Made by a program: the position numbers and the translations under genes. From Patescibacteria group bacterium (GTDB taxonomy: Bacteria > Patescibacteriota > Patescibacteriia > Patescibacteriales > UBA12465), in the NCBI GenBank assembly GCA_027858435.1, contig JAQICS010000015.1, positions 1 through 44,553 on the forward strand: a DNA stretch of 44,553 nucleotides, given 5' to 3'. This document shows positions 1 to 44,553 of the stretch, piece after piece (position 1 is the stretch's first letter; each line of letters opens with the position of its first letter). The notes under the pieces were generated by a model that had not been told where the DNA came from, did not search any database, and saw nothing but the letters and a program-made list of their open reading frames with translations.

Positions 1-111
1 AAAGAAAATCATTCGGCTTCAAGAATGTGGAGACTTATGTCAGGAAGCTTATTCTAGGTCTTTTGCCCTTCGCTTTGCTCTGGAGCTATACACACTTTTC
101 AACGTAGAGCC
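1..111 (+). mobile_element. Right end of an ISL3-family insertion sequence (transposase C-terminus plus terminal inverted repeat)
   Basis: Frame 3 reads RKSFGFKNVETYVRKLILGLLPFALLWSYTHFST* (stop 105-107), matching the ISL3 C-terminal KRxxxGFRNxxxY motif. It ends in AGAGCC (106-111), the reverse complement of the GGCTCT ISL3 terminus. Truncated by the window edge. Confidence 0.75.
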
Positions 112-245
112 TAGATTTAGGTAATGTGCTCACACATATTGCACTTTTTTGATAAACTAAAGGTATATAAAAAAAATTATTTTTAAAAATTTAGCGTATA
201 AACAACTAAAGATTAAAAATAATTAATATTATAAACTTGTTTTTA

Positions 246-1274
246 TTACTTTAATTTATAATAAGTTGCCTTTCCTTTGCCTAATTTTTCAATTATTCCC
301 AAAGATATTAACTTATTAAAATCTAAATTTCTAGTTGGTTTAGCTCTATTTGTTAAATTAGAATATTCTTGATCAGTAATATAACCCTTTCTTTTAATTA
401 GATTTAAAATTATTTGGTGATGTTTTTTTAAATCATTTTTAGGGGAAATAACTATTTTATTTAATTCCTTACCAACACGAAGTAATTCATCTATAATACC
501 ATCTGTAAAATATTCTAACCATGAAGTAAAATCAATTTCATCTTTAATATCGTAATAATCACCTAAAATACCAACCTCCTTAAAATATTTACTAACATTT
601 TGATTATAATAATTTTCAAAACTGAAAAGATTAAAAGTATCTAAGCCCATTTTTGCCAATAATAACTTAGTAGCTAATCTAGCTGTACGACCGTTACCAT
701 CAACAAATGGATGAATTACTACAAATTGTTTATGAAAAATTCCAGCTAATATCAAAGAGTCAATTTTATTTTCATTGTCAGATAAATACTTAAACAATTC
801 ATTTAATAAATCTTCTACCTCTTTCTCTTCAGGTGGTAAATAAATAGTTTGACCAGTTTTAGGATTATTAACAAAAACTGGTTCTTGTCTAATTTTTCCA
901 CATCTATATTTTTCAATTAAATCTTTAGTTACTGTTTCTTGTATATTTAAAATTAATTTATTGCCAAAAACAATATTCTCTTTTTTAATTAGATTGTCTA
1001 AATCTACCAACGCTTTATTATAATTTAAAATTTCTTTTTCACTATCACGAACATACTCTGGTTTATTCTTTAAAATTCTTTTAACATCTATTAATGGTAA
1101 AGGGTTACCTTCGATGCTTGTTGAAGAAAAGACTGACATCACCCTAGCTCTTATTTTTAATTCAGTTAAAACAACATCAGAAAATCTACGATTATTCAAA
1201 TCAACAATAAGTCCAGCAATTCTTTTAATGTTTGCCAGTAATTTATTAGAAATTGTATATTTTGGATTAAACAT
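246..1274 (-). CDS. Fic-domain protein with N-terminal inhibitory motif and C-terminal winged helix
   Basis: Canonical HPFVDGNGRTAR Fic motif; STSIEGN matches the (S/T)xxxE(G/N) inhibitory helix; wHTH-like C-terminus (LISLGIIEKLGKGKATYY). Confidence 0.92.
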   Translation of the reverse strand: MFNPKYTISNKLLANIKRIAGLIVDLNNRRFSDVVLTELKIRARVMSVFSSTSIEGNPLPLIDVKRILKNKPEYVRDSEKEILNYNKALVDLDNLIKKENIVFGNKLILNIQETVTKDLIEKYRCGKIRQEPVFVNNPKTGQTIYLPPEEKEVEDLLNELFKYLSDNENKIDSLILAGIFHKQFVVIHPFVDGNGRTARLATKLLLAKMGLDTFNLFSFENYYNQNVSKYFKEVGILGDYYDIKDEIDFTSWLEYFTDGIIDELLRVGKELNKIVISPKNDLKKHHQIILNLIKRKGYITDQEYSNLTNRAKPTRNLDFNKLISLGIIEKLGKGKATYYKLK

Positions 1275-1276
1275 AT

Positions 1277-1320
1277 ATAGACGTATTATAGACGTATTAT
1301 AGACGAATAATAGACGAATG
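1277..1320. repeat. Four tandem 11-bp direct repeats ATAGACG(T/A)AT(T/A/G)
   Basis: atagacgtatt / atagacgtatt / atagacgaata / atagacgaatg, directly upstream of the fic start codon. Confidence 0.9.
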
Positions 1321-1324
1321 TCAA
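1296..1324 (-). promoter_or_regulatory. Consensus sigma70 promoter of fic
   Basis: Minus strand TTGACA (1324-1319), 17-bp spacer, TATAAT (1301-1296). Confidence 0.8.
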
Positions 1325-1382
1325 ATTTTTTGGCTACTATTTTTCTTAAAAAATACTTAATTATTAGCCAACATTTCTCTAT

Positions 1383-2660
1383 TTAACTAACTCTTCCTAA
1401 ATATGGGATATTTATTTTCTTTTTGCTAGTTTCTCCTTTAAAGCATTCTCTGCTAGCTTTAGCGTCTCTATGGGTTTTAGCTATATTGGAACTAGAAACA
1501 ATGGCTTTAAAACTTGATCCTAAAAAAATACTATGCTTTCCGTATTTCTTAGAAACCTTATCAAGTCCTGAAAAAATTCTTTCTAGCTTATCATTTTTTA
1601 GACTTTCTAAAAATATATCAGTTTGACAAAGATCGTTTTTAGTTAACTTAGAAAAAACTACTCCACTAGCTCTATACATTCTATATGGAGAATATATATT
1701 TCTAAACTTCTTATCAATTTCTTTAATAATCTCAATTGGATTATTACTAGCTCTTAAAAGTTTTATTTCAAATGAATGATAATTAAAGCTTTGTGTTTTT
1801 AGAAAAAAGAAGACAGATTTTACAGCTAAATTATATCTTCGAAGTTTTATACAAGCATTTTCTACATTCTTAGATAATTGAGAAAACACATAATCATAAT
1901 TATTAATAGCCGGAGTGAAAGTTTTAGTTTTAGAAATCGAATAGAAATTATCTTTTAAATTAGTATTTAGCTTATACACCATATTTCCTTGAAGTTCCTG
2001 CCAAATTTCATATTGTAGTTTATGAAGTCTTGTTTTTATATAATCATAGCTTTTATTAACATATTCATAGGCTGTTTTTATCCCTATTTCATTTAATTTC
2101 AAACTAGTTTGTGGTCCTATACCCCAAACATCAATTACCTCAAGATCTTTAAGATAATTATTTATCTCTTCTCTTTCTATAATAGTTAGACCAGATGGTT
2201 TATTCCACTTAGAAGCAATTTTAGCCAGTGTTTTAGTTGGAGCTAATCCAACAGAGAAATTAAATCCTAATTCTTTATCAAGCGTTTCTTTTATCTCCTT
2301 AGCTATTTGAGATAAGCTTTTGTTATATAGCTTATCTAAGCCTGTTAAATCAACAAAACACTCATCAATGCTGTATTCTTCTACTTCTGAGCTATATCGT
2401 CTTACAATGTTATACATTCTCTTAGAATACAGACTGTATGTTTCATAGTCTGAGGGGATAAAAATAATGTCTTTACAAACTCTTTTTGCTTCAATTATAC
2501 TCATCCCTCTTTTAATTCCCTTATATTTTGCCTCATAACTTAGGGCAGACACTATTCCTCTTTCCATTCCAGTGGCAACTGGCTTCCCTCTAAGTTTTGG
2601 CCACTTAGCTAGCTCACAGGAAACAAAGAAACAATCAGCGTCAATATGAAGTATTGTCAT
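1383..2660 (-). CDS. Y-family translesion DNA polymerase (UmuC/DinB-like)
   Basis: HIDADCFF, SYEAK, YSIDECF, KTLAKIAS and VWGIG motifs; QTDIF clamp-binding-like motif followed by an UmuC-type tail (LDKVSKKYGK). Confidence 0.93.
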   Translation of the reverse strand: MTILHIDADCFFVSCELAKWPKLRGKPVATGMERGIVSALSYEAKYKGIKRGMSIIEAKRVCKDIIFIPSDYETYSLYSKRMYNIVRRYSSEVEEYSIDECFVDLTGLDKLYNKSLSQIAKEIKETLDKELGFNFSVGLAPTKTLAKIASKWNKPSGLTIIEREEINNYLKDLEVIDVWGIGPQTSLKLNEIGIKTAYEYVNKSYDYIKTRLHKLQYEIWQELQGNMVYKLNTNLKDNFYSISKTKTFTPAINNYDYVFSQLSKNVENACIKLRRYNLAVKSVFFFLKTQSFNYHSFEIKLLRASNNPIEIIKEIDKKFRNIYSPYRMYRASGVVFSKLTKNDLCQTDIFLESLKNDKLERIFSGLDKVSKKYGKHSIFLGSSFKAIVSSSNIAKTHRDAKASRECFKGETSKKKINIPYLGRVS

Positions 2661-2671
2661 ATTTTAATATA

Positions 2672-3256
2672 TTAATATTTTCTAATAACCGCCCTTACCA
2701 CTGCTGCTATTTTTAATTCTTCCTGAGGATATATTCTTAAATACTTAGAATTAGCTGGTTCTAAAAAAACAATTTTTCCAGTTTTACGTAAGTACTTTAT
2801 CGTCCATTGATTATCTACTTGAGCGATAACGATATCACCACTGGTGGCGGTTAAACTACGATCAGCTAAAACCATGTCTCCTTCCATTATTCCAGCATCT
2901 TTCATGGAGTCTCCACTAACCTTTAACATATAGGTAGCATCCTTATTATTTATCAAATACTCATCTAAGCTCATAGTATCAGCTAGCTCCTCTTCAGCAG
3001 GAGATGGAAACCCAGCCACTACTTCCCCTAAAATCTTAAGCTTACCAAATATACTTTTAGGAATTAATCTTCCCTTCTCATCTTTTCCTAAAAAATCTTC
3101 CTCAATTAATTTATTGACAAGTTTAAAAACTGAGTTTTTAGATTTAAATTTTAAAATTTCCATTATCTCAGAATAGCTAGGCATTCTTTTATTTAATTTA
3201 TAGAAATTCTTAATTTGTTTTTTATACCTTTCGTTTATTTCTCCTACATTTGTCAT
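2672..3256 (-). CDS. lexA: LexA-family repressor with UmuD-like S24 peptidase domain
   Basis: N-terminal wHTH (MPSYSEIMEILKFKSKNSV); AG cleavage site in VAGFPSPA; catalytic Ser in SGDSM and Lys in TIKY. Confidence 0.85.
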   Translation of the reverse strand: MTNVGEINERYKKQIKNFYKLNKRMPSYSEIMEILKFKSKNSVFKLVNKLIEEDFLGKDEKGRLIPKSIFGKLKILGEVVAGFPSPAEEELADTMSLDEYLINNKDATYMLKVSGDSMKDAGIMEGDMVLADRSLTATSGDIVIAQVDNQWTIKYLRKTGKIVFLEPANSKYLRIYPQEELKIAAVVRAVIRKY

Positions 3257-3324
3257 ATGTTTGATAAATATTAATTTAACTTAATAAAAAATAGTTAAAA
3301 AAATAATAAATTAGATATATTTAT

Positions 3325-3353
3325 ATTATAGTAAACAATCGTTCACCTGTAAA
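3325..3353 (-). promoter_or_regulatory. lexA promoter with candidate SOS box in the spacer
   Basis: Minus strand TTTACA-17-TATAAT. The spacer holds the palindrome GTAAAC-AATC-GTTCAC (3331-3346), one mismatch from GAAC-N4-GTTC. Confidence 0.72.
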
Positions 3354-3398
3354 GATAATAAAAAAAATAGACTATATTTAATAATCTATTTCTTCTTG

Positions 3399-3471
3399 AG
3401 CCGTTGACCGGGCTTGAACCGGTGACCTTCTCCTTACCATGGAGACGCTCTACCAACTGAGCTACAACGGC
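3399..3471 (-). tRNA. tRNA-Thr(GGT)
   Basis: Cloverleaf GCCGTTG...CAACGGC; anticodon arm TCTCC-ATGGTAA-GGAGA; GGTTCAAGCCC T arm; CCA not encoded. Confidence 0.95.
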
Positions 3472-4290
3472 CTACTCTTCTCTTTCTTTTAACATTTCAA
3501 TCTCTTCTTTCCATACTTCTATTTTTTTATTTTCAGGATTATTTTCTACCAATCTTTCTAAATAGGAAATAGCTGATTTTTTATCATTTCTCATTATACT
3601 TAAATCCAATATTAAATCAAGAAATCTTGGATTGTTTTTTTCTATTTCTAACGCTTCAGCTGCTTCATCAAAAGAAAGCTCAATATTTTCAGCTTCTTTT
3701 AACATCTCAGCTAGAGAAAAATGAATTTCAGCTGTATTTATATCTCCAGAAAAAATATCTTCTTTTTTTCTTTTCTTAGCTAACTTTAAAGCATGACGAA
3801 ATACTTGTTCAGATTCTGTCCATTTTTTAGATTGTTGATATGCTTTTCCTAAATAGAAGAAAGCTTCTAAGTTTCTTTGCTCAAGTGAAATTATCTCAAG
3901 TAGTTTTTCTACGGCTAACTCACTTTTTTATTCAGCTAAGTCATTTTGAGCTTTAGAAAAAAGATCTTTAATTAATTTTTCTTTCTCAGACCAAGAAATC
4001 TTTTTCTTTTTATAATTACTCTTTACTTTTTTAAGTTTCTTTTCTGAAAAATCAACAAAGCTTAAAAACCTGTCTTTTATCTTTAACCAAAGATTAGCAA
4101 ATAATCCACTTAATTTACTAATATCTCTATCTACTCTTTTTTTAATAATTGCTTTTTTAGCACTTGCTTCCTTTTCACCAGGAATGTTTTCCACATTTAA
4201 AACCGCTAGTACCGGAAACTTCCTTACTATAATAATTATAATAATAAAAAGTGAAATTACTGCAATTATTAAAAATATATTATCTGACAT
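3472..4290 (-). pseudogene. Membrane-anchored TPR protein interrupted by one in-frame TAA
   Basis: ORFs 3928-4290 and 3472-3705 share a frame. After the TAA at 3930-3928 the frame stays open and encodes a TPR repeat (EAFFYLGKAYQQSKKWTESEQVFRHAL). Confidence 0.75.
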
Positions 4291-5017
4291 AATTTTTCTT
4301 AAAAATTTTAGAAAATTCTTGATAATTTAAACTAGCTCCACCAATTAATAATCCATCTATTTGTTTATACTTTAGAAATTCACTAGAATTACTGGCCTTA
4401 ATACTACCACCGTAGAAAACTTTTACTTTCTTTTTAAAATCATTATAGATTAGATCTTTAATATAAATTGATGTTTCATTAACTTTTTCTGCCTCAGGTG
4501 TTTTACCACTTCCAATTGCCCAAATTGGTTCATAGGCAATAGAAATATTTGTTAATTCTTTCTTTAACACATCTTTTAAAGCTCCTTTAAGTTGAGTCTT
4601 TAAAATACTTTTGGTTTTTTTATTCTTTTTCTCAGTTAAATTTTCCCCCACACATAGTATCACCTTTAAACCAACTTTTAAAGCCTGTTTAATTTTGTTG
4701 TTTATTATCTCATTATCTTCTTTTTGATACTTTCTTCTTTCGCTGTGTCCAATAATTACATATTTAGCCCCACTTTCTATAATACTTTGAGAAGCTACTT
4801 CTCCGGTGTATGAGCCATATGAATAAGCGGCACAATCTTGTGCTCCTAAATATATATCTTTTCTTTTAAGTTTTTGATTAATTAAATTTAAACTTAAAAA
4901 ATCTGGACATACTATTATTTCATTGTCTGTTTTAATCTTTGCTATTTTATTTGCCAATATCAATGATTCTTTAATTGAAAGATTCATCTTCCAATTAGCA
5001 ATAATTGTTTTACTCAT
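4280..5017 (-). CDS. tpiA: Triosephosphate isomerase
   Basis: ANWKMN, GHSERR, AYEPIWAIG, YGGS and LIGGASL all intact. Confidence 0.97.
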   Translation of the reverse strand: MSKTIIANWKMNLSIKESLILANKIAKIKTDNEIIVCPDFLSLNLINQKLKRKDIYLGAQDCAAYSYGSYTGEVASQSIIESGAKYVIIGHSERRKYQKEDNEIINNKIKQALKVGLKVILCVGENLTEKKNKKTKSILKTQLKGALKDVLKKELTNISIAYEPIWAIGSGKTPEAEKVNETSIYIKDLIYNDFKKKVKVFYGGSIKASNSSEFLKYKQIDGLLIGGASLNYQEFSKIFKKNYVR

Positions 5018-5078
5018 ACTTAATTAATTTACTTAATTAATAATTTATGTTTTTATCTTTCTTCTTTTTTGCTTGTCT

Positions 5079-5288
5079 TTATTCTACTTCTTGATATTTT
5101 AATCTGTATTCTTCATCACTCATGGTTAAATACATTATTGCCTCTATTACCCCAATTATTGAAGGAATAATTGTCCAGGAAAAAAGTAAATAAAGGAAAC
5201 CTTTACCAATTTTATTTTGATAAAATTTATGAGCTCCCATGCCTCCTAAAAATACAGCTAGGATAACCGCTATTGTTCTTGTTTTCAT
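5079..5288 (-). CDS. TM2/NINE-domain small membrane protein
   Basis: LAVFLGGMGAHKFY...GFLYLLFSWT signature. Confidence 0.85.
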   Translation of the reverse strand: MKTRTIAVILAVFLGGMGAHKFYQNKIGKGFLYLLFSWTIIPSIIGVIEAIMYLTMSDEEYRLKYQEVE

Positions 5289-5342
5289 ATAATTTATATT
5301 AATTATCTCTTCTTAGTATAGTTTAACGCATATTTAAAAAAA

Positions 5343-5363
5343 ATCCCAGTTTTAAACTGGGAT
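5343..5363 (-). terminator. Intrinsic terminator after the M23 gene
   Basis: atcccagttt/aaactgggat stem followed on the minus strand by a T tract. Confidence 0.7.
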
Positions 5364-5383
5364 ATTTATTTTATATTATTGTA

Positions 5384-6625
5384 TTATTTTCTAAGTTTTT
5401 CTTGATAATCATTTATCTCATTAAAGAATCTTTCCTTGTTTTCTTCTTTTATCGGTTTACCCGGTGGAAGAACTTCATTTAAAGGATTAATTTTAGATCC
5501 ATTTTTTACCATTTCATAGTGAAGATGAGGTCCAGTTGAAAAACCAGTAGAACCAACATAGCCAATTACATCTCCTTGTTTAATCTTTTGACCAGTTCTA
5601 ACTGCTATCTTTGACATGTGGCCATAATTAGTTGAATAAGTACCATTATGTCTAACTTTTACCATATAGCCATAGGGACCATTCCAACCCGCAAAAGAGA
5701 TTGTACCATCACCAACTGTTCTAATTGGTGTTCCAGTAATAGCGGCGTAATCAATAGCTCTGTGTCCAGTTGAAACATTAAAGGCGGCTACATAACGAGA
5801 ACCAGTGGTAAAACCAGATGAAATATATTTAAAAGAAAGTGGGGCTTTTAGAAACATTTTTTGTACCGAATTTGCTTCCTTATCAAAATACCCTTTATTC
5901 TCCTCATTTTCTTCAAAGTAGTATAGCTCATAAGGTTCTCCGGCATTAACATATCTAGCTGCTAAAACTTTTCCTGGTCTTACATATTCTCCATCTAAAT
6001 AAAGTTTTTCGTATATAAACTTAAAGGTGTCACCTTTTCTTGGATCTTTAGCAAAATCTATACTCCATTGAAAAGCATCAGCCATAGCGATAATTGCTCT
6101 TTCATCAATATCTTGAGACATAGCCGCTTCGTATAAAGAACTTTCAACCTTACCCCCTGATGTTACTACTTTAGTTTCATAAGGGATTTTTCTGATTTTA
6201 ACTTCTAATGGATCTTTTTCAAAATTAACAAATAATTCTTCTTCACTGTCCATTTTATAGATCATCTCTTCTAACTTGTCTGTTTTTTTATCAAATTTAA
6301 ATTCTAAAAAATAACCAGCTCTAATTTTAGCTAAATCGTATATTTCTTTACTCTCGTTATAAATAGAATTACAGATTGTATTTAACACCCCTGCTCTTTT
6401 AGCTGCTTTTGAGAAAGTATCACCTGATTCAATCTCTATCATTTTCCTATAATAATCTGGCTCTTTAACCGCTATTTTTTCTTCTATTTCTTCTTCACCT
6501 ACTTTATTCTTTTGATTTAAATGATTATAAGCTTGTGATTTATTAGAAAAATAGAAAATGAAAAATATAATTATAAGAACTAATAATACTATTGACAAAA
6601 TTGTTATTCTCTTGTTTCTATTCAT
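5384..6625 (-). CDS. M23-family murein DD-endopeptidase (MepM-like), membrane anchored
   Basis: N-terminal TM helix; HRAID and HLH zinc motifs; GYVGSTGFSTGPH. Confidence 0.92.
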   Translation of the reverse strand: MNRNKRITILSIVLLVLIIIFFIFYFSNKSQAYNHLNQKNKVGEEEIEEKIAVKEPDYYRKMIEIESGDTFSKAAKRAGVLNTICNSIYNESKEIYDLAKIRAGYFLEFKFDKKTDKLEEMIYKMDSEEELFVNFEKDPLEVKIRKIPYETKVVTSGGKVESSLYEAAMSQDIDERAIIAMADAFQWSIDFAKDPRKGDTFKFIYEKLYLDGEYVRPGKVLAARYVNAGEPYELYYFEENEENKGYFDKEANSVQKMFLKAPLSFKYISSGFTTGSRYVAAFNVSTGHRAIDYAAITGTPIRTVGDGTISFAGWNGPYGYMVKVRHNGTYSTNYGHMSKIAVRTGQKIKQGDVIGYVGSTGFSTGPHLHYEMVKNGSKINPLNEVLPPGKPIKEENKERFFNEINDYQEKLRK

Positions 6626-6702
6626 AAGTTTTTGTTTACTTATTAAGGTTAATACAAAATTAAAAAAATGCCAAATGCTTAAGACTAAACAGATTAATAT
6701 AG

Positions 6703-8856
<2,154 letters not shown>

Positions 8857-8861
8857 ACTAT

Positions 8862-9326
8862 ATGGAAAATTTTTTAAACCAATATTTAATTCTAATTTGC
8901 CCGATCATTGCTTTCATTATTGCTCAAGGAACTAAAGTGTTAATTAGGGCAACGAATGGTAAAATAACATTTAAGGATATATTTTCCTATTCTGATATGC
9001 CAAGTGGTCACACTGCTGTTGTAACCTCCTTAGCAGCAATTGTTGCTTTAAGAGAAGGAATGGACTCTAGTTTATTTGCTATTTCTTTCGTTTTTGCCAC
9101 TATCGTTATCGTTGATGCAATTGGCTTAAGAAATTATCTAGGCCAACATGGAAAAACTTTAAACATTTTAGTAAGAGATTTAAAGGATGATGAATTTCTT
9201 GATTTCTCATATCCAAGATTATTAGAAAAAATTGGCCACACTCCGATACAGGTTTTAGTTGGTGGCACAATCGGAATTATAACTAGTTTAATTGGTTTCT
9301 GGTTTTTTAGTAACTTTATTATTTAA
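8862..9326 (+). CDS. Divergent PAP2 / DUF212-family membrane protein
   Basis: AQGTK, MPSGHTA, DAIGLR and EKIGHTPIQV motifs. Confidence 0.85.
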   Translation: MENFLNQYLILICPIIAFIIAQGTKVLIRATNGKITFKDIFSYSDMPSGHTAVVTSLAAIVALREGMDSSLFAISFVFATIVIVDAIGLRNYLGQHGKTLNILVRDLKDDEFLDFSYPRLLEKIGHTPIQVLVGGTIGIITSLIGFWFFSNFII

Positions 9327-9388
9327 ACTAAAACAATAAACTACTAATTATTTTATATTATTAAACCTACAATTTATATATATAAAAC

Positions 9389-9418
9389 AAACCGCCTCTT
9401 TTTGAGACGGTTTTTTTG
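9389..9418. terminator. Intrinsic terminator between convergent genes, probably bidirectional
   Basis: aaaccgcctc-ttttt-gagacggttt hairpin flanked by A-rich and T tracts. Confidence 0.7.
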
Positions 9419-9586
9419 TTAGTCGTTTTGACTAAAACTAAAAATTAGGTGGTTAGTATCTTCCACAATGTTTTCCGGTGGATAATTAGCTACCACAAAA
9501 TCATTAATAAAATCCGGGTCAGACACTTGATAATTAAAACTTTCTTTGTTTCTCTCTTTTCTTTTTTCTCTTTCTTCTTTGTCCAT
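9419..9586 (-). CDS. Small hypothetical protein (55 aa), not in the ORF track
   Basis: ATG 6 nt after the upstream stop; MDKEEREKRKERNKESFNYQVSDPDFINDFVVANYPPENIVEDTNHLIFSFSQND; ends at the terminator. Confidence 0.5.
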   Translation of the reverse strand: MDKEEREKRKERNKESFNYQVSDPDFINDFVVANYPPENIVEDTNHLIFSFSQND

Positions 9587-9592
9587 AAATAT

Positions 9593-9877
9593 TTATTTTT
9601 TCAAATTCATCATTTCAACAATTTCTTCTTTAGGTATTTTTTCTCCTCCTCTTCTTTTTGTTTTTTTTAAAAGATAATTACCAGGATCAAATTCCCATAA
9701 TAATTTCTTCAAAGATCTTTGAGCAATTCCTTTATCATGCAATTCTTCAATGCTATTGTTTTTCAATGCATCTTCGATAAAAGCGATGACAATTTTTTTA
9801 GTATAATCTTGAAATCCTAAATCATCTAGTATCCGGACTTCCCTTCTTGTTAAATTTTTTAGTTCTTTCTTTTTCAT
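9593..9877 (-). CDS. Hypothetical basic protein (94 aa)
   Basis: ATG start, genome-typical composition, minus-strand TTGACA upstream (9941-9936). Confidence 0.65.
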   Translation of the reverse strand: MKKKELKNLTRREVRILDDLGFQDYTKKIVIAFIEDALKNNSIEELHDKGIAQRSLKKLLWEFDPGNYLLKKTKRRGGEKIPKEEIVEMMNLKK

Positions 9878-9966
9878 AGTATTCAGTTTTCAAAGTTCCA
9901 ATTTGTTAATATAAATTAACAAATAAAAAGACAAATGTCAATTAATATTTGTCTTAAATAGTTAAA

Positions 9967-10869
9967 CTATAGGTTAGAGAATAGATTTTTTCCAGTCATT
10001 GATGGAGACTTTTCAATATTAAAAAAGCTCAGTATACTTGGTGCTAAATCAGCTAAAGTACCTACTTTTTCCAGTAAGCTTAGGTCATAGCTATTTGAAT
10101 CATGAAATCCAATAGAAAGTCCTTCAAATTCTTCTGCAACTAAAATTAAAGGTAATGGATTGTTAGTAATTTTTTTATCAGGTAAATCAGTTCCTAAATC
10201 TATCATTTTTTCTGCATTACCAGATGCAGAAGATATTATTAATTTTCCTTTTTTCTCTAAAATATTTTCAACTAATTTTTTAATTCTTTTATCAACCTCA
10301 GTTATTGTTTTTTTAGTTCTCTCTAAATCTCCTTCTGAGGCACTTAAGTCAATAGCGGAAACTGAAACCGCGATAAAGTTAGATGTAATATCTTTATCTA
10401 ATTCTTTAAAAACTTCTTTAAATATTAAATCAGTAGCGGAATTTGAAAATCCTTTTTTATTATTATTTTCAGATGAAATTGTTTCCCAAACTTCATGACT
10501 ATGTTTTACATCCCTTCCTCCATTAAAAAAATTGGTTAAGGCAGCTAAACGAAGTGTTTCGGTTATTTTAACTTGTTTTAACCCTTTGTCTGCAATTAGA
10601 GATGATATTGTGGTATCTGCTACCAGGTTTTCATCTTTTATATCACAGCCAGCTCCTATGCTTAAATAGCGAGCGTTTATAGAGCTGGGAAGCGTTCTTA
10701 ATGAGGCGGCTGGATAGTTTTTAATTAACTCATTTATATTTGGAGTTTGGGCTAAGCTCAGAGCATTTCCTTCGTTATCAGGAGCAATACCAAAACCATC
10801 AAGAAGCAGGAGTACTACTGGCTTAATTTCGGGTAAGGGGTCATCTTCTTGTTCTTTTAAATCTTCCAT
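9967..10869 (-). CDS. gpmI: Shortened, degenerate cofactor-independent phosphoglycerate mutase homolog
   Basis: KPVVLLLLDGFG, GNALSLAQTPN, TNFFNGGR and GTLADLAPSIL...MTG are iPGM motifs. Only 300 aa; catalytic Ser motif and most metal ligands lost. Confidence 0.75.
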   Translation of the reverse strand: MEDLKEQEDDPLPEIKPVVLLLLDGFGIAPDNEGNALSLAQTPNINELIKNYPAASLRTLPSSINARYLSIGAGCDIKDENLVADTTISSLIADKGLKQVKITETLRLAALTNFFNGGRDVKHSHEVWETISSENNNKKGFSNSATDLIFKEVFKELDKDITSNFIAVSVSAIDLSASEGDLERTKKTITEVDKRIKKLVENILEKKGKLIISSASGNAEKMIDLGTDLPDKKITNNPLPLILVAEEFEGLSIGFHDSNSYDLSLLEKVGTLADLAPSILSFFNIEKSPSMTGKNLFSNL

Positions 10870-10875
10870 ATAAAA

Positions 10876-12141
10876 CTATTTTATTATTTCTTTTTCAATT
10901 TCCATTAATCTATTATACTTCTCTACTCTCTCTCCTCTTGATAATGAACCTGCTTTAATATAATCAGCTTCAATTGAAATAGCTAAATCAACGATAAAAG
11001 TGTCTACACTATCTTTGCTTCTAGCTGACATAATTGTCAGATATCCACGATCTTTGGCAAGTTTTACATAAGAAAAAACGTCTGTCAATGTACCAATTTG
11101 TCCTGGTTTAACTAAACTGGTATTAGCCGCTCCTTCATTAGAGGCTAGTCTTAGTCTATCAATATTTGAAGAAAAGAAGTCATCACCAGCAATAATAATT
11201 TTACTGCCTAAGTCTGTGTTAATTTTTTTATAAGATTCAAGATCTGCTACATTAAATGGATCTTCGAGATAGCTAATTGGGTAATTATTTAACCAATCAT
11301 TATATAGTGATAATAGATCACTAGTTTTAAAAGTATTTCTATCCAGTGAAAATATATATTTCTTTTCATTTTCATCGTATAAAATAGAAGAACCAATATC
11401 TAAACCTAAACTAAAGTCTTCCTCAATTTTATAGCCAGATCTAATTATAGCTGACATCATTAACTCTATTGCTTCAATACTTGAATCTATTTCTGGAGCA
11501 TAGCCACCTTCAACTCCAGTATCAGTATCATAATCTAGTTCTTGTAAAACTATGGCTAATTCTTTAAAAATTTCAGAACCTGCTCTTACAATATCTTCAA
11601 TTTTTTTTCTTTTAGGAATTAAAAGAAATTCTTGAAAATCTAAATTTGTATCCCCGCTATCACCACCATTGAAAAGACTAAATATTGGAAGGGGTAATTT
11701 TAGATCTTTAGATTTAGTGTTTAGTTTATTTAAATATGAATACAGCTCTTCTTTTCCTTGTTTAGCTGCTAACTTAGCTGCTAAAGATGAAATAGCAAAA
11801 ACTACTGCCTCTGGTAGTACTTTATTATCTTTATCTAAAAATGACTTTAACACCTTATCAATTTCTTTTTGGTTATTTATTTTCAAACCAATTAGTTTTT
11901 CTGAAACTAAATCTTTTATTTTAGTAACTAAAAGAAGAAGTCCTTTTCCTTTATATCTTTTTTCATCTTTATCATAACTAAATTCAGGTTCTGCAAAAGG
12001 TGCTTGATAATAATCAGAAGAAACAGTTGTTGTTTCACTTAATGAATTTTCTAAATCAATTTTAATTCTTAAACTAATCTCACCACTTGAATCTAGAACT
12101 TCATAAGCAGATAGTTTTTTTATTTTAGAATATATAGGCAT
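10876..12141 (-). CDS. eno: Divergent enolase homolog
   Basis: FQEF, EGGYAP, LEDP, AGDD, LVKPGQIGTL and ERVEKYNRL present; SGASTG loop and two conserved His absent; start moved to ATG 12141. Confidence 0.85.
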   Translation of the reverse strand: MPIYSKIKKLSAYEVLDSSGEISLRIKIDLENSLSETTTVSSDYYQAPFAEPEFSYDKDEKRYKGKGLLLLVTKIKDLVSEKLIGLKINNQKEIDKVLKSFLDKDNKVLPEAVVFAISSLAAKLAAKQGKEELYSYLNKLNTKSKDLKLPLPIFSLFNGGDSGDTNLDFQEFLLIPKRKKIEDIVRAGSEIFKELAIVLQELDYDTDTGVEGGYAPEIDSSIEAIELMMSAIIRSGYKIEEDFSLGLDIGSSILYDENEKKYIFSLDRNTFKTSDLLSLYNDWLNNYPISYLEDPFNVADLESYKKINTDLGSKIIIAGDDFFSSNIDRLRLASNEGAANTSLVKPGQIGTLTDVFSYVKLAKDRGYLTIMSARSKDSVDTFIVDLAISIEADYIKAGSLSRGERVEKYNRLMEIEKEIIK

Positions 12142-12151
12142 AGTATTTAAA

Positions 12152-13330
12152 TTAGTAACTAACAATTTTATTTAATCCCGGTAATTCTTTTCCTCCCAAA
12201 AATGATAGCATTGCTCCTCCGGCAGTAGAGATAAAATCAATATACTCAGACATCTTTGTCATTTTAATCACCTCTATTGTCTCCCCTCCTCCCAAAACAC
12301 CAAATGATGGTCCTTTAGCGCGTGAGGCAATAGATCTAGCAATTGATAGACTTCCTTGCCTAAAGCTATGTTCTTCAAATTTTCCCATTGGTCCATTCCA
12401 AATCAAAGTATTAGCTTCTTTAATATGTTTAGCAAATAGACCAATTGTCTCTGGTCCAATATCTAAAATTGATTCATTCTTTTTGACACTTTCAGGAACA
12501 CATTGTCTAACAATACCTTTTTTGTTTTGTACAACTACATCAATTGGCAAAATAATTTTCTTTAAATATTTTTTGTTCTTCATTTTTTCTAAAATAGAGT
12601 CATCTACTTCATTTTCACAAAATGAATTACCCACTTCATAACCTAAAGTTTTAAAGAAAACCGTTGCTAGAGCACCACCAATTAAAATATTATCTGCTTT
12701 GTCGTGTAAATTAAAAATTAAAGGGGCTTTGGTAGATATTTTAGCTCCTCCCATAATTGCAACTAGTGGTTTTTTGGGATTAACTACCTTGTTTAATGCC
12801 TCTACTTCCTTTTCAATTAAGAACCCAGCATAGCTTGGTAGGTATTCTTTCACTCCACTAACTGAAGCTTGCTTACGATGACAAACTGAAAAAGCATCAT
12901 TTACATAAATCTCTGCTAAATTAGCTAACTCTTTAGAAAACTTTTTATCATCAGTTAATTCTCCTTTGTTAAAGCGAACATTTTCAATCATTGCTATCTC
13001 CCCTTCTTTTAAATTATCGGTTTCTTTTTTAGCTTTTTTAGGATCATGTTCTGATATAAATTTTAAATCACTGCTTAAATTTTCTTTTAAATAGAGGAAA
13101 ACAGGTTTAAGAGAATTACTTGAATCTACTTTTCCCTTAGCTCTTCCTAAATGACTTACAAGAATTATTTTTGCTCCCTTTTCTTGAAGATAATTAATAG
13201 TGTCATAGGAAGCTTTTATTCTAAAATCATCTTTAATCTTTTTTCCCTCAAGTGGAACATTATAGTCAACCCGAAGCAAAACTTTTTTGCCAGCTAAATT
13301 TTTTAAATTTTTAATTGAATTAATTTTCAT
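12152..13330 (-). CDS. pgk: Phosphoglycerate kinase
   Basis: RVDYNVP, SHLGR, NDAF, GGAK, DIGPET, WNGPMG and GGGET intact. Confidence 0.96.
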   Translation of the reverse strand: MKINSIKNLKNLAGKKVLLRVDYNVPLEGKKIKDDFRIKASYDTINYLQEKGAKIILVSHLGRAKGKVDSSNSLKPVFLYLKENLSSDLKFISEHDPKKAKKETDNLKEGEIAMIENVRFNKGELTDDKKFSKELANLAEIYVNDAFSVCHRKQASVSGVKEYLPSYAGFLIEKEVEALNKVVNPKKPLVAIMGGAKISTKAPLIFNLHDKADNILIGGALATVFFKTLGYEVGNSFCENEVDDSILEKMKNKKYLKKIILPIDVVVQNKKGIVRQCVPESVKKNESILDIGPETIGLFAKHIKEANTLIWNGPMGKFEEHSFRQGSLSIARSIASRAKGPSFGVLGGGETIEVIKMTKMSEYIDFISTAGGAMLSFLGGKELPGLNKIVSY

Positions 13331-13340
13331 ATAAATGAGT

Positions 13341-14570
13341 TTATTTTATTATATTCTCATTACTACTTATCTCTTTTAAAGAAAGACTAGTATTATATTC
13401 AACACCATCTCTTTCATAAATAACATCAAGTTTATCACCGGGATAATACATATTAACTACTTGAGCTAAATTATTATCTTTATCAATTTCAATATTGTTA
13501 ATCCAAGTAATAATATCTCCTTCTTTTAAACCAGCTAAATCAGCTGGGCTGTTTTTCTCTACTGCTGGTTTAAGACCACTGCTCCATATTAAAGCTCCTT
13601 TATCAAGACTGCTATATTCTGATACTATTTTATATTTACTTAAATCTAAATAATTAACTCCTAAATATGGACGACTAAGTTCATTTTTTTCTAAAAAATT
13701 TATCCAGTAATGGTTATAGGAAAAGGTTGGAACGATGTCTCCGTTGTAATTAACAAAAGCCATTAAATCTCCAGCTAAATTAAAGACAAAAGAAGTCTTA
13801 ATTTCTTCTTCGTTTAAATTAGTGTTTAAACTATAATTAATTAACTCACTACTTGAGATACCATTTACCTCTCTAAGAGATGTAATATTTCCGGGATAAA
13901 CTGTATTAGTATCTTTAATTGCTAAAATACTTTGTCCAAGTTTAATATCTTTTAAACTCGCATTTTTCTTAACGTTCATGTTTTTAGCACCATTAAGATG
14001 AAAAAATGCTAAATTATTACTCTTATCAATTAATATCTCATCAATGTTATATATCTCTTCACTATTATCAATTACTATATAACCTTCTTCATAGTTTTCT
14101 ACAAAATCAGTCATTAATCCTTCACTATAAGGTGTAAAGACCCAACCATCAGAGGTTATTAAAAGTCCATTAAACAGTGGGTCATTTAAATTATATTCTA
14201 CGAAAGAATCTGTCCAAGAACTACTTGTTGCCTCTGATGCTAACTTTGTCACAGCTATTTTTTTCTTATCAAACACAGACACCAAAGATGACTTAACCGA
14301 ATTAACGGTTTCTGACAATTTAACATCTTCATTTACAACTACTTTTTTGGCATCACGAATAATTAAGCCAGGATTAGCATTTAAACCAGATAGATCTAAA
14401 TTACTTTGGTAATTTTGTAGCACTTCTTCTGAAACATAGTAATTAGCCATTACTTGACCAAAAAAACCGGCTAGAAGTGCACAAATAACTATTAGCGGTA
14501 TTATTAACCAAAAATTCCTACCAGTAAATAATTCTTTATTATCTTTTTTATTGTCATTTTTCTTTTTCAT
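13341..14570 (-). CDS. Membrane-anchored HtrA/DegP-like protein with PDZ domain, protease triad lost
   Basis: TM helix; GLLITSDGW; RPYLGV; SPADLAGLKEGDII PDZ signature; no TNxH or GNSGG motif. Confidence 0.8.
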   Translation of the reverse strand: MKKKNDNKKDNKELFTGRNFWLIIPLIVICALLAGFFGQVMANYYVSEEVLQNYQSNLDLSGLNANPGLIIRDAKKVVVNEDVKLSETVNSVKSSLVSVFDKKKIAVTKLASEATSSSWTDSFVEYNLNDPLFNGLLITSDGWVFTPYSEGLMTDFVENYEEGYIVIDNSEEIYNIDEILIDKSNNLAFFHLNGAKNMNVKKNASLKDIKLGQSILAIKDTNTVYPGNITSLREVNGISSSELINYSLNTNLNEEEIKTSFVFNLAGDLMAFVNYNGDIVPTFSYNHYWINFLEKNELSRPYLGVNYLDLSKYKIVSEYSSLDKGALIWSSGLKPAVEKNSPADLAGLKEGDIITWINNIEIDKDNNLAQVVNMYYPGDKLDVIYERDGVEYNTSLSLKEISSNENIIK

Positions 14571-14595
14571 ATCTTATATATATTTTTTAATTTAA

Positions 14596-15354
14596 TTATA
14601 TCCATGGTGCACTAAATAGTACCAACACTATCATTATTATTGTTAAAACTAGCGGCCACTTTATAGTTGTTTTATTTAACTCACCTTTAATATTTAACCT
14701 TAACATAGTGGAAACAAAATAGAATATAAGTGCCATGATAAAACCTAGAATATTTGCCTTAAGAGGAAGCATAAATAACACCCAACTTAATTGCCCCAGT
14801 AGTATAGCAGAAATAAATGCTAAAATAACTTTAACTTGCCTATCACCTTTTAGAAAAAGAATTGTTTGCCAGAATAATAACAATAAAACTAAACCAAGTG
14901 CAAAAAAGAAAAGGGTGAAGTTAATATTAATAAACAAAGGTAGAGTATAAAAGGATGAGAAAAGAGTGAAAACTATTAAAAATGAATAGTTATAGGAAAA
15001 ATTATCTAAACTTTTTTCTTTTTCATTTTTTTTAGAAAATAAATAATAATATATATATTTAAAATATATAAAATTTAAAATAACCATTGATAAATGAAAC
15101 AATTGTATTAAAAACTGATTGGGTAAAAGATAGGCATATGAAGAAAAACCAATCCAAATAAAAGATGGTAATACTAAATAACTAGGCCAAAACTTTTCAT
15201 CATTATCTTTTGCTAAATATCTAATGCCAAATAGTATAAATATTAAACCAAGTGAAATTGAAACAAAGAAGAAACTAGGATAAATCAAAAACAGTTCACT
15301 TAAAACTAAGAGAATAAAAGGAATGATAAGTGGAACTATTCTTTTCTTATTCAT
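14596..15354 (-). CDS. Polytopic membrane protein of unknown function
   Basis: About 8-9 hydrophobic segments; short gaps to neighbouring genes. Confidence 0.8.
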   Translation of the reverse strand: MNKKRIVPLIIPFILLVLSELFLIYPSFFFVSISLGLIFILFGIRYLAKDNDEKFWPSYLVLPSFIWIGFSSYAYLLPNQFLIQLFHLSMVILNFIYFKYIYYYLFSKKNEKEKSLDNFSYNYSFLIVFTLFSSFYTLPLFININFTLFFFALGLVLLLLFWQTILFLKGDRQVKVILAFISAILLGQLSWVLFMLPLKANILGFIMALIFYFVSTMLRLNIKGELNKTTIKWPLVLTIIMIVLVLFSAPWI

Positions 15355-15378
15355 GTAAAAATATTATTAACTCTCTTA

Positions 15379-17730
15379 CTATATAATTTCTTCACTACTC
15401 GTTGAACTATCATTAAGTACTCCATCTTCAATTATTATCTCATTATCAGTTGAAGTAGTTAAATCATCTGGTAACGGAATTGTTTCAAATTGATCATACA
15501 TAAATTCCTCAGAATCAGGATTATTAGTATTATCAGCTACATCCTCTTCCATGTTTTCACTATCCTCACCCATATTTTCATTTTCATTATTAACATCATC
15601 AGTGCTAGTAGCACTTGTTTCAAGTCCTTCATTTTCAAAGTTTGGAATTAAAGAATCGTCAGGATTTTCAGATAGAGATAAATATAAAGAGTTTTCTATA
15701 TCATCTAAATTACCATGGGTTAAGTATTTAGAGGATACTGATATAACCTTATTATCTTTTTCTAAAAAATTAATAACGGTATTCTCTCTTCTCTCTATTT
15801 CTTGACTTTCATACTTTTGATTAAAGTATCCTCCAGCTGAATGATCTAGTCTTCCTTCAAATTCTAAACTATCATTTTTATAGGAAAAGAAGAAAGCTCC
15901 AGAAAATGACAACCTTCCTTCTTCATAGAAAGTAACTGGGAAAGAAATAATATTGTTTGAGTAATAAAAAGATTTTGGACTTTTAAAAGCAAATGATTCA
16001 GTAGAATTTTTACCAATTAAAAATCCATCTAATTCTTTAGGGTTCTTAAGATCACTAAAATCATAAAGTGAAAGTTTTATTTCATCTTCATCGTCATCAT
16101 TTTTATACTTAGATAAAGAAGCAAAGTAGTTTCCATTATCATCTAATACTTGTAAGTAGTTTTCTAAACCATTAAGCTTTACACTTCCTAGAAAATTCAT
16201 ATTATCCATTTCTGAACTATCTATTACATAAATAGAACCTTTCTCTTCTTCAGATAATAGAAATACCCTATCTCCTACAAAATTAACTTGAAAAATATTA
16301 TCTTTAGTTCCCAGTTTTTCCATTTTTCCTTTAACTTTCAGAGCATCATCTAAAATATATAAATTAGTATAATCACTTAATTCTTCCCCTTCCTCATCAA
16401 ATCTTTCAGAATGAGTAGAAAGATAAACTAGATTATCTTTTTCATATATTTTATCTATAGAATTAAAATATCCTCTTAAATTAACTTTTGCGAAGTAGAA
16501 AATAGACCTACCATCAAGAGTGAATCGGTGTAAAATTGTCTGATTATTTAAACTACCATTTTCATTAATTTTTTCATCTACTAAATCTGTAATATCAGCT
16601 TGAACAAGAATTCTTTCAGTTTCAAGTAGTGAATCTAAATAGCTATCTAAGACCTTTTCTATTTTCTCTTTTTTCTCTAATTGACTGAAAAGTTCTTCTG
16701 AAGAATTTTCAACATCAGTAACTATTTTTTGATCTTCATCATTTAAGCTTGTGAAAATAATTTCTTTTTTAGCTTGATATTCATACAACTCTCTGTCAGC
16801 TCTTATGTCATAGGCGATATAAAAACTATCGTTGGTTAGTATTGTTTTATGATCTTTGTTTAATAAATAGAATTGTCCATTCAAATCATTATCTAAATTG
16901 TTTAAATCAAGGTGACTTACTCCTAAAAACCTATAACTATCATAATTGCTATCAAAATAATAAGTATCCCAACAACTATTATTTTCCTCACATGAAGCAA
17001 AGATGTTTACTCCGTTATCTTCAATGTTTGGTAAATAATTCTTTTCCTCATAGCTATGGTCACTTTCAAATATAAAATATAGTTGTCCTTGTTTTTCAAT
17101 TAAGCCAACTGATTTACCAATAAACTTATAATCCTTAACTAAATTAAGTTGGTTTTCTTGATTAATTTCAAATACCTTTAAAATAGTATTAGTTGAGTCT
17201 TCTTCTTGTCCATAAATAACTATTAATGAATCATGAACAATTAGACTATTTGCTTTAAAATTAAAATCATTTTCAGTTTTTATTTCATAAGTTTCTTCCT
17301 CACCCTCTGCTATTACTTTTAATTTATTTTTATTTAAATAAAATACCTTATCACCAGCTTCTTCTAAAACATTAGCATTTTGATATACATTATCTCCTTC
17401 ATTTTTTATATCTAAATAGTTTAAACTTTCTCTTTTCTCTATTTCTTTATACGAAGATCTGTGCCTATTATCGTATAAAAAATTCTTCAAATTATTAATA
17501 TCTGAATATATTTTTAAACGATTGCTATAAATATCTTCTTCTATTTCTTTCTCTTTCTCTTTCTCTTTCGCTACTTCTTTCTCAGTATCTATTTCTTCGC
17601 TGTCGCTACCATTTAAGTTTAAATTAGAAATGAATTCCCCTTCTTGCCAAGGTAGAGAGCAAGCACTAGCAACTGTTGCTACTAAAAATAGCAAAAGAGC
17701 AAGAGAAAAAATGTTTTTATTGTTTTTCAT
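15379..17730 (-). CDS. Lipoprotein with beta-propeller domain and acidic low-complexity tail
   Basis: Lipobox VASAC; beta-rich blade-like segments (NLYILDD, IKLSLYDFSDLKNPKE); D/E/S/T/N-rich C-terminus. Confidence 0.72.
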   Translation of the reverse strand: MKNNKNIFSLALLLFLVATVASACSLPWQEGEFISNLNLNGSDSEEIDTEKEVAKEKEKEKEIEEDIYSNRLKIYSDINNLKNFLYDNRHRSSYKEIEKRESLNYLDIKNEGDNVYQNANVLEEAGDKVFYLNKNKLKVIAEGEEETYEIKTENDFNFKANSLIVHDSLIVIYGQEEDSTNTILKVFEINQENQLNLVKDYKFIGKSVGLIEKQGQLYFIFESDHSYEEKNYLPNIEDNGVNIFASCEENNSCWDTYYFDSNYDSYRFLGVSHLDLNNLDNDLNGQFYLLNKDHKTILTNDSFYIAYDIRADRELYEYQAKKEIIFTSLNDEDQKIVTDVENSSEELFSQLEKKEKIEKVLDSYLDSLLETERILVQADITDLVDEKINENGSLNNQTILHRFTLDGRSIFYFAKVNLRGYFNSIDKIYEKDNLVYLSTHSERFDEEGEELSDYTNLYILDDALKVKGKMEKLGTKDNIFQVNFVGDRVFLLSEEEKGSIYVIDSSEMDNMNFLGSVKLNGLENYLQVLDDNGNYFASLSKYKNDDDEDEIKLSLYDFSDLKNPKELDGFLIGKNSTESFAFKSPKSFYYSNNIISFPVTFYEEGRLSFSGAFFFSYKNDSLEFEGRLDHSAGGYFNQKYESQEIERRENTVINFLEKDNKVISVSSKYLTHGNLDDIENSLYLSLSENPDDSLIPNFENEGLETSATSTDDVNNENENMGEDSENMEEDVADNTNNPDSEEFMYDQFETIPLPDDLTTSTDNEIIIEDGVLNDSSTSSEEII

Positions 17731-17806
17731 ATAAAAATAAAGTTTTAACTATATTATTAGTCATTATATCACTTAAAATGGATATTAACAAAGAGATTTA
17801 TTCTTT

Positions 17807-18574
17807 TCAGTAGATATCAACCGTGGTTCCCACATTAGTTCTTTCATACACATATTTAGCTGAATTAACACCTAATCTAATACAACCATGAGAAACTGGG
17901 GTTCCTAGATGATCCTCTCCCTCACGGTAGCCATTTGGCCAAACTGGTAACTCATGTATTCCAATTCTTCCCCGATCAAGTCCTAACCAATATGGCATCC
18001 AAAGACCATAGGAAGCTGACCAAGCATTTTCAAATTTATTAACCACCTCATAGACCCCTGGAGTGGTTGGAGTTGAAGGTTTTCCTGTTGAAACTGAAAA
18101 GTTTTTCCATCTATATCCTTCAACTAAAAAGTATAGCTCTTGATCTTCTAAATTAATCTCAATTTTAACATCAAGTTTTTCGTTTGAAGATGAGTTTAAA
18201 GGGCTATATAAATTATCTATTTCTATAAAATCATTATAGGAGTCACCATCACTGTCTTTTTCAAATGGATTTGTTTGAAAAACAATCTCCCAGTAATCAG
18301 ATAGACCATCATCATCTACGTCACTTTCATGAATATTAATCTTTTCCTTATTAAAAGGTGAATAGGCATTTCTAATCTCTAACCTATTACTATAGCCATC
18401 GCCATCAAAATCAAGACCAAAATTATACTCATCCTTGTTGTTATTATAAAAAGTGTCCCAGGCTTTCAGAAGAAATGGATCAAGTATTTTTTCTTCTGCT
18501 AAAACTGAATTAGAACTAGCAAACAGGAAAAACAAAACAAATATTGCTATCAATGTAAATTTATTTTTAATCAT
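17807..18574 (-). CDS. L,D-transpeptidase (YkuD family) with DxDxDG calcium-binding repeats
   Basis: Signal peptide; DFDGDG, DVDDDG and DSDGDS repeats; VSTG, IGIH and SHGCIRL. Confidence 0.92.
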   Translation of the reverse strand: MIKNKFTLIAIFVLFFLFASSNSVLAEEKILDPFLLKAWDTFYNNNKDEYNFGLDFDGDGYSNRLEIRNAYSPFNKEKINIHESDVDDDGLSDYWEIVFQTNPFEKDSDGDSYNDFIEIDNLYSPLNSSSNEKLDVKIEINLEDQELYFLVEGYRWKNFSVSTGKPSTPTTPGVYEVVNKFENAWSASYGLWMPYWLGLDRGRIGIHELPVWPNGYREGEDHLGTPVSHGCIRLGVNSAKYVYERTNVGTTVDIY

Positions 18575-18586
18575 TTTTTTAAATTA

Positions 18587-20236
18587 TTACTTTTTATTTT
18601 CTTGGTTTTTCTTTTTCTTCTTCTTATAAATTGAAAACTCACAACCACAAAATTTTTGTCTATAAACTCCTAATTCTTTGGCATATTCTTGTGATTTTCT
18701 AAAAATTTCATTGGAGCGAATATTATCCTCAAGTACTTTAATATTATATTTTTTAGATAACATTCTATTTATATTATTTATACTCTCTCCATCTTTATAC
18801 GTACTAACAAGCAAACTAGTGCCAACATAATCAAAGTTTTTTAAACTAGCTAACTTAAAAGCTTTATCTAATCTGTCAAAATAGCAAACCTTACACCTTT
18901 TTCCTGTCTCGGGTTCTTTTTCTAAACCCTTAACTTTTTCAAGCCATTTTTCATGTAAATATGGCTCAACAATTAAAGGAATATTAAATTCTTTAGCCAT
19001 TTTCTTAACCTCGTTTAATCTTTTTTCATACTCTTCTTGTGAAGATAAGTTGGAGTTATAGAAATACCAAGTAATATTATATTTAGGTTTAAGAATTTCT
19101 TTTGTTACATATGAAGAACATGGAGCACAACAGATATGAAAAAGTAATGTTTTTAAATTATTTTTATTTCTTCTATTTCCAAGATAATAGAAAAATAAAA
19201 TGGTTAAAAACATTAGTATTGTTAAAACAAAAAGCGCTAAAAATTTACCTCTTGTTTGTAAAAAAAGTCCACTAAATCCAAAAATAAAAGAAAGAGATAC
19301 AAAGACCAAAACAGTTTTTGGCTGACTTAAACCAGCATCGAGTAAGCGGTGGTGAAGGTGTTGCCTGTCAGAGAATTTAAAAGGATTCTTTTTATTTATA
19401 ATCCGTCTAATTATCGTCCACATTACATCTAGTATTGGTATTCCCATAACAAGAAGAGCAATAGCAATTTTTGCTCCAGATATAATGGATAATACTCCTA
19501 GAATATAGCCAATTAAAAGTGAACCACCTTCTCCTAAAAATATTTTAGCTGGATGCCAATTAAAGACTAAAAATCCTAAAATTGCCCCACTAAATATAAT
19601 AGCAGCTAGTGAAATATCTGGTTGAAAATATGTAGTTGATAGGGTGAATAGGAATATGATAAAGGAAGCAATAAGGCCAACACCGGATACCAAACCATCT
19701 ACTCCATCAAGTAGTTTAGTGGTATACATCATACCAAGTAGCCAAGCAAAAATTATAATTTCTGAGATAAAAGGTATAATATTTATATTAATAATTCCTC
19801 CCATGGGATTACTAACCTTTTCTATTTCCACTCCACCTAAAATAATAGATACTATAGCTAATATTGGAAAAATAAATTGTTTTAAAGGAGATAAATTATA
19901 CCTATCATCAAGAAAACCACCTATAATCAAAAACAAGGCTCCTGCAAAAAAGCCTAAAAGATGATATATATTTAAATTACTACTTAAAAATCTATTGCTA
20001 AATATAAAAAGAATTGTGAAAAAAGAAATAAATATAGCTGATCCTCCTAAAAGTGGAGTGGATTTAGAATGAATTTTTCTCTCTCCTTCTTTTCCTTTAT
20101 CTGGTTTATCTAAAATATTAAAACGCCAAGCTATTTTTTTAATCGCAAGAGTAAAAACAATTGATAACAAAAAAGCAAGACCAAAGGGTATAATATAAAA
20201 AATATTTTCACTTTTTAGAAATTCAACAAATAACAT
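18587..20236 (-). CDS. Fusion of WecA/TagO-type polyprenyl-phosphate HexNAc-1-P transferase and epoxyqueuosine reductase QueH
   Basis: N-terminal part: RKIH, PLLGG, GFLDD, LDGVDGL, FNWHPAKIFLG and DRQHLHH. C-terminal part: HICCAPCS, FYNSN, RCKVC and YRQKFCGC. Confidence 0.85.
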   Translation of the reverse strand: MLFVEFLKSENIFYIIPFGLAFLLSIVFTLAIKKIAWRFNILDKPDKGKEGERKIHSKSTPLLGGSAIFISFFTILFIFSNRFLSSNLNIYHLLGFFAGALFLIIGGFLDDRYNLSPLKQFIFPILAIVSIILGGVEIEKVSNPMGGIININIIPFISEIIIFAWLLGMMYTTKLLDGVDGLVSGVGLIASFIIFLFTLSTTYFQPDISLAAIIFSGAILGFLVFNWHPAKIFLGEGGSLLIGYILGVLSIISGAKIAIALLVMGIPILDVMWTIIRRIINKKNPFKFSDRQHLHHRLLDAGLSQPKTVLVFVSLSFIFGFSGLFLQTRGKFLALFVLTILMFLTILFFYYLGNRRNKNNLKTLLFHICCAPCSSYVTKEILKPKYNITWYFYNSNLSSQEEYEKRLNEVKKMAKEFNIPLIVEPYLHEKWLEKVKGLEKEPETGKRCKVCYFDRLDKAFKLASLKNFDYVGTSLLVSTYKDGESINNINRMLSKKYNIKVLEDNIRSNEIFRKSQEYAKELGVYRQKFCGCEFSIYKKKKKKNQENKK

Positions 20237-20245
20237 TCATTTTAA

Positions 20246-22930
20246 TTAAATTTGTAATCCTTTTTCTATTTCAATCTCTGCCTTATCGTTAATAACAATA
20301 ATATCACGTCGTTTAAGCTCACCTGATAATATTTTATTAGCAATAACATTTTCCACCTTTTCTTGAAGTAATCTTCGTAAAGGACGGGCACCAAATTTTG
20401 GATCATAGCCTTGTTTTGCTAAAATTTTCACCCCTCTTTTGTCAGCCTTTAAGCTAAAACCTTTTTTCTCCAAATTCTTCTTTATTTTCTTAAGCATTAA
20501 GGTGGTAATTGAAGTAACATCTTCTTCACTTAAAGTTTTAAAAACAATTATACCATCAAAACGATTGATAAGCTCCGGTCGCATGTGTTTATTTAAGTGA
20601 TCATCAATTAAACCTTGGGTGATAACATTTATATCAGTATCTTTCTTTATCTCATCTTGAATATAATTAGCACCAATGTTTGAAGTAGCAATTATAATTG
20701 ACTCAGAAAAACTAACTGTTCTTCCTTGTCCATCGGTTAATCTTCCATCATCTAGCATTTGTAAAAACAAATTTAAAATATCTGGATTAGCTTTTTCTAT
20801 CTCATCAAGTAAAATAAGAGAAAATGGTTTTTTACGGACTGCTTCGGTTAGGTAACCTTTAGTACCACTGGTATCACCGATCATTTTACTTAAGCTATCA
20901 CTTCCCTGATATTCACTCATGTCAATTCTAACCAAGTAATCTTCATCACCAAAATAAATATCAGATACTGATTTTGCTAATTCTGTCTTACCAACACCAG
21001 TTGGTCCTAAAAACAAAAAGCTAGCAATTGGTTTATTTCCGCTTTTAATTTGGGCTCTAGCTCTTCTTAAACTGGCTGACACTGCTTTTACTGCTTCTTC
21101 TTGTCCCACTAAGCGCTTATGTATTTCTTCTTCAAGGTTTAATAATTTTTGACTCTCTTCTTCACTAACTTTTTGGGCTGGAATTCCAGTTAACTCACTA
21201 ATAGCAACCGCCACATCTTCTTTGCCACAAAAAGAATCTTCTGGATTATTAGCCGCCCGACTAGCAGCCACTGAAGCCGCTTTTTGTAGAAGATTAATAG
21301 CTTTAAGTGGTAAATATTTATCATGAAAATACTTTTCAGACATATTAACCGCTGCCTCAAGCGCTCCATAGACTACAAACACTCCATATTTAGATTCAAT
21401 TTGTCCCACCTTGCTCTGAAGTATTTGAATGGCATTGTTTTTCTCTGGCTCCTTAACAGAGATTTTAGTCATAGCTTCTCCCAAAGCAGTTCTTTCAACA
21501 TATGAGGAATAATTTCTAGAAGAAGCAGAAGCAATAGCAAATATATGTTTTCTTCTAACTGATTCAGCTAACACTTCAGATAGATCTAAACTTTCTTGAC
21601 TACCAGCTGAGATTCCAATTAGATTTTCAACATTATCAATATATAATACAATATTTCCTGAACGACTTGCTTCTGATATACAAGCTAAAAGTCTTTCTTG
21701 AGCCAGTGAGGCATCTGCTCCTGAAACTAAAATAGAGGTATCAAGTTCAATTAAACGACGATCGCGCATAAACTTTGGCACATCTTCCTCAACCATTATT
21801 TGAGCCAAACCATTAATTATTGTAGTTTTTCCAACTCCATTATGACCAACTAGTAATAATCCATTATGACCACCATTAAAGGATTGAAATATTTGTCTAA
21901 ATTCTTTTTCTCTTCCAATACACATTTCTAAATTTCCAAATTTAGCTTGAATAGTTAAATCATGAGAAAACTTATCTAAAGTTGGAGTAGCAATAGCGGT
22001 ATATGATCTATTCATATTGCCCTCTGGCTTTAAAAGAGCGGAGCTATGAAATTTTTTATACTTCTTTTTCAATTTACGATTAATCCTAAACCAAGCAACT
22101 GTGTTTCTAATCCTATCAGCGTTTACCCCTACCTCTTCAAGTATTTCCGCTAGAACATCATCTCTTGCATAGCAATATGAAATAATATTTAAAGGATCAA
22201 CGTTGTCTTGACCTAAATTATATGCTTCCACAAGAGCACAAATCATAATTTCCTCTAAATCATTATCTTCTTCTTCCTTGTACTCTTCTCTGGCTAAGTT
22301 TCTATCAAGCAAAGAAATCATTTTTTTAGCATCAACATTTAATCTGATAAAAACATTTTGAATTTCCTTATTCTTTAAAAGTACTCTAAAGATATGTAAA
22401 CTATTGGCTTTTTTTAAATTTAAATCCTTGGCTAAAAAACAAGCTTCCTCTATTAACTCAATTGCTTCATCAGTACAAGCATCAACTATATTAAATCTTT
22501 TCCCTTCTTTCTTATTTTTCCCCTCATCATTATTAAAATCCTTTTTTTTAATCTTTTTAGTTTCTGCTTTTTTTTGACTAATTCTGTAAACAAAAAATAA
22601 ATCAAAGAAAAGACTAAGAAGAAATATAAGTATTAAAAAATCAAATTCTTGCCAAAAAAAGATAAGATTTAAAGGATTGGCAATTATTTTATCCAAATTT
22701 AAATATATCCAAAAAGCAAAAGAAAGCCATCCTGAAATAATTACTATTATTCCTAAAATGTTGGCAATTTTATAGAATCTATTCTTAAACTTTTTTAAAA
22801 GGGATATTGATTTTTTAACCGGATAATTCCAATACAGAAACCTGCCCAAAAACCAGCTACCATAAATTTTTCTGGTATCATCATAGACAAACTCTATATC
22901 TTCAGGATTTATACGTTCTTGTTCAGGCAT
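20246..22930 (-). CDS. Membrane-anchored Clp/Hsp100 AAA+ ATPase
   Basis: Two TM helices near the N-terminus; Clp-N-like region; Walker A GHNGVGKT and GPTGVGKT; LLDEIEKA; GARPLRR. Confidence 0.88.
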   Translation of the reverse strand: MPEQERINPEDIEFVYDDTRKIYGSWFLGRFLYWNYPVKKSISLLKKFKNRFYKIANILGIIVIISGWLSFAFWIYLNLDKIIANPLNLIFFWQEFDFLILIFLLSLFFDLFFVYRISQKKAETKKIKKKDFNNDEGKNKKEGKRFNIVDACTDEAIELIEEACFLAKDLNLKKANSLHIFRVLLKNKEIQNVFIRLNVDAKKMISLLDRNLAREEYKEEEDNDLEEIMICALVEAYNLGQDNVDPLNIISYCYARDDVLAEILEEVGVNADRIRNTVAWFRINRKLKKKYKKFHSSALLKPEGNMNRSYTAIATPTLDKFSHDLTIQAKFGNLEMCIGREKEFRQIFQSFNGGHNGLLLVGHNGVGKTTIINGLAQIMVEEDVPKFMRDRRLIELDTSILVSGADASLAQERLLACISEASRSGNIVLYIDNVENLIGISAGSQESLDLSEVLAESVRRKHIFAIASASSRNYSSYVERTALGEAMTKISVKEPEKNNAIQILQSKVGQIESKYGVFVVYGALEAAVNMSEKYFHDKYLPLKAINLLQKAASVAASRAANNPEDSFCGKEDVAVAISELTGIPAQKVSEEESQKLLNLEEEIHKRLVGQEEAVKAVSASLRRARAQIKSGNKPIASFLFLGPTGVGKTELAKSVSDIYFGDEDYLVRIDMSEYQGSDSLSKMIGDTSGTKGYLTEAVRKKPFSLILLDEIEKANPDILNLFLQMLDDGRLTDGQGRTVSFSESIIIATSNIGANYIQDEIKKDTDINVITQGLIDDHLNKHMRPELINRFDGIIVFKTLSEEDVTSITTLMLKKIKKNLEKKGFSLKADKRGVKILAKQGYDPKFGARPLRRLLQEKVENVIANKILSGELKRRDIIVINDKAEIEIEKGLQI

Positions 22931-22939
22931 ATAAAATAT

Positions 22940-23314
22940 TTAAAAAATTTGAAAAATTAAAGCAAAGACGATAAAGGCTGGAATTGCAATCCAAAAAAGA
23001 ACGGATATAATTGCCACAAATATCCAAAACAGCATAACAAAAGATCGGTAAAGTATTTGAAAAAATCTAATAAAAAAACTAATCATTCTTCCACTAAAAT
23101 CATATTGACCATACATCGGTACAAATATATTTTTCACCCAAACGCTAAGACCAATATTTTTTTCTCTGTCTTTTATCATTTTAAGTAATGACTTTATTTT
23201 TTTAAACAAGCCAACGGTGTACCACCAAACTGGAAAATATAGTATTTTCCCTAACATTTCGGCAATAATTACGGAAAAATAGCTAGCTGAGTTGTTAGAT
23301 ATAACATTTTTCAT
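22940..23314 (-). CDS. Small membrane protein co-transcribed with the membrane Clp ATPase
   Basis: YFPVWWYT...NIFVPMYGQ; hydrophobic C-terminus; 9 nt upstream of the ATPase gene. Confidence 0.8.
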   Translation of the reverse strand: MKNVISNNSASYFSVIIAEMLGKILYFPVWWYTVGLFKKIKSLLKMIKDREKNIGLSVWVKNIFVPMYGQYDFSGRMISFFIRFFQILYRSFVMLFWIFVAIISVLFWIAIPAFIVFALIFQIF

Positions 23315-23399
23315 TTTTTAAATTATTAATAGTAAAATATAGTAATTATATTTTCATATTTAGCTTATTTAATAATATAATAACATTAATTATAGGCAA

Positions 23400-23459
23400 T
23401 TGACAACTAAGAAAAGATATATTAACATACTATTAGCACTCTTATCATAAGACTGCTAA
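23400..23459 (+). promoter_or_regulatory. clpB promoter and CIRCE (HrcA operator)
   Basis: TTGACA (23400)-17-TAACAT; TTAGCACTC-N9-GACTGCTAA at 23433-23459, one mismatch from the CIRCE consensus. Confidence 0.88.
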
Positions 23460-23492
23460 GATAATTCCAATAAATTACTAAAATTTACACAT

Positions 23493-26138
23493 ATGTTCAA
23501 TAAATTTACCGATAAATCACAGGAAGTAATAATTAACTCTCAAGCAATTGCTACCAGCTTTGGTCAAGCAAATATTGAGGCTCTTCACATACTGCTTGCT
23601 CTTTCAGAGCAAAACGAAGGATTAACTAAACCAGTTTTAGAAAAATTAAAAATAGACCCCGATAGAATTGAAGAGCAAACTGTTAAAGAAATTGAAAAGC
23701 TTCCCCACTCTAAAACTGGAGCTTCAAATCCAAACGGACCGATTCAATCTGTATCTGGTACAGCTGAGACTGCTTTAGTATTAGAACGAGCTAAAAAAGA
23801 AGCTGATGGTATGAGCGATGAATTTATTTCTACCGAACACATTCTTCTAGCTTTAATTGGTATTAAATCAAAAGCTCAAGAAGTTCTTTTAAGCTTTAAA
23901 GTTGATTATAAAAAGGTTAAAGAAATTCTAAAAGAATTACGGGGCTCTCAACATGTGAATGATCCTTTTCCTGAAAATAAATACAAAGTACTAGAAAAAT
24001 ATACTAGCAATTTAACTGAACTTGCTAGAACTGAAAAACTAGATCCAGTTATCGGACGTGACCAAGAAATCAGACGTATTATGCAAGTACTACTCCGCCG
24101 TACTAAAAACAATCCTGTTTTAATCGGTGAACCTGGTACTGGTAAGACTGCTATTGTTGAAGGACTAGCGCAAAGAATTATCTCCGGTGACGTTCCAGAA
24201 AATTTAAAAGATAAAGAAATAGTAACTCTTGATTTAGGTTCTTTAGTAGCGGGAGCAAAATTTAGAGGTGAATTTGAAGATCGTTTAAAAGCAGTTATAA
24301 AAGAAGTTAAATCACAAAATGGAAAAATAATTCTTTTTATCGACGAACTCCACACTCTAGTTGGAACTGGCGCTTCCGATGGTGCAATGGATGCTTCAAA
24401 TATGTTAAAGCCAGCTTTAGCTAAAGGTGATCTTAGAACAATTGGAGCAACCACCACTAAAGAATATCAAAAATATATTGAAAAAGATGCCGCTCTTGAA
24501 AGACGTTTTCAACCAATTTTAACTGATGAACCAACTATTGAAGACACCGTTAGTATGTTAAGAGGGCTAAAGGAAAAATACGAAGTTCATCACGGCGTTA
24601 GAATTACTGACGATGCTTTAATAGCAGCTGCTAAACTCTCTAACCGCTATATCAGCGATAGATTTCTACCGGACAAAGCAGTAGATTTAATTGATGAAGC
24701 CACTTCTTCTCTGCGCATGGAAATTGATTCAATGCCAGAAGAACTTGATCAATTAAAAAGAAATATTAATCAATTAGAATTAAATAAAGCTGGTTTAAAA
24801 AATAGTGCTAAAAAAACTAATAACTCTAAAGGATTAAAATCTCTTAATTCTGAATTAGCTCAACTTAAAGAAAAAGCAAATCAATTAGAACTTCATTGGA
24901 AGAATGAAAAAAATATAATTTCTAAACTTCGCTCTTTAAAGAAAGAACTAGAAGATTTAAAAATTAAATCAGAAATACTACAAAGACAAGGAGCTGATTT
25001 AAATGAAGTAGCGGAAATTAAATATGGCTTAATTCCGGAAAAAGAGAGTGAAATAAAAAATAACCAACTTGAATTAACTAAAATACAAAAGAAAGGTCAA
25101 AGAATCCTAAAAGAAGAAGTTGATGAAGAAGATATTGCTAAAGTTGTAGCTCGCTGGACTGGTATTCCAACTAACAAAATGCTACAAGATGATATTAAAA
25201 AACTAGCTAACGCTGAAGATAATCTTGCTAAAAAGGTTATTGGTCAAAATGAAGCAATTGAAGCAATTTCTAATGCCTTACGTCGTAGCCGAGCCGGAAT
25301 TAATGAAGAGAAAAAACCAATTGGCTCATATTTATTTGTTGGACCAAGTGGTGTTGGAAAAACTGAATTAGCTAAATCACTAGCTCGCTTTATGTTTAAT
25401 GATGAAAAATCATTAATCAGATTAGACATGAGTGAGTTTATGGAAAAGCACTCTGTAGCTAAATTAATCGGTTCCCCTCCTGGATACGTTGGTCATGACG
25501 ATGGTGGTCAATTAACTGACAAAGTTAGACGTCATCCATATAGTGTAATTCTATTTGATGAAATTGAAAAAGCTCATCCAGATATGTTTAATATGCTGCT
25601 ACAAATTTTAGATGACGGTCGCTTAACTGACGCCAAAGGAAGAGTAGTTAATTTCAAAAATACTATTGTAATTATGACCTCAAATCTTGGCAATGAAATC
25701 ATTAAACAATATTCAATTGGCTTTAACACTGAAGAGGATAAAGAAAATGGTGGTCGTGATCAGGAAATGAAAGACAAGATTGATGGAATATTAAAACAAA
25801 ACTTTAAACTAGAATTTCTTAACCGTATTGATGAAATTGTTTTATTTAAGAGCTTAAATAAAAAGAGTTTAGAAAAGATTGTTGACCTTGAATTAGCTAA
25901 AGTTGAAAAAAGACTTAATAATAAGAATATTACCATTAAAGTTAGTGCTAAGGTTAAAAAACTACTGGCTGAAAAAGGCTATGACACTAGCTATGGTGCT
26001 CGTCCTCTTAAAAGATTAATCCAAACTATGATTCTAGATGAAATGGCAATGGATATTATTGAAGGTAAAATTAATGAAGGAGATAAGGTTAATATTGACT
26101 TGGGGAAAAAGTCAGAAATTGTGTTGGCTGTAAAATAA
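23493..26138 (+). CDS. clpB: ClpB-type AAA+ disaggregase
   Basis: LDPVIGR, GEPGTGKT, IDELH, DAALERRFQ, long coiled-coil middle domain, GPSGVGKT, GSPPGYVG. Confidence 0.93.
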   Translation: MFNKFTDKSQEVIINSQAIATSFGQANIEALHILLALSEQNEGLTKPVLEKLKIDPDRIEEQTVKEIEKLPHSKTGASNPNGPIQSVSGTAETALVLERAKKEADGMSDEFISTEHILLALIGIKSKAQEVLLSFKVDYKKVKEILKELRGSQHVNDPFPENKYKVLEKYTSNLTELARTEKLDPVIGRDQEIRRIMQVLLRRTKNNPVLIGEPGTGKTAIVEGLAQRIISGDVPENLKDKEIVTLDLGSLVAGAKFRGEFEDRLKAVIKEVKSQNGKIILFIDELHTLVGTGASDGAMDASNMLKPALAKGDLRTIGATTTKEYQKYIEKDAALERRFQPILTDEPTIEDTVSMLRGLKEKYEVHHGVRITDDALIAAAKLSNRYISDRFLPDKAVDLIDEATSSLRMEIDSMPEELDQLKRNINQLELNKAGLKNSAKKTNNSKGLKSLNSELAQLKEKANQLELHWKNEKNIISKLRSLKKELEDLKIKSEILQRQGADLNEVAEIKYGLIPEKESEIKNNQLELTKIQKKGQRILKEEVDEEDIAKVVARWTGIPTNKMLQDDIKKLANAEDNLAKKVIGQNEAIEAISNALRRSRAGINEEKKPIGSYLFVGPSGVGKTELAKSLARFMFNDEKSLIRLDMSEFMEKHSVAKLIGSPPGYVGHDDGGQLTDKVRRHPYSVILFDEIEKAHPDMFNMLLQILDDGRLTDAKGRVVNFKNTIVIMTSNLGNEIIKQYSIGFNTEEDKENGGRDQEMKDKIDGILKQNFKLEFLNRIDEIVLFKSLNKKSLEKIVDLELAKVEKRLNNKNITIKVSAKVKKLLAEKGYDTSYGARPLKRLIQTMILDEMAMDIIEGKINEGDKVNIDLGKKSEIVLAVK

Positions 26139-26185
26139 ATTTTATAGTATAATAGGAATTGCTAAAAAATTAACAAACATAAAAA

Positions 26186-27742
26186 ATGAAATCTATCAAA
26201 ATATCCTACATAATAGCAATTACAATTATATTATTTACTGGACTTAGTCCGCTAAATGCCAAAGCTGAATTTGATCCCAATAGAATTATTGAAGATAACT
26301 TTTTCTTTAATACCAACTCAATGACAATTTCAGAAATTCAATCTTTTTTAGAAGAAAAGAATAGTTTTTTAGCTGGTTATGTCATTAAAAACGCCTATGG
26401 AACTTCAAAAACAGCCGCTCAAATAATTTGGGATGCTGCTAATAATAATTATGATTGTGATGGAGTAGAATTAAGAGATCACCCAAGTGAAGCAGAAAGA
26501 ATGGTGAAGTGTAAAAAAATAACAACCATTAATCCTCAGTTTCTATTAATTCTTCTACAAAAAGAGCAAAGTTTAATTACTAAAGCTAGTCCAAGTCAAA
26601 AAACTCTTGATGAAGCAACTGGTTATGGATGTCCAACCGGTGGCTACTGTAGTCCGTATTGGAAAGGTTTTGGCAAACAAGTAAACAGTGCATCACTGCA
26701 GTTTAAAGCATACTATAACAGTCCAGCTAATTATCGTTTTAGAAATGGTGGGACCTATATTGCTAAAGATAAATACTCAATGCTTAAAACTATAGCTCAA
26801 GCCATACAAGATGGGTCATATAATGAAATAGCTGATTCTCCGGAATTTACTACTATTACTATTAAAAACAAGGCTACAGCTGCCCTATATAATTACACTC
26901 CTCATGTATATAATGGAAACTATAATGTATACAAACTACTAAATAACTATTTCCCTGAAGTAGTAAATGGCAATAGTAATTTCCCAACAACAAACGAACC
27001 AGTTAGAGATTTAAGAAGTTTTCCAAATGGAACGCTAATTAAAGCAGAAACTCAACCAGAAATCTGGTTAATTGATAATGGTCAAAAAAGACATTTTGCT
27101 AACTGGTCAACCTTTGCTACTCGCTTTAGCCTAGATCAAGTAATTACCGCTACTGAAGCAGAAATAGAAAAGTATTCAAAAGGTCCAGCTATTAAATTCC
27201 CTAACTATTCTTTAGTTAAAACAGATAAAGAAAATATCTATCTTTTAGTTGATGATAAAAAAAGACCATTTGCTAGTGAAGAAGTGTATAAAAACTTTGG
27301 CTTTCACCCAAGTGAACTTGAAAGTGCTAAAGAAACTGATCTTTTAAGCTATGACATGGGAAAAGAAATTACCTTTAACTCAACTTATTTAACTGGTATC
27401 ATTGTTGAAGAAGTAGAAACAGGTAAATACTTTTACCTTGAAGATGATACTAAGGCCCCAATTGATAAACTAGTAATTGAAACAAGGTATAAAAATCAAT
27501 CTATATCTAAAAAAAGTCAGGCTGAATTAAATAAACTAGAAAAAGTTGATCCAATTTTATTTAAAGATAGTACTTTAGTTAGAACCTCAAATTATCCAAC
27601 AATATATCTAATATCTGATGAAAAAAAACGACCTTTTGCTAGCAAGGCTGTATTTAACAAATTAGGATATAGTGAAGATAATGTTATAACCGCTAGCTCA
27701 CAAGTCCTTTATTACTATGATAAAGGTGAAATAATTAAATAA
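26186..27742 (+). CDS. Secreted protein with putative lysozyme-like domain and C-terminal repeats
   Basis: Signal peptide; LQKEQSL, GYGCP and NKATAALYNYTPH motifs; about four LIK/LVK...IYL...KRPF repeats. Confidence 0.7.
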   Translation: MKSIKISYIIAITIILFTGLSPLNAKAEFDPNRIIEDNFFFNTNSMTISEIQSFLEEKNSFLAGYVIKNAYGTSKTAAQIIWDAANNNYDCDGVELRDHPSEAERMVKCKKITTINPQFLLILLQKEQSLITKASPSQKTLDEATGYGCPTGGYCSPYWKGFGKQVNSASLQFKAYYNSPANYRFRNGGTYIAKDKYSMLKTIAQAIQDGSYNEIADSPEFTTITIKNKATAALYNYTPHVYNGNYNVYKLLNNYFPEVVNGNSNFPTTNEPVRDLRSFPNGTLIKAETQPEIWLIDNGQKRHFANWSTFATRFSLDQVITATEAEIEKYSKGPAIKFPNYSLVKTDKENIYLLVDDKKRPFASEEVYKNFGFHPSELESAKETDLLSYDMGKEITFNSTYLTGIIVEEVETGKYFYLEDDTKAPIDKLVIETRYKNQSISKKSQAELNKLEKVDPILFKDSTLVRTSNYPTIYLISDEKKRPFASKAVFNKLGYSEDNVITASSQVLYYYDKGEIIK

Positions 27743-27754
27743 ATAATAATATAT

Positions 27755-28630
27755 ATGTCCCTTTTAGTCGCCGGATTATTACCCCATTGTCCCCTTTTAA
27801 TTCCAGAAATAGGGCGATCAAATCAAAAGTTTTTAACAAAAAACATCACCGCCTATAACCAAATCTCTCAAGAGATTAAAGATAATGAAGTTGAAACACT
27901 TGTTATCATCAGTCCACACGCTTTAGACGCCGAAGGCTTAAAAATTAATGTTTCTCCAGAAATGATAATTGATTTTAAAGACTTTGGTTTAATTTCTGGA
28001 AAAGATAAAATTAAAGGTGACTCAACCTTAGCTGACAAATTATACTCAGCCTTAAAGGAAGAAATTGATCTTAAAATGGTGTCACATCCACTTCTTGATT
28101 ATGGTAGTGCTGTCCCCTCTTTTCTTTTAAAGAAAGACAATCCTAATTTAAAGATTGTTGTTATATCAGTTTCAAAAAACCATGATGCTAGTTTTCATAA
28201 TTTAGTAGGTAAAACCATTAAACAGGTTTTAAAAGATACTCCTAAGAAAACTGCTATTGTTGCCTCCGGTGATCTTTCTCATAGTCTAAAAAGAAAATCA
28301 CCAGCCGGCTTTAACCCAAAAGCTAATAAATTTGATAATAAAATAATTGAAATTCTAAGCAAAGAAGAAAGCGCTGAAGAAAATATTATCAAAGTTGATT
28401 TCAGCTTAGCAGAAGATGTTGGTCAATGCGCTCTTAGACCCTTAATTGTTCTCTTAGGAGCAATGTCGTCTCAATTTGAAGCCAAACAACTAGCCTATGA
28501 AACTGAATTTGGAATCGGTTATCTAAGTTTCATATTTAAACCATTTAATAAGATAGAAGAAGAAGAAGAAGAAGAAGAAGAAGAAGAAAATATAATAAAT
28601 GATGAAAATAATTTAAAAGAAATTAAATAA
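27755..28630 (+). CDS. Memo / class III extradiol dioxygenase-like protein (AmmeMemoRadiSam B-like)
   Basis: PHCPLLIPEIG, ISPH, ASGDLSH and FGIGY motifs. Confidence 0.8.
   Translation: MSLLVAGLLPHCPLLIPEIGRSNQKFLTKNITAYNQISQEIKDNEVETLVIISPHALDAEGLKINVSPEMIIDFKDFGLISGKDKIKGDSTLADKLYSALKEEIDLKMVSHPLLDYGSAVPSFLLKKDNPNLKIVVISVSKNHDASFHNLVGKTIKQVLKDTPKKTAIVASGDLSHSLKRKSPAGFNPKANKFDNKIIEILSKEESAEENIIKVDFSLAEDVGQCALRPLIVLLGAMSSQFEAKQLAYETEFGIGYLSFIFKPFNKIEEEEEEEEEEENIINDENNLKEIK
28556..28588 (+). repeat. Perfect (GAA)11 microsatellite encoding poly-Glu
   Basis: Eleven uninterrupted in-frame GAA codons. Confidence 0.9.
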
Positions 28631-28637
28631 TTAGCCT

Positions 28638-28949
28638 ATGCCTCTTGAATCTTTTTCAGATATATATAATAATAAAAAACCAACTAAAAAGGCTCCCGCC
28701 TATAGATGGCAAGATTTAGCCTTACAATTAATTAATGATCTTTCTGTTCCAAATAATAAAAAATCATCAATTTTTAAAGCTTGTCGAGATAATTCAGAAT
28801 CAAGAATAAGAACTGCTTTAAATGATACTAAGGAACTGTGTAAAGGTGGTTCAAAATGGCAATATTTTTTCAAAGTATTAAGCTCACTTAATCAAAAAGA
28901 AGCTGAAGGCAAGGAAGAGGAAAATAAAGATATAAAAGAAAATAAATAA
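28638..28949 (+). CDS. Hypothetical protein (103 aa)
   Basis: Packed in operon with 7-nt and 1-nt gaps. Confidence 0.75.
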   Translation: MPLESFSDIYNNKKPTKKAPAYRWQDLALQLINDLSVPNNKKSSIFKACRDNSESRIRTALNDTKELCKGGSKWQYFFKVLSSLNQKEAEGKEEENKDIKENK

Positions 28950-28950
28950 A

Positions 28951-29490
28951 ATGAACAAAGAAAAAAATAACAATAAAGAAAATTTTTTAGATATAATACA
29001 TCATCCTGATGAAAGATTAAGGAAGATAAGTGATGAAGTTGACTTAAAGGATATAAAAAAACCTGAATTCCAAAATTGGCTTCAGGACTTAAAGTTAACT
29101 ATGATTAAAAAAGATGGAGCTGGTCTTGCTGCACCTCAGGTTGGTAAAAATATTAGAGTTTTTGTAGTAAATGATGAAAAAAATAATATTATATTAATTA
29201 ATCCCAAAATCACTAAAAAATCTTGGGCTAGAGAACTAGACGATGAAGGTTGTCTATCTGTTGTAAACACAAAAGGAGAACTAGTTTATGGTCCAGTTTC
29301 CAGACATAAAAAAATAAACTGCAGTTATATTGACGAAAATGGAAACCCAAAAAAAATAAAAGTAGATAAGTTCCTAGCTCGGGTTATTCAACATGAAAAT
29401 GATCACTTAAATGGAATCCTTTTTATCGACCACATTTCCTCTCCCCTTCCGGATCTTCCAGATAATGTAGAAGAGAGCCAAAATAACTAA
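28951..29490 (+). CDS. def: Peptide deformylase
   Basis: GAGLAAPQVG, EGCLS and QHENDHLNG. Confidence 0.96.
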   Translation: MNKEKNNNKENFLDIIHHPDERLRKISDEVDLKDIKKPEFQNWLQDLKLTMIKKDGAGLAAPQVGKNIRVFVVNDEKNNIILINPKITKKSWARELDDEGCLSVVNTKGELVYGPVSRHKKINCSYIDENGNPKKIKVDKFLARVIQHENDHLNGILFIDHISSPLPDLPDNVEESQNN

Positions 29491-30042
29491 AACCCAACTA
29501 AGTTCTTGATAATATCCATGAAATGATTCTGGGTTCGCACCGATAAAATAACCTAAAGCCGCTAATATACTAACCCAAATAAATGACCCCAAGGCAGTTA
29601 AAGAGACAAATGTTAAAAAATTCATTTTAGAAAAACCAGCTGGTATTGAAACAAGTTGACGAATAACTGGAATTAAGCGCCCCAAAAAAGTAGCAGATTT
29701 AGAGTTAGCTAAAAAGTACTTTTCCGCTCTAGCTATTTTTTCCGGACTGATAAATATAAATTTAGCTAAACGATGATTAGCTAATTTGTAAATAACATAT
29801 CTTCCCAAAGATAAAGATAGAAAATAATTAATTACCGCTCCTATCACACTTCCTAAAACACCAAACAAAACAACCAAATATATATTCATTTCTCCTTGAC
29901 TAGCTAAATAAGCGGCTGGTGGGACTATTATTTCTGAAGGAAAAGGTAAAAAAGAACTTTCAATTGCCATTAAAATAGTTACCCCTAAGTAACCTAAGTC
30001 AGCGGTTATTCCTAAAAAGAATTGAATAAAAGATGAGAACAT
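29407..30042 (-). CDS. dedA: DedA-family membrane protein
   Basis: IESSFLPFPSE, GRLIPVIRQLVSIPAG. Confidence 0.92.
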   Translation of the reverse strand: MFSSFIQFFLGITADLGYLGVTILMAIESSFLPFPSEIIVPPAAYLASQGEMNIYLVVLFGVLGSVIGAVINYFLSLSLGRYVIYKLANHRLAKFIFISPEKIARAEKYFLANSKSATFLGRLIPVIRQLVSIPAGFSKMNFLTFVSLTALGSFIWVSILAALGYFIGANPESFHGYYQELSWVLVILALFYIIWKIRKGRGNVVDKKDSI

Positions 30043-30095
30043 GTTTTAAAATATTAATAAATTACCTAATATAAATATAGATTATTACAGCTATT

Positions 30096-31040
30096 ATGTC
30101 CACCACAAAAAATAAAAAGAAAATATTATTCATGGGCACTCCAGAGTTTTCCTGCCCCGGTCTTAAATCTTTAATTGAAGAAGATGACTTTGAAGTAGTA
30201 GCTGTTTATACTCAAGCTGATAAAGCAGTTGGCAGAAAACAAGAAATACAAATGCCAGCCGTTAAAAAATTAGCACTAGAAAATAATATCTCCGTTTTTC
30301 AACCACAAAAAATTAAAGATGAGGTAGAAAACATCAAAAAACTTAATCCAGACTTAATTGTAGTTATCGCTTATGGAAAAATAATTCCACAAAGCATTTT
30401 AGATATTCCTAAATATTCCTGTATTAATGTTCATGCTTCCCTTCTTCCTAAATATCGCGGTGCTTCGTGTTTGAATGCTCCCATTATTAACGGTGATAAA
30501 GAAACCGGTATAACTATTATGAAAATGGAAGCTGGGTTAGACACAGGACCAATTTTAAAACAATTTAAAATAGATATTAAAAGTAATGAAAAACTAGAAA
30601 CCCTTCATGATAAATTATCTGACTTGGCTGCTAATAATTTAGTAGAAACTCTTAAAGATTGGATGATGGAAAAAATTGAAGCTCAAGAACAAGACGATAG
30701 TAGGTCAAGCTATGTTTCAATTATAAAAAAAGAAGATGGAAAAATAGACGTAAATAAACCAGCTAATGAGATTGAAAGAATGATTAGAGCTTTTAATCCT
30801 TGGCCAGGAACTTATGCCAATTTAAATGATAAACCACTTAAAATATTAGAAGCAGAAGTAGAAAAAGAAGAAAATAATAAAGAAATAGGTGAGTTTTACT
30901 TGCAAAACAAAGACTTATACCTTAAATGTGGACAAAATTCTCTACATATATTAAAATTGCAATTGCCTGGAAAAAGATCAATGACAACCACTGAGCTTTT
31001 AAACGGCAACAAGGATATTGTCGGCAACATCCTTAAATAA
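30096..31040 (+). CDS. fmt: Methionyl-tRNA formyltransferase
   Basis: FMGTPEF, INVHASLLPKYRGA, GLDTG and RAFNPWPG. Confidence 0.97.
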   Translation: MSTTKNKKKILFMGTPEFSCPGLKSLIEEDDFEVVAVYTQADKAVGRKQEIQMPAVKKLALENNISVFQPQKIKDEVENIKKLNPDLIVVIAYGKIIPQSILDIPKYSCINVHASLLPKYRGASCLNAPIINGDKETGITIMKMEAGLDTGPILKQFKIDIKSNEKLETLHDKLSDLAANNLVETLKDWMMEKIEAQEQDDSRSSYVSIIKKEDGKIDVNKPANEIERMIRAFNPWPGTYANLNDKPLKILEAEVEKEENNKEIGEFYLQNKDLYLKCGQNSLHILKLQLPGKRSMTTTELLNGNKDIVGNILK

Positions 31041-31044
31041 TCAA

Positions 31045-31116
31045 GGTCCCTTCGTCTAATGGTTAGGACATCAGATTCTCATTCTGAAAATAGGGGTTCG
31101 ATTCCCCTAGGGACTA
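31045..31116 (+). tRNA. tRNA-Glu(CTC)
   Basis: GGTCCCT...AGGGACT acceptor stem; TCAGA-TTCTCAT-TCTGA anticodon arm; GGTTCGATTCC T arm. Confidence 0.95.
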
Positions 31117-31122
31117 CGAAGT

Positions 31123-31157
31123 AAAAATAGACTCAATGAATGTTGGGTCTATTTTTA
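31123..31157 (+). terminator. Terminator after tRNA-Glu
   Basis: aaaaatagactcaa...ttgggtctattttt hairpin. Confidence 0.7.
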
Positions 31158-31247
31158 TTAATGTGAGTAATCAAACATATATAAACTAAAAACCATGTGA
31201 TAACATTTTTTTGTTTTTTTAGCTGCTAATTTACTGTTTATATTATG

Positions 31248-31523
31248 CTAAGAAATTTTTTCTATTTCCTTAAAATCAGCCCATTTATAATTAATATGTC
31301 CGTTGCTTATTTTAATATCTCTAATTTTTATTAATCTACAAATATAAAATACTGAATACTTAGCTAGATTTTCAATACCAATATCAATAAAACGGTTAAT
31401 AACGTTCTGAGCACTAGCTCTAGTAAATCCAGTCCATTTCTGAATTACAGGAACATTTATAATCAGCTGACCATAAAGCTTCGGCAAGACTATGACTGCA
31501 CTTTCCGAAGCCCAAGTACCAAG
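31248..31523 (-). pseudogene. Probable remnant of a Fic-type C-terminal winged helix
   Basis: LGTWASESAVIVLPKLYGQLIINVPVIQKWTGFTRASAQNVINRFIDIGI looks like the wHTH tail of Fic proteins; no catalytic domain and no ATG. Confidence 0.45.
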
Positions 31524-31604
31524 TTTTTTCTTAAGAGTTGAAAAAATATTTCTGACCTTAATTATATTTCTATTATACTAAACGTCAAGTAGAAAAAAAG
31601 TGAC

Positions 31605-31634
31605 AAAAAAGCGGACACTTTTATGTCCGCTTTT
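31605..31634 (-). terminator. Terminator of the copA operon
   Basis: aaaagcggaca/tgtccgctttt stem with T tract. Confidence 0.8.
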
Positions 31635-31668
31635 AAAAATACTGCTTATATCGTGTCTGGTTCTTATG

Positions 31669-33903
31669 TTATAACCTCTTTGTCTTAAGAAGTAATGAAT
31701 TTGTAACGACACTTACAGAACTAAGAGCCATTGCTGATCCAGCAATAATAGGAGAAAGCAACCAGCCTGTCCAAAAATAGAATGCTCCGGCAGCAACCGG
31801 AATACCAATAATATTATAGAATAAAGCCCAAAACATATTTTGTTTAATTTTACTCATTGTCATTTTACTTAACTTAATTGCCCGAGAAATATCACGTAGA
31901 TCATTTTTCATTAAAACAATATTACCTGTTTCCATGGCCACATCTGTTCCTGATCCCATGGCAATCCCAATATCAGCCTGAGCTAATGCCGGTGAATCAT
32001 TTATTCCATCCCCAATCATTGCAACTTTACCCTTTTCTTGAAGCTTTTTAACATGGTTAACTTTATCCTCCGGTAACACTTCCGCAAAGAAGTTGGAAAT
32101 TCCAACCTGCTTTACAATCGCTTGTGCCGTTCTTTTATTATCACCAGTTATCATATAAACCTCCACTCCTAGTTTTAACAAACTAGAAACAGCTTCCTTA
32201 GAAGTTTCTCTTAACACATCCGCAACCGCGACAAGTCCAATACAATCATTATCTCTTGCTACTAGCATTACTGTTTTCCCTTCATTTTCTAATTTCTCCA
32301 TCTCCTTTCCTATGTTTTCTTTAGCATTTGTAACTAAAGAGTCTATTTCAATATTATTATCAATCATTAATTTTCTGGTACCTATAATGACTAGTTTATC
32401 ATCAAGTATTCCTCTAACACCTCCTCCAATAACCGCATGGAAATCAGTCACGTCTTGTAGTTTTATGTTTTGTTTTTTAGCTTCGCTTACTATTGCTTGT
32501 GCTAAAGGATGCTCCGATTTCTGTTCCACTGAAGCAATTACTTTAAGAAGCTCATCGCTTTTTATAATTTTCTGATTTTCTGAATCTATCTGTACAAGAT
32601 TTGTTACTTCTGGTTCACCTTTTGTAATAGTCCCCGTTTTATCAAACACAACATAATTAATCTTGTGAGCTATTTCTAAAGAATCAGCTCCTTTAATTAA
32701 TATTCCATTTTGAGCACCCTTACCCGAACCCACCATAATAGCTGTTGGTGTTGCTAGTCCTAAAGCACAAGGACAAGCGATTACTAATACTGCTACTGAC
32801 GTCATAAGGGCGAAAGAGAAACCTTGTCCTAATAGTAAAAACCAAATTAGAAAAGTGGAAACAGCAATAATAATAACTACGGCAACAAAGTAAGCTGACA
32901 CCTGATCGGCAAATCTTTGAATAGGCGCCTTTTTCCCCTGAGCTTCATCAATTAATTTAATAATTTTAGCCAAGGTGGTATTTGCGCCAATTTTAGTCGC
33001 CTTAAAAATAATTGAACCATTTTTATTAATTGTTGCACCGACGACAGGATCATTTATTTTTTTTTCAACTGGCACACTCTCCCCAGTTATCATACTTTCA
33101 TCAACATATGAATGTCCTTCAACAATTTCTCCGTCAACCGGAATGCTTTCACCTGGTTTAACAATAACCATGTCACCTAATTGAACCTCATCAACTGAAA
33201 CTTTTATTTCTTGTCCATTTTTTCGTATGGTTGCTATTTTGGGGCTCAAATCCATTAAAGACCTAATAGCATCGCCTGTTTTTCCTTTAGCAATTGCTTC
33301 AAGAAGTTTTCCTAAAACAACAAGAGTTATTAATATTGCGGATGTCTCAAAGTATTGACCGCCCATTGAATCAGACAAGATACTGTAGACACTAAAGAAA
33401 TAGGCAGCGCTTGTACCAAGTGCTATCAATGTGTCCATATTAGCACTCTTATTCTTCAAGGCAATCCAAGCACCTTGATAAAATTGCCAACCAACTACAA
33501 ATTGAACAGGTGTTGCTAGAAACCAAAGAATGTAATCTGCATAAGGAATTGTTATATTAAGCCACATAAAAACCATGCCCAATATAAAAGCTGGCGTAGC
33601 AAATATTAAACTGATTAAAAGTTTTCTTTTATATTTTTTTATTTCCCCGTGCTGCATGGCAAACTGTTTTTCAAAAGCATTTCCATAATCAGCCAGCTCA
33701 GCACCATAACCCACTTTTGTGATAGTAGAGATTAAATCTTTCGTCTTTAATTTATTATCATCATATTTAATAGACGCTTTATTTGATGATAAATTAACGT
33801 TTGATTTTTTTACTCCGTTCTTTTTTAAAAGAGTTTTATCAATCAAAGTTGAACACGAAGCACAATGCATCCCTGAAATTTGGAGCTCAATTTTTTTAAT
33901 CAT
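31669..33903 (-). CDS. copA: Cu(I)-exporting P1B-type ATPase
   Basis: GMHCASC HMA domain; TGES, CPC, DKTGT, SEHP, GDGIND, YN and MALSS. Confidence 0.95.
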
Positions 33904-33939
33904 AATTTTATTTCTTTAAACTTCTAAACTTCTTAACTA

Positions 33940-34920
33940 TTATTGTAACATTTCTTCAATTATTTGTTTTAGATTATCATATGAAACTGCCCCTCCTAAA
34001 GGTTTGCCATTGATAAAGTCTCCAGGAGTCCCGCTAACACCAAACTTTACGCCCTCTTGATAATCTGCTTCTACATTATTACTATATTTACCAGATGAGA
34101 CACATGAATCAAACTGGGCAACATCAAGCCCTATATTTTTGGCAAATGTTGAAAGTCTAGTCTCACTAATTGTTTGTTGATTTGTATACACCTCATCTGA
34201 AAACTCCCAAAATTTACCTTGTTCTGCAGCACACTCTGAAGCCTCGGCGGTTTTTCTAGCTAAAGGATGGATACTGTCTAATGGAAAGTGTTTAAAAACC
34301 CAGCTAACATCTTCTGGATATTCAGCAAGTATTTGATTCATAGTCTCATGAAAACGGGCACAATATGGACATTGAAAATCTGAATATTCAACAATTGTTA
34401 TTGGCGCATTTATATTACCTTTTATATTATCATCTTTTGATACGGGTATATCCAGCACATCTCCTTGAGCTGGTGCTTGATTACCAGCCGGGTTATTTGT
34501 TGGTACTACACTATCTTCTTTAGCAACATTATTATTACTTTTTACTATTACTCCTTTTTTTTCACCCTCACTACCCTGATTGATTAATATAAAAATAAGT
34601 ACTAAGACACCAATTCCTATCATAGTTAACATAACAGATAGATAAACACTATTTCCTTTTAATTTTTTATCATCTTTTTTAGTTACATGTTTCTCACTTT
34701 CTTCTTCATAATCCTCCGCGACATAATCACCGGCGCTAGCAATTATTTTTTTAATATTTGCAATACTTGTTTGATCCTCATCAAAAACAACTACCGCCTT
34801 ACCTGTTTCTTTATTAACCTTACTCATGGTAACACCTTTATGATCATTTAACTCATTTTCGATTAAACTAGAGCAGGAACCACAATGAATTCCTTTAATG
34901 TTTAACTTTAATTTTTTCAT
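33940..34920 (-). CDS. HMA domain - TM helix - DsbA-like thioredoxin fusion
   Basis: GIHCGSC; one TM helix; YSDFQCPYC; HFPL; GVSGTP. Confidence 0.88.
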   Translation of the reverse strand: MKKLKLNIKGIHCGSCSSLIENELNDHKGVTMSKVNKETGKAVVVFDEDQTSIANIKKIIASAGDYVAEDYEEESEKHVTKKDDKKLKGNSVYLSVMLTMIGIGVLVLIFILINQGSEGEKKGVIVKSNNNVAKEDSVVPTNNPAGNQAPAQGDVLDIPVSKDDNIKGNINAPITIVEYSDFQCPYCARFHETMNQILAEYPEDVSWVFKHFPLDSIHPLARKTAEASECAAEQGKFWEFSDEVYTNQQTISETRLSTFAKNIGLDVAQFDSCVSSGKYSNNVEADYQEGVKFGVSGTPGDFINGKPLGGAVSYDNLKQIIEEMLQ

Positions 34921-34949
34921 ATATTTATAGTTAGATATTAATTAATGTA

Positions 34950-36713
34950 CTATTGCCCACAACTATCACTCTCACCTCCTCCACAACCGCAACCGGTAGC
35001 ACCCGAGGGGATGACTTCGGTTTCTGAAACTGCTAAAGCTGACAGGGTGCCACTTTGTGCAGATCCGGCTTTCTCATCTACAACTTCGATTGTCCCAGAA
35101 ACCATTCCCATCCAACAACTAAATTTATATATTCCTGGTTGTTCTGGTGTAAACTCTTTCACACTTGTCTTTCCAGGAGTCAGAGCAATTTGCCCATCAA
35201 AAAGACCACGCGACATAACAGCATTTGTACAACCGCTTGTTCCTTTATCTGTGATTTCCCATCTTACTGGTATCCCGGCTCTCACTTTTAGTCTATTTGG
35301 TGTATAACCAGTAGACTTTGCGTCCATTTTTAAAACCTGTATACCATTAACAACTTCTGGTAATCCATCATCTTTAAATTCAATTGCCTGACTTTTATTA
35401 ATTGTCACATCACTTAGACTAGTCCAGCCCAAAACATTTAACTGCGCGTTAATGTTAAATAGAGCAAAGAATAAAACTAACACACCAGCTACTTTCAAAA
35501 AACGATTAGCTAAATGTGGTTTCTTTGAAAATTTTACACTCGATATACCAATGAATAACATAATTGGAAGAGTCCCGAGAGCAAAAAATAGCATTATGAG
35601 CATACCCTGTATCATACTACCAGACGCTAATGCTAGGGTTTGAGCTGTTATAGTAAAACCACAAGGAAGAAAAAAAGTTAAAGCACCCATCACAAACGGC
35701 ATATAACGCCCTTTAAAGTTATCCTCATTTACAGCATAACGAGTAATGAATTTAGGAGCAGAAATTTGAAATTTTTGAAAATATTTTACTCCCAACATTT
35801 GCAAAGCTAAAAATAACATCATTAATGATACCAGTGCTATTAATATAGTATTAGCTGTTAAAGATAACTTAAAAAAACTACCAATCGCACCCAAAATACC
35901 TCCAAACAAAGCATAAGAAACTAATCTTCCAGAATTAAATATTAAATGAGGTTGTAATTTTTTAATACTTTTATCATCTTTTGCATATAGGCTTGACCAC
36001 TGTTTTGACATTGAGAGAATAACCCCACCTACAAGCGCAGCGCAGCTTGAAAGCCCAGCTAATAAACCAAAAACTAAAAACATCGGCAAGGCAGAAGTAG
36101 AATTAACACTAATTAATGCTGATATACCAGTTTTATTAATAAATGAAAAACCAATAATAAGAGCAATAGAAACAGCCACAATTATTAACAGATCATGAAA
36201 CTTTTGTTTGTTTATAATAAGCTCTCCTCTAGCAGTAGTAATTAACTTTTCTTCGTGTTTTTTCTTTGGATTATCTGAAAAAATGTAGTCATCACCTTTA
36301 AATAACTTATTTAACTCTTCAATCTTAGGATAATCCCCGGAATATCTAATTTCAACCTGCCCCTTACCAACGGAGGCATCAACCGATTTCACTTCATCTC
36401 TTTTTATTAGACTTTTTTCAGTAGTTATTTCACATGATGCGCAATGCATTCCTTCTACAAAGTAAACGTGTTTTTTTATCTTAGCACTTTCTCGATTCTC
36501 ATGTAATTTATAATCAAGTCCTAATTTATTTATTTTATCTAGAATCTTTTTTTCACTAATCTCTTCCTCATTAAATTCTACTTCACATTTATTTGTTTCG
36601 AAATCAACATTGACTTTTCTTACTCCAGTTAAAATTTCAATTTCTGCCTCAACTTGGTACTTGTCTTCTTGTTTCTTTTTATTCTGAAGTAAGATGCTTA
36701 AATTTTTTATCAT
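34950..36713 (-). CDS. HMA + DsbD/CcdA-like (TauE/SafE-annotated) membrane domain + cupredoxin protein
   Basis: Degenerate HMA; GMHCASC; GLSSCAALVGG and FFLPCG membrane Cys pair; FSCWMGM cupredoxin motif; CGCGGG tail. Confidence 0.85.
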   Translation of the reverse strand: MIKNLSILLQNKKKQEDKYQVEAEIEILTGVRKVNVDFETNKCEVEFNEEEISEKKILDKINKLGLDYKLHENRESAKIKKHVYFVEGMHCASCEITTEKSLIKRDEVKSVDASVGKGQVEIRYSGDYPKIEELNKLFKGDDYIFSDNPKKKHEEKLITTARGELIINKQKFHDLLIIVAVSIALIIGFSFINKTGISALISVNSTSALPMFLVFGLLAGLSSCAALVGGVILSMSKQWSSLYAKDDKSIKKLQPHLIFNSGRLVSYALFGGILGAIGSFFKLSLTANTILIALVSLMMLFLALQMLGVKYFQKFQISAPKFITRYAVNEDNFKGRYMPFVMGALTFFLPCGFTITAQTLALASGSMIQGMLIMLFFALGTLPIMLFIGISSVKFSKKPHLANRFLKVAGVLVLFFALFNINAQLNVLGWTSLSDVTINKSQAIEFKDDGLPEVVNGIQVLKMDAKSTGYTPNRLKVRAGIPVRWEITDKGTSGCTNAVMSRGLFDGQIALTPGKTSVKEFTPEQPGIYKFSCWMGMVSGTIEVVDEKAGSAQSGTLSALAVSETEVIPSGATGCGCGGGESDSCGQ

Positions 36714-36825
36714 AAATTTATTAATATAAGCTATTACACATAACAGAGGGCTAGTAATAACTATTTTGTTCTCTTATTTTATTTTTAATTACTTTTAAAC
36801 AAACAATACTAAATCAAAAAACACA

Positions 36826-37464
36826 TTAGCAACCAAGCTCACCTTCAATCGGACAAATATCTAAATTATCATTACCTTCCTTTATCTCCATTTTTCCCGG
36901 TTCTGGGCCAGACACCACATATTGATTTACATCAGTTATATCCCATTCGTGTTCATGGTTCCATGAATTCCAATAATATCTCCATTCGTTCCAACCTACT
37001 CCTAAATGTTGAACATAAATACCATGATCAGCTAAAATTTTTCCTATTTTCCTTCCAGTCATACAAGGAATGCTGTAACAATAGATGATAATATCCTTAG
37101 ATTGGTCTAGCTTAGAAAATGCATTAACAATTCTATCTACATCACTATATGCCGAAGTATCGGGATCTTTATAGGCTGGAATGCTTACTGCTCCTACTAT
37201 ATGATCGTTCTCATACTCTTCCTGACTTCTTAAATCAACTAAAATAAAACTATCATCTCCCGCAGCAATACCCTTCCTTATACCATGTGGACTAACATGA
37301 ACAGCCGTTTCAACATCATAAAACTCTTTAATTAATTCCTGTTTTGTTTTAGTTTGGGGCAAATATTTTACCTTATTTTTACTAATAACTAAATAAGTAG
37401 TTAAACTACTGAAAATAACACTAACAATAATGGATAACGTTATAATTTTTAAAAGTTTTGTCAT
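36826..37464 (-). CDS. Membrane-anchored rhodanese-like protein
   Basis: LVDLRSQEEY, HIVGA, IIYCYSIPC and GWNEW. Confidence 0.85.
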   Translation of the reverse strand: MTKLLKIITLSIIVSVIFSSLTTYLVISKNKVKYLPQTKTKQELIKEFYDVETAVHVSPHGIRKGIAAGDDSFILVDLRSQEEYENDHIVGAVSIPAYKDPDTSAYSDVDRIVNAFSKLDQSKDIIIYCYSIPCMTGRKIGKILADHGIYVQHLGVGWNEWRYYWNSWNHEHEWDITDVNQYVVSGPEPGKMEIKEGNDNLDICPIEGELGC

Positions 37465-37517
37465 AGATCGATTATGTTATTATTTAAAATTGTAATTAAA
37501 AAAGTAATTTAAAATGA

Positions 37518-38057
37518 TTAAAATAAGTTAGCTACACTTTCAACCTGTGCAACCTCAATAATTAACTTTTCATTTTCTACTTTTCCGTTTGAACTTATTG
37601 GACCAGGATTACACCCCCCTTTATCAAGCGCTATTCTATCTTTTGAATAGGTAACTCCACAATTATTACATTTAATTAAATCTCCAATCTGAGTAAAGCC
37701 TTTTTTTGCATCATAACAAACTTCACACGCATTGGCGGCAACTCGGTAAGTACCATCAGAGGCTTTAATAACAAAGAAATAAATAGTTTTATTTTTTGTT
37801 TTAGAAAAATAATTAAAATAATGAATATTATTATCATTAACTAAAGATTCATCTATCATAATTTTATTTCCTTCCGCTTTCATTTCTGTACCCCTCTCAC
37901 CAATAAAATTATCCGTAACCTTTTCTTCATTTGCTAAAACTTTGTTGTCTACCCCCACGCTACTACTCTCGCCATCTATCGTTGAGCCAATATTAGAACT
38001 ACACCCGGCAATAAGTAAAGGAAAAACTATTAGCAACCACGCAATCTTTTTTGACAT
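37518..38057 (-). CDS. DUF2318-type Cys-rich (putative Fe-S) lipoprotein
   Basis: Lipobox LIAGC; ACEVC, CNNC and GGCNP motifs. Confidence 0.8.
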   Translation of the reverse strand: MSKKIAWLLIVFPLLIAGCSSNIGSTIDGESSSVGVDNKVLANEEKVTDNFIGERGTEMKAEGNKIMIDESLVNDNNIHYFNYFSKTKNKTIYFFVIKASDGTYRVAANACEVCYDAKKGFTQIGDLIKCNNCGVTYSKDRIALDKGGCNPGPISSNGKVENEKLIIEVAQVESVANLF

Positions 38058-38085
38058 AAATATTTTAATTAATTTTAAAAAATAA

Positions 38086-38128
38086 ACACCCTACTATACA
38101 TTGTAGTAGGGTGTAATAATTTTGTCAA
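38086..38128 (-). promoter_or_regulatory. Promoter and BlaI/CopY-type operator of the copper operon
   Basis: TTGACA (38128-38123)-17-TACAAT (38105-38100), overlapped by the palindrome TACTATA-CAT-TGTAGTA (38092-38108). Confidence 0.8.
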
Positions 38129-38144
38129 CTGTATTTAAAAAAGA

Positions 38145-39233
38145 CTAAAAATTTTGATTCATATTATTATAAAAAGGATACTTCTGCATTTTAATATTAC
38201 AGGACTCTTTTTTAAGTGACTCTTCGTTCCCTTCCATATTACAGAGCTGAGAACTCTCAGACATATTACAATCCTGATGCATACTATTATGATTCATTGC
38301 ACACACACCATTCTCTTGTTCAGCAATGGCTGTATTACTAGTTTGAAAAATAAAAATAAATATAAAAACAATAGCTAACATCACAAAGCTATTTAATAAG
38401 AAATTTGATTTAATAATATTTATTTTAATAACATAATTATCATCTGTAATCTTATTAATTCTTTCTTCAATTATTAAGCCAAAAGAAGCAACAACTAAAT
38501 TACTAGACTGACCAAGACCCTCTCTTAGTCTTAATACTTTGTACATTGCTCTCGCTAGATAAGATTTATTGGCAGAGTTTATAATCGCCCATTCATCAGC
38601 AGAAACTTCAGACAATTTATGGTACTGGTTAGAAAGCGCTTTTATGCCTGGTACAAAGAATAATGTGGTAGAAATAGTTTTAACAATAAACAACTTAATT
38701 GTTTCATTGTGAATTAAGTGGTGTTTTTCATGCAAAAGAACAGCTCTTAATTCCCTCTCACTTAATTTTTTTACTAAAACTGAGGATATACAAATTTTAG
38801 GACTTAAAAATCCATAACAAAAAACTATTGGACTATTATTTCTTGTTTCAAAGATTTTTTCTTCTAGATTTAAAGAAGTCGCCACCTTTCTTATTTTTTT
38901 TGAAATAAATTTCTTTTTGCTTCTAAGATTATTTTTAATAAATACTTTAGTTCTAAAATTTAAACTAATAACTTTAGCAATTACATATACCAAAAAGGCA
39001 AGCACTAGACTAGCGGCCAAAATTAAAAAAATAAACATCCAGGGATGACTACTAAAAGTCCAATGATTAGTACATCCACAAGCAGCTGCTAATTTTTCGC
39101 CCCAGACTGTCATGATGAATGATAGTCTACTTCGAAGTAAGATGTATATAAAGATAAAAACAAACAAAAAAAGAAAACTAATTAAATTAATTTTATAAAA
39201 AATTATATCAGCTTTTCTTCTCAGGTTTGTCAT
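38145..39233 (-). CDS. M56 (BlaR1/MecR1-like) membrane metallopeptidase
   Basis: FCYGFLSPKI, AVLLHEKHH and EVSAD; 2 nt downstream of the BlaI-family gene. Confidence 0.88.
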   Translation of the reverse strand: MTNLRRKADIIFYKINLISFLFLFVFIFIYILLRSRLSFIMTVWGEKLAAACGCTNHWTFSSHPWMFIFLILAASLVLAFLVYVIAKVISLNFRTKVFIKNNLRSKKKFISKKIRKVATSLNLEEKIFETRNNSPIVFCYGFLSPKICISSVLVKKLSERELRAVLLHEKHHLIHNETIKLFIVKTISTTLFFVPGIKALSNQYHKLSEVSADEWAIINSANKSYLARAMYKVLRLREGLGQSSNLVVASFGLIIEERINKITDDNYVIKINIIKSNFLLNSFVMLAIVFIFIFIFQTSNTAIAEQENGVCAMNHNSMHQDCNMSESSQLCNMEGNEESLKKESCNIKMQKYPFYNNMNQNF

Positions 39234-39235
39234 GG

Positions 39236-39622
39236 CTATTTAATGATAGATTTTAGTTTTTTGCGCAATTCAACTGATTTTTTATTATTATTTACTTCCA
39301 TTACATCAATAAAACCGGCAACAGCTACATCTTCACCAAATTTTGCAATCAAATTGTTAATAATTTTCTTTGAAATGGAGGCACTAAAAGTCTTTTGATC
39401 TTGAACGGGGGCATAAATATAGGCATCATTTTTAAACTCTCGTTTTAAAATATTTTTATCATAAAGACGAGACATAACTGTCATAATTGTAGTATATGCT
39501 AACTGCTTTTGACTTTTTATATTGTTTAAAACATCACGTACTGAAGCTTTTCCAAGCTCCCAAACAGTCTCCATCACCTTGTTTTCTAACTCTCCTAAAC
39601 CGTTGATTTCCTTTTTTTTCAT
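39236..39622 (-). CDS. BlaI/MecI/CopY-family repressor
   Basis: LGELENKVMETVW, LAYTTIMTVMSRLYDK and AYIY. Confidence 0.93.
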   Translation of the reverse strand: MKKKEINGLGELENKVMETVWELGKASVRDVLNNIKSQKQLAYTTIMTVMSRLYDKNILKREFKNDAYIYAPVQDQKTFSASISKKIINNLIAKFGEDVAVAGFIDVMEVNNNKKSVELRKKLKSIIK

Positions 39623-39636
39623 ATTTTTATTTTATC

Positions 39637-39678
39637 TACTATACTATGTAGTATACGGTATTCACTATTATATTGCAA
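39637..39678 (-). promoter_or_regulatory. Autoregulated promoter/operator of the blaI-like gene
   Basis: TTGCAA-17-TATACT with the palindrome TACTATA-CTA-TGTAGTA (39637-39653), 15/17 identical to the 38092 site. Confidence 0.78.
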
Positions 39679-39788
39679 GTATGACAAAATGCTTAATTTA
39701 TAAAACCTAAAAACTCTTGCCAAAAAATAATCTTTTGATATTATCAAAATATAAATTATTTGGCTTAATATAAGCCTATGTTTGTTAT

Positions 39789-39882
39789 GCGCCTATAGCT
39801 CATTTAGTAGAGCAACTCCCTTTTAAGGAGACGGTCCCAGGTTCTCATACTAAAAACAGGGATTCGATTCCCCTAGGGACTA
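39789..39882 (+). pseudogene. Chimeric pseudo-tRNA: 5' tRNA-Lys(TTT) fused to 3' tRNA-Glu
   Basis: GCGCCTA-TAGCTCA...GAGC-CTCC-CTTTTAA-GGAG-...CCAGGTTC, then tRNA-Glu sequence from the anticodon loop onward; acceptor stem cannot pair fully. Confidence 0.75.
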
Positions 39883-39888
39883 CGAAGT

Positions 39889-39922
39889 AAAAAGAGTTAG
39901 TATTATACTAGTTCTTTTTTTT
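39889..39922 (+). terminator. Terminator after the tRNA-Glu fragment
   Basis: aaaaagagttagta/tactagttcttttt stem plus T tract. Confidence 0.6.
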
Positions 39923-40043
39923 AAATAATGTTTAGAGATATCTCATCTTTACCAAAATTCCTCTGAAAATCAATAAGTTTTTAACAAATATTGATCAAGG
40001 TAGGTATGAGCAGGCCAGATGCACAGTGTTATATTTATGTAAT

Positions 40044-40322
40044 TTAATCTAATTTTGTTTCAACTGCAATAACATCTGTCAGTGCTGTGAATTTGTGATA
40101 AATATTTGGGGGTATTGTAATTTTTTTTGGTGCCGTAACGTGGTGAGTTTCTGTACCAACGATTAGCTCCACTTCCCCTTTTATTACAAATACTACATCT
40201 GGATAATCGTGTTCATGATCAGAAGCAACGGCACCTTTTTCTCCACAAAAAAAATAAACATTGTCACAATCATATGCAACAAATCCTTTACCTTCATCAA
40301 TTTTTTCTATTTCTTCAAACAT
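40044..40322 (-). CDS. Small cupin-domain protein
   Basis: HEHDYPD...VIKGEV...IPPNIYHKF. Confidence 0.85.
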   Translation of the reverse strand: MFEEIEKIDEGKGFVAYDCDNVYFFCGEKGAVASDHEHDYPDVVFVIKGEVELIVGTETHHVTAPKKITIPPNIYHKFTALTDVIAVETKLD

Positions 40323-40356
40323 ATTTATGTAGATAAAAATTAAATTAAATTACTTC

Positions 40357-40531
40357 AGTTAACACTTTCACATGATGCAAAGTTTTTATTTTTCTTCCTT
40401 ACTAATTATTGTAAAAAAAGAAATTTAGATGAAAGAAATTTATACTCCTTATTATTCTTTTTCTAAAATGATAGCGTAAGAGAAAGTTTATATTATCTAA
40501 ATTTCTAGAACCGCATATTTAGGTGTTAGGC
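40357..40531 (-). other. attC-like site (long, degenerate)
   Basis: Minus strand GCCTAAC at the MFS gene end, GTTAACT ~170 bp on; imperfect complementary arms. Confidence 0.4.
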
Positions 40532-41091
40532 GTAGTTTTATTTTTTCTCGTAGCAAAATATAATTGCGCTTGTGTTAGAGTTGCGCTTACTTGGACTACA
40601 AACATTGTAAAAAATAGAATTTTAAATCCCCATTGATTTACTATTAATGTTCCAATAAATGAAGCAACTCCTACGGCTAAAAAAGCGCCTCCACCTTCAA
40701 ATCCCCATTGTTCACCTTCTTTACCTTTTTGAACATACTTAGCAAACAAAGCGGTTAACGGTGCTGATAAACAGGCTGTTCCGAGTGCAAATACTACTTG
40801 TAGAAAAAATAATTGCCATGGACTGGATATCATTAAATACAAAAGACTACCTAAAGCATAAAATCCGTATCCAAAAATTGTAATAAGTTCTTTGTTAAAC
40901 CTGTCAGACAATTTACCAACTATTATCATTAACACTCCTGTGCACACACTAAAAACCGTGACTGTAAAACCAATGTCTAATAAACTACCGCCAATTTTTT
41001 CAACAAACACGGCATAAAATGGTCCAATTAAGTTATCACCAAAATTTGCCATCAAACTGGCACTTAATAATATTTTGTATCCTTTTTTCAT
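40519..41091 (-). CDS. Half-size (6-TM) MFS transporter
   Basis: MFS motif A (GKLSDRFN); six hydrophobic helices; 190 aa. Confidence 0.8.
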   Translation of the reverse strand: MKKGYKILLSASLMANFGDNLIGPFYAVFVEKIGGSLLDIGFTVTVFSVCTGVLMIIVGKLSDRFNKELITIFGYGFYALGSLLYLMISSPWQLFFLQVVFALGTACLSAPLTALFAKYVQKGKEGEQWGFEGGGAFLAVGVASFIGTLIVNQWGFKILFFTMFVVQVSATLTQAQLYFATRKNKTTPNT

Positions 41092-41134
41092 ATTAAGGAG
41101 ATTTAAAATTTTATTTTACTTTCCGAGAAAAAAA

Positions 41135-41770
41135 TTATTTCGTTAATAATTGGTAAATATTTTTTTTATTAAAATCTATTTGGAAAAATTTTTTAAATAA
41201 TATCTTAAATTCTTTTTCATTGATATTTTTCTTAAAACTTTTCACAAAATTTATAAAATTATTTTTGCCTTTATAGTTAATTAATTTATCTACCAATAAA
41301 TAGCTGTAGCTAAACAATGATCTGTCAAATTGATAATGACAGGAAATAAGCCTACCCACTTTATCTACATCAATAACTTCTTGGTATTTTTGCCCAGCAA
41401 GATAACAGGCAAGCCCTTCATTTATCCAAGATGGCAATGTACCACCCGTAGCCTGTAAAAAGAAAAAATGTGAGAGCTCATGTTTTAAAATTTTTTGAAA
41501 ATCTTTTTTTTGGAAAACGGATTCGGATTCAAATTTTTCTGGTTCAAGAATGAATAAAAATTTTTCTCTCCAGAACCAAGCAACTAATTTTTTATCAGTT
41601 TTTTGTTCTCTTATATAATCTATTTCACTTCTTGACTTTAACAAAAATAATAATGGTTTATATTTTATTTTATAATCCCAAAAAATTTCCAAATCTTTAA
41701 TGTGGTTATTTAAAATAACTTGAATTGACTTTTTACTATCATTAAATTTTTCAACTTTTAATACTGTCAT
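41135..41770 (-). CDS. Peptidase MA (gluzincin)-like protein
   Basis: HELSH...PSWINEGLA. Confidence 0.75.
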   Translation of the reverse strand: MTVLKVEKFNDSKKSIQVILNNHIKDLEIFWDYKIKYKPLLFLLKSRSEIDYIREQKTDKKLVAWFWREKFLFILEPEKFESESVFQKKDFQKILKHELSHFFFLQATGGTLPSWINEGLACYLAGQKYQEVIDVDKVGRLISCHYQFDRSLFSYSYLLVDKLINYKGKNNFINFVKSFKKNINEKEFKILFKKFFQIDFNKKNIYQLLTK

Positions 41771-41790
41771 AAATAACTTTTTATTATTTA

Positions 41791-41889
41791 AGATAATGTC
41801 AGGGAGATACGAAGTTTTCTGAAGCGTAGTTGAAGAAAATTTGGGTGAGGTCTTTCAGAAAAGACCGAATCTGATACGCGCTGTTAGTT
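41791..41889 (-). other. attC-like site
   Basis: Minus strand AACTAAC...ATTATCT (GTT degenerate); imperfect arms and two internal hairpins; 99 bp. Confidence 0.5.
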
Positions 41890-41936
41890 GATGTAAATAA
41901 ATTCGCGAGCGATAGCGAGCATCGTTCGAGCAAATT

Positions 41937-43412
41937 TTATATTTTAAATTCTGGAACAGAATTTGTTTTCATTATTTCTTGTTCTTTATTTTTAGTAATA
42001 TTATATAAATACAAACCATAACTATCTTTTTCTAATTGTTTAGAGTAGATCAAATAGTTATCATCTAAAAATTCTACATTATAAATCTGATCGTTGTGGT
42101 CATTTAGTTTTTCAATAGCGAAATAATTTTTATTATTTAAGTTTGCAATATCTACTTTATCTCCGAAATTAAATTCATCAACAAAATATTTTGTGTCTTC
42201 AAGTCTTTTATATGCACTATAGGCTATAATAAAATGGCCATTATCTTTTTTTATTATATCATCGATCAATATTTGTGTGTCATATTTTCTTGCTTCTTGT
42301 TTAAAGCTGTCAAAAATTTCCCATTGTTTATTTTGTTTTTCGTCAAAATAATAAATTGAGTTTCCTGCAATTGGCGCAGGAGCACTTTGTTCTAAAACAA
42401 AACCACCATCATCAAGCCAAAATATTTTCTCCGGTTGCCAATTTAACTTTTCTTGGTCCCAAGCTTGCATGTCAAGGTTAAAAGTATTTTGTTGTCTGAA
42501 TTTTTCGGTAAAAAAATCGGATTCATTAATCTCGGAAAAGCGAGGTGTTTCCCAAAGTCCCGAACATTCTGGTGCCCATCTTTTTTGCCAATAATTCATT
42601 ATAGCGCCATCAGAACTAATGCTTCTTATTCCAATTTTGGAGCTATCTATTTCTTCTTGTGTTATACAAAGATAATCACCTGTCCATTTTCCATTTTCAT
42701 CTATTATTTTATCCAGATCTGATTCTTTGATGAAAAATTCATCATTTGAGCCGAATAATTTTTTAGAACTTTCAGCGTCACCATCAACATTGATTGTCCA
42801 AATTTCTCCATCAGATAACTTTTTTGTTGTTGGATTATATATTCTCCTGACGTAAGCAATCTTGCTATTATCTGGGAAAATTATTGGATTAAACGAAGCC
42901 ATGTTATTCTTTTCTGTGAGCCTAACTATGTCTCCGCTCGCTATATTTTTTAAATATATATCTGAATTACCCTCAAAACCACCTTCTTTTAGTGTGTAGA
43001 CAATAAATTCTTGATCTTTAGACAAATCAAAATCTAAAATATCATTTGAGCTTAGAATAATATTTTTTTCAGTGGTACTTGGGGTATACAATATTAAATT
43101 ATTGTCGGTTTTGTATAATATTTTTTTCGTTATTTTTTCGATTGTGGTATGTATTTGTGGCTCGTCTTGTGTTTGAATTATTTCTTTATTACTGGTTTCA
43201 GAAATTATATTTTCCAAATTTTTAGGTTCTTGGTTTAAATTTTGCGAATTCCAAACATTTACACTAATAACAGTTGCAATAATTAAAAACAGAACTACAC
43301 CAATTAAAACCCACCAAAATGATTTTTTAGATTTTAGTTGTTTTTGTTGTTGATTATCTAGAGCGGAATCTAAGTCGTTTTTAGAATCGTTTTGATTTTT
43401 TTGTTCTTCCAT
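41937..43412 (-). CDS. Membrane-anchored TolB-like beta-propeller protein
   Basis: TM helix; PD40-like repeats (LSKDQEFIVY, FPDNSKIAYV, IWTINVDG). Confidence 0.7.
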   Translation of the reverse strand: MEEQKNQNDSKNDLDSALDNQQQKQLKSKKSFWWVLIGVVLFLIIATVISVNVWNSQNLNQEPKNLENIISETSNKEIIQTQDEPQIHTTIEKITKKILYKTDNNLILYTPSTTEKNIILSSNDILDFDLSKDQEFIVYTLKEGGFEGNSDIYLKNIASGDIVRLTEKNNMASFNPIIFPDNSKIAYVRRIYNPTTKKLSDGEIWTINVDGDAESSKKLFGSNDEFFIKESDLDKIIDENGKWTGDYLCITQEEIDSSKIGIRSISSDGAIMNYWQKRWAPECSGLWETPRFSEINESDFFTEKFRQQNTFNLDMQAWDQEKLNWQPEKIFWLDDGGFVLEQSAPAPIAGNSIYYFDEKQNKQWEIFDSFKQEARKYDTQILIDDIIKKDNGHFIIAYSAYKRLEDTKYFVDEFNFGDKVDIANLNNKNYFAIEKLNDHNDQIYNVEFLDDNYLIYSKQLEKDSYGLYLYNITKNKEQEIMKTNSVPEFKI

Positions 43413-43486
43413 ATTGTTTGAATTTTAAAATATAAATTTTTTCTTATTAATTTTTCAGAATTAACCGAAAAGAATTTATTTATTTT

Positions 43487-43578
43487 AGCTAACTTTAAAA
43501 CATGTAATAAGTTGCGATTGTAAGGAGTGATTTAGACTGAGAGACTGTAAGACTTGAACCTCATATTTTTTGTTAGTG
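43487..43578 (-). other. attC-like site
   Basis: Minus strand CACTAAC...GTTAGCT; arms aaaacatg/catatttt; 92 bp. Confidence 0.5.
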
Positions 43579-43634
43579 AGCGTGATTGAAGTACAAGCGA
43601 AAGTGTAACTTCCCCCCTGAGTTTGCTTAAGGTT

Positions 43635-44216
43635 TTATTCTTTTAATCCGGTTTTATAAATTTTTTCTAACCATTCTTTTCTTTGTTTTTCAGAAGACAT
43701 TTTTACAGATCCAAAATAGTTTTTGTAAACTGGTTTTATGCCACAAAAATTCATACTACCTTTCATCATTTTAAATCCTGGATCACCAATAAACCACTTA
43801 TAATACCAAGGAGGCGAATCCATAGTTACAATAACACGAGCAGATTTATCTGAAAGTAGCTTATCCCATTTTGGTAATATTCCTGTTGATTTTTGATATT
43901 TAAAAGCAAATCCAGAATGAAAAATAATTTCAAAAAATACTTTAAGTAATGCAGGAGGAGTTGCCCACCAAGTTGGATAGGCGAAAACTAAATGATTTGC
44001 CCAAGTAATTAACTTTTGAGCTTCCAATAAATCTGCAGATAACTTTGGATTTTCCTTATGTTCATATTTTATAAATTTCTCTAAATCTAAATCAGTTAAA
44101 GATAAAATCTCGGCTTCATTTTTAGATTTATTTACACCTTCAAGATATTTATCTGCAAGAGCATTGCAAAAACTATTTTCTTTAGGATGTGCTTTTATTA
44201 AAAGTATTTTTCTCAT
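43635..44216 (-). CDS. Flavodoxin-fold NAD(P)H dehydrogenase (quinone)
   Basis: AHPKENSFCNAL, WANHLVFAYPTWW...PALLK. Confidence 0.9.
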   Translation of the reverse strand: MRKILLIKAHPKENSFCNALADKYLEGVNKSKNEAEILSLTDLDLEKFIKYEHKENPKLSADLLEAQKLITWANHLVFAYPTWWATPPALLKVFFEIIFHSGFAFKYQKSTGILPKWDKLLSDKSARVIVTMDSPPWYYKWFIGDPGFKMMKGSMNFCGIKPVYKNYFGSVKMSSEKQRKEWLEKIYKTGLKE

Positions 44217-44282
44217 AACAATTATTAATGATAAAATTTATAAAATTATCCTTTTTGCTCTTAAAAATCTCAAGTAAATTTC

Positions 44283-44379
44283 ACATAACGTTAGTAATAA
44301 TTGGAGTTCAGAAGACTGAAGGTCAAGGAATTTGGGAAAATCATGAGTTGAAGGATTTTCCAATTATCACTTATTAGGC
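44283..44379 (-). other. attC-like site
   Basis: Plus strand ACATAAC...ATTAGGC enclosing 13-bp arms agtaataattgga/tccaattatcact (one mismatch); 97 bp. Confidence 0.55.
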
Positions 44380-44471
44380 GAGGGTTTATTTCACTTACAT
44401 TACTAATTATAATTGATTTTAAAACAAAATAAAAGCGCAGCGTCCCCTTGAGTTGTGCTAATTCTTTCCTT

Positions 44472-44553
44472 TTAATCGATAAATTTAAAACTGTTGATTA
44501 TGGAATTAAAAATTGTTTCATAATCATTTTTTTTGTCATCAGAGTATGAAAAA
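44472..44553 (-). CDS. C-terminus of a gene running off the window (PsbP-like tail)
   Basis: FSYSDDKKNDYETIFNSIINSFKFID*. Confidence 0.55.
   Translation of the reverse strand, partial: FSYSDDKKNDYETIFNSIINSFKFID

Follow-up and report, generated by a model that had tools for sequence, protein, structure and literature searches.

The closest described relatives of the locus reported here are paired switches of a BlaI-family repressor and a membrane protease, typified by BlaI/BlaR1 and MecI/MecR1 of Staphylococcus aureus and Bacillus licheniformis, whose outputs are beta-lactamase or PBP2a. As set out in the available text of PMC13081940, the commonest M56 architecture is that of BlaR homologues lacking a beta-lactam domain, about 6% having a transpeptidase domain, and most proteins annotated as "BlaR" have neither a beta-lactam domain nor a known signal; CenI/CenR of Clostridioides difficile is a BlaIR-type pair whose protease ends in a short non-PBP C-terminal region. 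A copper-dependent switch of the BlaI/BlaR type has been shown experimentally in Synechocystis sp. PCC 6803, where, according to the accessible part of Garcia-Canas et al. (bioRxiv 10.1101/2020.07.31.226407), degradation of the repressor PetR by the protease PetP depends on added copper, both in Synechocystis and in E. coli extracts. In gut Firmicutes, an inferred copper meta-regulon of CsoR comprises CopA, HMA proteins, DUF2318 membrane proteins and HMA-DsbD_2 proteins (PMC4938975, available portion).

The stretch analysed here (the window; 44,553 nucleotides of a Patescibacteria group bacterium contig) contains a minus-strand run of seven genes at 39622-31669, delineated by open reading frames and a Pfam profile search of the window (Table 1). 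All products listed by an earlier sequence-only reading of this DNA are present by Pfam: a BlaI-type repressor, an M56 peptidase, DUF2318, rhodanese, HMA-DsbD-like-cupredoxin and HMA-DsbA proteins, and CopA. The domain content of the operon, which includes CopA, four HMA domains and one cupredoxin, likewise supports its assignment as a copper/thiol-redox gene set. CopA scores 640.8 bits against TIGR01511 (cut-off 397), placing it within the P1B-1 CopA family, and contains all of the motifs CASC, CPC, NX6YNX4P, PX6MX2SSX5N and DKTGT; we take CPC, NX6YNX4P and PX6MX2SSX5[NS] to be P1B-1 Cu(I)/Ag(I) signatures, following the P1B-ATPase literature. A second CopA-type pump, lacking HMA, is encoded on contig C41 without an operator of the kind described below.

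Table 1. Features of the repressor-peptidase locus and its structural operon, in order of transcription (positions in the window).
Feature	Position	Strand	Evidence or remarks
Promoter P1 (repressor-peptidase operon), TTGCAA-17 nt-TATACT	39650..39678	-	Consensus scan, 9/12 matches
Operator 1, ATACTACATAGTATAGTAG	39636..39654	-	Overlaps -10 of P1
BlaI/MecI/CopY-family winged-helix repressor, 128 aa	39236..39622	-	PF03965
M56/M48 membrane zinc metallopeptidase, 362 aa	38145..39233	-	PF05569, PF01435
CGCTNH segment, peptidase residues 52-57 (C52, C54, H57)	39063..39080	-	Predicted outer loop 34-66
HEKHH zinc site, H168/E169/H172	38718..38732	-	In strongly basic predicted cytoplasmic domain
Predicted extracytoplasmic tail, peptidase residues 297-362 (C311, C322, C331, C345, H315, H319)	38148..38345	-	
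Promoter P2 (structural operon), TTGACA-17 nt-TACAAT	38100..38128	-	11/12 matches, best promoter-like match in region
Operator 2, CTACTACAATGTATAGTAG	38091-38109	-	Overlaps -10 of P2; inside 29-nt hairpin 38086..38114
DUF2318/FtrD-like lipoprotein with CEVC and CNNC	37518..38057	-	PF10080, E 1.3e-25; lipobox IAGC; CxxC pairs
Rhodanese-domain protein, membrane-anchored	36826..37464	-	PF00581, E 8.8e-12
HMA x2-DsbD_2-Cupredoxin_1 membrane protein	34950..36713	-	Pfam; CASC, CWMGM, C-terminal CGC
HMA-TM-DsbA-like thioredoxin-fold protein	33940..34920	-	PF13462 (Thioredoxin_4), E 1.7e-31; PF01323 (DSBA); PF00403; CGSC, CPYC
CopA, P1B-1 type Cu(I)/Ag(I) exporting ATPase	31669..33903	-	TIGR01511 and motifs

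The repressor and peptidase genes are separated by 2 nt, which supports a translationally coupled pair and is comparable to the co-transcription reported for PetR and PetP in the available text; as described there, that pair also joins a BlaI/CopY-family regulator without the CopY copper site to an M48/M56 protease without a beta-lactam domain. With BlaI/BlaR1 and MecI/MecR1 the locus shares the repressor-then-protease order, autoregulation and an operator over the promoter that is palindromic around a TACA/TGTA core, whereas its output consists of metal and thiol genes. The structural module is the one common to the CsoR meta-regulon, as far as the available part of PMC4938975 describes it, but under a different regulator, a BlaI-M56 pair standing in place of a cytoplasmic Cu(I) sensor; neither CsoR nor CueR gave a match in the window's genome, which is 92.75% complete.

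The repressor matches PF03965 (Penicillinase_R) over residues 9-110 with 85.5 bits (cut-off 22.6, E 4.3e-24), aligns full-length with the MecI and BlaI structures in a PDB sequence search, and is encoded by the only BlaI-family gene of the 916-kb genome. Its G103-F104 aligns with MecI N101-F102, which we take to be the MecI/BlaI cleavage site and thus to mark the equivalent position here; the motif G-[ED]-x-AVA-[QG]-F is kept in most of 19 aligned repressor sequences, the aligned P1 residue being Gly or Gln and not Asn as in BlaI and MecI. CopY, CopR and TcrY of Firmicutes belong to the same winged-helix family, control CopA operons and have a TACA...TGTA operator core, but in CopY the repressor is its own Cu(I)/Zn(II) sensor, by means of a C-terminal Cys cluster (CxCx4CxC), and there is no partner protease. 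Copper sensing in the same fashion by the present repressor, or by a cytoplasmic HMA chaperone acting on it, with a peptidase that only clears the repressor or is unrelated, might be read from its best NCBIfam match, CopY/TcrY model TIGR02698 (E 6.2e-12), and from the core that the operator shares with the cop box TACANNTGTA (PMC7253601, available text). That match, however, amounts to 45.9 bits, far under the equivalog cut-off of 121.95, and the repressor is not classed as a CopY/TcrY equivalog. As the sequence-only reading had observed, it has no Cys, and we find no His either; neither residue is conserved across the 19 aligned orthologues, so that the CxCx4CxC site is absent and the repressor, judged by its sequence, cannot be a CopY-type sensor. 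Since the coupled peptidase gene is also co-inherited, with the BlaI gene directly upstream of it in 19 of the 20 closest loci (locus L011 is cut by a contig end), we consider sensing by the repressor or a chaperone highly improbable.

The peptidase matches M56 (PF05569, 47.6 bits against 31) and M48 (PF01435, 46.6 bits against 20.3); the M56 match, HExxH included, spans profile positions 85-293 only, the first part of the model being missing. Its 362-aa start is preferred over a 322-aa database call because homologues align from residue 1. The lack of a penicillin-binding domain claimed earlier is borne out by Pfam, which gives neither PF00905 nor any other PBP match, and by a score of 18.7 bits against NF033108 (cut-off 1200). 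Together with a tail of only 66 residues, these results set the protein apart from the BlaR1/MecR1 beta-lactam sensors, compared with which it also has one N-terminal transmembrane (TM) helix fewer, and it has no detectable sequence match among the solved structures of the PDB, BlaR1 chains included.

Hydropathy and charge predict TM helices at residues 15-33, 67-85 and 278-296, three against the four given for PetP in its published description, available in part. Under the positive-inside rule, the N terminus and the zinc-protease domain are predicted to be cytoplasmic (31 Lys/Arg in residues 86-277, outside the hydrophobic stretch 136-154) and the CGC loop and Cys tail to lie outside, the tail being net acidic (4 K/R against 8 D/E). 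The predicted arrangement resembles that of BlaR1 and MecR1, with a cytoplasmic HExxH domain and a sensor after the last TM helix, and would put the conserved cysteines, facing outward, in the places occupied in BlaR1 by the outer loop and the sensor domain. The zinc-site residues H168, E169 and H172, together with E209 and D213, are invariant in 34/34 aligned relatives.

Both cysteine-bearing segments singled out beforehand were confirmed, as C52-G-C54-T-N-H57 in the loop and C311, C322, C331 and C345 in the tail. Across the 34-sequence alignment, conservation in the loop extends to C52 (34/34), C54 (33/34) and H63 (26/34), no Met column reaching 40%, and in the tail to C311 (33/34), C322 (29/34), C331 (32/34) and C345 (29/34), the remaining tail residues varying. 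The first three tail cysteines form CxM motifs, and CxM and His stand alongside Cys in the closest relatives; a classical Cu(I) motif was not found in the tail, neither CxxC nor a Met-rich run being conserved across the family, in which Cys alone is conserved. Representatives at 50% identity that match the peptidase at E <= 1e-30 number 482, and the 128 full-length proteins among the 150 best representatives include 85 with CxC, 93 with at least three tail Cys and 70 with both.

These features depart from those of PetP, which in the available text has a 14-residue TM2-TM3 outer loop whose two conserved Met are the proposed ligands, against a 33-residue loop with CGC and His here, and essentially no C-terminal tail, against a 66-residue four-Cys one. 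The PetR regulon described there (petE, petJ and two small genes) does not include copper export, whereas the window has CopA and thiol-redox genes; the pair is thus not of the PetP type by its loop, its C-terminal end or its regulon. Because PetP is tail-less and its proposed ligands are Met, its mechanism is not simply transferable. In CenR, as far as PMC13081940 describes it, a largely disordered tail goes with a cell-envelope regulon, while the conserved Cys pattern and metal/thiol regulon of the window suggest a ligand.

The outward-facing cysteines may simply be disulfide-bonded. A total of six outer Cys, an even number, is the commonest state (four in the tail in 23/34 relatives, two in the loop in 33/34), as purely structural disulfides of a small domain would have it; the signal would then be of another kind, for instance a small molecule, a partner protein or damage to the envelope, with the copper and thiol genes merely its output, much as the signals of other sensor-less BlaR homologues such as CenR are not metal-linked (PMC13081940, available text). 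Odd tail counts are nevertheless frequent, with three Cys in 7 of the 34 relatives and odd numbers in 43 of the 128 representatives, which argues against purely paired disulfides. CxM and His accompany the Cys, and the simplest inducer of a metal/thiol stress regulon is the very stress against which it acts; a purely structural role accordingly appears quite unlikely to us.

P1 and P2 are sigma-70-like consensus matches only, with TTGCAA/TTGACA-like boxes recurring at the position equivalent to P1 in related loci and, in most of them, TTGACA among the 32 nt that precede the downstream operator. Of the "same 17-bp palindrome" said to overlap both promoters, the shared element is real and each copy covers a -10 box (TATACT in P1, TACAAT in P2), but the copies (39636-39652 and 38091-38107) are identical at only 15/17 positions and the palindrome is imperfect. 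It is better described as a 19-mer with the consensus CTACTACA-N3-TRTAGTAG, as against the GACN5GTC core site given for PetR in the available text. Exactly two occurrences of ACTACANNGTATAGTAG are found in the window, against 0.07 expected and with two matches reached in 0/100 shuffles, and operators 1 and 2 are the only sites with at most two mismatches to CTACTACANNNTGTAGTAG in the whole 916-kb genome; at three mismatches to the consensus, seven genomic sites fall within the shuffle range of 1-8. In the window and 19 relatives, the downstream operator (3' of the peptidase gene, at most two mismatches) is present in 18/20 loci and the upstream one (5' of the repressor gene, at most three mismatches) in 12/20.

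Operator 2, which has one mismatch to the consensus, lies within a hairpin with a U-run behind it; the RNA fold (-17.2 kcal/mol, z -3.4) is equalled in 0/200 shuffles, and a promoter/terminator scan flags the element as terminator-like. The arms flanking the downstream site differ in sequence among related loci, while several keep their complementarity. The element is therefore probably an operator, and its hairpin a possible intrinsic terminator of the repressor-peptidase operon. Both the stable hairpin and the co-varying flanks would also suit a pair that regulates only itself, P2 being effectively constitutive or otherwise controlled and site 2 mainly a terminator. Yet the downstream core 19-mer is nearer to the consensus than the upstream one, as the two mismatch limits above indicate, and, in the relatives as in the window, it overlaps a promoter close to the consensus, and the roles of operator and terminator can coexist; a site 2 that does not serve as an operator seems to us extremely improbable.

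Neighbourhood conservation, which the sequence-only reading had proposed as a check, holds for the BlaI-M56 pairing and for the operators, but only partly for the copper genes. A copper-type domain (HMA, cupredoxin, P-type ATPase or DUF2933) lies 3' of the peptidase in only 6/14 related loci, whereas the commonest product of the controlled operons is a thioredoxin-fold, DsbA-like or peroxiredoxin-like protein (11/14), a Pfam tally that rests on 85 of 144 ORFs scanned; CopA was detected by tblastn within the fetched flank in 7/20 loci. The common denominator of the related loci is thus thiol redox rather than copper. An HMA-DsbD_2-cupredoxin gene directly follows the peptidase gene in L001, L002, L010, L013 and L020, and the DUF2318 gene is syntenic in L001; the rhodanese appears specific to the window's lineage, as no tblastn match of at least 45 bits occurs in any of 80 related loci. 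At the level of the phylum, the peptidase subfamily occurs in 15/401 Patescibacteria genomes as against 240/401 for CopA, which is present in 14 of those 15, related genomes not being independent. Most Patescibacteria CopA genes are without such a regulator.

The prevalence of thioredoxin-fold products raises the alternative of a thiol-disulfide redox sensor in which the outer Cys would switch in response to envelope stress of an oxidative, disulfide or reductive kind, any effect of copper being indirect, through catalysis of thiol oxidation; redox activity is possible for CxC motifs, and the window's own regulon includes DsbD-like, DsbA-like and rhodanese proteins. Against it, a Cu(I)-type CopA ends the operon in the window and five other loci, and HMA domains are fused to the redox proteins. 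Moreover, the same structural genes are governed in Firmicutes by CsoR, a Cu(I) sensor (PMC4938975, available text), and the one sensor-less BlaR-type protease reported as tested, PetP, responds to copper (bioRxiv 10.1101/2020.07.31.226407, accessible part). We regard redox sensing without a metal ligand as unlikely, although with a better chance than the alternatives considered above.

On balance we lean towards a circuit, drawn from homology and context, in which the peptidase cysteines would be acted on either by thiol oxidation that copper drives or by a thiophilic metal, which is probably Cu(I), causing the protease to cleave the repressor and so derepress both operons. The regulon would be self-contained, with the repressor and peptidase expressed from P1 and the DUF2318, rhodanese, HMA-DsbD_2-cupredoxin, HMA-DsbA and CopA proteins from P2. 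As suggested by its family, a dimeric repressor would occupy the 19-bp operators over the -10 boxes of P1 and P2, keeping both off, and the operator-2 hairpin and U-run would, from their fold, probably also terminate P1 transcripts. In the membrane, the peptidase would expose its CGC loop and four-Cys CxM tail on the outside and its protease domain to the cytoplasm. The outer thiolates would be bound by a thiophilic metal, for which Cu(I) is the likeliest candidate and Ag(I) another possibility, or would be oxidised by copper, and the change would be relayed through the membrane to activate the protease. Cleavage would fall within the dimerisation helix of the repressor, around G103-F104, so that the dimers separate and P1 and P2 open. 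Going by their domain families, CopA would export cytoplasmic Cu(I), and the DsbD-like, DsbA-like, rhodanese and cupredoxin proteins would prevent envelope thiols from being mis-oxidised through the action of copper, or repair them afterwards.

The earlier description of this locus as an undescribed system stands only in part. A copper-dependent BlaI/BlaR-type switch was already shown for PetR/PetP, and the prevalence of BlaR homologues without a beta-lactam domain has been reported (PMC13081940, available text); the new parts are the Cys-based outer module and the connection with copper export, and the general idea is not categorically new. A full-text literature search found no paper on a BlaI-M56 design of such kind controlling a copper-efflux operon. 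More tentatively, and with less confidence than the circuit itself, the CGC loop and four-Cys (CxM) tail could be an undescribed extracytoplasmic Cu(I)/thiol sensor that replaces the penicillin-binding domain of BlaR1 and would give a ligand to the large orphan branch of BlaR-like proteases formed by the above representatives; operator 2 would there double as the terminator of the regulator operon, insulating the two transcription units.

In summary, this peptidase subfamily leads to a definite ligand hypothesis, namely that six outward cysteines respond to a thiophilic metal or to oxidation of their thiols. The hypothesis can be tested cheaply, with the operator defined, two promoters in the regulon and an obvious choice of point mutants. 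The regulon links copper export transcriptionally with envelope disulfide maintenance. If true, the hypothesis would extend the PetRP principle, in which metal is sensed outside and the repressor is cut inside, from a cyanobacterial cofactor switch to copper detoxification, and would explain how the window's copper pump is controlled in a minimal-genome bacterium in which no CsoR, CueR or CopY-type sensor was found.

The seven genes listed by the sequence-only reading were all recovered on the minus strand where it had placed them, and their domains were confirmed by both Pfam and NCBIfam (see table). The repressor and peptidase genes are separated by 2 nt, and the five genes of the structural operon by gaps of 53, 112, 29 and 36 nt. 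CopA contains CPC, NX6YNX4P, PX6MX2SSX5N and DKTGT (motif scan), the first three of which are taken here as signatures of a Cu(I)-type pump. The 362-aa form of the peptidase, which starts 2 nt past the repressor stop codon, is preferred over a 322-aa form because relatives align from residue 1; the public protein cluster of this gene holds the shorter form, which begins at Met41 and would be without the first transmembrane helix.

Features of the repressor-peptidase cluster and its surroundings (coordinates refer to the window)
Feature	Coordinates	Strand	Evidence
BlaI/MecI/CopY-family repressor, 128 aa	39236-39622	minus	PF03965, 85.5 bits versus cut-off 22.6
M56/M48 peptidase, 362 aa	38145-39233	minus	47.6 and 46.6 bits
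DUF2318/FtrD-like protein		minus	Pfam/NCBIfam; lipobox present
Rhodanese		minus	Pfam/NCBIfam
HMA x2 + DsbD_2 + Cupredoxin_1 protein		minus	Pfam/NCBIfam
HMA-DsbA-like protein		minus	Pfam/NCBIfam
CopA		minus	Cu-ATPase model passed, 640.8 bits versus 397
Site 1, at predicted promoter P1	39636-39652	minus	ACTACANNGTATAGTAG
Site 2, at predicted promoter P2	38091-38107	minus	ACTACANNGTATAGTAG
190-aa ORF	40519-41091	minus	MFS_1 positions 2-175 of 347, first half only
tRNA-like sequence, 93 nt	39789-39881	plus	31.9 bits versus gathering 29
tRNA-Glu	31045-31117	plus	

Judged by composition and borders, the cluster looks island-like: its G+C content (0.34-0.35 at 32-36 kb) exceeds that of the flanks (0.28-0.31), and the tRNA-like sequence and tRNA-Glu bracket the whole of it; no integrase was seen. 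The tRNA-like sequence, just upstream of P1, was not called by ARAGORN; its anticodon loop reads CUUUUAA (UUU, Lys), its acceptor ends are mismatched and 23 nt are inserted ahead of the T arm. The 190-aa ORF is a major-facilitator gene, of half size or truncated.

The repressor is the sole BlaI-family gene found in the genome (92.75% completeness). As the sequence-only reading had noted, it has no Cys; it also has no His, and neither residue is conserved across 19 aligned repressors (that of the window and those of 18 related loci), so that a CopY-type metal site is excluded. Sensing by the repressor itself, with metal ligands missing, is thus nearly excluded and highly improbable. The protein aligns over its full length with the MecI and BlaI structures, placing G103-F104 opposite N101-F102, which we take to be the cleavage site of MecI, and a G-[ED]-x-AVA-[QG]-F block is kept in most of the 19 sequences; the alignment points to a conserved candidate scissile region.

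The peptidase, confirmed to lack a penicillin-binding domain in Pfam and NCBIfam, carries the loop motif C52-G-C54-T-N-H57 and four tail cysteines, C311, C322, C331 and C345, the first three each followed by x-Met. Its transmembrane helices are predicted by hydropathy at residues 15-33, 67-85 and 278-296. Because the region after the second helix is very strongly basic, with 14 K/R between residues 86 and 135 and 17 between 155 and 270, and bears HEKHH, it is predicted to be cytoplasmic, which would leave the N-terminus inside and expose loop 34-66 (CGC, H57, H63) and the acidic tail 297-362 outside. In BlaR1, as the PetP paper describes its architecture, the outer loop and sensor domain are placed likewise (bioRxiv 10.1101/2020.07.31.226407). 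Neither the family profile nor the single peptidase gave a meaningful match in sequence searches of the PDB.

In an alignment of 34 peptidases the zinc ligands are invariant and the cysteines are largely kept (C52 in 34/34, C54 and C311 in 33/34, C331 in 32/34, C322 and C345 in 29/34) in a tail that is otherwise freely variable. A purely structural role of the outer cysteines, with some other signal, is improbable, odd Cys counts being frequent (7/34 aligned relatives and 43/128 of the representatives described next). The peptidase has 42 word-index matches, nearly all of 330-364 aa, the few named ones belonging to Patescibacteria/Parcubacteria. A HMMER search of 1.84 billion representatives returned 24,945 proteins at E <= 1e-3, 4,519 at 1e-10 and 482 at 1e-30; among the best 150, 128 are full-length with HExxH, of which 85 have CxC, 93 at least three tail cysteines and 70 both. 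Since distant M56 genes adjoining DsbA, DsbD-cupredoxin or CopA genes (L021, L032, L035, L065, L079) encode other Cys-rich tails (C-x5-6-C-x3-C, no CxC), the Cys-bearing tail is a theme wider than the exact pattern of the window.

The window contains two matches to the pattern ACTACANNGTATAGTAG and no more, against an expectation of 0.07 (two matches in 0/100 shuffles). The sequence-only reading had noted that both promoters are overlapped; at each, a sigma-70-like one, the site covers part of the -10 box. The palindromes are not the same, agreeing at 15/17 positions. The promoter consensus scan gave TTGACA-17-TACAAT (11/12, the top match of the region) and TTGCAA-17-TATACT (9/12). Comparison with relatives defines the operator unit as a 19-mer, CTACTACA-N3-TGTAGTAG, which at up to two mismatches is found only at these two sites in the 916-kb genome. 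A regulon reaching elsewhere was rejected, as the seven sites with three mismatches are no more than shuffled genomes yield (1-8); the detectable regulon is therefore the cluster and nothing else.

Site 2 falls inside a 29-nt hairpin with a U-run after it, and 0/200 shuffles equalled the stability of the hairpin fold (-17.2 kcal/mol, z -3.4). As the P2 transcript would begin inside the hairpin, the latter could stop transcripts from P1 while sparing those from P2. The flanks of the downstream site in related loci diverge in sequence while keeping complementarity, the extended arms pairing over as much as 17 bp in L006, and over 13-14 bp in L009, L010, L012 and L015, which fits a putative dual function of site 2 as operator and terminator. 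Spacing variants with 5 instead of 3 nt, CCTACTACA-ATAAT-ATAGTAGG and CCTACTACA-CTAAC-ATAGTAGG, occur downstream of the peptidase gene in L014 and L019. A further element, (T)GTGGATAA, which on the opposite strand reads as the DnaA-box consensus TTATCCACA, lies a few bases 5' of the -35 of the downstream promoter in L002, L004-L007, L009, L010, L012, L013, L015-L018 and L020, and in L013 also upstream of the repressor promoter; it is absent at the equivalent position in the window and L001.

Several independent points favour copper. In gut Firmicutes, the combination of DUF2318, HMA-DsbD_2, HMA chaperones and CopA makes up the regulon inferred for the Cu(I) sensor CsoR (PMC4938975), and neither CsoR nor CueR was found in this genome (92.75% completeness). 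PetP, the one sensor-less BlaR-type protease with a known signal among those studied experimentally, needs copper for PetR degradation in Synechocystis and in E. coli extracts (bioRxiv 10.1101/2020.07.31.226407). Of 401 Patescibacteria genomes sampled, 15 contain the peptidase sub-family and 240 contain CopA; 14 of the 15 have CopA (G152 being without it), a co-occurrence that, kin genomes not being independent, gives a weak hint of a copper link. From the same counts, most CopA genes of the phylum lie outside this system. Another CopA-type ATPase (665 aa, no HMA domain) is encoded elsewhere in the window's genome (G000), at contig C41:11371-13134 (L084:4860-6857, minus). Genes for a SHOCT-domain protein, unknown proteins and an ECF-type sigma factor come after it in the same orientation, and contig C41 bears no operator with up to two mismatches.

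Conservation of the neighbourhood was assessed in 80 related loci from species-representative genomes, located with a 12-sequence peptidase alignment. A BlaI gene directly precedes the peptidase gene in 19 of the 20 closest loci (L001-L020), the exception, L011, being cut by the contig end. An HMA-DsbD_2-cupredoxin gene directly follows in 5/20 (L001, L002, L010, L013, L020). In these five and in L009 and L014 (7/20), the fetched flank also contains, downstream and on the same strand, a gene for a CopA-type ATPase. Synteny with the window is complete in L001 but for the rhodanese, which was rejected as a core member because none of the 80 loci has a match to it. The remaining loci carry another operon type, encoding ~250-aa Cys-rich, ~95-aa and ~277-aa thioredoxin-like proteins together with several DUF1573, DUF3105, His-rich DUF2933, DsbD_TM/SfLAP-like, AhpC/TSA and YibE/F proteins. 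An ATP-synthase-like identity of the recurring genes was rejected, Pfam assigning thioredoxin-like, DUF1573, DUF3105 and DUF2933 domains.

A Pfam scan of related-locus products (14 loci, 85 of 144 ORFs) detected a thioredoxin-fold product after the peptidase in 11/14 loci and a copper-type domain in 6/14. The related loci thus cut both ways: the tie to envelope thiol chemistry is stable, that to copper less regular. The other operon type favours the main rival, in which the peptidase is a pure thiol-redox sensor, a reading held to be unlikely. In that operon type (L005:1953-3024, L009:11152-12321, L012:2358-3415) the first two proteins end in a conserved P-x-x-VGGC, and the first contains CEFCCG and AACGCAHS, the latter resembling the peptidase loop AACGCTNH; the HMA-DsbD_2-cupredoxin protein of the window also ends with CGC (residues 575-577), so that the CGC motif recurs in sensor and regulon products.

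The two regulators belong to the BlaI and M56 families. They are set apart from BlaR1, as the peptidase has no penicillin-binding domain (BlaR1 model, 18.7 bits versus 1200), and from CopY, as the repressor has no Cys cluster (45.9 bits versus 121.95). The system would work like PetR/PetP, but PetP has specific features that it does not share (a conserved Met pair, no tail, a petE/petJ regulon). Most BlaR homologues are already known to have no beta-lactam domain (PMC13081940), which, together with the PetR/PetP precedent, narrows the proposal of an undescribed system; in the main texts of the literature searched, no BlaI/M56 pair was described as controlling copper export or as having a conserved Cys sensor, and searches for such a pair at copper efflux yielded PetRP and general reviews alone.

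The sequence-only proposal of a beta-lactam-type circuit rewired for copper is supported in part: the genes, the operator sites and their conservation are observed, and binding, sensing and cleavage are inferred. On balance, the system is probably an outside-in proteolytic switch, in which Cu(I) or another thiophilic metal would bind the outer cysteines of the peptidase, or copper would oxidise them, so that the cytoplasmic protease would be activated, the repressor cut near G103-F104, and P1 and P2 opened.
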